From an uncultured delta proteobacterium (GTDB taxonomy: Bacteria; Desulfobacterota; BSN033; UBA1163): 64,000 nt of DNA. Location of the stretch: the NCBI GenBank assembly GCA_963695895.1, contig CAVOIK010000015.1:38400-102399 (forward strand), written 5' to 3'. This document shows, one piece after another, positions 1-64,000 of the stretch (positions are counted from its first letter, which is position 1; every line of letters begins with the position of its first letter). Position numbers and translations under genes: made by a program. Below the pieces are notes generated by a model. It did not search any database and was not told the origin of the DNA. It saw only the letters and a list, made by a program, of their open reading frames with translations.

Positions 1-832
1 AAGGCCCAAGTCGTCGCCGTCCTTGGGACGACCCAAGAAACGAGCCTCCGGGCAGCGTCTGCTCTTGAAAAATACGGGATTGCATCGACTCCTTACTCGA
101 ATTTCGATGACATGGTGGATCAGAGAGAGACCGGACGTTCTGGTGATCGCTTCGCCCGCGTCGACCCACTATGACTATCTGGCCAGAGGCTTGGAATCGG
201 GACTACATGTCTTCTGTGAGAAACCTTTTATTTGGAGTGTGGCTGGGCATCTGGAAAAGGCAGTGAGTCATGTGTTGAACAGGGCTCGCGAAAAACAGCT
301 CACCCTGGCCATGAATTCCCAGTTGCCTTTTACCCTGAACGATTATGAGAAACTGTGCGGGAAGATGGAACAGAGAGAGTCCAATAGGTTCTACGCGGCG
401 ATGTCACCCTTTGCTTCTGGCGCTGAGATGATTCCTGACGCAATGCCTCACGTGTTGAGCCTGCTCTATGCTGTCTTTGGAGAGGGAAAGGTGAGAAACG
501 TTCGGTTCGAGTCCACGACTCCGAGGGACCTGAAGATCGAGTTCCAATACGTGGGCTCATCCGGAATCTGTGAGACTCGGGTTGAGCTGGCGAGTCAAGA
601 GAGACAACCGAGGCCTTTTCGCTTTGGCTGGAACGGAAAGATTGTGAGCCGGAGCTTCGATCTTGCGAACTACGACATTTATTTCAATTACGAAGGCCAA
701 AGACTGAAGATCCAAGATCCCCTGGAGGCATCGGTTGTCAATTTCATCGAGGCCGTGGAAAGGAAAGTGGAGCCCCTGATTGGAAGCCGCCACATCTTGA
801 ACAACTACGGTTCTGTTGAAAGAGATTTTTGA
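1..832 (+). pseudogene. Gfo/Idh/MocA-family NAD(P)-dependent oxidoreductase, 5' partial (starts before window), apparent +1 frameshift near nt ~122
   Basis: Frame 1 from nt 1 reads ...VVAVLGTTQETSLRAASALEKYGIASTPYSNFDDMVDQRE, a typical Gfo/Idh/MocA N-terminal Rossmann region. Frame 2 (ORF 23..832) then continues PDVLVIASPASTHYDYLARGLESGLHVFCEKPF..., the conserved EKP motif. The frame switch sits in a gagagag run. Confidence 0.55.
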
Positions 833-973
833 TCAGTATGGAAAGGCCTGAGACAAGTATGGAGAATCCCGCTGCGAGGGAACATGATTTTGGCTCAAAA
901 CTGAGGCAAGACTCAGTGGTAAAGAGGCTTCAGGACTACGTGTGCTGGCAGAGGAACGTGAGAACCCACCCTG

Positions 974-2074
974 ATGGAGACACCCCCAGACTTCGGTCCT
1001 GTCTCCATCAACCTGGATCTGACGCAGGCCTGTAACTTTTCGTGCCCCTTCTGTGTGGATTCCTCGATCATCAACAGTGGCAAGTCATTCGACCTGGAGA
1101 CGATCAAGGAGACCCTCGCGATTTTACATGCCAAAGGCCTTCTATCGGTGATTCTCTTGGGAGGTGGAGAGCCAACGCTTCATAAGGATTTTGTGGCGGT
1201 TGTTCAAGACATAAAGAAGAGACAGCTCCAGGTTGGAATCGTGACCAACGGGACAAAACTGGACCGGGTTGCAGAAGTCGTGGGACTGTTAAATGAGAAG
1301 GATTGGATTCGGATTTCTCTCGACGCCGCCCGAGAAGAGACCTTTAAGGCGCTGCATCGACCGAAGACCAAGGTGACCCTGAAGCGGATCTTAGGACAGG
1401 CACAAAAGATCAAACAGATGAATTCCCAGGTCTCGCTCGGATATTCCTTTGTCATCATCTGGAACGGTGTCCAGTTCCAGGGGAAAGAACTGCCGTCCAA
1501 TCTTGATGAGATGTCTGAGGCGGTGACGCTGGCCAGAGAACACTCTTTCGACTATGTCTCGTTCAAGCCGTGCCTGGTTCGCCTCGAAAGCTCCCAGAGG
1601 GAATCTCTTCTGGATCACGTCGATGAGAATCAGGAGAGGACGATCGTCGAAGCCATCAGAGTTCGTTTGGAGGAAGCCAAGAAGGCGGCAACGGATCAGA
1701 TCAAGATTCTCGAAAGCATTAATCTCAAGGCCATGCTGAATTACGAGACAGGGACCCTTAAGAAGCAGCCTCGACGATGCCACATGCAATTCTTCAGAAC
1801 GGTGGTTACGCCCATCGGTATTTTTCACTGCCCCGCCTTTCGGGGCGTGGAGAAGGGAAAGATTGGCGAAGAGGACGGATACGCAAGCGATTCAAAATTC
1901 GGTGAGAGTTTGGTGAGAACCGGAGCATCGATCCAGACCTTCGATGCTGAAGAGGAATGTCACGAGGTGGGCTGTTTCTACCACCCAACGAATTGGTGGC
2001 TCGAAGAGCTGATTCGGTCCGGCACGGACATGCGTGAGATCACCCACGTGGAGGATGACAATTTTTTCCTTTGA
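974..2074 (+). CDS. radical SAM domain protein (CxxxCxxC; Cys-rich C-terminal half, possible SPASM/twitch-like)
   Basis: 366-aa ORF with LTQACNFSCPFCVDS (C-x3-C-x2-C) near the N-terminus and GGGEPTL. The C-terminal half has five more Cys (KPC, RRCHMQ, FHCPAF, ECHEVGCFYH). Confidence 0.6.
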   Translation: METPPDFGPVSINLDLTQACNFSCPFCVDSSIINSGKSFDLETIKETLAILHAKGLLSVILLGGGEPTLHKDFVAVVQDIKKRQLQVGIVTNGTKLDRVAEVVGLLNEKDWIRISLDAAREETFKALHRPKTKVTLKRILGQAQKIKQMNSQVSLGYSFVIIWNGVQFQGKELPSNLDEMSEAVTLAREHSFDYVSFKPCLVRLESSQRESLLDHVDENQERTIVEAIRVRLEEAKKAATDQIKILESINLKAMLNYETGTLKKQPRRCHMQFFRTVVTPIGIFHCPAFRGVEKGKIGEEDGYASDSKFGESLVRTGASIQTFDAEEECHEVGCFYHPTNWWLEELIRSGTDMREITHVEDDNFFL

Positions 2075-2078
2075 TCGG

Positions 2079-3199
2079 ATGACGGACATTAGGAAGATAT
2101 GCGTGCTCCACCTGAATCAGATTGGAGATCTGGTCTTTTCCTTGCCCTTTCTCAAAGCATTGAGAGAGTTTTATCCGAGGGCAGAGATCCATTCGGTGGT
2201 GAGGCCCCACCTTGGAGAATTGCTACAGAACTCTCCCCACATCGACATGGCCGTTAAAGAAAACGGGGGATTCTAAATGACCTTCGTCTCCTCTCTGAGA
2301 TTCGGCGAACCGGATATGACGTCGTGATCTCTCTTTCCGATTCTCCGTCTTGCCTTATGATCGCCGGACTGAGCGGAGCCAAGGGGAGGGTTGGATTTAG
2401 ACATTTCCCGTGGGATGCGGGGCTCAATGTGAGGGAGGTCCCAGAAGGTTACCACAGCTGGCACAATGATCTTAAATTCCTAAAGAGATTAAATATCCCC
2501 GTGGCTCAGATGGATTATGTCGGACTTCTCACTTTGCGTGAACGGAAAGATGCTGAAGGATCGATGGAATCCTGGTGGTCCAGGATCGGGGATCATTATG
2601 TCGTTCTGGCCCCAGGGACCTCCGTGCGAAGAGGGATGAAGGCCTGGGAAGAGAAGAAATTTGGAGAGTTGATTGCTCTTCTGAAGAAAACCTACGGTTT
2701 CACACCGTTGCTGGTCGGTGATGAAAAAGATCGTGAGGGAAATGAGAGAGTCATTGAAGAGGCGAAACAGAGAGACAGGGATGGAAAGATAGATTCCATC
2801 GTCAATCTCGCTGGCAAAACCAATCTGGTGGCCCTGTGCCAATTGCTAAAGCGAGCAAGTCTTTTTGTCGGCGTCGATTCAGGGATCATGCACCTTGCCT
2901 CCTCATTGGACATTCCTGTAGTGGGTATTTTCGGGCCCACCGACCCTTCCCAGGTGGGTCCCCAGAATAAGAAAAGTGTGGTGGTCCAAAAGAAGGAGAT
3001 GGAGTGCGTTCCATGTGACTTGAAGGGGTGTAAAGAGAGAGGGTGCCTGACAGGACTGGACGTGAAAGAGGTCTTTGACGCATGTAAGCAGGTGTTGAGT
3101 CGCTGGAGCCCCAAGGATCAAAGCCGTGGCCGCTCCTGTAAGGCTCCTGTGGGGCGACATCGCGGCCATAGCTGGGGCAACTTCTGTATGCCGGGGTAG
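2079..3199 (+). pseudogene. glycosyltransferase family 9 (LPS heptosyltransferase, RfaF/WaaC/WaaQ-like), frame disrupted at G5 run ~nt 2262-2271
   Basis: N-terminus MTDIRKICVLHLNQIGDLVFSLPFLKALREFYPRAEIHSVV in frame 0 ends at a stop at 2274. Frame 2 continues DLRLLSEIRRTGYDVVISLSDS...LAGKTNLVALCQLLKRASLFVGVDSGIMHLASSLDIPVVGIFGPTDP, the GT9 hallmark. Consistent with a 1-nt deletion or 2-nt insertion in aaaacggggga. Confidence 0.6.
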
Positions 3200-3208
3200 G
3201 GAGAAAGA

Positions 3209-3998
3209 ATGGGAAGACCAGACGAGAGACCCAAGATCTCGGTCTACATGATCACCCGCAACAATGAGCGGACCGTGGAAAGGGCGTTGGCGAAGCGTCA
3301 CGTGGGCGGATGAGATCGTGGTGGTCGATTCCTTCAGCACCGATAAGACCCCGGAGATCTGCCGGAGGTTTACGGACAGGGTGATTCAGAGGCCGTGGCC
3401 AGGGTTTCGGGAACAGTATCAGCATGCGGCAGATCTGACGACTCACCCATGGGTCATGTTTATCGATGCGGACGAAGAGGTCTCTCAGGAATTGGCCGAG
3501 GAGATTCAACGCGTCGTGAAGGAAGGGGGAAAGAGCTTCGATGGGTTCATCATCTACCGTCGAACCTACTATCTCGGACGATGGATTCGGCATGGAGCAT
3601 GGTACCCGGACTATGAGATTCGTCTGTACCGCAGGGAGAAGGGGAGATGGGAAGGAGGACTCCACGCGAAGATTGTGGTCGATGGGAAGGTGGGTTCTCT
3701 CAAGCATGAGGTTCTCCACACCACTTATCGGGACATTTCCGATCAGATTCACACCCTTGATCTCTATTCACGGATTGAAGCGGAGGATATGTTCAAAGCT
3801 GGAGAGAGGTTCAGTCTTTTCAAGCTCCTCTTCCGTCCTCCCTTTCGATGGATCAAAGAGTATCTTTTTAAACAAGGCTTTCGGGATGGAATTCCCGGAT
3901 TAGTCATCATCGTCGCAACGATGTTCTATGTCTTTATCAAACACGCCAAACTCTGGGAGTTGACCCACGTGAAGAAAGAGGGGGGAGATGGCTGCTGA
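3209..3998 (+). pseudogene. glycosyltransferase family 2 (LPS core-type GT2), apparent +1 frameshift ~nt 3293
   Basis: Frame A reads MGRPDERPKISVYMITRNNERTVERALAKRHVGG* and frame B (ORF 3264..3998) reads WADEIVVVDSFSTDKTPEICRRF...GFIIYRRTYYLGRW. Removing one A at gcgAAgcg restores ...ERALASVTWADEIVVVDS. Confidence 0.6.
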
Positions 3999-4981
3999 CG
4001 GAAGAGTGTTTGAGGGAAAGAAAGTGTTGGTGACCGGCGGGCTGGGGTTTATCGGGTCCAATCTAGCAACCCGACTTGTGGGGTTTGGGGCAGAGGTGTT
4101 GTTGGTGGATAGTCTGATCCCGGAATATGGCGGTCATCTGTTCAACATTCAACATGTGAGAGAAAGAGTGCGCGTCAATATTTCGGATGTCCGGGATGAA
4201 CACAGCATGCGCTACCTCGTGCAGGGCGAGGATTTTTTGTTCAACCTGGCGGGTCAAACGAGCCATCTCGACTCGATGACAGATCCCTACTACGGACTTG
4301 GAGATCAACGCGCGGGCACAGCTTTCGATTCTCGAATGTTGCCGAAAATATAATCCCGGTCTCAAGATCGTTTTTGCAAGCACTCGCCAGATTTATGGCA
4401 AGCCGGAATATCTGCCCGTGAATGAAAGCCATCCACTCCGTCCGGTCGATGTAAACGGCATCCACAAGATGGCAGGAGAATGCTACCATCTCCTTTATCA
4501 CACTGTTTATGGGATTCGGTCCTGCGTGCTTCGGCTCACAAACACCTACGGTCCCCGGATGCGAGTCAAGGATGCCCGTCAGACCTTCTTAGGAATCTGG
4601 ATTCGACAACTGATGGAGAACAAGCCCTTTGAAGTCTGGGACGGCACTCAACTCAGGGACTTCACTTATGTGGATGATGCGGTGGATGCGCTGCTGATGG
4701 CGGCAGGGAGCGACCCTGTCGGCGGCCACGTGTTCAACCTCGGTGGGGATTGTGTCATCAGCCTGAAGGACCTGGCAGACCTCCTGATTGAAATCCATGG
4801 AGGCGGCGAATACGTCCTTCGGTCCTTCCCGCCCAACCGTAAGCAGATTGACATTGGCAATTACTATGCGGACTTCAGCCGTATCCGAGACGTCTTGAAT
4901 TGGCGGCCCACGATCTCACTTCGGGAGGGACTGACGAGGACGTTGGCCTTTTACCGTGAGCATCTTTCCCGTTATATTTAG
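3988..4981 (+). pseudogene. NAD-dependent epimerase/dehydratase (extended SDR), apparent +1 frameshift ~nt 4300
   Basis: N-terminal ORF KVLVTGGLGFIGSNLATRL...SHLDSMTDPYYGL and the second ORF (4298..4981) EINARAQLSILECCRKYNPGLKIVFASTRQIYG...NTYGP are one SDR epimerase split in cttgGag. Confidence 0.6.
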
Positions 4982-4986
4982 GTCCT

Positions 4987-6118
4987 GTGATGAACGATTC
5001 CATTAGAATTCCCCAGGTTGACCCAAGAGCGAGTTATCTGGCCCACAAAGATGAGATCGATGCGGCGATTGCGCGGGTGTTGGCGAGTGGTCGATACATC
5101 CTAGGGCAGGAAGTCGCCACGTTTGAACAGGAGTTTGCAGATTACATCGGGGTGAAATTTGGAATCGGTGTCGGAAGTGGCACGGATGCTCTGCACTTGG
5201 CGTTGCGAGCCTGCGGGGTTAGGGCAGGGGATGAGGTGATCACGGTGTCGCACACGGCCGTCGCCACCGCAGCGGCGATTGAGCTATCCGGAGCCAGAGC
5301 CTGTCTTTGTCGATATTGAACCGGACACGTTCCTAATGAGCCCGAACTGGATTGAAAAAGCGATAACGCCTCACACCAAAGCGATTCTCCCTGTCCACCT
5401 CTATGGCAATGTCGCAGAGATGGAGAGGATTTTAGATGTAGCAAATCACTATGGACTTCATGTCATTGAAGACTGTGCCCAATCTCATGGAGCCAGGTAC
5501 AAGGAGCGTCGGAGCGGTGCTTGGGGGACCGTAGCGGCCTTCAGCTTCTATCCCACGAAGAACTTGGGAGCCCTTGGAGACGGCGGAATGGTGGTCACGA
5601 ACGATTCTGAACTTGCGACACGAGTTCGTTCTCTACGGGAGTACGGGTGGCATCAGCGCTATGTCAGTGAAACAGCAGGGGTGAACTCACGCTTGGATGA
5701 GTTACAGGCAGCTGTGCTTCGGGTGAAACTGAAGTATCTGGATGGGTCGAATGAAGAGAGAAGGAGAAAGGCGCTGCTCTATACCCAGAGGCTTCAGGGT
5801 GCGGATGTCCGGTGCCCCGCCGTCAGGAAGCATGTCGATTCCGTTTATCACCTGTATGTGATCCGAACAATAGAGAGAGATTCGTTGGGGGCTTTCTTGA
5901 GGGATCGAGGGATCCAAACCCTCATTCATTATCCTGTTCCCGTTCATCTCCAGAACGCCTACAAAAAGTTGGGATACGGGACAGGAGACCTTCCCGTGAC
6001 CGAAGAGGTCTCTCGACAGATCCTGTCACTTCCTCTCTATCCAGAGATGCCAGAATCGGAAATCGAAGAGGTATCGTCCCAGATAGAGAATTTCTTCAAG
6101 AAGTATCCTGCGAAATGA
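4987..6118 (+). pseudogene. DegT/DnrJ/EryC1/StrS-family sugar aminotransferase (WbpE/PglE/ArnB-like), apparent +1 frameshift ~nt 5296
   Basis: ORF 4987..5319 ends ...VITVSHTAVATAAAIELSGA and ORF 5279..6118 continues EPVFVDIEPDTF...FSFYPTKNLGALGDGGMVVTND. One extra A in gccAgag. Confidence 0.6.
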
Positions 6119-6210
6119 AGCTCCCCGCCCCTACCTGCCTGCGGAAGCCAGGGGGGGAATTCACATACACAACGAATCAGTCCGAAATTGGCATGGTTCC
6201 GCTCGAACAG

Positions 6211-7372
6211 ATGAATCCAATAAGATTTGCAACGGCGATTCGGCAGTTCTCAAAAGAGAGAGGAGGAATGGAAAGGTATCTGGTCGGGCTGTGCGACCGC
6301 ATGGTAGAAGAGGGGTTTGAGGTTCATGTGTACACGGAACGCTGGACTGAGGAAAACCCCAAGATCCATTTCCACCCTGTCAGAACGATTCCCTTTCCGA
6401 AAAGCCTTCGCCTCCTCTCCTTTGCGGTCAGGGCCACTCGTGAAATCGAGAGAGGGAGACTACCATCTGTCGTTAGGCGTCGGGACACACTCTTAGAGCA
6501 GATGTCTTCCAGCCGCACGGAGGGGTCCATTGGGCATGGTTCTGGCGCAGTCTGCAGGCTTATGACCGTCGTGTCCTCTGGATCCTAAGATTTCTCGGAA
6601 GAATTCTCAGTCCTGGCCAATGGGCCAGTGGTTGGATCGAAGGTGCACCGTACAGACAGAAGAAGCCTCCCAAGGTCATTGCGATCTCAGACATGGTCAA
6701 GGAAGATATCCTTCACTGGTACGCCATTCCGGAAGAGAAGATTACCGTCATCTACAATGGTGTCGATCTCAAACGGTTCTCCCCCGAGAATCGGCAATAC
6801 CGGGATTCGATAAGAAAGAGGCACGGCTTAGGGGAGGAGAAGGTTATTCTTTTTGTTTCCAATAATTTTAGGATGAAAGGGTTAGCTCACCTGATGGAGG
6901 CCCTGGCTCTCCTTAAGAAGGAAGGAGGTGCCTCCGTTGAAACTCTTGGTCTTGGGAAGAGACCGGAAGGCTCCTTTCTTAGCGTCTGGCCACAAAGCTT
7001 CGGGATTTCTCGAAGAGGTCCTCTTTGCCGGGAGCACGGCCGAACCTGAAAAATATTATGGTGCAGCCGACCTCCTTGTCCACCCTACGTTCTACGATGC
7101 CTGTTCCCTAACCGTCATTGAAGCTCTGTCGAGCGGCCTGCCGGTCCTTACCAGCTCGGCCAATGGGGCGAGCGGAATCGCGCAATCAAGGGGAAAGGGT
7201 CCGGGTGATTGAGGATCCCAAGAAGGTGGATCAGATGAGCCAAGCGATCAGGGATCTCCTTGTTGAAGGGGGTTCACCTGTTAGAAGTCGTGTCGAGTCT
7301 TTCTCGGAGGAGCGAAACTACAGGCAGATGTCGGAGGTTTTTAGGCAGGTCGCGAGAGGTCGAAGAGGATAG
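6211..7372 (+). pseudogene. glycosyltransferase family 4 (GT-B, group 1), at least 4 frameshifts (~6457, ~6485, ~6929, ~7200)
   Basis: Pieces in three frames join into one GT4: MNPIRFATAIRQFSKERGGMERYLVGL...REIERG / DYHLSLGV / GHTLRADVFQPHGGVHWAWF...KVIAISDMVKEDILHWYAIPEEKITVIYNGVDLKRF...LLKKEGG / PPLKLLVLGRDRKAPFLA...LFAGSTAEPEKYYGAADLLVHPTFYDACSLTVIEALSSGLPVLTSSANGASGIA / RVRVIEDPKKVDQMSQAIRDLL. Confidence 0.55.
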
Positions 7373-7429
7373 AAGAGCTCCGGGGGTCAACGAAATTAGC
7401 GAGGAGCGGATCAATATGAGGACAGTGGG

Positions 7430-8047
7430 ATGAATTGGAGCGAACAAGTTCTGTGGCGGGAGAGAATTCATCGTCGATACCCGGAGATTTGGAATCTGAA
7501 GGTTGTAAGGAAGCGACTCCCATTCATCCTGAAGTATGTGAGGGAGGGCGAATCCATTCTTGACGTAGGAGCCTTCGATCGCGCCTTGGGAGAGCGGATT
7601 AGAAGCCGTTGCCCCTCGGTGCGTTACAAAAGTATGGATATTGATTCCACCTACCCGCATGACTATTACTCACTCGAGGAGATTCGGGAGACCTTCGACG
7701 TGATTCTCTTGTTTGAAGTGATTGAGCATCTGGATCTGGAACAAGGCAGAGCCATGATGGCGAGGATCTTCCAGATCTTGAATGGCGGGGGGAGGGTCAT
7801 CTTGAGCACCCCGAACGTCTACACCCCTGGACATTACTGGAAAGATGTCTCTCATCTGACGCCATACCATTACGATGAACTAGGCGGATTGTTGCTCAGT
7901 CAAGGATTTGAGGTTGTTGAAATCTGTCGGTACTTTCACGACGCATTCTTACGGTTTTTTTTGAAAGTTCATCTCCTACACCCTGTCTTCCGATTGATGG
8001 GTGTTGATTTTTCTCAATCAATTTTTCTGGTGGCGAAAAAAGCATGA
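7430..8047 (+). CDS. class I SAM-dependent methyltransferase
   Basis: 205-aa intact ORF with ILDVGAFDRALGERI (SAM-binding motif I-like) and GGRVILSTPN. Stop overlaps the next start (ATGA). Confidence 0.5.
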   Translation: MNWSEQVLWRERIHRRYPEIWNLKVVRKRLPFILKYVREGESILDVGAFDRALGERIRSRCPSVRYKSMDIDSTYPHDYYSLEEIRETFDVILLFEVIEHLDLEQGRAMMARIFQILNGGGRVILSTPNVYTPGHYWKDVSHLTPYHYDELGGLLLSQGFEVVEICRYFHDAFLRFFLKVHLLHPVFRLMGVDFSQSIFLVAKKA

Positions 8048-9038
8048 AGGTTGGTTTCCTGATTCATGGGTTAGACGTCAGCAGTTGTCGTTATCGGGTC
8101 CTTCAGTATTTGCCGTATTTGAAGGACCACGGGATAGAGACATCGGTCTTGTTCTACCCCAGGACGTGGTTTGCCCGGGTTCAGTTTCCTCGTTTACTGA
8201 CAGAACTCGACCTCCTCTACATTCACAGGAAACTATTCCACCCGCTGGAATTCTGGCTGATCCGAAAGAAGGCCAGAAAGATCATCTACGATTTCGATGA
8301 TGCATTGATGTACAGGAGTTCCGGCCCGAGGGGTCCTCATTCGATCTCGCGACGCACCAAATTCGCTTACATGGCGAGACGGGTGGACACGTTGGTGGCG
8401 GGGAATCAGTTTCTACGATCGGAAGCGCTTCCATATAACTCCCACGTGGAAGTCATTCCCACTTCCATCGATCTCTCGCATTATGGAGTCAAGAACAAGT
8501 TTCATCCTGAAGGACCTCTGATCATTGGGTGGCTTGGAAGCAGCAGCACCTTGAAGTATTTGAAGCTTCTCATGCCGACCCTTGAGGCTCTTTATCAGCA
8601 TTACCCACACTTTCAACTGAAGATCGTTTGCGATCAATTCTTGGAAAGTTCCATCCTCCCTGTGATCAAGAAGCGGTGGTCCCTCGATGAAGAAGGGAGT
8701 TGATTTGCAAGAGCTTCGACATCGGCATCATGCCTCTGGCCGATGATCTCTGGTCCAGGGGAAAGTGTGGGCTAAAAATCCTTCAGTATTACGGCGCCGG
8801 TGTCCCAGCCGTGGTTACTCCCGTGGGAATCAATAGAGATATCGTCAAGGATGGCGTCAATGGCTTCTGGGCTCACCATGAGGAGGAGTGGAAGGATCGC
8901 CTTCTCAGATTAATTCAAGACGGGACGTTGAGGCGAGAGATGGGATTGCGAGGCAGAGAGACTGTGAAAAATGAGTATTCCCTCGAAGTCAATGGACCCC
9001 GAGTTTTGACTGTTCTTCAAAGAACGTCAGCTCTCTGA
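8044..9038 (+). pseudogene. GT-B fold glycosyltransferase (family 1/4-like), frame break ~nt 8698
   Basis: ORF 8044..8703 (...LKIVCDQFLESSILPVIKKRWSLDEEG) and ORF 8700..9038 (LICKSFDIGIMPLADDLWSRGKCGLKILQYYGAGVPAVVTPVGINRDIVKDGVNGF) form one GT-B C-terminal domain. Consistent with -1 or +2 at agaagggagttga. Confidence 0.5.
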
Positions 9039-9084
9039 AAGAGATTATTCGACAAAAGCCTTCGATGACGGGTGAAAGCAGCTC

Positions 9085-10687
9085 ATGAAGTTTTCTTCCG
9101 AAGGAATGAAGGGTTGGATCGAAGACGACATTTTTCATCTTCTTCCGTCCTCCTTCCTCGAAGACCCCTTCCATTCCATCCAAGCTTTGAATGGCCAGTT
9201 GATTAAAGAATCGAAATGGAGACGGGCGGCCTTCGTTATTTTACCGACTGGACAGAAGGTCTTTCTGAAAATCGACAAGAGCAAGGACTGGCTTGAATAT
9301 CTCAAATATCTGATTCTACCCTCGAAGGCACGGAAGGAGTGGCTCGTAGCATATAGTCTGCGAAGACAAAGACTTCCCGTCCCGAAACCGATGGGTTGGA
9401 TCGAAAAACGAAGGCTGGGATCCGTCAAGGAGAGTCTCTACCTCTCAGAAGTGCTTGAAACAGGGGTTTCGGCTTCTGATGAGCTAGGCACACTCCAAAG
9501 CGAATCCATGGTGAGACCCCTGGCAGAGACCCTGAGGCGCTTCCATGATGCCGGGTTGACCCACAACGATTTGCACATCGGGAACTTCTTGTGGGTCAAA
9601 GGGATCTCTTTTTCTCACCGATCTGCATAGTGCCTCGATCCGTAAGGCCACCTCCTTAAAGCAAAGACTATGGAATATAACGCATCTGTTTCATTCTCTC
9701 AGATCGTTTTGGTTGGAAAAGGAACAGAGGGCATTTCTTGAAATCTACTTTGAAAAGGAAATCGGTTCTCTTCAGAAAAGGGAAGTGTTCCTTCGGCAGA
9801 TCCATCACGGCATGGATCGTCTTCAGAGAAGACAGTGGCGTAGCAGGACCAAGAGGTGCCTCAAGAACAGCACGGAGTTTTTGCTCGAAAAGGAAGGGAA
9901 CCTGACGGTTTTCCGCCGGAAGGATTTTCCCCTCGACGAGTTAAAAGCCGCCGTAGAAGGTCATCGGAATCTTGCACGGGAAAAACCTGAGGGTCTGGCT
10001 AAACATTCTCCGAGAGTCATCGTTTCTGTGACTCAGAGGCGAGACAAGAAGCTCGCAGTCAAACAGTTCTGTTATCCTTATCTCTGGGATCGCTTGAAGG
10101 ACTTTCTACGAAGATCCAGGGGACGCAAGGCCTGGATTGGAGGGAATGGGTTAAAGGCGCGAGGCATCTCCTCTGTCCAACCCTTAGCCTTGGTTGAGAC
10201 GAACCATTGGCTAGGGCCAAAGGAAAGTTTTTTCCTGATGGAAACTCTTGAAGGAAGTCAGGAGCTTGATCGGTATGTCTTGCAGGGTCTCGGAGGCTTC
10301 AGAAGAAAGAGAATATTCATTAGGTCCTTTGCCGGGTGGCTTGCAGATCTTTATAATAAAAAAATCTATCACAAGGACATGAAAACCTGTAATTTTTTGG
10401 TGGTTGAGAAACAGAGGTCGTGGGATTTCTATCTTTTGGATCTCGAAGATGTGAGGTTCGGGCAGAGAGTGACGGAGAGGAAGTTGTTCAAGAATTTTTT
10501 CCAGTTGAACACCTCTACGCCCAGAATCATTTCCCGAACGGACCGGTTAAGGTTTGCCAAGGAATGTCTCGGACGGATTCCGGACATCAAGAACGCGAAG
10601 AGGCTGCTGCGTCAGGTGGCTCAGGAGAGCCTGGGGAGGGATGTGGTGTATGTTTCCCCCCATGGCACGGTCGTCGAGAAGCTGTAG
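9085..10687 (+). pseudogene. fused tandem lipopolysaccharide kinase (Kdo/WaaP family) domains; KdkA-like N-half + WaaP/RfaP-like C-half; apparent +1 frameshift ~nt 9600
   Basis: ORF 9085..9630 ends ...RFHDAGLTHNDLHIGNFLWVKG. Frame 2 continues without stops (SLFLTDLHSASIRKATSLKQRLWNITHLFHSL...) into ORF 9713..10687, which holds IYHKDMKTCNFLVVEKQRSWDFYLLDLEDV, a second kinase catalytic motif. Confidence 0.55.
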
Positions 10688-10797
10688 GCAGTAAGAAAAA
10701 GAATTGGCGATGAGACGGATGGGCTTCCACGTTGCTGTTTCAAAGCAGGACGATGGAAGGGTATGACGAGGTCTACTTCTACATTTGAGGAGGTTTT

Positions 10798-11808
10798 ATG
10801 GTTGGCGTTGCCACGATAGGAGCTGGAGCTTGGGGCAAGAATCACATCCGGGTTTTTTCGGAATTACGAGGGGCGCAGTTGAAATACGTCTGTGATTCAG
10901 ATGGATCGAAATTGTCTTCGCTTCAGAAGATGTATCCTCAAGTGAAGATGGTCGATCATGTAAAGCCCATCCTCGAAGATGCAGACGTCCGGGGCGTCGT
11001 GATCGCATCCTCGGCAGTCTCCCATTATGCTCTGGCTAGAGAGATGTTGATGGCAGACAAGGACGTGTTGGTTGAGAAGCCCATGACTCTCGATGTGAGA
11101 GGTGCGGAAGAGATCGTGGAGATCGCACAGAAAAGGAAGAGAATCCTGATGGTCGGCCACCTTCTCCTCTATCACCCCGTCGTCGACCGGCTGAAGGAGA
11201 TGATCACGAAGGGAGAGTTGGGCGACATCTACTACCTGTATACGCAGCGGGTCAACCTGGGAGTAATCCGGCAAGACGAGAATGCTCTTCTGTCTTTCGC
11301 TCCTCACGATCTTTCCGTCATCCTCCATCTCATCGAAGACCCGCCCGTCACTGTCTCCGCCCATGGCGAGAGCTACATTCAGAAGGGGATTGAAGATGTG
11401 GTCTTCGTCAGTTTGAGATTTGCTGATGGGAAAATGGCGAATATCCATTTGAGCTGGCTTGACCCTCACAAGATGAGAAAGATTACCATCGTGGGGTCGA
11501 AGAAAATGGTTGTCTTCGACGATATGGAGGTGTCAGAGAAATTGAAGATTTACGACAGGGGGGTCCGAAGTCCCTCCTACAACACCTATGGAGAGTATCT
11601 GTCGCTGCGATTTGGGGACATTACCATCCCAAGCATTAGAATGGTGGAACCCCTCCGGGTCGAGGCCGAGCACTTCGTCAAGTGCGTTGAGTCTCGCCAG
11701 GAACCAAAGACCAGCGGTTACACAGGGCTTCGCGTGGTCAAGATTCTAGTAGCGGCCCAGGCATCCTTGAGAAAAGAAGGGAGTCCAGTCAGTCTTTCTG
11801 GAGGTTGA
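10798..11808 (+). CDS. Gfo/Idh/MocA-family oxidoreductase (WbpB-like UDP-sugar 3-dehydrogenase candidate)
   Basis: 336-aa intact ORF MVGVATIGAGAWGKNHIRVF...VLVEKPMTLDVRGAEEI. Sits with an aminotransferase and a hexapeptide acetyltransferase. Confidence 0.6.
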   Translation: MVGVATIGAGAWGKNHIRVFSELRGAQLKYVCDSDGSKLSSLQKMYPQVKMVDHVKPILEDADVRGVVIASSAVSHYALAREMLMADKDVLVEKPMTLDVRGAEEIVEIAQKRKRILMVGHLLLYHPVVDRLKEMITKGELGDIYYLYTQRVNLGVIRQDENALLSFAPHDLSVILHLIEDPPVTVSAHGESYIQKGIEDVVFVSLRFADGKMANIHLSWLDPHKMRKITIVGSKKMVVFDDMEVSEKLKIYDRGVRSPSYNTYGEYLSLRFGDITIPSIRMVEPLRVEAEHFVKCVESRQEPKTSGYTGLRVVKILVAAQASLRKEGSPVSLSGG

Positions 11809-11811
11809 ACT

Positions 11812-12393
11812 ATGGAGAGAAACTATTTCGTTCACCCCACAGCGATCATAGACGAACCGGTAGAGATTGGGGAGAAAACCCAGATCTGGCACTTTAGTCA
11901 TGTAATGTCCGGGGCAAAGATTGGAGAGAATTGCATTCTCGGTCAGAACGTCTTCATCAGTCGAGGGGTCATACTCGGAAATAACGTTAAGGTCCAGAAC
12001 GATGTCTCTGTTTACGATGCGGTTGTTCTGGAAGACGACGTGTTCTGTGGACCCTCGATGGTTTTCACGAACGTGATTAACCCCCGAAGCTTTATCTCAA
12101 GGAAGGCGGAGTTTCGGAAGACCCTGGTGAAGAAGGGAGCGACGATCGGAGCGAATGCCACGATCGTTTGCGGACATACGATTGGTCAATACGCTCTGGT
12201 CGGGGCAGGGGCTGTGGTGTCGAAAGATGTTCCTGACTATGCCTTGGCCTATGGAAATCCGGCGAGAGTGAAGGGGTGGGTTTGCCAATGCGCGGAGCAG
12301 ATCACGTTTCGATCGGGCAGGGCCAAATGCCGGGCTTGTGGAAAGAGTTACAAGAGGAATCGGTCAGGGGTAAGCCTGCTGGAAAAGACTTGA
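11812..12393 (+). CDS. hexapeptide-repeat sugar N-acetyltransferase (WbpD/PglD/WlbB-like)
   Basis: 193 aa with left-handed beta-helix repeats ([32 protein letters not shown]...[11 protein letters not shown]). Confidence 0.6.
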
Positions 12394-12440
12394 ATGAGAA
12401 CCGGAAACTCTTTCATTCGTTTCCGCTTCGTGTACCTTTT

Positions 12441-12482
12441 GCCCTGCCGCCCTCCCGTGGCAGGGCAAAACCGTGTTTTCTC
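12441..12482 (+). terminator. candidate intrinsic terminator after acetyltransferase gene
   Basis: Hairpin gccctgcc-gccctcccgt-ggcagggc followed by aaaaccgtgttttctct. Confidence 0.3.
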
Positions 12483-12512
12483 TGCGCCCTTTGCGTCTTG
12501 GCGGTGAAAATT
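12476..12512 (+). promoter_or_regulatory. copy A of conserved upstream motif '...ctttgcg...gcggtgaaaa' (immediately 5' of GT39 start)
   Basis: ttctctgcgccctttgcgtcttggcggtgaaaattc. Related copies at 37493-37545 (minus strand, 5' of the AlkP4 operon) and 50573-50610 (5' of or overlapping the lptE start). Confidence 0.35.
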
Positions 12513-12526
12513 CAATTTTGACAAGA

Positions 12527-14053
12527 ATGATGCTCAATCGACTGATCCTCTTCTGCAAACAGATGACCGAAAGGCAAAGGCTTCTACTGCTATTCGCTGT
12601 TGCCTTCAGCTTGCGGCTCTATGCGGCCTTGGCGGCCAAGGGAATCGCCATTGATGGTGCTTATTACGGATTCATGGCGAGGGATTTTCTCAGGGGAGAC
12701 TTTATTAAGGGCCTGTCTGAAGAGCTGCATCCATTCTATCCGCTGCTGGTTTACTTGACTTCTCCTGACACCCTGCATGTGGAGATTGCCGGCAGATTTG
12801 TCTCCCTCTTTCTTGGAACTTTCGCCCTGATCCCTCTTTATTACCTTGTGAAAGAGGCCGTTGGTGAGAAGGAGGCTGTTCTTACTGGACTTTTCTATTC
12901 TTTTCATCCTTACCTTGTAACATACTCAGGAATGCTCCTTTCCGAAGCCACATATTGGGGGCTCCTCATTCTTTCAATTTACTTGTTCTGGGTCGGGTTG
13001 AAAGGGCGAAAGACTTTCGAACTTCTGGCGTCGGGCGCGTTTCTAGGTATGGCGTACCTCACCAGACCTGAAGGTCTGGGGTACCTTATTGCATTTCTCA
13101 TTTGGGTTGGGATCTATGGCGGGCTCCAAGGGGGATGGTTCAGAAAAATAGTGTGGGTGTGTGGCCTGGTGGTCATGTTTTCGATTTTTTTTACACCTTA
13201 TGTGCTGCATATCCACCAAGAGACGGGCCGTTGGTTGATTAGCAAGAAGGCTATCAAAGCCCAAACCAGATATTTGAGTCTGCCGCAGGACACGGGAGGC
13301 CAAGAGAAGGCGAAGGCGACGCGAAGAGGTTTTAGAATTCCGCCCAGGCTGAGAAGAATCGTTCAGAATCTCCCGTTCACCGTTTATGCCTATCTAAGGG
13401 CCTATCATCCTACATTATGGATCTTTCTATTTTTGGGATTGGTTCATACAGTGAGATACAGGAGAAGAGGCGAACTCTTTTTGGCCTCCCTGGTCCTTCT
13501 ACACTTGGTTTCACTGGCTGCCTTGGGCCCTTCGACGGTCCGGTTTTCGGTTCCCGTTGTGGCTTTTTCTCTCTTTTGGGCTGGGGTAGGTGTCGGAGAG
13601 CTCGTGAGACTCTTACAATGGTTGAAGATCCAGAGGCCAGTGAGATGGGTCGCCTTCTTAGTGATTGCGGTTATCCTTATCCAGCTGCCTCAAGCCGTCA
13701 GACCAGAGAGGGCACATCGCGAGGAACAGAGAAAGGCAGGCATCTGGCTAAGACAAAACACCCCTGAGGGAACGATCATCATGAGTAACAGTCCGCAGGA
13801 GACCTTCTATGCAGACCGAGAACTCATTCCACTTCCCGCCCATCGGTCCGTCCCTGAGATTCCCGGTGCGGTTTATAAAGAGGTGATGGATTTCGCGAGA
13901 AAGAATAGAGTGAGATACATCCTGGTGGATGGAAATACGAAGGATCATAATCCGGATTTCTTCGAGTCTATCCGTTCGACAGAATTGAAGGAACGATATA
14001 GGTACGTCGATCAGAATGGGAATGCGACGATCATCTATGAAATCATGTACTGA
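12527..14053 (+). CDS. membrane glycosyltransferase family 39/83 (ArnT/PMT-like, polyprenyl-phosphate-sugar dependent)
   Basis: 509-526 aa, many predicted TM helices (LLLFAVAFSLRLYAAL, LLVYLTSPDTLHV...). Alternative in-frame starts 12473/12527/12563. Confidence 0.55.
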   Translation: MMLNRLILFCKQMTERQRLLLLFAVAFSLRLYAALAAKGIAIDGAYYGFMARDFLRGDFIKGLSEELHPFYPLLVYLTSPDTLHVEIAGRFVSLFLGTFALIPLYYLVKEAVGEKEAVLTGLFYSFHPYLVTYSGMLLSEATYWGLLILSIYLFWVGLKGRKTFELLASGAFLGMAYLTRPEGLGYLIAFLIWVGIYGGLQGGWFRKIVWVCGLVVMFSIFFTPYVLHIHQETGRWLISKKAIKAQTRYLSLPQDTGGQEKAKATRRGFRIPPRLRRIVQNLPFTVYAYLRAYHPTLWIFLFLGLVHTVRYRRRGELFLASLVLLHLVSLAALGPSTVRFSVPVVAFSLFWAGVGVGELVRLLQWLKIQRPVRWVAFLVIAVILIQLPQAVRPERAHREEQRKAGIWLRQNTPEGTIIMSNSPQETFYADRELIPLPAHRSVPEIPGAVYKEVMDFARKNRVRYILVDGNTKDHNPDFFESIRSTELKERYRYVDQNGNATIIYEIMY

Positions 14054-14303
14054 TGAAACTGGATTCACCACGGAAACACGCCTGCCTAGCGGCAGGCAGA
14101 CCTTCGCAAATAGAATTGCGGAATCTCCTGAAGATCCTAAACACATGATGGGATCTCTGTTTTGAAACCATGGAAGGCTTTTCATTTGGCAGGTACCCCT
14201 TCGATTGACTCAGGGCCGTGAGCGCGGTCGAACGGCTCCACGCCAAATAGAACAAGTTTTCTCCGTGACCTCTGTGGTAGAAATTCTTTCTTGGATAAGA
14301 CTT

Positions 14304-15332
14304 GTGAAAGAAAACCCGCTCATCTCCGTGATTGTCCTTAATTGGAACGGTCGCCAATTTCTGGAACAGTGTCTCGGTTCGATCCTGACTCAGACGTATC
14401 ACCCTCTGGAAGTCCTCTTGGTCGATAATGGATCAACCGATGGTTCTCTTGAGTTCGTGAAGGAGATGGTTTTGGATGTGAAGGTGATTGCGAACGGAAA
14501 GAACCTTGGCTACGGTGGTGGGAATAACGTGGGAATCCGTTCCTCCCGGGGCCAATACATCATGATCCTAAACAACGACACTCGACTCGAGCCTGCCTGC
14601 ATCGAGGAACTGCAAAGGTCCATTGAGACGAATGATCGCTACGGAGCCTGCGCTTCCAAGATTCTTTTCGAGCACGGCGATCGGCGGATTGATGCCGCAG
14701 GGCTTGTGGTCTGTCCAGACGGCCTTGCGATTGGGCGCGGGAGATGGGATCGTGAGGATCGATACAATGCAGAGACGGAAGTTTTCTTTGCCAGCGGTTG
14801 TGCTTGTCTCTTCCGTAGAGAGATGCTGGAGGATATTGGCGTTTATGATGAAGATTTCTTTGCTTATGGCGAGGATACAGACCTAGGATGGAGGGCCCAA
14901 CTCGCGGGCTGGAGATGTATCTACAGTCCAAAGGCCATGGTCCACCATTTCCACTCTGCCAGTTCTGGAACGTATTCCCATTTCAAAGCCTATCTGGTCG
15001 AAAGAAATCGGATCTGGGTCTCCCTGAAGAACTTCCCTCTACCGCTGATCATCTTGGGTCAGTTCTACACCCTCTGGAGATATGTCTGGCAGGCTTACGG
15101 AGCCTTTTCAGGGAAAGGAGCCGCAGGCCGGTTCACGTCGGAGTATACGAAGGCAGAGTTGATCAGCATAGTGCTAAGAGTTTACCTTTCAGTATGGAAG
15201 GGTTTTATTCATCTCATGAAAAAGAGGAGAGCGATTCAGAAAAGGAAGCGAATTCCGAGCCGGGAAGTGTATCACATCTTGAAAAAGTTCGGGATCTCTG
15301 CCAAGGAGGTTGCCTTGAAAGAGTGGTCTTGA
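14304..15332 (+). CDS. glycosyltransferase family 2 (rhamnosyltransferase-like)
   Basis: LISVIVLNWNGRQFLEQCLGSILTQTYHPLEVLLVDNGSTDGS and DxD-type GEDTDL. The ORF opens at 14205 (TTG); GTG 14304 gives the usual short N-terminus. Confidence 0.6.
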   Translation: MKENPLISVIVLNWNGRQFLEQCLGSILTQTYHPLEVLLVDNGSTDGSLEFVKEMVLDVKVIANGKNLGYGGGNNVGIRSSRGQYIMILNNDTRLEPACIEELQRSIETNDRYGACASKILFEHGDRRIDAAGLVVCPDGLAIGRGRWDREDRYNAETEVFFASGCACLFRREMLEDIGVYDEDFFAYGEDTDLGWRAQLAGWRCIYSPKAMVHHFHSASSGTYSHFKAYLVERNRIWVSLKNFPLPLIILGQFYTLWRYVWQAYGAFSGKGAAGRFTSEYTKAELISIVLRVYLSVWKGFIHLMKKRRAIQKRKRIPSREVYHILKKFGISAKEVALKEWS

Positions 15333-15389
15333 GCTATGCAGAGGGTGGCGAGTTCGGGAGAAAAGACTGGATAGCGTTGAGGATAGATC

Positions 15390-16346
15390 GTGGAGCACGT
15401 GAACTGTAATCTTTGTGGCTTTGATGATGCGAAAGTTCTTTTCAGGAAAAAGGACAAGTTCAGAATCACGGAGGATGAATTTTCCGTGGTGGAGTGCCGG
15501 AGGTGCGGCCTTGCTTACATCAATCCGAGACCCGACTCCCATGAAATTGGCAGATTCTATCCGGAGACTTATTCGTGGAGAGAGAGTCTAGAGGCAGACT
15601 CAGGGTTAGCAAGAGCCTTGAGAGCGGCAGAAAAAGCCTATCGATACCACCTCCTGAAGGACGAAGTCTCAAAAGTCATAAAATTCACCGGCAAAAGATC
15701 AGGGAAGGTTCTGGATCTTGGATGCGGGACAGGGGATCGGTTGGACGTTTTCAGAAATCATACATGGGAGACCTACGGGATCGAAACCTCTGATTCAGCT
15801 GATTATGCAAAAGAGCACATGAAGCTTGATGTGTTAAAGGGAGACCTCTTCTCGGCGCGCTTTCCAGATCATTTTTTCGATGTGGTGACTTTGTACCATG
15901 TCTTGGAGCACACCCCAGACCCTCTGGGCGTCTGCCGTGAAATTCGCCGGGTTCTCAAGGAAGATGGTTTTTTGGTGATTCAGGTTCCAAACAGGGAATC
16001 GTTTCAGTATGGAATATTCAAAAAGAGATGGGCAGCCTTCGATGTTCCGAGAGACCTCCACTACTTCGGAACCCGAACGCTTTGCTCGTTGCTCGAGAAA
16101 GCAGGATTCGTGCTCATGAAGACAGACCACTTCATGAACTGGTGGCACCCACCCACGCTGGTTCTCTCGCTCTTTCCAAGTCTCGATCCCCAAAAAGCTT
16201 GGCAGAAAGAAGGGAAGGGACAGACCACGCTTTTTCAAAGGGTCGCTTGGATTCTCTTAACTCTCACAGGTGGTCCCCTGACGTGGATTGAGAGTCGGAT
16301 GAGGCATGGGGCCATCATTACTGCCTATGCAGTGAAGTCCTCTTAA
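15390..16346 (+). CDS. class I SAM-dependent methyltransferase with N-terminal Zn-ribbon
   Basis: CNLCGFDDAKVLF...CRRCGLAYINPRP Zn-ribbon, then LDLGCGTGDRL (motif I). Confidence 0.55.
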   Translation: MEHVNCNLCGFDDAKVLFRKKDKFRITEDEFSVVECRRCGLAYINPRPDSHEIGRFYPETYSWRESLEADSGLARALRAAEKAYRYHLLKDEVSKVIKFTGKRSGKVLDLGCGTGDRLDVFRNHTWETYGIETSDSADYAKEHMKLDVLKGDLFSARFPDHFFDVVTLYHVLEHTPDPLGVCREIRRVLKEDGFLVIQVPNRESFQYGIFKKRWAAFDVPRDLHYFGTRTLCSLLEKAGFVLMKTDHFMNWWHPPTLVLSLFPSLDPQKAWQKEGKGQTTLFQRVAWILLTLTGGPLTWIESRMRHGAIITAYAVKSS

Positions 16347-16372
16347 AATGTGCGAAGGCCCGAAGAAACGTT

Positions 16373-17476
16373 ATGAAGATCGCTTTCTTTATTAATACAG
16401 CTGCTCAAGCCCACTTTTTCAAGAATATTATTGGAGCCTTGACTCAGAAGGGACATGACCTGATTGTCTTGGCCCGGAACTATGGAGAAACCCTCTACCT
16501 TCTTCGGACTTTTAACCTTCCTCATGTTGTTTACTCACATCCACCCGCATCCAAATACGGGAAGATTCTGGTGCTCCCATCCGACATTCTTTCTGCTTAT
16601 CGCTATTTGAGAAAGTCAGGGGTGACCTTGATCGTGGGAACAGGGATTTACTCCGTCTATACCGCTCTTCTGCTGAAAAGACCCAATCTCCTATTCATGG
16701 ATGCTATCTCTACCCGTTTGGAATTGAGTTTGACCAGAAGGTTTGCAGACGTCATCGTTACTCCGTCAAACCTCACGGCAGATCTGGGCGAGAAACATAT
16801 TCGGATCAATTCGTTTAAGGAGCTGGCCTACCTCCATCCCGCGTATTTTCACCCAGATCGAACGATGGTCGCTCAACTCCCCATCGCCGAAGGGAAGAAA
16901 TTCGTCGTATTGAGGTTCAATGCCTTTGATGCTACCCATGACTTTGGGATAGGAGGATTTGGTCGAACTGAGCGGAGAGATTTGGTCCATGAATTGAGCA
17001 AGCACGGACAAGTCTTCATCTCTTCGGAGGCGCCTGTCTCCAACGACTTGAACGAATATGTCTTGAGAGTCCCGAGAGAGAGGATACACCACGTTCTTTA
17101 TTATGCCGACCTGCTCATCGCCGACACAGGAACCATGGTGACAGAGGCAGCACTTCTTGGAACTCCGGCGATCTGTTATCACCCGAAGGCACGAAAGATT
17201 GGAAATTTCATTGAGCTGGAGGAACACTACCAGTTAATCCTTACCTTTCAGGATATGCCTCGACTCATTGAAAAAGCGATCGGTTTCCTGACTCAGAAAG
17301 GCTTGAAGGAGGAGTGGAAAGCGAGGAAAGAGAAACTGATCCGCGAGAAAATTGATATGACGCTTTTTATGACCTGGTTTATCGAAAACTACCCTGAAAG
17401 TCTTAAAACCATGCAGAGAGATCCTGCCTGTCAGAAGGTATTTACTCAGGTGAATCCCCGTAACTTCATCCAATAG
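16373..17476 (+). CDS. DUF354-family protein (predicted GT-B-like / epimerase-like fold)
   Basis: 367 aa MKIAFFINTAAQAHFFKNIIGALTQKGHDLIVLARNYGET..., resembling the DUF354 consensus (MKIWxDIxNxPHVxFFKPII...GHEV). 3' end overlaps convergent asnB by 31 nt. Confidence 0.45.
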   Translation: MKIAFFINTAAQAHFFKNIIGALTQKGHDLIVLARNYGETLYLLRTFNLPHVVYSHPPASKYGKILVLPSDILSAYRYLRKSGVTLIVGTGIYSVYTALLLKRPNLLFMDAISTRLELSLTRRFADVIVTPSNLTADLGEKHIRINSFKELAYLHPAYFHPDRTMVAQLPIAEGKKFVVLRFNAFDATHDFGIGGFGRTERRDLVHELSKHGQVFISSEAPVSNDLNEYVLRVPRERIHHVLYYADLLIADTGTMVTEAALLGTPAICYHPKARKIGNFIELEEHYQLILTFQDMPRLIEKAIGFLTQKGLKEEWKARKEKLIREKIDMTLFMTWFIENYPESLKTMQRDPACQKVFTQVNPRNFIQ

Positions 17477-19362
17477 GAAGTAATGAACAGCCTCCACCAG
17501 AACGTATTCCCATCGTAGGGGATTTGATAACGTTTCATGAAAGAGGTAAAGGGGTTATCCCCGTCGAGAAGCCATCGCTTTTCAGGAGTGGAAAAACCGA
17601 TCTTGTCCTTTCGCCACAGAATCTTCTCCGGAAGGACATCTTGCATGGCCATTCGAAAAATCCACTTGGACCAGCCTTGATTGATCTTATAGATGGCCGG
17701 AATAGTCATGACATAATCCACGAATCGGTAATCTAAAAAGGGGACCCGCGCTTCGACACCGAAGGCCATACTATTTCGATCCTCATAATGCAAGAGATGG
17801 GGGATGGTATATTTCGTGAAATCTTGCCAGAGTCTGAGGTTTAAATTTGGAGTTGCTACCTCCGTAACAATGTCCTTCACCGCAGAGGAGACATATTCAG
17901 AATACTGGGGGAAAATTATTTCCAAGAACCTAAAATGCGTTCTTCGGAAGAGCCTATGAACCTTCTCCTTTAGCCCCTGCGGAATGAACCTAAATCCTAA
18001 TGCGAAAGATAACTCCTGAAGAGCGCTTTTCTTATAAAGCGACAGCCGCTGGAAAAACAGCTTGATGTTCCCTTGGGCCATTGCTGCCGGGGAATAGAAG
18101 AAGTAGCCGCCAAAGAGTTCATCCCCGCCCTGCCCATCGAGCACCACTTTGACATGTTGGCTTGCAAGCCTCATCACATTCCATTGAGCGTAGATCGATG
18201 TACTTCCAAAAGGTTCGTCTTGGCAATAGAGGACCGTATCGAGTTCATCCCATAATTTGATTCCATCAGGGAAGGTGAATTTTCCATCAATGGCTGTCCT
18301 CGCGATCAACTCCTGAGCGTAAAGCGTTTCGTCAATGGGGTCGTTGCGATAAGAGGCGGTGAACGTTTTTTGATGGTTACCGATGTTAAAGGTGGAAAGC
18401 CCTCCCTCTTTCATCAGGCGATTGACGAACAGGACAATGCTGGAACTATCCAATCCCCCGGATAAGCAACTTCCTACTGCGACATCGGACCTCAACCTTA
18501 TCTTGACTGAATCGTAGAGCAGATCCCTGATCTCTCTGGCAAACTCCAACGATTTGTCTTGATCGTATTTCCCAAGTTCAGGATTATGATGCAAACGATA
18601 GTAGAAAGAGAGTTTGAGTTCATTTCGCTCAAGAGACAAAGTGAGATGTTGACCAGGCTGGAGTTGGTGAATATCCTCATAAATTGTCTTTTCGTTATGG
18701 TCGATGACACCGAAGGTCAAGAAATCAACCATCTGTCTCGGGTCCAAGTGTTGATCAAGCCCAGGAAGTGAAAGTAAGGCTTTGATCTCGGAGGCAAACG
18801 CAAAGACCGCCCCATCCCAGGTATAGTAGAAGAACTTCACGCCATAACGATCTCGAGAGGCGAAGAGTTTCTTCTGCCGTTTATCATAGATACAAAAGGC
18901 CCAATCTCCATTAAAGTGGTTTTCACAGTCGGATCCCCATTTCAGGTACGAAGCTAAGATCACCTCTGTATCAGAGTTCGTTTGGAAGTCAAACCCGAAC
19001 TGCTTCAACTCCTCTTTGAGTTCGATGTAATTGTAAATTTCACCATTGTAGATAATCCAATAGTCTCCATGGTCGTAAGACATCGGCTGGTGGCCAAAGG
19101 GCGTCAAATCGATGATTGACAATCTCCTGTGTCCGAAGGCTAGATTGGAGGGTGGAAGGGGGTCTTGGATCGATTTCGTCCTGATTTTCAATTGAGGAAC
19201 GGTGTCCTGGCCACTTCTTTCTTCGGAGGCGCCTGTGGGTGTGCTTACAAATAAATATCCTTCGTCGTCCGGTCCCCTGTGCCGAAGTATCTCAGTCATC
19301 TTTCCGATAACTTTCGGGTCAACTGTTCCATGAGAGTGATAAATTCCAGCAATGCCACACAT
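17446..19362 (-). CDS. asnB: asparagine synthetase (glutamine-hydrolysing) family amidotransferase (AsnB/WbpS-like)
   Basis: 638 aa starting MCGIAGIY (N-terminal Cys nucleophile); ...SGGLDSSSIV (PP-loop SGGxDS). Confidence 0.7.
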   Translation of the reverse strand: MCGIAGIYHSHGTVDPKVIGKMTEILRHRGPDDEGYLFVSTPTGASEERSGQDTVPQLKIRTKSIQDPLPPSNLAFGHRRLSIIDLTPFGHQPMSYDHGDYWIIYNGEIYNYIELKEELKQFGFDFQTNSDTEVILASYLKWGSDCENHFNGDWAFCIYDKRQKKLFASRDRYGVKFFYYTWDGAVFAFASEIKALLSLPGLDQHLDPRQMVDFLTFGVIDHNEKTIYEDIHQLQPGQHLTLSLERNELKLSFYYRLHHNPELGKYDQDKSLEFAREIRDLLYDSVKIRLRSDVAVGSCLSGGLDSSSIVLFVNRLMKEGGLSTFNIGNHQKTFTASYRNDPIDETLYAQELIARTAIDGKFTFPDGIKLWDELDTVLYCQDEPFGSTSIYAQWNVMRLASQHVKVVLDGQGGDELFGGYFFYSPAAMAQGNIKLFFQRLSLYKKSALQELSFALGFRFIPQGLKEKVHRLFRRTHFRFLEIIFPQYSEYVSSAVKDIVTEVATPNLNLRLWQDFTKYTIPHLLHYEDRNSMAFGVEARVPFLDYRFVDYVMTIPAIYKINQGWSKWIFRMAMQDVLPEKILWRKDKIGFSTPEKRWLLDGDNPFTSFMKRYQIPYDGNTFWWRLFITSYWMKLRGFT

Positions 19363-19365
19363 GTT

Positions 19366-20500
19366 TCACTCCTGAAGGACACGATGAACGAGGTCCAAGA
19401 AGATCATCTGGTTCTGCTGCGCCGAAAGAAGGCCGGCGACTTTATGAGATTGAGATTTATAATAGTTTATCTTCTGTGAGTCAAGTTGGCTTAAACATTC
19501 CGCTAATGCCCGCGGGGAAAAATCTCTTGAGACGACACCCAGATCGTGTTCCCGCACAATTCGTGTCATTTCGGGGGACGGACCGATGGCAATGGCAAGT
19601 CGAGCTTGAATGAATTCAAAGAGCTTGTTAGGGAGGGCGTGGTAATAGTTGAAGTTCGTCGGCTCGAGCAAGAAAACACCTAAATCGAATTGGTTCAAGT
19701 ACTTAGGTAGAGTGCGCATCGGTACAGGGGGTAAGAAATGAATATTTTCTTTCTTTTTGGCCAGTCGCTTCAAATGCTTCACGTACCCGGGCCATTTCTC
19801 GATGAGGAGCAAATTGAGCTCGAAGCGTCCGTCGAGGTAAGTCCATCATGTGAATCATATTTTCGATTTTCCGAGATGGGCCGACGGCACCATGGTGGGC
19901 CAAGCGAATCTGAGAAGAATTGTAGTCCAGGGGACGCGGTGAAAGGTCTTCGAACTCCCTTGCATTGGTGATCACGGTGGGTCGTGTGAGGAACTCCTTT
20001 TCGTAGGCTTCAGCAATGCCTTCGCACACCGTGATCATAGCATCGACTCGAGGGATATAGGTCCTGCAAAGATAGGCATTATAATCCTGGAGAAACAGTC
20101 GCCACAAGAAAATATCTTCAAATTCGAGAGGGGAATACTCGTGGGCATCCAAAATCACCTTGGCTCCCTGGGCAACCCTCAAAGCCACTGGCAAGGCTTC
20201 GATGTCATTAGCAAGAACAAGGTCCACTCGAAGATGAGACAGCTTCTTAAGGCAATCGATGACATGTCCCTGGCCCCAGTACCAGCTTTCAAAACGACGC
20301 GTGAGGAGTTTAAGGGAAGGGAGAGCGAGCGCGATCATGTTTATTTTTTTTACGATGGGGACAAACTCGACCCCTTCGACCCCTGGAGGGGCGAGTCCAG
20401 CAGCCACTACGCGGTAGTCTTTGCTGAGAAAGCGGATCTGACGGTTCACCCTGGGATCCGTTGCCAGATCTGAAAAAGAAAGAACAAGGATGGTTTTCAT
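19366..20500 (-). pseudogene. uncharacterised GT-B-like protein, paralog A of three tandem copies; apparent +1 frameshift ~nt 19840
   Basis: ORF 19703..20500 MKTILVLSFSDLATDPRVNRQIRFL...HHGAVGPSRKIENMIHMMD and ORF 19366..19812 ...LIEKWPGYVKHLKRLAKKKENIHFLPPVPMRTLPKYL... align end-to-end with intact paralog B. DGRFELNLLLIEKW is readable upstream of ORF 19366 in its frame. Confidence 0.55.
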
Positions 20501-20507
20501 CAGTCCT

Positions 20508-21641
20508 CTATCCTTGAAGCACCTGTTCGACGAGACGGAGCAGGAGGTTCTTGTTTTCTTCTGCCGAAAGAAGCCGGGCTGCTCGATGAGACTGTAACTT
20601 GTAATGGTCTATTTTGTTCTGATCCAAATTCCGTAGGCGCTCGGCCAACGCTTCAGGAGTGAAGTTATCAGCCACCACCCCTAAGTCATATTCCTTGACA
20701 ATCCGCGCCATCTCTGGTGAAGGCCCGACGGCAAGGGCGAGGCGAGCCTGAATGTATTCGAAGAATTTGTTGGGAAGGATGTGAAAATAGTTGAAGTTTG
20801 TAGGCGCGATGAGAGAAACACCGATATCAAATTGATGCAGGTACCGTGAGAGCGTTCTCATGGGTTGGGGTGGAAGGAAACGGACGCTGGGTCTCTTGGC
20901 GCCCAGTTTTTTCAAAAACTTGATATATCCCGGATTCGCAGGGATGAACATGAGATTGAGTTCAAAACGGTCGTCAAGAAAATCCATCATCCTGATCATA
21001 TGTTCTATCTTCCGTGACGGACCGGCAATCCCATGATGAATCAGGCGAATCTTTCTCTCCTGTTGATCAAATAGGTTGGGTTCGAGGTCTTCATAATCCG
21101 GGGCGCTCGTGATCACGAGAGGTTTGACTCCGGTGTCTTTCTCATAGGCCTCTGCAATGCCTGGACAGACCGTCGTCATGCCATGGACCCGCGGGATGTA
21201 TGTTTTGCAGAGATAGGTCGAGTATTCCTGAAAAAGGAGCCTCCACTGAAACACATCTTCGTATTGTCGCGGCGCGTACTCATGAGCATCGAAGATGACT
21301 TTACCTCCCCTGGCCAACCGTAACGCCACTGGCAGGGCATCGAGATCATTTGTAAGGAAGAGGTCTGCCCGGACATGCGATAGAGCCCTGAGGCAATACT
21401 GAATATGACTTTGTCCCCAGTACCAGCTTTCGTATCGCCGAGCGAGAAGTTTCAGGGCAGGCAGAAGAAGCCGTAATCTGTTGATCTCTTTCACGAGAGG
21501 AATGAACTCCACACCCTCGATGCCAGGATCAGCCAACCCAGCAGCAACAACACGGTAACGGTCGCGCAGAAAACGGATCTGACGGTTAACCCGGGGGTCC
21601 GTGGCCAGATTGGAAAATGAGAGGATAAGGATCATCTTCAT
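20508..21641 (-). CDS. uncharacterised GT-B-like protein, paralog B (intact, 377 aa)
   Basis: MKMILILSFSNLATDPRVNRQIRFLRDRYRVVAAGL...; C-terminal half GT-B-like (FFEYIQARLALAVGPSPEMARIVKEYDLGVV). Confidence 0.5.
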   Translation of the reverse strand: MKMILILSFSNLATDPRVNRQIRFLRDRYRVVAAGLADPGIEGVEFIPLVKEINRLRLLLPALKLLARRYESWYWGQSHIQYCLRALSHVRADLFLTNDLDALPVALRLARGGKVIFDAHEYAPRQYEDVFQWRLLFQEYSTYLCKTYIPRVHGMTTVCPGIAEAYEKDTGVKPLVITSAPDYEDLEPNLFDQQERKIRLIHHGIAGPSRKIEHMIRMMDFLDDRFELNLMFIPANPGYIKFLKKLGAKRPSVRFLPPQPMRTLSRYLHQFDIGVSLIAPTNFNYFHILPNKFFEYIQARLALAVGPSPEMARIVKEYDLGVVADNFTPEALAERLRNLDQNKIDHYKLQSHRAARLLSAEENKNLLLRLVEQVLQG

Positions 21642-21649
21642 ACGATGAC

Positions 21650-22788
21650 CTATGCTTCAAGAACTTGCCTGACGAGATCGGTCAAGATCTTCTTGTTCTG
21701 TTCTGAGGACAAGGTCCGTGCGATCTTGTGAGACTGCAACTTATAATAATTCACTTTTTCCCGATCCAACGCTAGAAGGCAACGCGCAAGCGCTACCGGG
21801 GTAAAATCCGGCGAGATGAGACCGAGGTCATGTTCTTTCACAATCCGAGCCATCTCCGGGGAAGGTCCGATCGCGAGGGCAAGCCGAGCCTGGATAAATT
21901 CGAAGAATTTGTTGGGTAGGCTATGAAGGGAATTGAAGTTGAGGGGTTCGAGAAGATGTACTCCTACATCGAAGGAATTGAGGACCCGAGGAAGAATTCT
22001 CATGGGGACGGGGAGGAGAAAATGGATGTTTGCCCTGCGTCGAGCCAAACCCTTCAGATGGTTGAGATATCTTGAGTCTGAACCGGTTAACATGAAGTTA
22101 AGTTCGAATCGGTCGTCCAGATCGTCCATCATTCTGATGATATTCTCCACCTTTCGAGGGGGGCTGGCAACGCCGTGATGAATGAGATGGATTCGCGTTT
22201 GGTCCTTCGAACGAAGCTGTGGTTGAATTTCCTCGTAATCGGTAGCACTGGTGATGACAAGCGGTTTGATCCCTGTATCGCGTTGATAGGCCTCGGCGAT
22301 CCCTTGACAGACGGTGGTCATCCCATGGACCTGGGGAATGTACTTTCGGCACAGATAGGTCGCATAATTTTGGAAGAGGAGCCTCCATGAGAGAACATCT
22401 TCGTATTCCCGCGGGTGCATACTCGTGGGCATCCAGGATCACCTTGGCCCCCTTTGGCCACTTTCAATGCCAGAGGAAGGGTTTGAAGGTCATTGGCCAG
22501 GATCAGGTCCGCATGGACGTTCGACAGTTTGTTGAATGCATCGATGACGTGCTTTTGCTGCCAGTACCAATGATCATACCGGTGGAATAGGATTTGAAGG
22601 AAGGCCAAAGGATTGGGAGAGCTCTTCTTCATTTTCGTGACAGGAATGAACTCCACGCCCTCCACCTCGGGATGAGCCAGACCGACAGCAATGACGCGAT
22701 ACGTGTCCCTGAGAAAGCGTATTTGACGATTGACCCGAGGGTCAGTGGCAAGGTTTGAAAAAGCGATAATGAGGATGGTCTTCGTCAT
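21650..22788 (-). pseudogene. uncharacterised GT-B-like protein, paralog C; two +1 frameshifts ~36 nt apart (~22411 and ~22447, the latter in a C5/G5 run)
   Basis: Minus-strand frames give ALKVAKGG / KVILDAHEYAP / REYEDVLSWRLLFQNYATY..., matching paralog B ALRLARGGKVIFDAHEYAPRQYEDVFQWRLLFQEY. Confidence 0.55.
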
Positions 22789-22828
22789 CTCTGAAGGAAT
22801 TCCCCTTTGAATCGGTGTGGCAAGTGTC

Positions 22829-24094
22829 TCAAGGCTTGTCCTCTCTGCGTCTCTGCTCTGACAAAGACTGGTATAGTCCAGTTAGCTTTCTTCCTTCTAT
22901 TGCCCAGTCGTATCGATGAGTAGCTGCCTCGTGACCACGCCGGCCACACTCTCTCTGAAGGGCAGGGTCGATATGAAGCATCAGGATTTGCTTGGCGAGG
23001 TCCTTTGGGTCACCAGCCTGGAAAACGAGGCCACTCTTTGTCTCCTCAACGATGCGTTTCAAAGGGCGGCAGCTGCTCACCACCACCGGTTTGCTCATGA
23101 GCATGTATTGAAAGAGCTTATGAGGGACCGTGGCATCTGTGTGGGGATTCTGGTGGTGAGGAACCAAGCCGACGTGACTTGCCTCGATATAACTTGGGAC
23201 CTTATGAAATGGCTGCCACCCGATGATCTCCACATGATCCTGGACTCGTTGGGTCTCGGCAATCATCCGATATTCGTCACTCTCTTGGCGGCCGATACCG
23301 ACCAACACAAGTTTCACCTGTGAGGTCGACTCGCGCAGATAGGGCATCGCTTTGATAGCAGTATCCAGTCCGCGATGTTTCCCGCCGCCCCCAATGTAAG
23401 AGATGACGAAAGAATCCTTGTAGCGGGTCAGAATGTCTTGATCCAAGTCTAGACTCTTGAAATAGTCTGCGTCCTCCACGTTCATGACGACCGTAATTTT
23501 CTCCGGTTCAAGGCCATAGTCCTTTATCAATCGCTCCTTTGCTTCATCGACGACGACAACCACGTGAGTGGCAGAACGGACCACCCTTCGTTCGTAAGGG
23601 ACCCAACGCCTTGGATGGGGTGTGAGCCACGATCTGGAACTTGGGTCAGCCTCAATAGAGAGTCTGAGGGAGGCTGGATAATTCTCGTGGAGGTCCGCCA
23701 CCAGTGGAATGCCAAGCCTTTGGCTGACTTCCAGAGCTGTCCCCACGAGGGGGAGGTCGTGGACATGAAGGGCATCGAGCTCGAAGTCTCGGACATATCG
23801 CTCGATGTGGGATGCCCAATAGGGGTTTGTGAAGGTGAGGTAAAAGCGAAGAGAATTCAGGCATCGGCGAGCCGTTTGTAGCTGATCCGGTTCCCTGAGG
23901 ATGCGGCGAACCCTGAGACCTTCGATCTCCTCTTCGGGACGTTCATCTGCCTTTCCTGACCGGTAAGCGAGAAGATGGAGTTGATGGCCAGCGGAGAGAA
24001 GTGTCCGTACCTCCTTTTCAATGCGGATATCCGGTGGAAATTTGTTCCCGAGCACCATTCCGATCTTCATGATCAAGCCTTCCAATTTCTCCAA
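22829..24094 (-). CDS. glycosyltransferase family 4 (GT-B)
   Basis: 421 aa intact; ...GGGGKHRGLDTAIKAM...LVLVGIG; C-terminal GT4-like motifs. Confidence 0.6.
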   Translation of the reverse strand: MEKLEGLIMKIGMVLGNKFPPDIRIEKEVRTLLSAGHQLHLLAYRSGKADERPEEEIEGLRVRRILREPDQLQTARRCLNSLRFYLTFTNPYWASHIERYVRDFELDALHVHDLPLVGTALEVSQRLGIPLVADLHENYPASLRLSIEADPSSRSWLTPHPRRWVPYERRVVRSATHVVVVVDEAKERLIKDYGLEPEKITVVMNVEDADYFKSLDLDQDILTRYKDSFVISYIGGGGKHRGLDTAIKAMPYLRESTSQVKLVLVGIGRQESDEYRMIAETQRVQDHVEIIGWQPFHKVPSYIEASHVGLVPHHQNPHTDATVPHKLFQYMLMSKPVVVSSCRPLKRIVEETKSGLVFQAGDPKDLAKQILMLHIDPALQRECGRRGHEAATHRYDWAIEGRKLTGLYQSLSEQRRREDKP

Positions 24095-25539
24095 CGGCGG
24101 AGTTGGGAACGTAGCAGTCCTTTGAGCGCCTCGAGTTCCTCTTTTTCATAGAACCGAATGGCGTAAAGGAAGAACGGATAAGCAAAAAGCAGAAGGCATT
24201 TCAGTCCGATATTGAGCCATAAGAAAGGGGTCTCGATCAGCAGACTCACGCCGTAGGTGCCCCCCCATGTCAGGGCGAGCTTTGCCATTCGCCCGTATTC
24301 GTATCGAATATAGTAATAATGCAGATTGACCAGAGTCTGGACGATGACAAGGAAGAGGTAGGAAAGAATTGTCGCCCAGGCTGCCCCAATCATGCCGTAA
24401 GGAGGAATGAGGACGTAATTGAGGCCGAGATTGAGCAGGGCAGAACCCACGATGATGGGTGGAACGTAATAGTTTTTGTTCAAGATAGCGAGACCGGTGT
24501 TCGTCATATGACGCACCCCAGAAAAGATGTACGAGAGAGCGATTAAAGGGACGACAGCAGCGGCCGGATAGAATTTGGGAGTCGTCATGATCATGAGCAA
24601 CTCCTTGGCCAAGAGCGACAATACCATGGCGAGGAATCCAAAGGCCAGGAGATAGTAGGTCAGAATTCTGGCAAATTGGTGCTTGGCGTTCGGTTGTTTT
24701 GCAATCGCGAATCGGTGAGGGGGCCAGGCAAGCTGAAAGGCCTGCTCCACCAGGTTCATGATCATCCCAATATTGTAACCCAGGGAATAAAGACCCACCT
24801 GAGCGATTGTCGAGAAATGTTTTAAGAAGTAACGGTCTGCCATCGTGAGGAGAAGACTGGACAGGCCAACAGGGACCAGAGGAATTCCGAACCTGAGCAT
24901 TCTGCGGAGGATGAGTATTGAAAAGGTTCGCCGAAGGTCCTTTGCCATGAGGACGAAGTAGAGGGATGCGAATAGAGCATCTGTAATCAGCGCGGCAACG
25001 ATCAGACCTTCAACCCCCCTGCGAAGAACGGCGATATAATAGAGATTGAGAAGGATGCCAACCGTGAATCGTGCCACCGAGAGCAGGGAGTAGAGTGATG
25101 ATTGGGCTCGAGCGCGCAACCTTGCATTGAAGACAACATCCACTACCCCCACCCAATCCGCCAGAAACACCAGACGAAGGAGATAGACCCGATCCATCGT
25201 ACCAAAGACCAAATTGGAAAGCCCAGGAGAGATGAGGATCAGGGTCCCAAAAAAGAGTGCCGATTCTCCCAGAAGGAAATAGAGCGTGGTGCTCTCCACC
25301 GTTTGTTCGTCGGATCCTTCGTAGATGATCTCGCGAAAAAATGCAGAGCCCAAGCCGAGCTGGGCCACGATCGTTGCAAGACTGCTGGTAACGGTGAGGA
25401 GAGAAAGGATACCATAATCGGCAGGGGTCAGAAGACGAGTATAGACGGGTAACAAAAAAAAACCGATCAGCTTATTCAGCGTCCCTCCAAGCCCGTAGAC
25501 GATAGAGTGTTTCGTCAGATGTTTGATAGTTTCAAGCAT
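24073..25539 (-). CDS. Wzx-type polysaccharide/O-antigen flippase (MOP superfamily)
   Basis: 488 aa, ~12-14 hydrophobic segments, N-terminus ...HSIVYGLGGTLNKLIGFFLLPVYTRLLTPADYGI, typical of polysaccharide biosynthesis protein/Wzx. Confidence 0.65.
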   Translation of the reverse strand: MLETIKHLTKHSIVYGLGGTLNKLIGFFLLPVYTRLLTPADYGILSLLTVTSSLATIVAQLGLGSAFFREIIYEGSDEQTVESTTLYFLLGESALFFGTLILISPGLSNLVFGTMDRVYLLRLVFLADWVGVVDVVFNARLRARAQSSLYSLLSVARFTVGILLNLYYIAVLRRGVEGLIVAALITDALFASLYFVLMAKDLRRTFSILILRRMLRFGIPLVPVGLSSLLLTMADRYFLKHFSTIAQVGLYSLGYNIGMIMNLVEQAFQLAWPPHRFAIAKQPNAKHQFARILTYYLLAFGFLAMVLSLLAKELLMIMTTPKFYPAAAVVPLIALSYIFSGVRHMTNTGLAILNKNYYVPPIIVGSALLNLGLNYVLIPPYGMIGAAWATILSYLFLVIVQTLVNLHYYYIRYEYGRMAKLALTWGGTYGVSLLIETPFLWLNIGLKCLLLFAYPFFLYAIRFYEKEELEALKGLLRSQLRRWRNWKA

Positions 25540-25543
25540 GGTC

Positions 25544-27232
25544 TTATGCTAATCGAGATACCCCAAGGCTTTTCAATTTGTCCTTTATCTCTGACTCCTG
25601 TTCTGGAGTGTAAGTCATCTCTCCCTCTTGCGAGAGCATGGACGTGCCTCGGCGGTCCGATAACCTCAAAGGATCCAGTCCCTGGTCGAAAATATCCAGC
25701 ACCCTCCCATCCATCTCCGGGGTGAGGGGAATCCCGACGGTGTAGGTAGCGGTGGGAGCGACATCAACGATATGGGCTCTTCCAAGGGAATGATTTTGGC
25801 GGATCCCGGGTCCCCAGGCGATGAAGATCCCGTCTCTCTTGTGGGCACCCGTGGTCACCAAGGAATCGCGGAACACCTCACGGGTGAAATAGGACGGATG
25901 GGGGTTGCCCACATCCATAAAGGTGATGAGATCCGGGGCTAAGTGTGCGAAGGGTCCGTGATAAACCTCGCTGCCCTCACGGAGATCTGTAATCACGGGC
26001 TTTCCGTTGTGGGGGAATCGCAAACCGAGAAGCTGCTCTCTCAGATCGTTGAGAATCTTCTGGCTTTCTTTCCCCGGGGACACGATTCCTTTGGGCTCAC
26101 GTCCTTTTCTGTTGATTCGAACCCCGTAGTGATCGGTGAACGCCTGGGTACGATCCCAATCTACCCTCTCCTCGGCCACCCACTGTGCGATCTTCTGTTG
26201 GTAATGACGGGGATCACTTGCTTTAAGACTCTGTTGTTTTCTCTTGCGGTTGAGCCGGACCAGGCGGTTGTAGACGGCCTCTGTGCCAGGGATTTTTCTG
26301 ATCAGCGCTTTGACCGGGTTCTGCTTTTCCGAGAGAATGGGGGTCTTAAGGGTTAGAAACCCTCTTTCTTCGAGAAACTTGTTCAAGTAGAAGATCTTTT
26401 CGAGTGGGCCTGCCCCGTGATCGGAAACGACAAAGACCTGGGTGTCAGAGGGTCGTGCTTCTGTGATGATCCGTACTGCTTCGTCCAGTGCCTCATAGGT
26501 TCTCGGAATCACCCGATTCAAGGAGGAATCCTTTTGATGATGAAAGAGGTGGGATTTGTCCATCTCCGCCCAGAAGTGATGCTGGACCCGATCCAACTCC
26601 GTGAAGACGACCATAAAGAAGTCCCAGGTTTCCTTTTCCATCAGGAATTGAGCTGCCTGGGTGCGAGCTTGTATCGTGTCAAAGAGAGCCTCTGCATAGG
26701 CTCCTTTGCCGGCAGTGCTTTCGAGATCAAAATCGAATGGAGAAACTTCGGTCACATAATTTGGAACCACCTTTAGCAATTCCTGTTGGAATTCCGGCGG
26801 AAAGGTGAACCTCGCTCCCTGAGGAGTGAGCATTCCAGAGATGATCGTGCCGTTGATCGGATAGGGTGGGAATGAGATGGGTTCGTTGATCAGCACACTG
26901 GACTTCCCATACTCTGAAAGCAGACGGGGGAGAGTCTTTGCTCTCACGGTGGTGGAGTTGGGCAATTGGAACCGATAATTGTTTTGATCATCCCGCACCC
27001 CAAACCCAAACACCCCATGTTTCCCTGGATTGACTCCTGTCATGCAGGATGTCCACGCCGGCGCGCTGTGCGGAAAGGCAGTCGACTCCAGGACCGCTCT
27101 CGTTCCTTCACGGAGCAGCCGCTCGATCGTTGGCAACTTGCCTTCGCTGATCAAAGGTTCGATGACCTCAAAGGTCGCTCCATCCAGTCCAATCACCAGA
27201 ATTCGTCCCATCATCTTCCTCTTTGCCGTCAA
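25544..27232 (-). CDS. alkaline-phosphatase-superfamily protein (type I phosphodiesterase/nucleotide pyrophosphatase-like, PF01663-type), paralog 1; probable 1-nt indel at C-terminus (~25556)
   Basis: 562 aa ...ILVIGLDGATFEVIEP...VVSDHGAGPLEK...; no signal peptide. Terminal codons read ...KLKSLGVSRLA*; removing one G of ggggta gives ...KLKSLGYLD*, matching the LGYL tail of the paralogs. Confidence 0.55.
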   Translation of the reverse strand: MTAKRKMMGRILVIGLDGATFEVIEPLISEGKLPTIERLLREGTRAVLESTAFPHSAPAWTSCMTGVNPGKHGVFGFGVRDDQNNYRFQLPNSTTVRAKTLPRLLSEYGKSSVLINEPISFPPYPINGTIISGMLTPQGARFTFPPEFQQELLKVVPNYVTEVSPFDFDLESTAGKGAYAEALFDTIQARTQAAQFLMEKETWDFFMVVFTELDRVQHHFWAEMDKSHLFHHQKDSSLNRVIPRTYEALDEAVRIITEARPSDTQVFVVSDHGAGPLEKIFYLNKFLEERGFLTLKTPILSEKQNPVKALIRKIPGTEAVYNRLVRLNRKRKQQSLKASDPRHYQQKIAQWVAEERVDWDRTQAFTDHYGVRINRKGREPKGIVSPGKESQKILNDLREQLLGLRFPHNGKPVITDLREGSEVYHGPFAHLAPDLITFMDVGNPHPSYFTREVFRDSLVTTGAHKRDGIFIAWGPGIRQNHSLGRAHIVDVAPTATYTVGIPLTPEMDGRVLDIFDQGLDPLRLSDRRGTSMLSQEGEMTYTPEQESEIKDKLKSLGVSRLA

Positions 27233-28629
27233 AGGTATCCGAGCGCTTTGAGCTGCTGAATCGTAACGTCATTTTCTTCCTTTGATGATTTCGCCCCTCG
27301 TTCCTTTCCAAAGTCTCGAACGGTCTTGAAGAGCGTCTGGCGGAGGCTGTCTGCTATCGCGGGAAGGCTGTTGCCGATGTTATTTTGTTCTTTCGGGTCC
27401 TTTGCGAGATCATAGAGCTCTTCATGTCCATTCGAAGAAACGATATATTTATGCCGAAGGGTACGGATACTCTTGTATCCTTTCTTATAAACGGAATAGT
27501 CAAAATCGGGTGTCATTCTCCGGAAATAGTTGAAGACCCCCGGGGGGGCTTGGTATTCGGCGACCACGAAGTTCCTGCCTTCAGGGTTATTAGACTGACG
27601 ATCTGGAAACAAATAAATCCCTTGGCGGGAAGAATCAGATGGCGGCGGAAGGGCGGCTAACCCTAAAATCGACGGCATAACGTCGACCATCGATGCCAGG
27701 GTTGAAACCCGTTCTCCGTGAGGGATCGATCTGGGGTAATGCCAGATCATCGGGATCCGTATGAGAGAGTCGTAGAGACAAAATTGATGATACATGAGTC
27801 CGTGGTCCCCGAGGTTTTCGCCGTGATCAGCAAGCAAGAGGATCAAGGTATCCTCTAACAGATCCTCTGCCTGCAAGAGGACAAACAGCTTGCCAAGGAG
27901 CTCGTCCAAGTAGGTAATCTCACCATCGTAAAGACATTCCAATCCTGTGAATTCATCTTCTGTCACCTCCATCTGGCGGGCCATGAATCGATAGCCATCC
28001 CGGGTCGACAGGTCCTTAAGTTTCTTGGTCATCTGAAAGTTCGTTGGGCTGGCGGCATGACGGTTCAAAAACCTCGTTGGAGGATCATAAGGTGAATGTG
28101 CGGTATTCATGTTTGCAAAAATGAAGAAGGGCATCGAAGGGTCATGCTCTTTGATCCATCTCCGAATTTGTTCGTAAGTATATCGCGTTATTGGATCATC
28201 GAGACGCAGGAAGGAACGTATCTTAGCTTTCCATTTGGGAGTCAGCCGTCCCGTTTGATCCAATTTCCAGGCTTCAACATATTCATCAAACCCTCTATTG
28301 AACCCTTTCGTGACGCTGAGTTGGGGAATGGAACTGATGCCAAGGGTCCGATAACCTGCGTCTCGAAGAATTTCGACGAGGGTTTTATCGGACACGTCCA
28401 GAACCGAATCTCCTGTGTAGACACCGTGAAAGGAGGGATAAAGCCCCGTAAAGAGAGATGCGTGAGACGGGGGAGTCCAACATGAAGTGGAAAATGCATT
28501 CTCAAACAGAATTCCTCGCGTGCTCAGCCTGTCGATGTTTGGGGTAGTCTTCTTTCCGTAGCCGTAACATGACAGGTGATCGAAGCGAACGGCATCTAAC
28601 ACAACGAGTAGAATGTTGGGTCGTTTCAA
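27229..28629 (-). CDS. sulfatase-family (AP superfamily) protein with non-canonical active-site motif
   Basis: 466 aa MKRPNILLVVLDAVRFDHLSCYGY...STSCWTPPSHASLFTGLYP (C-x-P-x-R replaced by C-W-T-P-P-S-H; Arg to His), ...LLADHGENLGDHG; ends ...QQLKALGYL*. No signal peptide. Confidence 0.55.
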   Translation of the reverse strand: MKRPNILLVVLDAVRFDHLSCYGYGKKTTPNIDRLSTRGILFENAFSTSCWTPPSHASLFTGLYPSFHGVYTGDSVLDVSDKTLVEILRDAGYRTLGISSIPQLSVTKGFNRGFDEYVEAWKLDQTGRLTPKWKAKIRSFLRLDDPITRYTYEQIRRWIKEHDPSMPFFIFANMNTAHSPYDPPTRFLNRHAASPTNFQMTKKLKDLSTRDGYRFMARQMEVTEDEFTGLECLYDGEITYLDELLGKLFVLLQAEDLLEDTLILLLADHGENLGDHGLMYHQFCLYDSLIRIPMIWHYPRSIPHGERVSTLASMVDVMPSILGLAALPPPSDSSRQGIYLFPDRQSNNPEGRNFVVAEYQAPPGVFNYFRRMTPDFDYSVYKKGYKSIRTLRHKYIVSSNGHEELYDLAKDPKEQNNIGNSLPAIADSLRQTLFKTVRDFGKERGAKSSKEENDVTIQQLKALGYL

Positions 28630-28773
28630 GTCTCGCTCCTGCTCCAGAACTCGAAAGGGGATCTCATCCTCCGTTGAATCAATAAGGAAACCCTTTCTCT
28701 TTCAATTCAATTGAAACTATGGGTGACTGGGGTGATACGACAACCATTTTTATTCTTCACCCTCATCCAGAGC

Positions 28774-30495
28774 CTAAAGATAACCCAAATCCTCTAGTTT
28801 TTTCGCCATCTTAATCTCATCATCGGGTAATACGGTTTGATCGAGTGCCGCAGACTCTGAGACCTCGCTTTGCTGAACAGGGTGTTCAGCAAGAAAGTCC
28901 GGCCGAAACATCTCTCGAGTCACGGATCCGTCCACGTCTCGAGGCGCTGGAACGCCCAAGGTGTAAAGGATCGTTGGGGCGAGATCCGTGATGTCGGTCG
29001 TTTTCAGGTTCCCTCCTTGTCTAATGAAAGGTCCCTTCGCAATCAAGATGCCATCTCTTCGATGGTTTCCGGATCGAAAACGTTCCGGCTCCATGACGAT
29101 CCCCTCTCGGTCTAAGAAGGGGTAAAAATAGCAACCCACGGTTTCAGATAAGGGAATCAGATCGGGTGCTTCATCGAGGGACGATCCATGATAAATCTCT
29201 TCTTTTCGGAAGACACGGTCGAAGAGCTTCAGCCCGTGTGCATCGGTTAAAGCGAGAAGTTCCTTTGCGATAGCTTCACGGACTTCCTCATACTCCTGAC
29301 CAGGAGCCACCGTTCCCTGCGGTTCGCGGCCACGGAGGTTGATGCGGATCAGACCGGTTGTCCCGACGGAGTATGCCCGAGTCTTCCTCCAGTTCATGCC
29401 TCCCAACATGTGGTGGTAACCCCGGGGATTCAGAAAGTTGGACCATACTGGGAATCGGGATAGGATCCGCCTGAGGACGTGTAACATTCCATGCTGCAAA
29501 GTTAAGGGAAGGATGACCCCGAGGATCAAACTAAATCTTCTCATGACCTGACCGGTCATCCCATCAGAAGCAAGACCCAACCTTGACAGTAGGATCTCGG
29601 AGACGTCCCAGCCGATTCGGGTGAGAGGGGGATGGAGTTTCAGCATCCCCCTCTCTTGAAGCCACCGATTAATATGGAAGGTATAGCGATTTGGGCCAAA
29701 GCCATGGTCGGACATGACGAGGATTGTCGTAAGATCATGATCGACCTGGCTCAATAGTCTGCCGATAGCTTGGTCCACCTCTGAAAATACTTCGAGAAGT
29801 CCATCTCCATACTTGGCTGCGCTGTCTGAGTCATACTGAGGGTGACTGGGATCCACGAACCTCCAGAGGGCGTGCTGGATTACGTCCGTGGCATAGAAAT
29901 GGACCATAAAAAGGTCCCATCTCTCTTTGATCAGTACCTCAGCAGCTCTCAGACGCTCTCTCACCATTTTTTTTAAGTCGGCAATCAGGTCCCCGTATCT
30001 GCCTTCATATTTGGGAAGCCGAACGCTGATCCGATACTGATGTCTGTCCAGATGGAATTGTTCGAAGAGATACGGGGGATGGGTAAATCCCTGGCTGTCG
30101 ACATGAGGAGCGGGGATTCCTGCAATCGTTAGAATATTCGGGTCTTCTTCAGCAGGATAGGTCATTGGAACATTGATGATGATGGACTTTTTCCCATGGC
30201 GACTGAGCTGTTTCCACAATGAAATACCTTTCACCTGGAGGCGGGTCACCGTGCGGACAAGATAGGATTTGTTTTGGCACGAGAAAAAGTCATAGATTCC
30301 TGTATTGGAAGGGTCCCTGCCAGTCGCAAACGCTGACCAGGCGGCACTGGTGATCACAGGAAGGGTAGATCGCAGGATACCTGAAACACCCTCGCGCTGC
30401 ACCCTAGCGAGGTTCGGAAGAGCGCCCTGATCGATCCAAGGTTGAAGAAGTGTCCATGTGGCTCCATCGAGAGCCGAGACAAAAACCTTGTTCAT
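28774..30495 (-). CDS. alkaline-phosphatase-superfamily protein (PF01663-type), paralog 2
   Basis: 573 aa MNKVFVSALDGATWTLLQP...ILVMSDHGFGPNRY...; ends ...KKLEDLGYL*. Confidence 0.55.
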   Translation of the reverse strand: MNKVFVSALDGATWTLLQPWIDQGALPNLARVQREGVSGILRSTLPVITSAAWSAFATGRDPSNTGIYDFFSCQNKSYLVRTVTRLQVKGISLWKQLSRHGKKSIIINVPMTYPAEEDPNILTIAGIPAPHVDSQGFTHPPYLFEQFHLDRHQYRISVRLPKYEGRYGDLIADLKKMVRERLRAAEVLIKERWDLFMVHFYATDVIQHALWRFVDPSHPQYDSDSAAKYGDGLLEVFSEVDQAIGRLLSQVDHDLTTILVMSDHGFGPNRYTFHINRWLQERGMLKLHPPLTRIGWDVSEILLSRLGLASDGMTGQVMRRFSLILGVILPLTLQHGMLHVLRRILSRFPVWSNFLNPRGYHHMLGGMNWRKTRAYSVGTTGLIRINLRGREPQGTVAPGQEYEEVREAIAKELLALTDAHGLKLFDRVFRKEEIYHGSSLDEAPDLIPLSETVGCYFYPFLDREGIVMEPERFRSGNHRRDGILIAKGPFIRQGGNLKTTDITDLAPTILYTLGVPAPRDVDGSVTREMFRPDFLAEHPVQQSEVSESAALDQTVLPDDEIKMAKKLEDLGYL

Positions 30496-30504
30496 TCAAA
30501 TTCC

Positions 30505-31740
30505 TCATGAGGCGCCAGAAGACAGGGGATCGGCCACCGCCCGGTAAACCTCCTCGAACTCTTTGACTTTAATGGCCCAGTCGAATTGAAGCGCATAGCT
30601 CCTAATCTTCTCCCTATCCCAAGACTGTTTCAGCGCAGTCTCAATAGCTGTGGCTAAGGATTCGGGATCCCCTTGAGATGTCAGATACCCATATTCGCGA
30701 GAGGGAAGAAGCTCGCTCAAGACACTTGGACTTCCAAGAACTGGACACCCGCAAAGCATAGCTTCGAAAAAGACAAGGCCGAAGCTTTCCATGAAGCTTG
30801 GCAGGACAAAAAGGTCGGCGGCATGGTAGTAATATGCCAATTCCGACTGGACCTTTGGACCTTCAAGGGAAACACAGGAGGAAAGCCCCTTTTCTTCAAT
30901 CAGCTTCGCGAGTTCAGCTCTCTGAGGTCCATCTCCAACGAGCATCAGATTAAAGTTGATCCCTCTGGCTTTGAGCCTGATGGCACTCTCCATCAGAATC
31001 TTCGGTCCTTTGCGCGGGATCAAGCCACCGACAAAAAGGATCAGAAGCTGACCAGGTTCTCTCCCGATGTGCTGCCGCGCCTTATCGATTGGGATAGAAG
31101 GATATTTCGAGACGTCGATAGGATTGTGGATAACCCAGGTTTTCAGCTTCTCCAGCCTGTTGGGGAAGAGTTCCTCGTACCGTTTCTTGACGAAGTGGCT
31201 CACGAAAATCAGGTTTGGGGCCAGCTGCAGATTTCGGTCAATGAACCGATGCCGGAGGTCCTTCAGGGGAGCTTGGGCGAATTCCACAGAGTGGGTAGAG
31301 TGAATCGTCGTGACGATTGGGGACCGGCCGTTTCCTAGGAAGTGCGCATAGGGGAACCGATTCTCGAGATGGTGAACATGAATGACGTCGGGCTGAAACA
31401 AGTGGATGACACGGTCATAGTCCAGGGATTGCACGATGATTCCAGGCAAATGCTGAAGGGAACCGCACCCACGCTTGACACGGCCAACATTTCTCAGAAA
31501 TTGGGGGTCAAGGACACGGCAAGTCCGAAGAGCTTGGATAGGTCGACGCCGGCCATAGATCTCAATCCCCTCTTGGGTTTTCGAACCCTTGTCCTCGGTG
31601 ACGGTGTTATCTGCGAGCACGGCAATCTGGTGATTCTGTCTAGCCAGATGGGTTACAAGACCCCAGAGATGGGTGGCGACGCCGCCGCGCGTCCGGCCGC
31701 CGACGTCAGGAGGAATAGGACCGACCTGTAGAATTCTCAT
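30505..31740 (-). CDS. glycosyltransferase family 4 (GT-B)
   Basis: Likely start MRILQVGPIPPDVGGRTRGGVATHL (4-nt overlap with the upstream gene stop); C-terminus ...EGPKVQSELAYYYHAADLFVLPSFMESFGLVFFEAMLCGCPVLGS. ORF extends further 5' to 31932 without a better start. Confidence 0.6.
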   Translation of the reverse strand: MRILQVGPIPPDVGGRTRGGVATHLWGLVTHLARQNHQIAVLADNTVTEDKGSKTQEGIEIYGRRRPIQALRTCRVLDPQFLRNVGRVKRGCGSLQHLPGIIVQSLDYDRVIHLFQPDVIHVHHLENRFPYAHFLGNGRSPIVTTIHSTHSVEFAQAPLKDLRHRFIDRNLQLAPNLIFVSHFVKKRYEELFPNRLEKLKTWVIHNPIDVSKYPSIPIDKARQHIGREPGQLLILFVGGLIPRKGPKILMESAIRLKARGINFNLMLVGDGPQRAELAKLIEEKGLSSCVSLEGPKVQSELAYYYHAADLFVLPSFMESFGLVFFEAMLCGCPVLGSPSVLSELLPSREYGYLTSQGDPESLATAIETALKQSWDREKIRSYALQFDWAIKVKEFEEVYRAVADPLSSGAS

Positions 31741-32972
31741 GATATGGATCTGCTTTCTTCCCCTTTCAGGATCAAAGCGTAACATTCTGCGAGGGCTCGG
31801 AGCATCCACGCCTGCCCCCAACGGATGTAAGGAATTTTCAATTTCCAGTCGAATCCCGTTTTGGCTTTTCGAACCATGTAGATAAACCAACCCTCGGGAT
31901 GTTGCATGGTCTTCAAGATCCAAGGAACGCATCTCCCCAGATAGCTTAAGGTCTCTGGAAAATCAGGCGCAAGAGTGCTGTGACAAAGAATGGCCTCGGC
32001 ACAGCTATGGATGTTGATGGGATAAAGCGACTGGGGCCTCATTTTAGGATACCCCTCGGATGTGAAAAGATTTTCACAATAGAAGCGATAGCACTTTCTA
32101 AGCGCCTCATAGATTCCTTTTTCTCCGGTCGATTTCCATATCGAGTGAAGAGAGCGAATTTCGAAACCGGCATGGTAGTGGTCTATCTTGCACTCCTTCT
32201 CCTGATCTTTTCCCCAATAGCAAAAAGAACCATCCTCATTTTGCTGCTTCAGCGTGTAGGTTAGCGCTTTCTCGGCCATCTCAAGATATTCTTTTCGTCC
32301 TGAAACCTTCCCGACTTTGATCAAAAAATCGGCCACAAAAAGGTTACCGTTATGGATATGGAAGTGGTCGAGAGGTGTCTTGCTGAAGCAAAGGGAGTCC
32401 TCCTCCAGGACATCAATGTTGAGGTTACGGAGGAAGAACTCGCAAATACTCTGACAGGGGTGAAGAAAGCGATGATCTTGGGTGCTTTGGTAAAACCGCC
32501 AAAAGGCGTCGCCGATGATAGCCGTGATGACTGACGACGGTGTGTCCTTCGGGACAAGGATTTTCGATTGCCAGCTAAAAGGATGGCCCCAACAGAGTCC
32601 ATCATAACCCTGGCAGGGGTTTTCTTCCAACCACTGAAGAGCCCTCTGGGCTTTCGTAAGGTACGTTGTGTCTCTTGTCGTTTCGTAGAGAACTTGGTAA
32701 CCTGCAGCAAATAGCCCCATCGACTTAGGGTTCACCGTTTTAGGAATACGTAAGACTTTTCTTGGGATGGAAGGAAAGAAAGATTCGGTGATCAAGAGAA
32801 TCTGACGGAGAATCCTTTGGGAGAAAGCAGATCCAGATGTTGAAGAAAGGAAGGGATGCTGTTTCAGATCATAAGGGTCGTACCCAGCCCAACCATAGCG
32901 TGTCATCCAATGATCGAGACGAGCGATACTTTCCTTCACCAGGGCTGTTTGTTCTAAAATGCTCATCCTCAT
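31737..32972 (-). CDS. hypothetical alpha/alpha6-barrel-like protein (possible glycan epimerase/lyase/hydrolase)
   Basis: 411 aa; repeated aromatic/Gly-rich helix-pair signatures (GYDPYD, NGNLFVADFL, QNEDGSFCYW, HYHAGFEIRSL, IRWGQAWMLRALAE). Family not identified with certainty. Confidence 0.35.
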   Translation of the reverse strand: MRMSILEQTALVKESIARLDHWMTRYGWAGYDPYDLKQHPFLSSTSGSAFSQRILRQILLITESFFPSIPRKVLRIPKTVNPKSMGLFAAGYQVLYETTRDTTYLTKAQRALQWLEENPCQGYDGLCWGHPFSWQSKILVPKDTPSSVITAIIGDAFWRFYQSTQDHRFLHPCQSICEFFLRNLNIDVLEEDSLCFSKTPLDHFHIHNGNLFVADFLIKVGKVSGRKEYLEMAEKALTYTLKQQNEDGSFCYWGKDQEKECKIDHYHAGFEIRSLHSIWKSTGEKGIYEALRKCYRFYCENLFTSEGYPKMRPQSLYPINIHSCAEAILCHSTLAPDFPETLSYLGRCVPWILKTMQHPEGWFIYMVRKAKTGFDWKLKIPYIRWGQAWMLRALAECYALILKGEESRSIS

Positions 32973-32980
32973 TCGCCGGT

Positions 32981-34637
32981 TTAAAGGTACCCAAGGTCTT
33001 CGAGAGATCTGCGCACCGATTCATCCTGAATTTCCTTGGCCCCCCGTTCTGTGCGCAGAGTAGGTGCGTTCACGAAACGGATCTCCCTTCGAGCGAAATC
33101 ACTCTCGGGTTCGAAGAGATCTTTCAGAACTCTTCCGTCCATATCGTCGGGAATTGGGATTTCAAGAATGTGGAGAAGGGTCGGGACGATGTCAATGATC
33201 TCCGCTTGTCCTAATCGATGGTCTTTGCGAATCTCAGGCCCTCTGACAATGAGAATCCCCTCAGGACGATGGGTTCCGCTGTAGTCCTCGCGGAGGGAGT
33301 CCTTTTGAAAAACAGCCCCCTGAACAAAAGAGGAACGAGAGATGCAGCGCCAGTTATTGATCACGTAAACAAGATCGGGCGCCTGAGATAGATATTTTTC
33401 GCGATACAGTTCTTCTCGCTTGAATATTTGAATCTGCAAATTTGGAGTGGTTGCACTGAGCACTCTGAGTTCATGGATAATTTGTTCTCTGAGCTCTTCG
33501 TATAACCGTGGGGAAACCGTGCCCTGATCTTGGCGGCCCTCCGAATTGATGTAAATTGTTCCGTAGACCGATGTATGAGGAGGACTGTAAGCTCTTGTTC
33601 TGCTCCAGTCAATCTGCCCCAGCATCGACTCATATGAAACCTTCCTCTCTTTCGGCTTGCTTAGGAACCGGGGCGCCCGTTGTCTCAAGTTTTCTGGCAG
33701 AGGAAGGTGTTGGGCGAGGTTGGAGCTGAAATTGTGGATTCTCTGGGAAAACGACTTGGATTTCAGTCCATCCCCTTTGAGCTTGAGAAAACCTTTTTGG
33801 AGAAGCCACTGATTGATGTAAAAGGTTTCGTCTTGAACTCCAAACCCGTGATCGGAAAGAATAAAAACGGTTGTCTTGTCATCCGTTGTCTCCAAGATGT
33901 TTCCCACCGCTTCGTCGAGATGTTTCCAGAAGTCATGGACCAACTCTCGATACTTCGTGTGATGGACGTCGTCTCCATGTTCTTCAGGATCCATGTATCT
34001 CCACAGTCGATGCTGGACGCGATCCGTGCACGTGAAGGCGAAAATGAACAATTCGGGGTCGTATTTGTTTTTCAGAAAGTGATAAGCTTTCATCCTCTGA
34101 TCAAGTAGACTGTGTACATCGTTAAGAAAGTCTTCGTGCCTTCGGTAGTTCCTATATCGGATGTCGGTACGGTGCCCTCCCGTCACACGATCGAGCTCTG
34201 CCTTTAACTCTAAGGGGTAAGTGTAATCTTGAGCATGGTCGGGAATTGGAAAACCTGCCACTAAGAACCCATTCATTTCCACCGGAGGATACGTGGTGGG
34301 CAAGTCATAAACACCGATGCAGCAATCGCCAAGGGAGCCGACGATATCCCAGATCGTTGGGTCGGGGAGTTGTCCAAGCTGAATCAAAGAGGTCTGATAT
34401 CTCTTGGGGTCGTGCCTTAGAAAGTCAAAGACTCCTGTCGTGCCAGGATTTTTCCCCGTCTTGAAGGCGTGCCAAGACGGACCGCTTACAGGGGGCATGG
34501 TGGATAGAAGCTCTCCGCTCGAACCCTCCGCCATAAGTTTGGCTAGGTTTGGTAAAGTGCCCCTCCTCTATCAAAGGGCGGATCACTTTGAAAGTGACAC
34601 CATCCAATGCAATCAGCAAAACCCTATTTTTCAACAT
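32981..34637 (-). pseudogene. alkaline-phosphatase-superfamily protein (PF01663-type), paralog 3; apparent +1 frameshift ~nt 34560 (C4 run)
   Basis: N-terminal piece MLKNRVLLIALDGVTFKVIRPLIEEG (ORF 34425..34637). Frame of ORF 32981..34534 continues TLPNLAKLMAEGSSGELLSTMPPVSGPSWHAF...; ends ...RSLEDLGYL*. Confidence 0.55.
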
Positions 34638-34711
34638 GTTTGTGCCTGAACCTTGTCTCTGTCACCCAAGAACTCCAGAGCCCAATGCGACCTAGCCTCT
34701 AAAACCGTGTC

Positions 34712-35896
34712 TCAGGACTTCTCATGAGGCCTGGAAGGGGTCTTAGTCAGAATTTTGATGATCCTCTCCGCTGTCTTCCCGTCCCAAAGGGCAGGGATCT
34801 TGGCCTTCTTCGATTTCCCTGCTAGGATCTTGGACGCTTCCCTAATGATCTTTTGGGTATCATTCCAGACCAGGACGTTCGTTCCTTGGGTAATCGTGAT
34901 GGGACGTTCGGTGGTGTTACGAAGGGTCAGGCAGGGAATGTTGAGGACCATCGCCTCCTCTTGAATCCCTCCAGAATCCGTAAAGACCAGTCTTGAATGA
35001 ACCATCAGCTTGACAAAATCGAGATAACCCAAAGGATCCATTCCGTAGAAGCCGGGGGAACTCAGGTCGGCTCGCCGACGGACATCTCGGAAGAGAATTT
35101 TGTCTTGAAGTCCAAACGCAGACAACTGTTTCCTGGTCCGGGGGTGAACGGGAAACAAAATGGGTATTCTCTTCGAAATGACTTCGAGACCCTTCAGGAT
35201 CTTCGTCAGAGAGCCTTGATCATCGGCATTGCTGGGACGATGGAGCGTGAGGAGAGCGTAGGGAGAGATGCGGGAGGGGTCTTTCTGAAGGCCCAATCGG
35301 ACCAGGATGTTTGATTTTTCTGCTTCCTTCATATGAAAGAAGAGACTGTCAATCATGATGTCTCCCACTTGATAGATCTTCTTAGCAGAGACCCCTTCTT
35401 TCAAGAGGTTCTTGCCGCCGTCCGGCGAGGGAGTGAAGAGATAGGTGGAGAGTGAATCGGTCACCAGACGATTGATCTCTTCGGGCATGGTTCGATCGAA
35501 AGATCGCAGGCCAGCTTCCACATGAGCTACCGGGATGGTCAATTTCACTGCGGCTAGCGTACAGGCGAGGGTTGAATTCACGTCACCCACCACAATCACT
35601 GCCTCCGGTTTTTCTCTTAAGAGTACCTTCTCAAACTCGACCATGACCTTCCCGGTCTGCTCGGCATGACTTCCTGAACCGACCCCCAGGTGAATGTGGG
35701 GGTCCGGAATCTTCAAATCTTCAAAAAAAGAATCGGACATATTGAAGTCGTAATGTTGTCCGGTGTGGACCAACACGTATTTCACGCGTTCCTTCTTTGT
35801 TTCCACAGAACGGTTGTGCTTTTCTATGGCCCGAACCAAAGGGGCCACCTTCATGAAGTTGGGTCGTGCAGCGGCAACCAGAATGAATTTCTTCAT
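34712..35896 (-). CDS. wecB: UDP-N-acetylglucosamine 2-epimerase (non-hydrolysing)
   Basis: 394 aa MKKFILVAAARPNFMKVAPLVRAI...HTGQHYDFNMSDSFFEDLKIPDPHIHLGVGSGSHAEQT... Confidence 0.75.
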   Translation of the reverse strand: MKKFILVAAARPNFMKVAPLVRAIEKHNRSVETKKERVKYVLVHTGQHYDFNMSDSFFEDLKIPDPHIHLGVGSGSHAEQTGKVMVEFEKVLLREKPEAVIVVGDVNSTLACTLAAVKLTIPVAHVEAGLRSFDRTMPEEINRLVTDSLSTYLFTPSPDGGKNLLKEGVSAKKIYQVGDIMIDSLFFHMKEAEKSNILVRLGLQKDPSRISPYALLTLHRPSNADDQGSLTKILKGLEVISKRIPILFPVHPRTRKQLSAFGLQDKILFRDVRRRADLSSPGFYGMDPLGYLDFVKLMVHSRLVFTDSGGIQEEAMVLNIPCLTLRNTTERPITITQGTNVLVWNDTQKIIREASKILAGKSKKAKIPALWDGKTAERIIKILTKTPSRPHEKS

Positions 35897-36166
35897 TGTC
35901 TTGATCCTGTAGTTAACGTATTTCTGAGAACGACTCTCACCGAAGTCCTACTTGCAGGCTCCGTGCACGTGAAGAACCAATTCTTATCTATTCCAGTTCA
36001 ACGGTAAAATCAGATGATCTTATAAAGTCATTCTGCCGGAGGTTCGGGTGAATGGAAACTTTATGATTGCTATCATTCAATCCCTAATTCCGATCAATGG
36101 CAGAATCAGAACAGTCAAGTGATTAGGCCATGTAAAAAACTGGTATGGACATTGGGCGAAGGCAGA

Positions 36167-37465
36167 CTATGACGAGAAGTAGTCCAGGATGACTTTGGCG
36201 GGAAACTCTATATTCATAGTGCCTTCCAATTTGATATGAGAGGGAAGGATGAGGACGGCATTGTTCCACGTGTGCATTCCCGTGAAAATATCGGACGTAA
36301 ACACTTCTTCCTTTCTCATATTCCCTTTCAGGTCGTACCCCACGTTCGGAACACAGACAAGGTCCGGAGCCTGTTCAAGGTAGGGGCCTTGATAGATCTT
36401 CTCTTTTTCGAAAACGGAATTGATCACCGGTGTGCCATCTTCGGTTTTCAGTTCAGAAAGCACTGCTTTTACCTGTTCCCTGAACTTGCTTGCCTGGCCC
36501 GCGGTCACATGCCCCTTGGGAAATTTCTCGTCGTGGATATAGATCCTCCCAGGATCCATGGCAAAGGCCAAGGTGCCGCGGTCGATCTTCTCATAGTATT
36601 CCTTCGATGGATCCAACTTAAGCAGTCCCGTCTTTTGAAGATAGGCATTCAGATTGACCTCTCGCTCCAACAGAGAGAACCCATGGTCAGAAAGAATCAT
36701 GAAAAGGAAATCCTCTCCCCATTTCTTCTTCGCTGCGTAGTAGAGGTCTGACATCATTTCATCAATCGCCCGGTAAGGCTTCTCAAAGGTGTCCGACTCC
36801 TTTTCGTTGAAAAAGAAGTGATGAAGCCGATCTGTCTCGGTGATACAGAAAACGCAAAGATCCCATGCCTCTCGATCAAAGAGGTCAAGGAAGACTTTCC
36901 GACGAACAGAAAGGCTCTGAAGGATGTCTGCATAGAGAGCTTTCTTGTCTCTCCGAGCCTTTTCTGCCTCGACGTCGATGATATAGTTCATGGATCTCAA
37001 GAGTGGGACGTAGGAGGAGGGATAGACGGCCTTCTCGAAATCGACCGCGACAAAGCCAGAGACCAGTAGCCCTTCAATGGGAAAGGCAGGATAGGTGCTT
37101 GGCACATTGATCACAAGAGTCTTGTTAAGTTTTCCCTGTTTGGAGAGAGTCTGCCAGAAGGGGGGCGACCTCATATCTCTCGAATTAGTAAAGTGAAGCT
37201 TATAAGAAGCGGGTTGGAGGTGAGTAAATCCAAAGATGCCGTGCTGACCCGGATTGACCCCGGTCATGAACGAGGTCCATGAGACACTCGAGATTTCAGG
37301 GAGGGATGCGTTCATGGAATGGAGCGCGAACCCTTGGGTCAAAATCTGATTCAGTTTGGGCATGGTTCCATTCTTTATAAAGGTGTCGAGCAGCGGGTGA
37401 GGAACACCATCAATTCCGATGACGAGGGCTCTTTTCCTTTTTTTCGAAAACCATTTCATGGACAT
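36167..37465 (-). CDS. alkaline-phosphatase-superfamily protein (PF01663-type), paralog 4; first gene of the minus-strand operon
   Basis: 432 aa ...ALVIGIDGVPHPLLDTF...FMILSDHGFS...; lacks the LGYL tail. Confidence 0.55.
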   Translation of the reverse strand: MSMKWFSKKRKRALVIGIDGVPHPLLDTFIKNGTMPKLNQILTQGFALHSMNASLPEISSVSWTSFMTGVNPGQHGIFGFTHLQPASYKLHFTNSRDMRSPPFWQTLSKQGKLNKTLVINVPSTYPAFPIEGLLVSGFVAVDFEKAVYPSSYVPLLRSMNYIIDVEAEKARRDKKALYADILQSLSVRRKVFLDLFDREAWDLCVFCITETDRLHHFFFNEKESDTFEKPYRAIDEMMSDLYYAAKKKWGEDFLFMILSDHGFSLLEREVNLNAYLQKTGLLKLDPSKEYYEKIDRGTLAFAMDPGRIYIHDEKFPKGHVTAGQASKFREQVKAVLSELKTEDGTPVINSVFEKEKIYQGPYLEQAPDLVCVPNVGYDLKGNMRKEEVFTSDIFTGMHTWNNAVLILPSHIKLEGTMNIEFPAKVILDYFSS

Positions 37466-37492
37466 ACTCCGTAAGGCATCCCTCTTGGGCAG

Positions 37493-37545
37493 ATCACATT
37501 TTCACCGCAAAGGCGCAAGGAGCGCAAAGGAGCAAACCTTTCCCC
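37493..37545 (-). promoter_or_regulatory. copy B of conserved upstream motif (5' of the AlkP4/minus-strand operon)
   Basis: Minus-strand reading: ggtttgctcctttgcgctccttgcgcctttgcggtgaaaatgtgatc, about 30-80 nt upstream of the start at 37465. Confidence 0.35.
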
Positions 37546-37589
37546 CTGCCGCACACACCCCATAACACTTTTTGATGAAGTGTGTCCAA

Positions 37590-37752
37590 TTGGATTCCCT
37601 TCCACCTGGCCGGAGAGTTCCCCGTCGCGCCCAGGCAGGATAGGGGGGTCCCTGCCTGCCGGCAGGCAGGCACAATATAGAAATAGTAAATCATTGTCGG
37701 GAAGTCCCGGGCTGTGCCTGCCTGTCGGCAGACAGGCGCGGGAGCTTCATAA
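37590..37752. repeat. BIME/REP-like mosaic intergenic repeat unit (type 2)
   Basis: Contains palindrome cctgcctgccggcaggcagg, box cacaatatagaaatagtaaatcattgtcgggaag, second palindrome ctgtgcctgcctgtcggcagacaggcgcgggagcttcat. Near-identical unit at 41172-41302. Confidence 0.6.
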
Positions 37753-37820
37753 TTTCCTTGATTAACTTGATTAAGTTGTGAAGTTTTGTTAGAAAAGCCT
37801 TAACCGAATGGAGTCCAACC

Positions 37821-38543
37821 ATGGTTCCAAGCGAGAAAGTTCTGGTGATCATCCCAGCCTATAATGAAGAGAAATCGATCGGGAAGGTCATCGAAGACGT
37901 CAAGACCCATTTCCCGCAAGCAGATATTCTGGTGGCTAATGATGGATCCACGGATCACACGTCTGAACGGGCTAGGAACTGTTCAGTGACCGTCCTGGAT
38001 CTTCCCTACAATCTAGGCATCGGGGGGGCGGTGCAGGCCGGTTATAAGTATGCTTTTGAGAAAGAATATGATGTCGCCATTCAGGTGGATGGAGACGGAC
38101 AACATGCACCCAAAGAGATCCGTAAGCTCTTTGAAAATTTGATCAAGAACGGAAATGACATGACCATCGGGTCTCGTTTTCTGGGTGGCTCAGAGTACCG
38201 GGCCTCCCTGATGCGCCGGGTGGGAATTACGATTCTCTCCATGGTCGTCTCTGTCCTCATCAGACAAAAAGTCACGGATCCAACGTCGGGATTCCGGGCA
38301 GCAAGTCGAAGGGCGATTCAACTCTTCGCCCTGGATTACCCCCAGGACTATCCTGAGCCAGAGGTTCTGGTTCTGTTGAGCCGTAACGGTCTGAAGATCG
38401 AAGAAGTTCCGGTAAAAATTGAGCAACGATCCTTCGGAGAATCTTCGATCACGAACATCAGGGCCATCTACTACATGATCAAAGTGTTACTGGCCATTTT
38501 CGTGGATTGTTTTAAGAAAAAGACCCCTTTGACCGGCAAGTGA
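37821..38543 (+). CDS. GT2 polyprenyl-phosphate glycosyltransferase (GtrB/ArnC/DPM1-like)
   Basis: 240 aa VLVIIPAYNEEKSIGKVI...VANDGSTDHTSE...VDGDGQH...PTSGFRA, classic Dpm1/GtrB motifs. Confidence 0.65.
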   Translation: MVPSEKVLVIIPAYNEEKSIGKVIEDVKTHFPQADILVANDGSTDHTSERARNCSVTVLDLPYNLGIGGAVQAGYKYAFEKEYDVAIQVDGDGQHAPKEIRKLFENLIKNGNDMTIGSRFLGGSEYRASLMRRVGITILSMVVSVLIRQKVTDPTSGFRAASRRAIQLFALDYPQDYPEPEVLVLLSRNGLKIEEVPVKIEQRSFGESSITNIRAIYYMIKVLLAIFVDCFKKKTPLTGK

Positions 38544-38642
38544 CCCGTCCCGCCTGAGCGGGAAGGGCGGGGTCACGGGGCACAATATGAAAGGAAGCTA
38601 CCTTACCGGGAAGCCCGGCCCTTTAGGGCGGGGAGATTCACA
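38540..38642. repeat. BIME/REP-like mosaic repeat unit (type 1) with terminator-like hairpin and SD-bearing 3' end
   Basis: Hairpin gtgacccgtcccgcc-tgagcgggaag-ggcggggtcac; gggcacaatatgaaagga; ccgggaagcccggccctttagggcggggagattcac, ending 16 nt before the ATG at 38657. Confidence 0.55.
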
Positions 38643-38656
38643 TAGGAGAACCAAAG

Positions 38657-39040
38657 ATGTTGATCAAAATCCAAATTATCATCGGAGCCCTGAGCATTGC
38701 TCTCCTCCTCTTTACGTGTGAGTTGATTCGGCAGAAGAGACTGAGGGAGGAGTATTCTCTCCTTTGGCTATTTACCGCCGGAGCAACTTTCATTTTCAGC
38801 CTCTCTCCAAACTTCTTCCTTGCCAAATTTTTCAGCCGTATCACAGGCCTCTACTATCTTTCGGCGGTCGTGCTGATCCTCTTTGCCTTTCTGCTTTTGA
38901 TCGTCTTCCATTTCTCGGTGGTGATCTCAAAGCTTACTGATCGAAACAAGGAGCTGACGCAGCGGTACTCCCTCTTGGAACTGGAATTTAAGGAATTCAA
39001 GAAACAGCTTTCTTCAGAGCCGAGGAGAAATCCATCATGA
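38657..39040 (+). CDS. DUF2304-family small membrane protein (GT2/GtrA-associated)
   Basis: 127 aa, 3-4 hydrophobic helices, cytoplasmic coiled C-terminus; immediately downstream of the GtrB-like GT2. Confidence 0.45.
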   Translation: MLIKIQIIIGALSIALLLFTCELIRQKRLREEYSLLWLFTAGATFIFSLSPNFFLAKFFSRITGLYYLSAVVLILFAFLLLIVFHFSVVISKLTDRNKELTQRYSLLELEFKEFKKQLSSEPRRNPS

Positions 39041-39996
39041 CAAGAGCCTTGGTCACCGGAGGAGGGGGGTTCATCGGGTCCCACCTGGCTGAAGCCCTAC
39101 TTAAGAAAGGGCATGGGGTTCGGATCCTTGATGACTTCTCAACGGGCAAGAGAGAAAACCTAACCTTCAGAAATCACACTCCTTCGCTGGACATTGTCGA
39201 AGGAGATATTCGCGACCTGGTCCTCTGTCAAAAAGCGATGGAAGGGGTGGACTATGTCTTCCACCAAGCGGCCCTGCCGTCCGTCCAACGCTCTGTGGAG
39301 GATCCCCTCGGTTCCAATGCGGTAAATGTGGGAGGAACACTCAACGTCCTTCTTGCAGCGAGGGATGCGAAAGTGAAGCGAGTGATGTATGCGTCTTCTT
39401 CATCGATCTACGGCGATACGCCAACGCTACCGAAGAAAGAAGACATGTCTCCCACGCCGCTTTCGCCTTATGCTTTGCAAAAATACACAGGAGAGCAATA
39501 CTGCCGGCTTTTTTCCCAGCTCTATGGTCTCGAAACGGTCTCATTGAGATACTTCAATGTCTTTGGTCCAAGACAAGACCCAAACTCTGTCTACTCAGCC
39601 GTCATCCCAAGATTTATTGAGGCCTTGCTCCACCGACGGTCTCCCATTGTTTACGGAGACGGAGAACAGTCACGGGATTTCACCTACATTGACAATGTGG
39701 TCCAGGCAAACGTGTTGGCCATGTCTGCTCAAGGTCTTCAAGGAGAGATCGTCAACATCGCCTGCGGGCAGAGGATCTCATTGAACCAACTGCTGGGGTT
39801 CTTGAAGCAGTTCATCCCTTCAGAGAGACCCGCGGTTTACGAGGAGGCAAGGCCAGGAGATGTTCGACATTCTTTAGCCGATATCTCTAAGGCAAAGGAC
39901 TGCTTGAGGTACGAGCCGATAGCGAGTATTGAAACCGGACTGAAAAGGACTGTCGAATTTTTTGGCCGGCAAGTGTCCCGCAAGCCCCATCCTTGA
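39037..39996 (+). CDS. NAD-dependent epimerase/dehydratase (WbpP/TviC-like UDP-sugar 4-epimerase)
   Basis: 319 aa MTRALVTGGGGFIGSHL...YASSSSIYGD...YALQKY (YxxxK). Confidence 0.6.
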   Translation: MTRALVTGGGGFIGSHLAEALLKKGHGVRILDDFSTGKRENLTFRNHTPSLDIVEGDIRDLVLCQKAMEGVDYVFHQAALPSVQRSVEDPLGSNAVNVGGTLNVLLAARDAKVKRVMYASSSSIYGDTPTLPKKEDMSPTPLSPYALQKYTGEQYCRLFSQLYGLETVSLRYFNVFGPRQDPNSVYSAVIPRFIEALLHRRSPIVYGDGEQSRDFTYIDNVVQANVLAMSAQGLQGEIVNIACGQRISLNQLLGFLKQFIPSERPAVYEEARPGDVRHSLADISKAKDCLRYEPIASIETGLKRTVEFFGRQVSRKPHP

Positions 39997-40072
39997 AGGT
40001 GGGGTCGAGGGGCACAATATAAAAGGAAACGACCCTACCGGGAAGCCCCGCCTTCAGGGCGTGGAGCTTCAC
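39990..40072. repeat. BIME/REP-like mosaic repeat unit (type 1)
   Basis: gggcacaatataaaaggaaacgaccctaccgggaagccccgccttcagggcgtggagcttcac, ~25 nt before the GTG start at 40099. Confidence 0.55.
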
Positions 40073-40098
40073 AAAGCGTCCGTGAAAGGGATTGAAAA

Positions 40099-41094
40099 GT
40101 GAGAGAGAAGGGGCAACGGAAGACCTTGGAAAGACTCGTTCGTGACTTTGCAGAGGCGAAAATTCTCGTCGTTGGCGATATCATGGTAGACCGCTTTATC
40201 TGGGGCAAGGTGTCGCGGATTTCCCCGGAGGCTCCTGTTCCTGTCGTCCTTATTGACAAGGAGACTTTTCTCTTCGGAGGAGCTGCAAACGTCGTCCATA
40301 ATATCCATACCCTTGGAGGGTCCGTATCGCTCTGTGGCGTGGTGGGGGAGGATGACCTGGGGCAGAGGATTCTGAAGGGCTTGGAAGAGGTCGGGGTTCG
40401 AACCGATGGAATCTTTGTGGAACAGGGAAGACAGACGACCGTGAAAACCCGGGTCATTGCCCACCAGCAACAGGTGGTGCGAATTGACCGTGAAACGACG
40501 GACCATTTGAAGAGGTCAACGTTGCAAGAGTTGTTGAACTTCATTCATCACCATATGAAAGATTTTGACAGCATCGTTCTCTCCGATTATGGGAAGGGGT
40601 TGCTCACACGGGGGCTGATCCGGTCCCTGATCAAGAAGGCAAGACAAACCAAGACGCGCGTCTTGGTTGATCCGAAGGTGAAAAATTTTTTCTCTTACAG
40701 GGGAGCCAGCGTGATCACTCCCAACACGACTGAGGCGGGTGCAGCCTCTGGCGTGGCGATTACGGACTTGTCCTCTTTGAAGAGGGCAGGCAAGGTTCTT
40801 CTGAGACGACTCCGATGCGATATCCTCCTGGTCACTCGAGGAGAAGAGGGAATGGCCGTGTTCGAGCCTCACAAAGAACCTCTCCTCGTCCCCACCGTGG
40901 CGAAGGAAGTCTATGATGTCACTGGAGCAGGAGACACGGTCATTGGGACAATGAGTCTCGCCTTGGCTGCCGGTGCAAGTACACGTGCAGCGGCCAATCT
41001 GGCCAACTATGCCGCTGGGATCGTGGTCGGCAAGGTCGGGACAGCGACGGTCAACCGAGAGGAACTGATTCAGGTCATCAGAGAAAGCCACTGA
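40099..41094 (+). CDS. D-glycero-beta-D-manno-heptose-7-phosphate kinase (RfaE/HldE domain I only; PfkB-family sugar kinase)
   Basis: 331 aa ...ILVVGDIMVDRFIWGKVSRISPEAPVPVV...GGAANVVHNI...DVTGAGDT; no adenylyltransferase domain. Confidence 0.65.
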   Translation: MREKGQRKTLERLVRDFAEAKILVVGDIMVDRFIWGKVSRISPEAPVPVVLIDKETFLFGGAANVVHNIHTLGGSVSLCGVVGEDDLGQRILKGLEEVGVRTDGIFVEQGRQTTVKTRVIAHQQQVVRIDRETTDHLKRSTLQELLNFIHHHMKDFDSIVLSDYGKGLLTRGLIRSLIKKARQTKTRVLVDPKVKNFFSYRGASVITPNTTEAGAASGVAITDLSSLKRAGKVLLRRLRCDILLVTRGEEGMAVFEPHKEPLLVPTVAKEVYDVTGAGDTVIGTMSLALAAGASTRAAANLANYAAGIVVGKVGTATVNREELIQVIRESH

Positions 41095-41171
41095 AGAAAG
41101 GACAGAAAAGGCCCCATGCTCGGGAAAACAAGAGTACCACCGAGGTCCGAGAATGAGGCCTTTAATGTTAG

Positions 41172-41302
41172 ACCGGAGCGTGCCCCGTCCCGCCTTAGCG
41201 GGATGAGCGGGGCTTGCGGCAGGCACAATATTAAATAACAAATCATTGCCGGGAAGCCCCGCGCTGTGCCTGCCTGCGGTAGGCAGGCGCGGGGACTTCG
41301 CA
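41172..41302. repeat. BIME/REP-like mosaic repeat unit (type 2)
   Basis: gccccgtcccgccttagcgggatgagcggggc hairpin; aggcacaatattaaataacaaatcattgccgggaagccccgcgctgtgcctgcctgcggtaggcaggcgcggggacttcgc. Confidence 0.6.
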
Positions 41303-41581
41303 TTATGTTTCGAGGACGAAAATCACTTCCATTCTCACCCGGTATTCAATAATCTTTGTATTCTCCACAGCAACCCTGAACTCCACCACGCGCATCCCGG
41401 TGACACCCCTCAAAGTTTTCAATGCCCTTGAGAACCCTGTCCGGACAGCTTCATCAAACCCTTTGGGAGACCCTGCAATAATTTCTGTGACTCTTGCGAC
41501 CCTAGGCTCTGTCATTCTAATCACCTCCTTTGCCGTGAGATCGTTCACCTGACCTAAAAGTTTACACAGAATTCCGAACAA
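41303..41581 (-). CDS. dodecin-family flavin-binding protein
   Basis: 92 aa ...VARVTEIIAGSPKGFDEAVRTGFSRALKTLRGVTGMRVVEFRV...EYRVRMEV, matching the dodecin fold signature. Confidence 0.6.
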   Translation of the reverse strand: MFGILCKLLGQVNDLTAKEVIRMTEPRVARVTEIIAGSPKGFDEAVRTGFSRALKTLRGVTGMRVVEFRVAVENTKIIEYRVRMEVIFVLET

Positions 41582-41799
41582 AAGTCAACGGAAAAAAGAA
41601 TGAAGAAAGTAAGCATTTAGTTACTGGTGGCGACCTGCCCAGTGTGGTCTTCTCCGAACCCCTGTATGGCGGGTCTTCAGACGAATGGATGACGGGACTT
41701 GCGGAGCTGGGAGATTGTATTTAAGGCAGTTCGTTTCTGCAGTTGGACACGCAAGGGTACCGCCACAGGGTTTCTCCGAAGACCACACCGGCCCGGCCG

Positions 41800-41966
41800 C
41801 CTGTCATTTCTCCACCCTTGGCCGGCAAGCTGCCCCGTAAGCCCCACCCTTGAGGGCCTGCCCTTAAAGGCAGGTCCCTGCCTGCCGGCAGGCAGGAAGG
41901 GGCACAATATAAAAGGAAAGTACCTTATCGGGAAGCCCAGCCCTTTAGGGCGTGGAGCTTCACTAA
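41800..41966. repeat. BIME/REP-like mosaic repeat unit (type 1, long form)
   Basis: ...gccccacccttgagggcctgcccttaaaggcaggtccctgcctgccggcaggcaggaaggggcacaatataaaaggaaagtaccttatcgggaagcccagccctttagggcgtggagcttcac. An inverted copy lies at 54068-54215. Confidence 0.6.
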
Positions 41967-42325
41967 GAAGCTGTGAAAAGATCAAAAACGTTCAAAAAAT
42001 AGAGCTTGTCCTGCACGGACGGTTCTCTTGGAGAACTTTGGATCGGAACCCCTTGCCGTTCAATTCAATCGGCTGAATTGCAATAACTTCGTACCCTTAC
42101 TGCCACGAAATGTTGCCCGGAATATGATGCTCCGCATTCCAAAGGTGCGGAAAGAGAGCCATCCTGGAAGGGGCAAGCGCAAATGAATAGCAATTTTGTC
42201 GCGCCCTCTGAATGTTTGCGGCAAGAGAGATTATGTTGTTGATTAATTTGCCAATTGTGTTATATGTTTTTTTCGATTATATTTTCATGGGTTATGCGGG
42301 TTCAGGTGGACAGGAGTTAGAGCCG

Positions 42326-43291
42326 ATGCAGAGTGCGCAACTGCGCCAGACTCATCCATGGATTCGACAGTTCATATCCTATTTGTCGGCAGAGAAGAAT
42401 GCCTCGCCCCACACCTGTCGAAACTATCAACGGGACCTGGAGCAATTCGAAAATTTCTTGAAGGATTCAGGGACGTGTCTGACCCCGTCTGGTGAGATGG
42501 ATGTTGGCAAAGTAGATCGTCTGGTTCTTCGAAGGTATTTGAGTTTCCTTCACAAGAAAAACAAGAAGAGTTCAATCGCAAGAAAAGTCTCCACGTTGCG
42601 ATCTTTCTTCAAGTACCTCGTCCGCGAACAACTCGCATCAGCCAATCCGGCCAAGGGTGTTTCTTCTCCCAAACTGGAGAAGGTTCTTCCGACGACCCTC
42701 ACGGTGGATGAAGCCTTTCGTTTGGTGGAATCTCCTGCGGAGAAGCACGATCACCCGAACCTCAGAGACCGAGCCATTCTGGAACTTCTCTATTCGAGTG
42801 GCATTCGGGTGAGTGAGTTGGTGGGTTTGAACCTGAAGCAGCTCGATTTCGACTTAGGGCTCGTCAGGGTGATGGGAAAACGTAAGAAAGAACGGATTGC
42901 TCCTGTCGGCTCGAAAGCGATGGAATCTCTCCGTGCCTATTTGAAGGATAGGGGAGAGATGGAGGAGGAAGAACCGTTGTTTGTTAACAGTCGGGGAGGG
43001 AGGTTGACGAGTCGAAGCGTGGGACGACTGGTCAAGAAATACACGAAGCGGGCAGGTATCTTCAGAAACATTAGTCCTCACACCCTCCGTCACACCTTTG
43101 CCACTCACCTCCTCGATTCGGGAGCGGATATCCGCGAAATCCAGGAGATGCTTGGGCATGCCAGCCTCTCAACGACCCAAAGATATACTCACCTCACCCT
43201 TGGGAAGTTGATGGAAGTTTACGACAAGGCCCATCCTCGAAGCTTTGGAGCCGCCGAGTATAATAAGGAAAAAAAGAATAGTAATCAGTAG
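42326..43291 (+). CDS. xerC: tyrosine recombinase XerC (chromosome dimer resolution)
   Basis: Phage-integrase N-terminal SAM-like domain plus C-terminal RHRY catalytic residues (...HTLRHTFATHLL...GHASLSTTQRYTHL). Conserved xerC-hslV-hslU order. The ORF opens at 42212; ATG 42326 gives ~321 aa. Confidence 0.75.
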   Translation: MQSAQLRQTHPWIRQFISYLSAEKNASPHTCRNYQRDLEQFENFLKDSGTCLTPSGEMDVGKVDRLVLRRYLSFLHKKNKKSSIARKVSTLRSFFKYLVREQLASANPAKGVSSPKLEKVLPTTLTVDEAFRLVESPAEKHDHPNLRDRAILELLYSSGIRVSELVGLNLKQLDFDLGLVRVMGKRKKERIAPVGSKAMESLRAYLKDRGEMEEEEPLFVNSRGGRLTSRSVGRLVKKYTKRAGIFRNISPHTLRHTFATHLLDSGADIREIQEMLGHASLSTTQRYTHLTLGKLMEVYDKAHPRSFGAAEYNKEKKNSNQ

Positions 43292-43442
43292 TCAGTGAGC
43301 AGTAATCAGTGATCAGTGGTCAGTAATCAGTAAGCAATGACTTAATGACCAATAACTAGTGGGTTAATGACCCAATTACCCAATAACCTAATAAGCGATA
43401 ACCTGGTGACCAGTGGTTTAATGACCCAATAACCCAATGACG
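43276..43442. repeat. heptanucleotide tandem-repeat array (cagtRRt x~9, then cccaata/taatgac-type units)
   Basis: aatagtaat cagtagt cagtgag cagtaat cagtgat cagtggt cagtaat cagtaag caatgac ttaatga ccaataa ...; begins inside the last codons of xerC and fills the xerC-hslV spacer. Confidence 0.6.
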
Positions 43443-43490
43443 AGAATAATTGGAGGTCTTGTGGAGGAGGGCGATACGGGGAGACAAGTC

Positions 43491-44024
43491 ATGAAGAAGA
43501 TGCATGGTACAACGGTTCTCTGTGTTCGACACAAGGGGAAGGTCGTGATGGCTGGAGATGGCCAGATTACCCTCGAACAAACGATCATGAAGCATACGGC
43601 GAGGAAGGTCCGCAGGATTTACCAGGACAGAGTCTTGGCCGGATTTGCCGGAGCCACGGCAGATGCCTTCACCCTGTTCGCGAAATTCGAGGAGAAGCTG
43701 GAGCAGTATAACGGCAATCTGCTCAGGGGCGCTGTCGAACTGGCCAAGGACTGGAGGACGGACAGGATCCTTCGACGATTGGAGGCACTTTTGATTGTTG
43801 CCGATACGGAGCACACCCTCATCATCTCGGGAAATGGGGACGTCATCGAGCCTGATGATTCAATGACAGCCATCGGGAGCGGGGGCCCTTATGCCCATGC
43901 CGCAGCCAAAGCCCTGACCTCCTTTTCGAATCTTGATGCGCGAGCCATTGCAGAAGAGGCAATGAAGATTGCTGCGTCCATTTGCATCTACACCAATGAG
44001 CGGATCATCCTGGAGGAACTGTAG
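43491..44024 (+). CDS. hslV: ATP-dependent protease subunit HslV
   Basis: ...[39 protein letters not shown]...GSGGPYA; N-terminal Thr after a short leader, as in CodW. Confidence 0.75.
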
Positions 44025-45360
44025 TGGAGAATTTTACTCCCCGTGAGATTGTTTCAGAATTAGACAAGTATATTGTCGGCCAGAAGGACGCCAAGCGCTG
44101 CGTGGCTATTGCCTTGCGTAACCGGTGGAGGCGTCAGCAAGTCCCTGAGGCTCTCCGCGATGAGATTGCACCCAAGAACATCATCATGATTGGTCCCACG
44201 GGAGTCGGAAAAACAGAGATTGCGAGAAGGTTGGCCAAGCTGGCCCAGGCTCCGTTCTTGAAAGTGGAGGCGTCGAAATATACTGAAGTCGGCTATGTGG
44301 GTCGGGATGTGGAGTCTATGATTCGGGATCTCGCGGAGCTCGCGGTGAACATGTTGAAGGCAGAGGAATCGAAGAAGGTTCGGACGAAGGCCGAGGAAAT
44401 AGCGGAAGAGAGACTTCTCGATCTTCTTCTTCCCCGTTCTGGCCGAGGGGTGCGGGGTGCATAAGGAAGAAGAGGATCAGCAAACAACACGGGAAAGACT
44501 CCGAAGACTGCTGAAGTCGGGAAAACTGGACGAGCGATATGTGGAAGTCGAGGTGACGGATCGGGGCATCCCCATCGTCGAAATCTTCTCCGCCTCCGGG
44601 ATGGAAGAAATGGACATCAACGTTAAAGAGATGTTCAGCGGCCTCTTCCCCAAGAAGAAGAAACAGAAGAAGGTCAAGGTTCCCGAAGCCCTTGGTCTCT
44701 TGGTTCAGGAAGAAGCCCAGAGACTGATCGATATGGACTCGGTGGTCAAACAGGCCATCGAGCGTGTCGAGCAATCGGGTATCATTTTTGTCGATGAGCT
44801 CGATAAGGTGGCAGGTCGCGAGTCCACCTATGGACCTGACGTGTCGAGAGAGGGCGTCCAGCGGGATATCCTGCCTATTGTGGAAGGGACGACCGTGATG
44901 ACCAAGTACGGGATGGTGAAGACCGATCATATCCTCTTCATTGCTGCAGGTGCCTTTCACGTGTCGAAGCCTTCCGATCTGATTCCGGAGCTCCAAGGTC
45001 GGTTTCCCATTCGAGTCGAGCTCGGCCCTTTGGGGAAGGATGACTTCGTCAGGATTCTGACGGAACCCGAAAACGCTTTGATCAAACAATATATCGCCCT
45101 CATGGACACAGAACGGGTCAAACTGGAATTCAAGAAGGACGGGATTGCGGAAATCGCCGCCACGGCCGCTCTGATCAATGAACGAACCGAGAACATCGGT
45201 GCGAGGAGACTCTACACGATCATGGAAAGGTTGCTTGAGGAGATTTCCTTTGATGCACCAGAGGTGGCTGGTCAAGTCCATGGTCATCGATGCAATTTAC
45301 GTGCGAGAGAAGTTGAAAGAGTTTGTGGAGGATGAAGATCTTAGTAGGTTTATACTGTGA
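44024..45360 (+). pseudogene. hslU: ATP-dependent protease ATPase subunit HslU with two apparent +1 frameshifts (~44433 in a C4 run; ~45273)
   Basis: [23 protein letters not shown]...[22 protein letters not shown]...LLDLLLP / ...[23 protein letters not shown]...[10 protein letters not shown]...[15 protein letters not shown]...[28 protein letters not shown] / [28 protein letters not shown]. The C-terminus matches E. coli ...[10 protein letters not shown]. Confidence 0.7.
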
Positions 45361-45364
45361 AAAA

Positions 45365-46438
<1,074 letters not shown>

Positions 46439-46457
46439 GAAAGAAAACTCCGGAAAC

Positions 46458-46545
46458 AATGGAGTGATGGAGTAGTGGAATAATGGAATGCTGATCATCA
46501 AGGCCTTAACCCAACACTCCATTACTCCACTACTCCAATAACCCA
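46458..46545. repeat. heptad-repeat hairpin (ggagtga tggagta gtggaat aatggaa ... ccattac tccacta ctccaat aaccc)
   Basis: The two arms are approximate reverse complements around loop ctgatcatcaaggccttaacccaa; argB-argD spacer. Confidence 0.5.
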
Positions 46546-46571
46546 GAATCTTTTCATTGAACGGAGTGATT

Positions 46572-47771
46572 ATGGATTCCAAGACGCTCATGGAGTTGTC
46601 TCAGAAGTATGTGGCGAACACGTACAATCGTTACCCCCTCGTTCTCGTTCGAGGAAAAGGAACTCGCCTTTGGGACGCAGAAGGCCGTGAATATCTCGAC
46701 TTCGTTTCCGGCCTTGCCGTCTGTAATCTGGGGCACTGTCATCCCAAAGTGGTGAAGGCGATCCAGGAACAGGCAGCAAAATTGATCCACGTCTCCAACT
46801 TCTACTACATCGAACCACAGATCAGACTCTCGTCGCTTCTCTGTGAGCATTCCTTTGCCGACAAAGTGTTCTTCTGCAACAGTGGGGCCGAGGCAAATGA
46901 GGGGGCGATCAAATTGGCCCGTAAGTATGCCAAGGACAAGATGGATGGAGATCGTTACGAGATCATCACCATGGAGCGGTCGTTCCATGGGAGAACGCTG
47001 GCCACGTTAACGGCTACTGGCCAGGAGAAGTTCCATAAGGGGTATGCCCCTCTGGTTCCCGGGTTTAAGTATGTTCCTTTCAATGACGTGGAAGCCATAA
47101 GAAAAGCCATCGACTCGAAGACGTGTGCGATCCTGGTGGAGCCCATTCAGGGGGAGGGTGGGGTGAACTGTCCGTCAGAAGGTTATCTCAAGGCTCTTCG
47201 GGACATCTGTGACACTCACAAGATGTTACTCATGTTCGATGAGGTTCAGGTGGGAATGGGAAGGACCGGCAAACTCTTTGCTTATGAACATTATGGCGTT
47301 GAACCGGATATTCTTACCCTTGCGAAATCTTTGGCAGGAGGTGTTCCGATCGGTGCCCTGTTGATCAAGAAGGGGATCGATGAGGGGTTCAAACCCGGTG
47401 ACCACGCTTCCACGTTCGGAGGAAATCCTCTGGCCACGGCAGCAGGTGTTGCGGCCTTAACCGCCATCCTTGAGGAGAAGATGCTCGAGAATTGCCAGAA
47501 GGTCGGCGCCTATTTTTATTCGAAACTCGTGCGGCTTAAGGAGAAGTTCCCCTTCATTCAGGAGGTTCGTGGTAAAGGACTGATTCTTGGGATGGAGCTA
47601 AAGATGGAGGGGGGTCCTATCGTTCTCGAAATGATGAAGAAGGGAATCCTCATCAACTGCACCATGGGGAATGTGCTCCGATTCCTTCCACCCCTCATCG
47701 TCACCGAGAAAGAGGTGGATCAGGTCGTTCAGGCCCTGGAAGAAGTCCTTGAAAACACCAAATATCAATGA
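46572..47771 (+). CDS. argD: acetylornithine aminotransferase (class III PLP aminotransferase)
   Basis: 400 aa MDSKTLMELSQKYVANTYNRYPLVLVRGKGTRLWDAEGREYLDF...MFDEVQVGMGRTGKLFAYEHYGVEPDILTLAKSLAGGVPIGA; adjacent to argB. Confidence 0.75.
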   Translation: MDSKTLMELSQKYVANTYNRYPLVLVRGKGTRLWDAEGREYLDFVSGLAVCNLGHCHPKVVKAIQEQAAKLIHVSNFYYIEPQIRLSSLLCEHSFADKVFFCNSGAEANEGAIKLARKYAKDKMDGDRYEIITMERSFHGRTLATLTATGQEKFHKGYAPLVPGFKYVPFNDVEAIRKAIDSKTCAILVEPIQGEGGVNCPSEGYLKALRDICDTHKMLLMFDEVQVGMGRTGKLFAYEHYGVEPDILTLAKSLAGGVPIGALLIKKGIDEGFKPGDHASTFGGNPLATAAGVAALTAILEEKMLENCQKVGAYFYSKLVRLKEKFPFIQEVRGKGLILGMELKMEGGPIVLEMMKKGILINCTMGNVLRFLPPLIVTEKEVDQVVQALEEVLENTKYQ

Positions 47772-47895
47772 TCCATGGACATTGACTGATGATCAATGAC
47801 TCATGACTCAATGACTCAATGACCTTACTGACCCAATGACCCAATGACTCAGTGACTGAATGACTGAATGACCTCATGACTCAGTGATCCATCGG
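47767..47895. repeat. octanucleotide tandem-repeat array (Rtgactca / atgaccca, ~13 units)
   Basis: caatgatc catggaca ttgactga tgatcaa tgactca tgactcaa tgactcaa tgacctta ctgaccca atgaccca atgactca gtgactga atgactga atgacctc atgactca gtgatcca; begins at the argD stop. Confidence 0.6.
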
Positions 47896-47924
47896 GTGCA
47901 GTAACTTCAGAGGTGAGAGATTTC

Positions 47925-50522
47925 ATGGAGCCGCGATACAATCCGACCGTGATTGAACAGAAGTGGCAGAAAATTTGGGAAGCCCAACGACTGTTCAAAG
48001 TGACGGAAGATTCGAAGAAGAGGAAGTACTATCTGCTGGAGATGTTTCCATATCCCTCTGGCCGAATTCACATGGGACACGTCCGAAACTATTCCATTGG
48101 TGACGTGTTGGCTCGTTACAAGAGAATGAGGGGGTTTAATGTCCTTCATCCCATGGGGTGGGATGCCTTCGGAATGCCTGCGGAGAATGCGGCGATCGAG
48201 CATGGTGCCCACCCTGCGAAGTGGACTTACGACAACATCGAGTACATGAAGCGCCAACTCAAACGGATGGGTTTCAGTTATGATTGGGATCGTGAGCTTG
48301 CCACCTGCGACGTTTCCTATTACCGATGGGAACAGCTTTTTTTTGTGAGGATGTACGAGAAGGGGCTCGCCTATAAGAAAAAATCTTCTGTGAACTGGTG
48401 TGAGATTTGTAAGACGGTTCTGGCGAATGAACAGGTCATGAGTGACGGGACATGCTGGAGAGGGCATGCCGACGATCCCGGAGTGACGCAGAAAGAACTG
48501 GAGCAGTGGTTTTTCAAAATCACAGACTATGCCGAAGAGCTTCTGCAATGGTGCGACAAACTGCCTGGCTGGCCGGAGCGCGTCCTCACCATGCAGAAAA
48601 ACTGGATTGGGAAGTCCGTGGGTGCCGAAATTCATTTTCCTCTGGAGAAATCGAAGGACGTTATCCGAGTCTTCACGACGCGACAAGATACGGTCTTTGG
48701 GGCCACTTTCATGAGTTTAGCTCCCGAGCATCCGCTGACGCTCAGTTTATCGAAAGGGACACCGCAGGAAGAGGCGGTGAGAGGTTTTGTTGAAAAGACA
48801 AAACGGCAGGACTGGAGAAAAAGGACGGCAGAGACGGCGGAGAAGGAAGGTGTTTTCACTGGAGCCACCTGTCTAAACCCGATGACCGGTGCAAGGATGC
48901 CTATTTTCGTCGCCAATTTTGTGCTCATGCAGTATGGAACGGGTGCGGTGATGGCTGTCCCTACCCATGACCAGAGAGATTTCGAATTTGCCAAGAAATA
49001 TGACCTTCCTTTGATCGTGGTCATCCAGCCCAAGGATCAACTCTTGGATGAGAAGACCATGACGGGGGCTTATGAAGGGGAGGGGACCCTGGTCAACTCG
49101 GGCGAGTTCAACGGAATGGAGAGCATCAAGGCAAGGGAAGCCATTGCCGAACACCTTGAACATCGAGGTCTGGGAGGGAAGAGAATCAGTTATCGTCTGA
49201 AGGATTGGGGGATCTCGCGACAACGCTACTGGGGAGCACCGATCCCCATCATTGATTGTGACCGGTGCGGAATTGTTCCAGTTCCAGAAAAGGATCTTCC
49301 CGTCGTTCTTCCGCTCAATGTGCAAGTGACTGGGATGGGAGAATCGCCCCTGGCACGATCAAAGGATTTTGTCGAGACGACATGCCCGAAGTGTGGCGGT
49401 CCAGGACGGCGAGAGACAGATACGATGGATACATTCGTTGAATCGTCCTGGTACTTCGACCGGTTTGCGTGCGCCGATTATCATCAGGGCCCTCTGGACA
49501 AGAAGAGGGTCGATTACTGGATGTCCGTCGATCAGTATATCGGCGGGATTGAACACGCCATTCTTCACCTCCTCTATTCCCGTTTTTTCACCCGGGTCTT
49601 AAAAGAAATGGGATGGGTGAGCGTGGAAGAACCTTTCACGAACCTGCTTACGCAGGGGATGGTGTGTAAGGAAATCTACGAGTGTTCGAAGGACGGGTAT
49701 CTCTATCCCGATGAGGTAGAGGTGGAAGGCGAGGGGGCTCGATGTCGGAAGTGTGGCAATGAAATTCCCATGGGTCGACTCGAAAAGATGTCCAAGTCGA
49801 AGAAGAACGTCGTGGATCCAGAATACCTGGTGGAGAAGTATGGAGCAGACACAGCCAGGATGTTTTGCCTCTTCGCTGCCCCTCCAGAAAAGGACTTGGA
49901 CTGGAATGACCAGGGGGTGGAAGGAAGCTTCCGTTTTCTGAATCGGGTCTGGCGTCTCGTCTATGACCAGCATGATCGTCTGCAGAAGGCTAACCCTGTG
50001 TCTGCTGGAGCCCTCCTCGAAGGGGACAATCTCTCTTTACGTCAGAAGGCCCACAGAACGATCAGAAAAGTGACGGAGGACATCGACCGGTTCCATTTTA
50101 ATACAGCCATCAGCGCGATCATGGAGTTGGTGAACGAGATCTACGGGTCCAAGGTGAAAGATCAAACTGAGGCACTCTCCGTCAAGGTCATGGCGGAGGC
50201 CATCGAGGCTGTTGCGTTACTGTTATCCCCCTTTGTCCCTCACTTTGCGGAAGAGCTTTGGGAAGCGCTGGGGAAAAAGGAATCGATCCTCACCCGGCCG
50301 TGGCCTGACTACGATCCTCAAGCGGTCCTGGAAGACGAGGTGCTCATCGTAGTCCAAGTAAACGGAAAGCTGAGAGATCGAGTGATCGTCCCGACTTCTT
50401 ACGGAGAGAACCAGGTGAAGGAAGCAGCACTCAAGACAGAGAAGATTCGTAGCCTTGTTGAAGGCAGAGAGATTAGGAAGGTGATTCTTGTCCCAAAGAA
50501 ATTGGTTAACATTGTGTGCTAA
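47925..50522 (+). CDS. leuS: leucyl-tRNA synthetase
   Basis: HMGH ([17 protein letters not shown]) and KMSKS motifs; 866 aa intact. The ORF opens at 47913; ATG 47925 follows a gaggtgagag SD. Confidence 0.85.
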
Positions 50523-50526
50523 GAGG

Positions 50527-51105
50527 ATGACAGCGCTTTTTCACCACAGACACACAGAAAACGCAGAGGAGGGATTGTTTGCTTTGCGTTCTCGGCGCCT
50601 TTGCGGTGAAATCATTCTCTTATTTCTTCTTGTTGTTCTTTGTGGATGTGGCTACCAACTGACTGGGAAGTCGACCCATCTCCCTGCTGGGATCACCTCT
50701 CTCGCCATTCCCACGTTCAGCAACCAAACCTTGGAGCCCGGGATTGAAGTTCCTTTAACCCAATCCTTTTTGAGGGAATTTATGTTCGATGGAAGAGTCA
50801 AGGTCCTGAGCCCGAAGGAGGCAGACACGATCCTAGAAGGGAGCATCAAGACCTTTCGGATTCGGTCGGTCTCCTATAATGAGTCCGGTCTTGTCCAAGA
50901 ATACCAGGTCGCTTTAACCGTCGATTTGACATTAACAAAGTCTTCCGGCGAAATCGTGTGGAAAGATGATAATTTGACGGAAATCCGGTGGTATCGAGCT
51001 TCTTTTGGCGGTGTCATCAACGAAGCCAGCAAGAATAGTGCGGTCCAGGAGCTCGGAAAATTCATGGCGGAACGGGTAAAGAGTCGTTTCTTCTACAACT
51101 TTTGA
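50527..51105 (+). CDS. lptE: LPS-assembly lipoprotein LptE (RlpB-like)
   Basis: Signal/lipobox ...RRLCGEIILLFLLVVLCGCGYQL; the conserved leuS-lptE-holA neighbourhood supports identity. The start is uncertain (ATG 50527 or TTG 50576); the upstream-motif copy C overlaps this region. Confidence 0.55.
   Translation: MTALFHHRHTENAEEGLFALRSRRLCGEIILLFLLVVLCGCGYQLTGKSTHLPAGITSLAIPTFSNQTLEPGIEVPLTQSFLREFMFDGRVKVLSPKEADTILEGSIKTFRIRSVSYNESGLVQEYQVALTVDLTLTKSSGEIVWKDDNLTEIRWYRASFGGVINEASKNSAVQELGKFMAERVKSRFFYNF
50573..50610 (+). promoter_or_regulatory. copy C of conserved '...tttgcg...gcgcctttgcggtgaaa' motif
   Basis: ttgtttgctttgcgttctcggcgcctttgcggtgaaatc; shares gcgcctttgcggtgaaa with copy B and ctttgcg/ggtgaaa with copy A. 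Confidence 0.3.
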
Positions 51106-51126
51106 TCCAAAGAGCATTCCCTTCCC

Positions 51127-51176
51127 ACGGGCAAGTCGGCTGGATGCCCCGCCTTGGGGCGGGGAGCTTCATTCAC
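51127..51176. repeat. REP-like short unit
   Basis: gggcaagtcggctggatgccccgccttggggcggggagcttcat, the same module as at 54763-54800 and 61716-61745. Confidence 0.5.
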
Positions 51177-51214
51177 GCATCCCTTTGGTTTACGACCTGC
51201 CGTCCTGAGGGGAG

Positions 51215-52138
51215 CTAAAGCTCCTCGGGTGTAAATGCGACGACGTCGTCAATGGTGTGGGCATCCAGCATAACCATGACCAGGCGGTCCACTCCAAGGG
51301 CAATTCCTGCCGCCGGAGGCATGGCTTCCAGTTCCTTGAGAAATTTCTCCGGAAGAGGATAAGAGAGTTTGGACAGAGAACGGCGATAGGACTGTTCGGA
51401 CAGGAAGCGCTTCCTCTGCTCCTCCGCGTCGATCAATTCCGAGAAGGCATTGGCCAGCTCCAGGCCTCCGATGTAAAGCTCAAAGCGTTCCGCAAGAGAG
51501 GGATCCTCCTTCTTCAAACGGGCCAGGGCCGCTCGCTCAACCGGGTAGTCGTAGAGGAATGTTGGTTTGCTCCGTCCGAGATGAGGTTCGATTTCCTCGA
51601 CCATGATCTCATCAAAACAATGCTCGGCCAACGCTTTCTTCATTGGGGTGTGTGCGTACCGTTGAAACGCGTCGTCCACAGAGATCCTTTCCCAGGGAGG
51701 AGAGAGCTCGATCGTTTGGCCATGATAGCGGAGCGTTTCGCTCAGACCGAGGGTGGAAGCAACACGCTGGATGAGTGCCTCGCATTCCTCCATCAATCCG
51801 AGATAGTCACTGTTTGATCGATACCACTCCAGAAGAGTGAACTCCGGAGTATGTTGACTCCCTCGCTCTCCCTCTCGCCAACAGCGACAGATCTGAAAGA
51901 TCTTTTCATATCCAGCAGCCAGGAGGCGTTTCATGCAGAGTTCAGGCGATGTGTGGAGGAACCAAGAACCGGAAGGAACGGCATCGATATGGGACTCGGG
52001 AGCAGGAGCGGGAATCCGGTGGGGGGTTTCTACCTCGAAATATCCCTCATGAATAAAGAAGAGCCGGATGGCCTGAAGGATGTTAGCTCTTGCCCGAAGC
52101 GCACCCTGGCGTCTTACCAGAGTCCAGTTTTTCGCCAC
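51215..52138 (-). CDS. epmA: EF-P (R)-beta-lysine ligase EpmA (PoxA/GenX, truncated class II LysRS paralog)
   Basis: 307 aa with class II aaRS motifs (...FEVETPH..., ...RCWREGERGSQHTPEFTLLEWY..., GIALGVDRLVMVM); directly upstream of efp. Confidence 0.7.
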   Translation of the reverse strand: MAKNWTLVRRQGALRARANILQAIRLFFIHEGYFEVETPHRIPAPAPESHIDAVPSGSWFLHTSPELCMKRLLAAGYEKIFQICRCWREGERGSQHTPEFTLLEWYRSNSDYLGLMEECEALIQRVASTLGLSETLRYHGQTIELSPPWERISVDDAFQRYAHTPMKKALAEHCFDEIMVEEIEPHLGRSKPTFLYDYPVERAALARLKKEDPSLAERFELYIGGLELANAFSELIDAEEQRKRFLSEQSYRRSLSKLSYPLPEKFLKELEAMPPAAGIALGVDRLVMVMLDAHTIDDVVAFTPEEL

Positions 52139-52142
52139 GGAC

Positions 52143-52706
52143 TTATTCCTTTACTCGCGTCGAGTATTCACCCGTACGGGTGTCGATGGTGATCAATTCA
52201 CCTTCCTGGACGAAAGGGGGGATCCGAAGGACATAGCCGGTTTCAAGGGTGGCTGGCTTCGAATCGCTGCCCGACGTGTCCCCTTTGACCCAGATGTCAG
52301 TTTTGACTACCCTTAAATTGACGAAATTAGGCAGATCAACCCCAATGGCCTTATCCCTGAACATTAAGACTTTCACGTTGAGGTTCTCCTTGAGATAATG
52401 GCTTGCCTCTCCCAAGGCCTCTTCCGTGATGGTGATCTGTTCATAGGTCTGATTGTCCATGAAGTGGTAGTGGTGTTCTTCTTTGTAGAGATACTGCATT
52501 TCTCGCTCTTCGAGCAAGGCCGGCTCAAACGTGTCACCAGGACGGTAGGTCCTGTCGATGGCGATTCCCGTGATCATATTGCGGAGCTTGGTTCGATAGA
52601 GGGCTTGACCCTTTCCGGGTTTTGAAAAATCGAAGACGGTGACGACGTAAGGCTCACCGTCAATCACCACTTTCAGTCCTTTCTTCAGATCTGCGGATGT
52701 GTACAT
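52143..52706 (-). CDS. efp: elongation factor P
   Basis: 187 aa MYTSADLKKGLKVVIDGEPYVVTVFDFSKPGKGQALYRTKLRNMITG... (Lys in KPGKGQA loop). Confidence 0.85.
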   Translation of the reverse strand: MYTSADLKKGLKVVIDGEPYVVTVFDFSKPGKGQALYRTKLRNMITGIAIDRTYRPGDTFEPALLEEREMQYLYKEEHHYHFMDNQTYEQITITEEALGEASHYLKENLNVKVLMFRDKAIGVDLPNFVNLRVVKTDIWVKGDTSGSDSKPATLETGYVLRIPPFVQEGELITIDTRTGEYSTRVKE

Positions 52707-53055
52707 GAGTCCTCTTCCCCTTCACGATATTAGTAGGTTTCAATTTAACCCAAATCCACTGTTTTGTTAAGAGCATTTTTCTGAATCAAATAGAGCGTCA
52801 GTGAGGTATGAGTGCATAGGCCCAGGGGGCGGCCTATTGCCTTCCTCGCGGTGCACTATAGAAAGAGTGCTGTACTTGGAAGAACGCTTGGCTCGAGCGA
52901 TTACCGTCATGGAGATTATCAAGCTCAGTTCCACTTTCGAGGTACACCGCTCGCGCTTCAGATCGGCGGTTTTGTTCGAAATAATCGAATCCCGTCGGAG
53001 GCTTGAATTGACCTCCGAAAAGATGCATAACACAACCGTCTGAATGTGAGGGCAG

Positions 53056-54108
53056 ATGAAAAAACACGCAGACCTCTATCCTGTCTATTTGTTCTACGGC
53101 CCCGAGGACTTTCTCATGGAGGAGGAAATCGAGAGACTTCTCGAGAAAACCCTTTCGCCGAAGGAGAAAGGGTTGAATCTCCATGTCTTCAGTGCGGAGG
53201 AGCATAGTGCTCAAGAGATCGCCCAGGCGGCACAGACCCTTCCCATGTTCTCCCAGTACCGTTTTGTTCTGGTCAAAGAAGCGGACCAGTTGGAAGAGGA
53301 TAAAGTCAAGATCCTATTGAGGTACATCGAAAACCCTTCACCCAGTACCTGCCTCGTTCTCCAGGGTTTAACTCTGGGATCCTGGAGAGGCCACCAGGCC
53401 CAGATCGAGAAAGTCGGAAAAGTGGTTGAATATTCTCGGCTCCGAGGAAAATCACTTATGTCGTGGCTAAGAAACAAGATGGCTGAGAAGGGAAAGGCAC
53501 TTTCAGAGGCAGCGGCAGATTATCTGGTGGAGGTGGTTGGAGACAGTCTTTTTCATTTGGAAAGTGCTCTCGAGAAGGCTTTCCTCATGGTGGGAGAAAG
53601 ACGAACGGTTGAACTCTCCGATATCGAGGGAATGGTTGCCGATATCAAGTTGAGTACGGTCTTTGATCTGACGGATGCGATCAGCCGTCAGGATGTAGAG
53701 AAAGCACTTGGAGTTTTGGAGAAGGTCATGGGGTCGAAGGTTCTTTCCTTCAAAAAAGGTGAAGAGGCATCTAAGGTGGGCGATCCCATTCCGCTTCTCT
53801 TGAACATGATGGCTCGTCAATATCGGTTGATCTGGAGGGCCAAGGTCTTGAAGAGCCGGCAAGCCCCGCTCGGAGAGATGGTGAAAGAGTTGAGAATGTC
53901 CCAATGGATGGTCAAGAACCTCATCGATCAATCAAAGAACTTCTCAGAGTTTTCCCTCCGCGAAGGGATCCTGAAGTGCCATCGGACAGACCTTGCCGTG
54001 AAGCGAGGTCGTGGCCCGAAAGAACTGTTGATGGAAAAGTTGGTTATTGACCTATGCCATCCGAGCGAAGTGAAACTCCACGCCCTAAAGGGTGTAGCTT
54101 CCCGGTAA
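53056..54108 (+). CDS. holA: DNA polymerase III delta subunit HolA
   Basis: 350 aa MKKHADLYPVYLFYGPEDFLMEEEI...; conserved position after lptE. The last ~13 codons (SEVKLHALKGVASR*) are encoded by a REP element. Confidence 0.65.
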   Translation: MKKHADLYPVYLFYGPEDFLMEEEIERLLEKTLSPKEKGLNLHVFSAEEHSAQEIAQAAQTLPMFSQYRFVLVKEADQLEEDKVKILLRYIENPSPSTCLVLQGLTLGSWRGHQAQIEKVGKVVEYSRLRGKSLMSWLRNKMAEKGKALSEAAADYLVEVVGDSLFHLESALEKAFLMVGERRTVELSDIEGMVADIKLSTVFDLTDAISRQDVEKALGVLEKVMGSKVLSFKKGEEASKVGDPIPLLLNMMARQYRLIWRAKVLKSRQAPLGEMVKELRMSQWMVKNLIDQSKNFSEFSLREGILKCHRTDLAVKRGRGPKELLMEKLVIDLCHPSEVKLHALKGVASR

Positions 54109-54360
54109 GGTACTTTTATTTTCTATTGTGTCCCTTCCTGCCTGCCAGCAGGCAGGGACCCCGTCCTCAAGGGCGGGGCTTAGGGGGCACTTGCCGGTCA
54201 AGGGGAAGAAGAGTCTCCAGGTGAGCGGTAAAGCGAACCCGATGGGCCGTTGACCCGTTCGGCCGCGCCAATCCGCGTCTTTCAAGACGGAGTGAAGGAG
54301 CGCGGCTCAGGGTCAACCCTGAGCAAGCTCCGGCCTTTAGGCCGGGGAGTCGAAGGGTTG
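54068..54360. repeat. cluster of REP/BIME-like units (inverted long type-1 unit, plus a 'ctcagggtcaaccctgag' hairpin unit)
   Basis: Reverse complement of 54068-54215 aligns with 41840-41966. 54306-54360 ctcagggtcaaccctgagcaagctccggcctttaggccggggagtcgaagggttga recurs at 61935-62045. Confidence 0.55.
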
Positions 54361-54362
54361 AT

Positions 54363-54629
54363 TTAGGCCTTCAGCGCATTGACCCCTCGGGTCAACCTGG
54401 AGATTTTTCTCGCGGACGTGTTCTTATGGAAAACACCTTTGGAACGGGCCCTGTGAATCAAAGGAACAGCTTTGGCAAGTGCCTGTTGGGCACCTTCAAT
54501 ATCCTTCTTCTCAATGGCTAACCTCACCTTCTTAACATGAGTTGCCACTGCAGTTTTCACATGAGCGTTTCGAACTTTCCTTTTCTTGTTCTGTCTGGCC
54601 CGCTTGATGGCCGATGGATGACTTGCCAA
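54363..54629 (-). CDS. rpsT: 30S ribosomal protein S20
   Basis: 88 aa MASHPSAIKRARQNKKRKVRNAHVKTAV... Confidence 0.85.
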   Translation of the reverse strand: MASHPSAIKRARQNKKRKVRNAHVKTAVATHVKKVRLAIEKKDIEGAQQALAKAVPLIHRARSKGVFHKNTSARKISRLTRGVNALKA

Positions 54630-54759
54630 CGTTTAACCCCTTTCTGTGAAGTTTATTGATTTTTCTAACATTTTCATTTAGCGTGTGTCAAGTTTTGCTT
54701 CCTTTTCCCGTCACATGGATAAGGAGTAGAGGCGATAGATCAAGAGGAGAACGTCCAGT

Positions 54760-54886
54760 CGCGGGCAAGTCGGCTGGATGCCCCGCCTTGTACGCGGGGA
54801 GGAAGATCGACCCTGTCATCATATCTACATTACCCGGAAGCCCCGCCCTGTGCCTGCCTGCGGTAGGCAGGGACGGGGAGCTTCAC
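54760..54886. repeat. REP/BIME-like mosaic unit immediately 5' of murJ
   Basis: gggcaagtcggctggatgccccgccttgtacgcggggaggaagatcgaccctgtcatcatatctacattacccggaagccccgccctgtgcctgcctgcggtaggcagggacggggagcttcac; same architecture at 61716-61850. Confidence 0.6.
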
Positions 54887-54892
54887 TGTCCT

Positions 54893-56416
54893 ATGACTGA
54901 ACAACACAAGATTACCAGAGCAGCCACCACGATCGGGACCGGAACGCTTCTCAGTCGTATCCTGGGATTTCTGAGGGATATGGTTATTGCCAATTTCTTT
55001 GGGGCCGGGATGGCAGCAGACGCTTTTTTTGTCGCTTTTCGCCTTCCCAATCTCTGGAGGAGATTGGTCGGAGAGGGGTCGATGACCATCTCCTTTATCC
55101 CCGTCTATACGGAGTACCTGACGCAGCGTTCAGAGGAAGAATCGAGGGAACTGACCCACATCGCCTTTACGTTGGCTGGGACTCTCTTGGCCATCCTCAC
55201 CATTCTGGGCGTCGTTTTTGCGCCCCTCCTCGTACGGATCATTGCACCAGGATGGGTGAGAAAATCCCCAGAAACATTCCAACTGACGGTAACGTCTTAG
55301 TCAGGATCATCTTTCCCTATATCTTCTTCATGGGCTTGTTTGCTCTGGCCATGGGGATACTGAATTCCCGCAGGCATTTTTTCGCCCCCTCTCTTGCTCC
55401 GGTCTTTCTCAACATCTGCATGATTCTGTCTGTTCTGCTATTTTTTTTCCATTTAAAACCACCTGTGTTGACTCTTGCCTTCGGAGTTCTTGCCGGGGGT
55501 GTTCTGCAGTTCTTGTTTCAGATCCCTTTTTTGTCGAAGAAGGGGATCACCTTTCGATTCAACTTTGATGTCAGGCATCCCGCCATTCGACGAATCGGGC
55601 TTCTCATGGTTCCGGGTCTGATCGGGACGGCGGTCTATCAACTCAACGTCTTTATCGATACGATCTTTGCTTCCTTTTTGCCCGGCGGAAGCGTTTCCTA
55701 TCTTTACTTTGCGGACCGACTCATGGAGTTTCCCCTCGGGATCTTTGCAGTCGCCATGGGGGTGGCTGCCCTCCCCAGTCTTTCAGAACTGGCCTCTAGG
55801 GGAAGGAAAGAGGAGCTGAGCGAAACCGTTTCGTTTGCGTTTCGGCTCGTTTCCTTTATCAGTGTTCCTGCACTGGTAGGGTTGATTGCCTTGAAGACGC
55901 CTATCATCAACCTTCTCTTCCAGAGGGGAGTTTTCGACGAACATGCGACCCAGATGACGGCGAGAGCTCTGCTCTGCTATTGCGTGGGACTCTGGGCCAT
56001 CGCCGGAGTGAGGACCGTTGTCCCCGCCTTCTATGCCCTCCAGGATACGAAGACCCCTTTGAAGATTGGACTGATTTGCTTGGGCGCAAATGTTGTCCTG
56101 AATGCCGCTCTTGATCGTTCCTCTCCAGCATGCTGGGTTAGCCCTTGCCACCAGTCTTTCATCTTTCCTGAACCTCGTTCTTCTGTCGAGGAAACTGAGA
56201 GAAGCCCTGGGAAAGATCGACTTCAGGAAGGATATCAAATCTCTAATGCGACACTTTGCCTGCAGCGTGCCCATGGGGTTGGCGGCCTATCTGATTTGTT
56301 CTTCTGGAGACTGGACCCAGGCGGGCCGCAGCCTGCCCAAGCTTTTTCTTCTGATGATTGGAATCGTTGTCGGAGCAGGCGTCTACCTGGCGTGCTCTTA
56401 CTGGACGAAAGAATGA
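54893..56416 (+). pseudogene. murJ: lipid II flippase MurJ (MviN) with two apparent frameshifts (~55297 and ~56113)
   Basis: MTEQHKITRAATTIGTGTLLSRILGFLRDMVIANFFGAG...PETFQLTVT / LVRIIFPYIFFMGLFALAMGILNS...GLICLGANVVLNAAL / IVPLQHAGLALATSLSSFLNLVLLSRKLRE...YLACSYWTKE*. Confidence 0.7.
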
Positions 56417-56491
56417 AGAGATGCTGTTCTTGTTGAAGATGGTGAAAAGGAAGAGGCGACCCTGAAGAGCAGGAAGGGACCGTTCCTTGCT

Positions 56492-57652
56492 ATGATAGAA
56501 AAGGCTGCAGATGTTGTCATCGTCGGCGGAGGGGTCATCGGAGCAAGCATTGCCTACCACCTTGCCATGAGAAAGGCGGGCAGGGTGCTTCTGCTCGAAA
56601 AAGGGCAGCTCGGCGAGGGTTCCACGAGTCGCTGTGTCGGGCGGAATCCGAACCCAATTCTCCACCGAGATCAATCTCCTGTTCTCTCTGGAATCCTTGA
56701 AAACCTTTGAGCAGTTTCAAGACGAATTTGGCGTCGATCCTGAATTCAGGCGCATCGGCTATCTCTTCCTGGCGACGATCACCCATTGAGATGAAAATAT
56801 TTAAGGAAAACGTTATAGTTGCAGAGAAAATATGATATCCCTGTTGAACTTTTGAACGGCGATGAGATCAAGAGAAGGTGGCCCTACTTGAGGACGGACG
56901 ACATCGTGGGCGGAACCTTCTGCCCCTGGGATGGGTATGCGGGCCGAGTGAGGTTCTGTCAGGATTTGCCGCTGCCGCGAGAAGGGCGGGGGTAAAGATT
57001 CATGAAGGGGTTGAAGCCGTCGGGATTCAAGTGAAGGGAGGAAAGGTCGAGTCCGTCACCACAAAAGAAGGGGAAATCTCAACGCGTGTTGTCGTGAATG
57101 CGGCAGGTCCCCACGCCGCCGCAGATTGGAGCGATGGCAGGCGTGGACGTTCCCGTCAAACCCCTCCGAAGGCAGATCTTCGTCACAGCACCTTTTCGGC
57201 TCACGGACCAGGCGATCCCATTAACCATCGATTTTCACAGGGGCTGGTATTTTCGTCAGGAAGTGGACGGTTACCTTCTTTCAGGGCCTCTGGACAAGGA
57301 GCCAAGCTTCAACCTCACTCTTGACTATGAAGCCATGGCAGAGGCTGTTGACCACGCAATCTATCGTGTCCCAACACTGGAGAATGCCCGGATTGCAAGA
57401 GGATGGGCAGGACTTTATGAGATTTCTCCTGACCATCATGCCATCCTGGGAAGGGTGCCTGAAGTCGAAGGCTTCATTCTGGCAAACGGGTTCAGTGGTC
57501 ACGGATTTCAACATAGTCCTGCGGTGGGAAAAGTGATTGCAGAACTCATCGTGGATGGGAAGGCGACGACCATCGACATTTCACCCCTCTCTATTGAGCG
57601 CTTTTCGAGAGGCGAACTTATTCAAGAGTCCATGACCGCCTTCAAGGATTGA
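56492..57652 (+). pseudogene. FAD-dependent oxidoreductase (DAO/sarcosine-oxidase-beta/ThiO-like), five frameshifts in 1.16 kb (~56639, ~56784, ~56833, ~56935, ~57122)
   Basis: MIEKAADVVIVGGGVIGASIAYHLA...GSTSRCV / GGIRTQFSTEINLLFSLESLKTFEQF...GYLFLATIT / IEMKIFKENVIVAEKI / DIPVELLNGDEIKRRWPYLRTDDIVGGTFCPWDGYAG / PSEVLSGFAAAARRAGVKIHEGVEAVGI...VVVNAAGPHAA / QIGAMAGVDVPVKPLRRQIFVT...ANGFSGHGFQHSPAVGK. Confidence 0.6.
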
Positions 57653-57990
57653 TTTTAGGATTCTGACCATAGGTCGTTCGTTTATTTTCTATCACGCGTA
57701 AACAGCCATGATCTTTCCAAAGCAGGGGCTTCGTGTCTGGATTATATCCGTTGGAGTGATCTTTAGAGAAGATTGTCAAAAACTATTCCTGCCAGGCTGC
57801 TCAAAAAGGCAGCAGATGCAAGTTGAGCCTTGCGAAATCCCGTTCGCGGGAGCGCCCGAAATCCTGAGAGTGGCGTCGCGACGAATAAGGAGCGACTTCT
57901 TGCCACGCCGGCGAGTTGGTGAGCCGGCCAGAGGCGTACTTCAGGGGAAACGCCGCAGATGAGTCTTTTGGGGCAGCCTGAGAGATATTA

Positions 57991-60111
57991 CTACCGTGCG
58001 ACGGACTGCTGCACTGCCGTGACGATTTCCTTCTGAAAATTGTCGTAGGCTGCCTTAAACTCAGCAAGGGTCTTCTGAACCGGGCCAAACTTGGGCCACT
58101 CCTCCGGTTTCAAGCCCTCCTTCCCGAAGTCTCCTACGATTCCCGCCGACTTGAAGATACCTGCCAGTTCAGGGTTGATGTCGTAGGCCTTGCAGAAGTC
58201 ATCGATCTGTCTCAACCGCTGCAGAAACTGAGGTGGAAAGGTCTTCGAAATCGAGGATTCGTACTCCTTCAGCCTGAAGTGGTCCGTTTCAGACAGGGTC
58301 CTCACATTTTCCTGGTGGTCCGGAAACTCCGTGTGAACCATGTTCTTTGAGGCAAGGGTCCAATAGGTATCGAAAGGCTTCCGCTTGGAAGCTGGGAGAT
58401 AGTGGATTCGGTCGAGAATCAGCTTGGCTTGAGCTTGGGTCACTCCGTATTTCTTGCGCAGGTAACGAGCCCAACGGGGTCGATTCCTGGGAGAGAAGAA
58501 GATCGACCACACCCTTCTGGCGACGAAGGTCCCTGATCGGCCGATGGCCTCCTCCCAATCCAGGAGGTCCTGCTTGGAAGCAACATCCGCAAGGGCTTCG
58601 CAGACCGGTTCATTGATGGTTCGTTGATTGGCAAAACGTGTGGCGGCGACAACCTTTTCTTGGTAAGTGCTGGCTTTGGCCACCTTGTCCTTGGTTCCGT
58701 TGGCTCCGGCCAAGTGCTCGACCTTTTCGATGGCCTTTTGTTCTCCAACTTTCTTCTTCAATTCCTGAAAGAGCTCTTCGAGCTTAACCTCTCTGAGATG
58801 GCTCTCCAAGCGGCCACCCATGTTGGTCATGTAAAGCTGGGTCGGCTGAATTCCTTTCCTGAGGGCGCCTGCCATTCCTTCCATTTCGTCGAGGATCAGT
58901 GTGGCCTCTTGACTCACCGTGTAATCCACCGTGATGTTCGATCCGAAACCAAAGCGATTGATGGCTCGGGTGATGGTTCTTGCCGCGGGCGTTGTCGCAG
59001 CCACCTTGATCACGATGTTGGGTCTTCCTCTTTCAACCTCAGTACGGTACCCCGCCAGCAGGTAGCGGTCATACAGGGAGAGATTCTCCGAAGCGAGGGA
59101 AAAGGCCTTGAAGACGTCGCGAACACTTTCATCGACGAGGTGAGCAATGTTTGGGTTCAATTGAAAGCTGACCACTCCTCCACCTGACATCTCCCGAAGG
59201 TTGAAGAAGATGGGCCGGAAGACGTGGAGGTTGTCCCAAAGGGCAAGAAGTGTTGCGAAGAGGGTAATCTCTTCTCCGTGAAGAGATGGAGCCACTGACC
59301 ATTCGTGGAAGTTGGGATGACGTTTCAGCTCATCGCGGAAAATGGCCATAAGATCGGGTTCGTCCTGATAGGCTCTGGCTGCCAGGACAGGATTGGTAGA
59401 CACCTGCTCATAGCCGAGGTGTCTTAGCCATCTCAGCCCAAGAGCATAATCATTGCCGAACTTGCACTTTCCCTCCTTGACCATTCGGTAGTAGATATTT
59501 CCTTTGATTTCCACCTCGGCCTTCTTGAGAAGGGCGACCGCCACATTCTTCTGAAAATCGAGACCGCTCTCAATACGCGAGGCGGTTTTTGCAACCATGC
59601 TGTTCCCCTTCTGGACTTTCTTCATTCTGGCCAACCACTTCCGGATGACGGCCGAGGCCACAGAAGTCTCGCCTTCTTCTCTTTCGAGATTCTCCCACTC
59701 ATCCAGGGTGTTCCAAATGAATTCAAGGCATTCCTTCTTTTCTCGCTCACGGAGCCAGCGGCTCTCGAGCCCACAGAAATTGAGCCCCATTTCGGTCAAC
59801 GCCTCGTAAGCATACTGTCGGAAACGGACTTTTTCCTTCCAAGCCTCTTCGCTCTCCCCTTGGATGGGTTTGGCCGATGAAAAGAGAACATTCAATTGCC
59901 GGATGACTCCTGTGACCGTTCGAGACAACACGCCGTTCATCTCGGGGAAAAGAAGGTGATCGGCCGCCAGACAGGTCTGCCCCATTTGAACGAGTTGACA
60001 GATGTGAGCCACATGATCATCGGAAATGGGCGGTCTAGCCTCCAGCGAGAGCCTTTCCGGGATGCTCGAGCTGACAACCTGGTCCATCATGGGTTGGGCT
60101 AACTTCGTCAT
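57991..60111 (-). CDS. large (706 aa) transaldolase-fold domain protein with uncharacterised N- and C-terminal extensions
   Basis: Central region aligns to transaldolase: VSTNPVLAARAY (TTNPSL), GGVVSFQLNPNIAHL, NIVIKVAATTPAARTI (Schiff-base Lys region, cf. RILIKLASTWQGI), GSNITVDYTVSQEA (NCNLTLLFSFAQA). About 220 aa N-terminal and 290 aa C-terminal have no recognised domain. Confidence 0.5.
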   Translation of the reverse strand: MTKLAQPMMDQVVSSSIPERLSLEARPPISDDHVAHICQLVQMGQTCLAADHLLFPEMNGVLSRTVTGVIRQLNVLFSSAKPIQGESEEAWKEKVRFRQYAYEALTEMGLNFCGLESRWLREREKKECLEFIWNTLDEWENLEREEGETSVASAVIRKWLARMKKVQKGNSMVAKTASRIESGLDFQKNVAVALLKKAEVEIKGNIYYRMVKEGKCKFGNDYALGLRWLRHLGYEQVSTNPVLAARAYQDEPDLMAIFRDELKRHPNFHEWSVAPSLHGEEITLFATLLALWDNLHVFRPIFFNLREMSGGGVVSFQLNPNIAHLVDESVRDVFKAFSLASENLSLYDRYLLAGYRTEVERGRPNIVIKVAATTPAARTITRAINRFGFGSNITVDYTVSQEATLILDEMEGMAGALRKGIQPTQLYMTNMGGRLESHLREVKLEELFQELKKKVGEQKAIEKVEHLAGANGTKDKVAKASTYQEKVVAATRFANQRTINEPVCEALADVASKQDLLDWEEAIGRSGTFVARRVWSIFFSPRNRPRWARYLRKKYGVTQAQAKLILDRIHYLPASKRKPFDTYWTLASKNMVHTEFPDHQENVRTLSETDHFRLKEYESSISKTFPPQFLQRLRQIDDFCKAYDINPELAGIFKSAGIVGDFGKEGLKPEEWPKFGPVQKTLAEFKAAYDNFQKEIVTAVQQSVAR

Positions 60112-61658
60112 GGTCCTTCTCCTTTTTCGACGCCAAGAGATACTAGATGTTTTTCGATATGCCTTTCAAGCAGTGACCAATACTCTTCTTCAAACTGTGT
60201 CAGAACATGAAAGAAGCGGTTTCTAAAGAGGTCCGTACCTTCTGGGGTTTTTGCATTGAGCAGATAACCGTACGTGATGTGAAGGAGCTGTCTCGAATCG
60301 ACTTCATCGAGAAGGCCCACGAGCTCCTGATCCTTGAGGCGATTGACGTCCGGAATTTTTTCGAGATCGGTCGTCACGTGGTAAAGTTTTGCGGCGTCCT
60401 TAAAAACCGATAGCGCATACTCGTGCATCTGTCGGTAGAGGGGTGGGGCGATCTCAGCGATCAAGCGCACGGCCTCGAGCCAGCTCGTCCCCGCCGTCTT
60501 GAGGTGGAAGCCGCCCTTTGACAACCTTCCGATCTCAGGAAAAACAGAGAATTTGTCGCTTCCCGAATGAATGGAGATCTTGTAATTTCCGTAATGCTGG
60601 GCGATCAGGCTATGTTTGAGATACTGCTCGCGAAAGGCCTGGAGGTCTCCGATATAGTCGATGGCCTTCTGAAATTCACCAACGAACCTCGGAGCGAGCG
60701 AATCGAGCTGGACTCCTCGCTGAGTCACCTGAATAACAAAGAAGAGATGGTTTTCCGGAGTTGTCGGGAAAGGGGTTTCGTCAATGGAGATCTCAAAGTC
60801 GATCGTAGGTCTGTGGCCCGTTTTGGAATCGATGAATTCGTAAGCCTCCTCGGTGAAATCGATGGCTTTCTGATAGAGGAGGACATTTCGTTTCAGCTCT
60901 TCTTCATTGAATTGGATGCGACATTCTCCCTGAGGGCCTTTTAGATGAAATTCCTTCTCTAGAAAGAGATGGGAGAGGACTTTCATCTCTTCCTCATCCA
61001 CAGCTTGGTGAAACTCACGATCGAGCGTCTCCTTCGAGAACTCGAACGCCTTTGGATTCAACTTCTCTGACAAGTCGAGGGTTACCATCGATACGCCTGC
61101 ATCGAGGGCAGCCTTGATTTCCTGAAAGGTCTTCAGATGGTCTCCGTCCGCTCCGTATCCTTTTTGATAATTTTCCAGGAAAACCCCCCAGGCTGCATCC
61201 TGGATCATCTCTGGAAAGCTTCGGCCTGTCTGTATATTTTCACGGACCGATTGCTGGGCGAGGACGGGACGAACCGGAAACTTGTCGACCGCGCGCAGGT
61301 GGCCGGGAGTTGCCAGCCCCAGTCGATCTCCCGTCCCGATCGTTGTCCACTTCCTCAAGAGAGGAATCGGTTTCGTGAAAGGGAAAAGATCCATGAGACA
61401 CTGAGTGTTTTCCAAAGTCAGATCGCAGAGCTTGAGGGTGGATGCATCATGGAAAGTTCTTCCTTTGAAGGGATCGGCAAGAACTGCTGCCTTTTCTCCA
61501 AGGACAACCAGTTTTTTCCCCTCTGGGTTCCGAATCAACCCATAGATTAAGCCGTTCTTGAGGACGAAAGACTTTGGATAAAACTTGAGCAACTGGAGCG
61601 GAAAGCGCTTGAGGGATTCGGAAATCTTTTCGTGAGAGATTGTCGGTTCTTGGGTCAT
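60108..61658 (-). CDS. conserved hypothetical protein (516 aa), translationally coupled upstream of the transaldolase-fold gene; possible sugar isomerase/epimerase
   Basis: Intact ORF; stop overlaps the start of the 706-aa gene (ATGA); motifs TIGTGDRLGLATPGH, ISIHSGSDKFSVFP. Family not confidently identified. Confidence 0.35.
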   Translation of the reverse strand: MTQEPTISHEKISESLKRFPLQLLKFYPKSFVLKNGLIYGLIRNPEGKKLVVLGEKAAVLADPFKGRTFHDASTLKLCDLTLENTQCLMDLFPFTKPIPLLRKWTTIGTGDRLGLATPGHLRAVDKFPVRPVLAQQSVRENIQTGRSFPEMIQDAAWGVFLENYQKGYGADGDHLKTFQEIKAALDAGVSMVTLDLSEKLNPKAFEFSKETLDREFHQAVDEEEMKVLSHLFLEKEFHLKGPQGECRIQFNEEELKRNVLLYQKAIDFTEEAYEFIDSKTGHRPTIDFEISIDETPFPTTPENHLFFVIQVTQRGVQLDSLAPRFVGEFQKAIDYIGDLQAFREQYLKHSLIAQHYGNYKISIHSGSDKFSVFPEIGRLSKGGFHLKTAGTSWLEAVRLIAEIAPPLYRQMHEYALSVFKDAAKLYHVTTDLEKIPDVNRLKDQELVGLLDEVDSRQLLHITYGYLLNAKTPEGTDLFRNRFFHVLTQFEEEYWSLLERHIEKHLVSLGVEKGEGP

Positions 61659-61715
61659 GTTTCCCTCCCGTTGTTCGGATTATAGCTCTGGTCGTTCACC
61701 CTGTCAATTTTTCAC

Positions 61716-62050
61716 GGGCAAGTCGACTGGGAGCCCCGACTTGCCTGCCTGCGGTAGGCAGGTAATCGGGGAGGAAAGCCGACCCTATAGTCATATTTAC
61801 ATCTCCCGGAAGCCCCACCCTCTGGGCGGGTGCTTCCTTTTTCACTTTCCAGAGTTCATCTCATCTGCAAGAAGACCAAGGCATTGACCCTGCGATTCTG
61901 TCCAGGTTCTCTATTTTAGATTTACGAGAAGAGAGTACTCAGGGTCAACCCTGAGACTCAACTTGAACGGCTCGACTGAGCCCTTCGGTCTTGAGCGACT
62001 CAGGGTCGAAAGATTCGCCGAATTCTTGGGTCGAAGGGTTGACTTTTCTT
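61716..62050. repeat. REP/BIME-like units (two) in the divergent spacer before argS
   Basis: 61716-61850 gggcaagtcgactgggagccccgacttgcctgcctgcggtaggcaggtaatcggggaggaaagccgaccctatagtcatatttacatctcccggaagccccaccctctgggcggg; 61935-62045 ctcagggtcaaccctgag...cgactcagggtcgaaag...gtcgaagggttgac. Confidence 0.55.
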
Positions 62051-62100
62051 CGACTTCCACATAATAAATAACTGAGTGACAAAGGAGCGAAACAAAAAAG

Positions 62101-64000
62101 ATGATCAGAGAGAAAGTCGTCGAAAAACTGAGAGATGTCCTTAACGTTGAAGAAATTCCCCTCAATATTCCACCGAAACCGGAGATGGGTGATTTTTCGA
62201 GTGCCATTTGTCTCGCCCTTGCAAAACAGAGGCGGCAGTCTCCGATGAACATAGCGAAAGAAGCATCAGCAGCGCTTAAAGCATTAGGCCTCCCTGATTT
62301 TCTTGAAGAAGTTAGCGTATCTCCACCAGGATACCTTAATTTCAAAGTGAACTGGCCGAGAGTGGCGTCATCCCTCATTCCGGAGATCCTCAGTGAGAAA
62401 AAACCTTTCGGAAAATACTCCGAAGTCGAATCGGGGAAGGTATTCATCGAACATACGAGTGTGAATCCGAACAAAGCCATGCATATCGGGCATCTCAGAA
62501 ATTCGGTTCTCGGCGATACGATAGCAAACGTCTTCAAATGGCTCGGCTTTGAAACAGAGATCTGCAATTATATCGATGATACAGGTGTCCAGGTTGTGGA
62601 CGTCGTCACCGCCCTTCTTTATCTTGACCCCCCTCTGTACAAGGAAAGTTCATCAGACTTTAAGCAAATCTGGGCAAAGACTCCCAAGGATCAACCCTTC
62701 GACTATTTCTGCTGGGACATCTACGCAAGGTTTCAGCATGAGCTCGAAAAGAATCCAACGTTGGGCGAGAAAAGGGAAGAAGTTCTTCATCAGATCGAGG
62801 CAGGCGGAAACCCTGTCGCCTTTTTTGCCAAGGAATTATCGACAAAGATTGTTCATGCCCATCTGGCCACGGTCGGTCAGCTTTTCATCTTCTATGACCT
62901 TCTCAATTGGGAATCAGATATCATCCACGGGGGGTTTTGGGGAGCCGCGTTCGAGTTGCTCAAAGAGCGAGGGGCTCTTCGCTTGGAGACCGAGGGGCCC
63001 AACGAGGGATGCTGGGTGGTTCCTCTCGGTGGTGTTGTAGAAACCAGCGAAGGGGTCAAGAGCCTTGACAAGGTTCTGGTCCGCTCTAATGGGAGTGTCG
63101 TCTACACAGGAAAAGACATTGCGTACCAGTTCTGGAAGTTCGGTTTGTTGAAGAAAGATTTTTTCTACAAGATGTGGGGACCTCAGCCGAATGGAAAGAT
63201 GCTGTGGACGACCACCTCGGAGTGTGAACACACCGATCGGCCCATGAAGCCCTTCGGCCATGCAGATCGGGTCATTAATGTGATTGACGTGCGGCAGAGT
63301 TACCCCCAGCAAGTGGTCATTGACTCTATTCGACAAGCGGGCTTCGCGAAGCAGGCAGATCAATCGGTCCATCTTGCCTATGAGGTGGTTAATCTGTCTG
63401 CTCAGGCAGCTCGACTCTTGAAAGTGGACGACGTGGAAGAGAAAAAGTCTGTGGCCATGTCAGGCCGTTCGGGCACAGGAGTCAAGGCCAACGATTTTAT
63501 CGAGATGGTCAAGCAAAAGGTGAAGGAGAAGGCCGACCACCCTCTCGAAGAGGCTGTGGCGAATTCCCTGGCAGCGGCTGCCATCCGTTACTACCTGTTG
63601 AAGTTCACTGTGGAGAGTCAGATCATCTTCGATTTCGACGAGGCCTTAAAGACCACGGGCGATACGGGGATCTACTTGGAATACGCTCACGCGCGCGCCT
63701 GCAGTATTCTCAGAAAAGCCGAAGAAAACAAGATTGACCTTGGCTGGAAAATTGGAAGTATTCCTTCCCAATTCACGCGAACAGAAAGAAGTCTATTGGA
63801 AACCTTGGAGAGATTTCCTGCCGTGGTGATCAACACGAGTAAGACGCTCAGGGTTTCTCAGGTGACAGAATATGCTTTTCAACTGGCGAGTGCCTTCACC
63901 GACTTCTATGAACACCCCGATCCTGACGTAGAAGTTCAGACTCCCTTCATCCATCTCCAGAATCGAGAACTTCAGTTATTTCGACTCAGCTTGGTGAAAG
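62101..64000 (+). CDS. argS: arginyl-tRNA synthetase, 3' partial (runs off window end)
   Basis: Open frame from ATG 62101 (SD aaaggag) to the window end with no stop; HTSVNPNKAMHIGHLRNSVLGD (class I HIGH). Absent from the ORF track only because no stop lies within the window. Confidence 0.8.
   Translation, partial: MIREKVVEKLRDVLNVEEIPLNIPPKPEMGDFSSAICLALAKQRRQSPMNIAKEASAALKALGLPDFLEEVSVSPPGYLNFKVNWPRVASSLIPEILSEKKPFGKYSEVESGKVFIEHTSVNPNKAMHIGHLRNSVLGDTIANVFKWLGFETEICNYIDDTGVQVVDVVTALLYLDPPLYKESSSDFKQIWAKTPKDQPFDYFCWDIYARFQHELEKNPTLGEKREEVLHQIEAGGNPVAFFAKELSTKIVHAHLATVGQLFIFYDLLNWESDIIHGGFWGAAFELLKERGALRLETEGPNEGCWVVPLGGVVETSEGVKSLDKVLVRSNGSVVYTGKDIAYQFWKFGLLKKDFFYKMWGPQPNGKMLWTTTSECEHTDRPMKPFGHADRVINVIDVRQSYPQQVVIDSIRQAGFAKQADQSVHLAYEVVNLSAQAARLLKVDDVEEKKSVAMSGRSGTGVKANDFIEMVKQKVKEKADHPLEEAVANSLAAAAIRYYLLKFTVESQIIFDFDEALKTTGDTGIYLEYAHARACSILRKAEENKIDLGWKIGSIPSQFTRTERSLLETLERFPAVVINTSKTLRVSQVTEYAFQLASAFTDFYEHPDPDVEVQTPFIHLQNRELQLFRLSLVK

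Follow-up and report, generated by a model that had tools for sequence, protein, structure and literature searches.

What reaction is carried out by a protein that has a transaldolase-like core but is double the length of classical transaldolases? This question is raised by two genes in 64,000 nucleotides of DNA ("the window") from an uncultured delta proteobacterium. The longer protein has 706 amino acids, and we use our own name, TALX, for it. Its gene (positions 57991 to 60111, minus strand) follows one for a 516-amino-acid protein (60108 to 61658, minus strand), here called uxaE. Both are intact ORFs that start with ATG. As an earlier note on this DNA had claimed, the two are free of frameshifts, overlap, and are divergent from argS, which lies on the plus strand and extends past the window end. 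The pair's surroundings are housekeeping genes (argS, murJ, rpsT, and holA). The neighboring murJ and a DAO-type oxidoreductase gene have several frame disruptions, whereas uxaE and TALX have none, and both ORFs are real genes, not chance ORFs. Beyond this pair, the window has neither IolO-like nor IolB-like genes, and it contains no transporter or downstream enzyme.

Reading the ORFs and the sequence places the stop codon (TGA) of uxaE and the start codon of TALX in a shared ATGA (60108 to 60111, minus strand). This overlap indicates tight linkage and probable co-translation, and translational coupling is possible. The adjacency is conserved in related loci but the exact overlap is not, as the genes overlap by 29 nucleotides (as called) in one relative (L001) and are separated by 46 in another (L002). 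AAGGAG is found roughly 10 nucleotides upstream of the TALX start, and a Shine-Dalgarno-like GGGAGGG precedes the ATG of uxaE. A promoter-like site of the sigma-70 type (TTGACA-17 nt-TATAAT; 61679 to 61707, minus strand) ends about 20 nucleotides before the uxaE start codon. This is a consensus match only, but it is perfect, at 12 of 12 positions; the scan yielded four sites versus 2.2 expected. A weak terminator-like hairpin with a T-rich tail (57892 to 57906, minus strand) lies 85 nucleotides past the TALX stop; it is not significant alone, because eight such sites were found where 6.1 were expected.

The 516-amino-acid protein had been described as a conserved hypothetical protein and possible isomerase or epimerase. 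The epimerase suggestion holds, but the protein is not hypothetical, as it belongs to the UxaE family, which includes relatives with solved structures. It matches positions 1 to 474 of the 475-position Pfam UxaE profile (PF16257; 576 bits, E = 6.4e-173), the Cohnella laeviribosi UxaE structures 6ILB, 6IL9, and 6ILA (E about 2e-125), and 9LHW (E = 1e-110). Judged by these matches, it is an orthodox, full-length tagaturonate/fructuronate (ketohexuronate C4) epimerase of the same family as UxaE of Thermotoga maritima and C. laeviribosi. UxaE interconverts D-tagaturonate and D-fructuronate by inversion at C4 (ketose numbering), and we know of no other products of this family. What distinguishes this gene from known uxaE genes is its coupling to TALX, in the window and in more than 40 related loci.

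The transaldolase core of TALX had been called unmistakable, which is too strong for the sequence taken singly: it scores 25.1 bits against Pfam TAL_FSA (PF00923), under the 27-bit cut-off, and its phmmer matches to the PDB are not significant. Therefore, profile and fold evidence is required for the assignment. Closer and more remote family members exceed the Pfam threshold (47 to 108 bits), and the family profile matches solved transaldolases at E = 1.7e-15. The AlphaFold model (pLDDT 94, pTM 0.92) has eight barrel strands; in a Foldseek search of the PDB, all of its best 50 matches were transaldolases (top E = 2e-9, TM 0.76 to target), with alignments over about 507 columns to 350-amino-acid transaldolases. 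The motifs quoted earlier are also present: VSTNP (residues 237 to 241), IVIKVAATTP (366 to 375), and GSNITVDYTVSQ (390 to 401). By sequence and model, TALX belongs to the transaldolase/fructose-6-phosphate aldolase (FSA) superfamily as a predicted class I aldolase, the type that uses a Schiff-base lysine, and its architecture is unusual.

Residues 1 to 212 (59476 to 60111, minus strand) form an all-helical domain of 11 helices, modeled from residue 6 to residue 212 with pLDDT mostly above 90. In agreement with the claim of an N-terminal region of about 220 residues without recognizable domains, this region of about 210 residues has no Pfam match and no PDB relative, as Foldseek matches cover the barrel only. 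Barrel strands beta1 to beta6 occupy residues 213 to 455 (58747 to 59475, minus strand), as placed by profile alignment, model strands, and codons. Between alpha6 and beta7, eight helices are inserted (residues 456 to 567; 58411 to 58746, minus strand), evident both as an alignment gap and in the secondary structure of the model, with high pLDDT. This insertion of about 110 residues is missing in 460-amino-acid relatives and in classical transaldolases. Alignment, model, and Foldseek assign the remainder (residues 568 to 706 and the stop codon; 57991 to 58410, minus strand) to beta7 (LPASKRKP; strand 569 to 573), beta8 (HTEFP; strand 591 to 595), and C-terminal helices, with a small insertion at about 644 to 668. 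Both strands and the C-terminal helices, FGPVQKTLAEFKAAY included, are common to short-form transaldolase relatives. The C-terminal extension of about 290 residues reported previously is thus actually part of the barrel (beta7, beta8, and the C-terminal helix), which the helical insertion interrupts. In the model, the (beta/alpha)8 barrel is complete within residues 213 to 706 and reaches the C-terminus. The Foldseek check thereby supported the transaldolase barrel and a novel N-terminal domain, but not a separate C-terminal one. The sole true extension is the N-terminal helical domain of 212 residues, which has no known relatives. Pfam revealed no phosphoglucose isomerase (PGI) or other known fused domain.

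Active-site residues were assigned by profile alignment to the Neisseria gonorrhoeae transaldolase (3CLM; VSFQLNP versus VSLEVSP, and IVIKVAA versus AMIKVPA), with beta6 aligned to the Corynebacterium glutamicum enzyme (3R5E) via a bridging sequence, P0214. TALX retains the Asp of beta1 (D221; 59449 to 59451, minus strand), the Asn of beta2 (N240), the Schiff-base Lys of beta4 (K369; 59005 to 59007, minus strand), and the Thr of beta5 (T394); T429 and M431 are further barrel residues. R434, S575, and R577 correspond to R181, S226, and R228 of Escherichia coli TalB, which bind phosphate. Each of these seven retained residues from D221 to R577 is conserved in 63 to 65 of 65 sequences that span bacteria and archaea and extend to 22% identity. 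Of the catalytic Lys, Glu, and Asp of transaldolases, then, Lys and Asp are conserved, but the Glu (E93 in N. gonorrhoeae, E96 in TalB) is replaced by an invariant Gln (Q317; 59161 to 59163, minus strand), so TALX is not of the classical type. Also, the position of TalB Phe178 is occupied by Met431. With these two replacements, no acid/base catalyst was identified; H438 and E595, which with K576 and K578 are specific to the long form, are candidates. In FSA, whose site comprises Asp6, Asn28, Gln59, Lys85, Thr109, and Tyr131, Gln59 occupies the transaldolase-Glu position (PMC13259622). D221, N240, Q317, K369, and T394 of TALX correspond to the first five of these residues, whereas Met431 takes the place of Tyr131, the essential proton shuttle of FSA. 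Moreover, FSA (E. coli FsaA) is a decamer-forming minimal barrel of 220 residues that lacks the N-terminal domain and the insertion.

More than 1000 TALX homologues were detected at E ≤ 1e-3. The 120 listed are 66% to 95% identical to TALX; almost all of them are full length, with alignments that begin at or near residue 1. Across Thermodesulfobacteriota, the pair is very strongly conserved (66% to 70% identity). The family is found in 280 species genomes; the 80 examined are all MAGs, and each source name obtained reads "hypothetical protein". P0156, a family member, lacks the lysine as well as other active-site residues. The closest sequence relatives beyond the long family are short-form "transaldolase family proteins" of about 460 residues (Clostridium sediminicola WP_428866854; P0214, P0223, and P0251), which readily exceed the Pfam TAL_FSA threshold (79 to 108 bits). 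Like TALX, these have the Gln and Met signature as well as a C-terminal helix of the pattern FxxAY...GL.PEEF..FxPV..TL, but they lack the 456-567 insertion, H438, K576, K578, E595, and most of the N-terminal domain, which is reduced to about 130 residues in the alignment.

Gene neighborhoods were tabulated within flanks of at most 8 kb per side (less on short contigs). In Thermodesulfobacteriota, 25 of 26 loci have a UxaE-family gene adjoining TALX. Among the other bacterial loci, 10 of 35 have a member of a divergent UxaE subfamily beside it, and a UxaE-family gene is also present in 5 of the 21 from archaea. About half of the TALX loci examined have no such gene within the flank (most NC10, Chloroflexota, and Hadarchaeota, and several Thermoprotei). 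In 20 of 26 Thermodesulfobacteriota loci, TALX is followed by an AP_endonuc_2 gene that, among NCBIfam models, matches IolO (5-keto-L-gluconate epimerase) best, but at 104 to 122 bits, far under the cut-off of 300; a bona fide IolO (375 bits) lies directly upstream of TALX in L070. A KduI/IolB-family gene precedes uxaE in 11 of the 26 (best match IolB, 107 to 113 bits; cut-off 205), and one lies two genes from TALX, on the opposite strand, in archaeal locus L057. Three other archaeal loci (L066, L069, and L073) place TALX within a complete Thermotoga-type set: IolG (370 bits; cut-off 355), IolM (521; 450), an IolN-like protein (241.5; 245), and a UxaE-family gene, with an IolO-like gene additionally in L069 and L073. 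Of the 21 archaeal loci, 7 have a glyoxylate/hydroxypyruvate reductase gene (602 bits) near TALX; in L066 and L069 it is the next gene downstream. Among annotated neighbor families, we identified no UxuA, UxuB, KdgK, or KdgA, and no IolD or IolE set. IolG, IolM, and UxaE-family genes of the Thermotoga-type oxidative myo-inositol pathway (IolG, IolM, IolN, IolO, then UxaE), along with IolN-like and IolO or IolO-like genes, surround TALX in archaeal and some bacterial loci, although the described pathway lacks TALX and the window holds the UxaE step only. The context of TALX is one of keto-uronate and inositol genes, not of the pentose-phosphate pathway.

We tentatively favor, at slightly less than even confidence, an operon of two genes, uxaE and TALX, joined by the ATGA overlap behind a promoter-like site and encoding two consecutive keto-sugar-acid enzymes, in which TALX cleaves D-fructuronate. 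Drawn from what the genes, their homologues, the fold, the conserved residues, and the neighborhoods show, our best inference of substrate, products, and physiological direction is that TALX, as aldolase or transaldolase, splits D-fructuronate to yield tartronate semialdehyde and a dihydroxyacetone unit. To our knowledge, transaldolase/FSA-type enzymes cleave only the D-threo configuration at C3/C4, which is that of the fructose-configured ketohexuronate that UxaE would provide. K369 would react with the keto group to give a Schiff base, while Arg434, Ser575, and Arg577, with Lys576 and Lys578, would hold the distal anionic group. Retro-aldol cleavage between C3 and C4 would free tartronate semialdehyde, the carboxylate-bearing C3 aldehyde. 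The bound dihydroxyacetone unit might be released, as by FSA, or passed on to an aldehyde acceptor (glyceraldehyde-3-phosphate, for example), yielding fructose-6-phosphate, as by a transaldolase; this second route would be an exact analogue of that of 6-deoxy-6-sulfofructose transaldolase. The reductase neighbor would suit removal of tartronate semialdehyde or hydroxypyruvate in the form of glycerate, and the lack of UxuA, UxuB, KdgK, and KdgA among annotated neighbor families also speaks for this reading. IolO converts 5-keto-L-gluconate to D-tagaturonate (PMC12632266); with UxaE leading on to D-fructuronate, the chain of epimerases would lead to just the stereoisomer open to cleavage by an enzyme of the transaldolase type. 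A precedent for a fructose analogue with a non-phosphate anion at C6 is 6-deoxy-6-sulfofructose transaldolase, which uses glyceraldehyde-3-phosphate or erythrose-4-phosphate as acceptor of the dihydroxyacetone unit and frees an acidic C3 aldehyde (PMC7491151). This enzyme of the sulfo-TAL pathway (BmSF-TAL, PDB 8C4I; Foldseek rank 45) shares the barrel fold and may be a functional analogue of TALX. However, it is short (about 220 residues), decameric, and no nearer TALX than other transaldolases, and its substrate is a sulfonate rather than the carboxylate proposed here. Further points that weigh against D-fructuronate cleavage are the many loci with no UxaE-family gene in the flank, the lack of any other pathway gene in the window, the replaced Glu and Phe/Tyr positions, and the low IolO scores of the AP_endonuc_2 neighbor.

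The Arg/Ser/Arg triad is the classical phosphate site, so a sugar phosphate may instead be the substrate. TALX could be a fructose-6-phosphate/sedoheptulose-7-phosphate aldolase or transaldolase of central metabolism that replaces the non-oxidative pentose-phosphate pathway, with its UxaE-family partner acting as a ketose-phosphate 4-epimerase (tagatose-6-phosphate to fructose-6-phosphate). The housekeeping surroundings and strong conservation agree with such a role, as do NC10 and Armatimonadota loci that carry only TALX and the divergent UxaE-like gene, without uronate or inositol genes. A Fae-Hps gene (pentose-phosphate biosynthesis) lies three genes from TALX in three loci from Bathyarchaeia, a hint of sugar-phosphate metabolism that we count against keto-uronate cleavage. 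Nevertheless, we consider this role unlikely: the UxaE of the window is orthodox and close to crystallized fructuronate-tagaturonate epimerases, the recurring IolO, IolN, IolM, IolG, and IolB-like neighbors work on unphosphorylated inositol or keto-acid intermediates, and TALX lacks both the Glu that is catalytic in all phosphate-sugar transaldolases and the FSA Tyr, with an anion site remodeled by Lys576 and Lys578.

It is less probable still that TALX cleaves another unphosphorylated keto-acid of inositol catabolism. With 5-dehydro-2-deoxy-D-gluconate, the IolB product, the chemistry would be identical (a Schiff base at the keto group beside CH2OH, and a carboxylate tail), and cleavage to dihydroxyacetone and malonate semialdehyde would bypass IolC and IolJ. 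The IolB-like genes upstream of uxaE and in L057 point this way, but they score under the cut-off and are missing from the window and most loci, IolD and IolE do not accompany TALX, and the most constant partner is UxaE, with its two known products. Direct cleavage of 5-keto-L-gluconate or D-tagaturonate would need a changed specificity, because transaldolase and FSA are, as far as we know, D-threo-specific. Finally, by analogy with GatZ/KbaZ-type partners, which are non-catalytic, TALX might be a dead transaldolase fold that serves UxaE as scaffold, chaperone, or regulatory subunit. The Gln and Met replacements, the gene overlap, the losses in P0156, and the interaction surfaces that the large helical domain and insertion might offer would suit this role. 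We regard it as very improbable, however, as the near-invariance of the seven active-site residues is a pattern of selection on an active site, many TALX genes have no UxaE gene nearby, and Gln in the place of this Glu leaves FSA fully active (PMC13259622).

The TALX family is widespread among uncultured anaerobic bacteria and archaea. If D-fructuronate is indeed its substrate, the TALX step would represent a still undescribed branch of inositol and uronic-acid breakdown.

The 706-aa and 516-aa ORFs of the pair lie on the minus strand at 57991..60111 and 60108..61658, respectively, exactly where the earlier note had placed them. The downstream ORF encodes the transaldolase-like protein that we call TALX, and the upstream ORF is here named uxaE after its family. 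The overlap claimed for the two genes is an ATGA common to the uxaE stop and the TALX start, with AAGGAG approximately 10 nt upstream. All protein motifs quoted in the note are present, and argS is indeed divergent from the pair, on the plus strand, where it extends past the end of the window. Both genes are intact, in agreement with the claim that they are free of frameshifts and unlike the adjoining murJ and DAO-type FAD oxidoreductase genes. Because homologues are abundant and mostly full-length, we consider uxaE and TALX to be real genes. About 20 nt before the uxaE ATG, the minus strand carries TTGACA-17 nt-TATAAT (61707..61679), which matches the sigma-70 consensus at 12 of 12 positions. 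So perfect a match is atypical of natural promoters, and as a predicted promoter it suggests that the two genes may be expressed strongly and constitutively. TALX is followed by a weak hairpin and then a T-rich tail.

Two further features of the surrounding sequence were observed. When compared by tblastn with homologues from the related locus L001, murJ (54656-56456) shows three reading-frame switches, and the oxidoreductase gene (56495-57652) has approximately 450 nt in mid-gene that are riddled with stops and frame errors. As murJ is normally an essential gene, errors of sequencing or assembly are a likelier cause than genuine pseudogenes. Also, a short repeated element (79-92% identity among copies) occurs in two intergenic regions, between rpsT and murJ (54759-54880) and between uxaE and argS (61712-61824), where it abuts the perfect promoter; partial copies are located at 41244-41295, 51126-51166, 37692-37742 and 6123-6158. 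A blastn search of the 82 related loci found no counterpart. The repeat may be an element of the REP/MITE type or a regulatory sequence common to these sites.

The 516-aa protein had been described as a conserved hypothetical and, tentatively, as a sugar isomerase or epimerase. The tentative part proved right, and the protein belongs to a known family. It scores 576.2 bits with PF16257 (UxaE, tagaturonate epimerase; cut-off 27.1 bits), with residues 27-507 covering profile positions 1-474 of 475. Its residues 16-510 match the crystallized fructuronate-tagaturonate epimerases of Cohnella laeviribosi (6ILB, 6IL9 and 6ILA) with E of about 2e-125, and PDB entry 9LHW is matched with E=1e-110. The motifs HSGSDKFS and HLKTAGTSW are also found in divergent members of the UxaE family. 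We therefore assign the protein to this family, with epimerase as its predicted activity.

For TALX, the transaldolase core was earlier called unmistakable, a word that is not acceptable for the single-sequence signals, since these are marginal: 25.1 bits (E=1.4e-5) with Pfam TAL_FSA (PF00923), under the 27-bit cut-off; 18.7 bits with the best NCBIfam transaldolase model, whose cut-off is 367; and E=0.6 in a phmmer search of PDB. A core of the transaldolase/FSA type is nonetheless settled by profile and fold evidence. The profile of the TALX family (A2) matches solved PDB transaldolases with E=1.7e-15. An exhaustive phmmer search with TALX over 1.8 billion representatives retrieved only 152 clusters, consisting of full-length relatives down to 33% identity and of 450-590-aa proteins that match the core alone. 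These core-only relatives score 59-108 bits on TAL_FSA, and a full-length relative that is 44% identical to TALX (P0123) scores 47.3 bits. An AlphaFold model built with 65 diverse sequences, distant members included, has pLDDT 94, pTM 0.92 and eight barrel strands. When this model was compared with PDB by Foldseek, the best 50 matches were all transaldolases, the first with E=2e-9, probability 1.0 and TM 0.76 over approximately 507 aligned columns. The 65-sequence model supersedes an earlier run with 42 close homologues (pLDDT 79.8), in which the barrel was poor, with beta1 and beta7-8 below 50, and from which Foldseek gave weak E-values of about 2e-3. We regard TALX as a real member of the transaldolase superfamily, with a modeled (beta/alpha)8 barrel that is superposable on solved transaldolases.

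Alignment to short-form relatives and the AlphaFold model agree that this barrel reaches the C-terminus. Its strands are modeled at residues 217-220, 236-237, 313-317, 366-371, 390-396, 426-430, 569-573 and 591-595; 'LPASKRKP' corresponds to beta7 and 'HTEFP' to beta8, and the terminal 'FGPVQKTLAEFKAAY' helix is common to 460-aa proteins. Thus, what had been taken for a 290-aa C-terminal extension is the remainder of the barrel, interrupted between alpha6 and beta7 by an eight-helix insertion of approximately 110 aa (residues 456-567); a small insertion is located near residues 644-668. The first 212 residues form a confidently modeled, all-helical domain, a shorter version of which is found by alignment in the short-form relatives. 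Neither Pfam nor a Foldseek search of PDB gave a match to this region, consistent with the prior statement that it contains no recognizable domain. Pfam, NCBIfam and Foldseek likewise bear out the supposition that TALX carries no well-known fused domain such as that of Tal-Pgi proteins: a fusion of this or another known type is ruled out by the lack of any Pfam or NCBIfam domain outside the TAL region, and no Foldseek match other than to the barrel has a probability above 0.5.

The active site was examined in the same 65 sequences. By alignment to the Neisseria gonorrhoeae and Corynebacterium glutamicum transaldolases, K369 is the predicted Schiff-base lysine; it lies on strand beta4 (IVIKVAA), opposite the lysine of the N. 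gonorrhoeae motif AMIKVPAT in the alignment, and 64 of 65 sequences have it. The active-site Asp, Asn and Thr are assigned to D221 (beta1; 63/65), N240 (beta2; 64/65) and T394 (beta5; 64/65) by comparison with the short forms and with transaldolases in PDB. A predicted distal anion (phosphate) site of the form Arg/Ser/Arg, aligned via the short forms ('ASLRGP' and 'LPASKRKP'), consists of R434 (64/65), S575 (65/65) and R577 (63/65). We take these two motifs to correspond to 'GASFR' of TalB, and D221, N240, T394, T429, R434, S575 and R577 correspond in position to TalB D17, N35, T156, S176, R181, S226 and R228. T429 is kept in 59 sequences; the other six residues and K369 are each kept in 63 to 65, down to 22% identity.

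Two positions depart from this pattern of conservation. The column of the catalytic glutamate on beta3 is occupied by Q317 (VSFQLNP versus VSLEVSP), so that of the catalytic Lys, Glu and Asp whose conservation was to be verified, K369 and D221 are retained, and Glu is replaced by Gln in 64 of 65 sequences. The Tyr131/Phe178 column is occupied by Met431 (63/65). Classical transaldolases have the catalytic Glu (E96 in TalB, E93 in NgTal) together with Phe178. In FSA, the Glu position is taken by Gln59, and the enzyme depends on Tyr131 as a proton shuttle (PMC13259622); TALX resembles FSA in the Gln, but differs from it in having Met for Tyr131. Because Gln317 replaces Glu and Met431 replaces Phe178 or Tyr131, TALX is, as far as aligned residues indicate, neither a canonical transaldolase (EC 2.2.1.2) nor an FSA. 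H438, K576, K578 and E595 are conserved in the long form only; the missing acid/base catalyst may be among them, and so may residues of a remodeled anion site.

The short forms themselves (450-590 aa; for example, P0214, P0223, P0251 and Clostridium sediminicola WP_428866854) make up a 'transaldolase family' clade that is likewise uncharacterized. They share with TALX the Gln for Glu, the Met for Phe/Tyr and the C-terminal helix, but do not have its insertion. The common Gln/Met signature therefore marks out a wider part of the transaldolase superfamily that is still unexplored. One member of the TALX family (P0156, 626 aa) has Gly in place of the Schiff-base Lys and changes at the Asp, Gln, Thr and Arg positions; it is likely either a paralogue without catalytic function or a gene in decay.

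The TALX family has matches in more than 1000 sequence clusters (90% identity); among the 120 matches listed, identities are 66-95%, and all names given by the source are 'hypothetical protein'. With each GTDB species represented by a single genome, a scan located TALX in 280 genomes, and all 80 of those examined are metagenome-assembled genomes (MAGs). The bacterial MAGs include Thermodesulfobacteriota (Syntrophaceae, Syntrophorhabdus), NC10/Methylomirabilota, Armatimonadota, Anaerolineae, Dehalococcoidales and Aerophobetes, and the archaeal MAGs include Thermoprotei, Thermofilaceae, Desulfurococcales, Pyrodictiaceae, Bathyarchaeia and Hadarchaeota. One Thermofilaceae MAG (CAZCTW01) carries two copies on separate contigs with different neighborhoods (L061 and L068).

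Since greedy ORF calling mis-calls genes in the high-GC NC10/Armatimonadota loci (for example, L041 at +1), neighbor counts were redone with tblastn. Among Thermodesulfobacteriota, the order is argS (divergent), an optional KduI/IolB-like gene, uxaE, TALX and an AP_endonuc_2 gene; UxaE is found in 25 of 26 loci, AP_endonuc_2 in 20 and the IolB-like gene in 11. Among NCBIfam models, IolO fits the AP_endonuc_2 protein best (104-122 bits, under the 300-bit cut-off); hydroxypyruvate isomerase scores lower (41-56 bits) and is also under its cut-off. In the Anaerolineae locus L070, the gene just upstream of TALX is a genuine IolO (375 bits, above that cut-off), and an IolN-like gene and an MFS transporter come before it. 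In NC10/Armatimonadota loci, TALX adjoins a divergent, 418-aa UxaE-family gene (PF16257, 173 bits; 6IL9, E=5e-28), which is next to TALX in 10 of the 35 loci from other bacteria. Genes that recur near TALX in the 21 archaeal loci are IolG/GFO (12), glyoxylate/hydroxypyruvate reductase (7), AP_endonuc_2 (6), UxaE-family (5), IolM (5) and IolN-like (3) genes.

A Thermotoga-type inositol cluster (in full, IolG, IolM, IolN, IolO and UxaE) accompanies TALX in loci L066, L069 and L073, with an IolO-like gene in the last two. The first two have the order IolN-like, IolG, UxaE-family, IolM, TALX, GyaR, with NCBIfam scores of 241.5 for IolN-like (cut-off 245), 370 for IolG (355), 521 for IolM (450) and 602 for GyaR (455). 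In L073, the order is TALX, GDPD phosphodiesterase, IolN-like, IolO-like, UxaE-family, IolG, IolM. The GDPD-family gene (cluster 61), which is beside TALX in L073 (2410-3147) and two genes upstream in L078, matches Pfam GDPD and, weakly, an NCBIfam glycerophosphodiester phosphodiesterase model (48.6 bits, cut-off 264); it suggests that inositol may come from glycerophosphoinositol-type lipid head groups.

By the tblastn census, uxaE and TALX are the only pathway genes in the 64-kb window, and uxaE is the only member of the Thermotoga-type cluster there; the single GFO-family match is 47 kb away with 26% identity. The interval 57652-57991 does not hold the IolO-like gene that follows TALX in 20 of 26 Thermodesulfobacteriota loci, the KduI/IolB-like gene found ahead of uxaE in 11 of these loci is absent, and so is the TAXI/TRAP transporter that separates the uxaE-TALX cluster from murJ in L001. 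The lineage of the window therefore keeps a minimal, two-gene version.

IolG, IolM, IolN and IolO represent a Thermotoga-type oxidative inositol route that ends in D-tagaturonate, and UxaE converts D-tagaturonate to D-fructuronate. Our account of the Thermotoga pathway draws on NCBIfam model names, published work (PMC12632266, PMC3750489) and general knowledge; in T. maritima, IolO acts as 5-keto-L-gluconate epimerase (PMC12632266). Numbered as ketoses, the intermediates would pass along the chain of epimerases from the sorbo- to the tagato- to the fructo-configuration, ending at D-threo C3/C4. Enzymes of the transaldolase/FSA type cleave ketoses with this D-threo stereochemistry, and we therefore propose D-fructuronate as the compound that TALX cleaves. 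Its keto group would form a Schiff base with TALX, and C3-C4 cleavage would then release tartronate semialdehyde, which might yield glycerate by reduction, either at once or following isomerization to hydroxypyruvate. Such steps would account for the GyaR neighbor and possibly for the AP_endonuc_2 neighbor. The dihydroxyacetone unit would either be released or be passed to an aldehyde acceptor. Sulfofructose transaldolase, whose substrate is a fructose analogue bearing a C6 sulfonate (PMC7491151), is a direct precedent for the transfer variant.

From homology, residue conservation and synteny, we thus infer a possible role, which we hold only tentatively and rate clearly below even chances: TALX would be a D-fructuronate (ketohexuronate) transaldolase/aldolase that defines an unrecognized C3+C3 branch of hexuronate and myo-inositol catabolism in place of UxuB/UxuA/KdgK/KdgA, with acid/base chemistry (Gln/Met; candidates H438 and E595) unlike that of transaldolase and FSA. 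UxuA, UxuB, KdgK and KdgA were not identified among the annotated neighbor families of TALX loci. The branch would yield tartronate semialdehyde, then glycerate, plus dihydroxyacetone or fructose-6-phosphate, in uncultured anaerobic Thermodesulfobacteriota, Methylomirabilota, Armatimonadota and Chloroflexota, and in archaeal Thermoprotei, Bathyarchaeia and Hadarchaeota. The earlier interpretation of the pair as a carbohydrate module survives in its transaldolase fold and epimerase partner, and loses its hypothetical partner and 290-aa extension.

TALX might instead be a sugar-phosphate transaldolase or aldolase of central metabolism, as could be argued from the conserved anion site of phosphate type and from the housekeeping genes around the pair in the window. 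Three Bathyarchaeia loci (L063, L077 and L082) also carry a fusion of formaldehyde-activating enzyme and hexulose-phosphate synthase (Fae-Hps) approximately 2-3 kb upstream of TALX, three genes away and adjoining AP_endonuc_2 and GFO-family genes, which may connect TALX with the metabolism of fructose-6-phosphate and pentose phosphates. However, this explanation is weakened by the orthodox UxaE partner and by neighbors that act on unphosphorylated substrates. The IolB-like neighbor suggests another keto-acid as substrate, for example, 5-dehydro-2-deoxygluconate. That TALX is a noncatalytic partner of UxaE is unlikely, given that its active site is near-invariant and that TALX genes without UxaE exist.

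Searchable literature, whose coverage is incomplete and excludes most subscription journals, yielded no description of the TALX family, of a fructuronate, keto-gluconate or other ketohexuronate aldolase or transaldolase, or of IolM/IolN/IolO variants. To judge from its predicted features, TALX is a transaldolase-superfamily enzyme with a new architecture and a new active-site signature, and its substrate class is probably new. Two results hold whatever the substrate: the C-terminal 'extension' belongs to a barrel that carries an insertion, and UxaE is the partner. Should the proposed function be true, TALX would be a new enzyme providing a new end-route for two classical pathways, those of hexuronate and inositol degradation. 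Biocatalysis makes wide use of transaldolase/FSA enzymes to form C-C bonds stereoselectively, and the reaction space of their family would be extended to carboxylate-bearing ketoses. The lineages with TALX are dominant in anoxic sediments, in the subsurface and in hot springs, and nearly all that is known of their carbohydrate metabolism comes from annotation; many metabolic reconstructions would gain if this protein had a name and an activity that could be tested.
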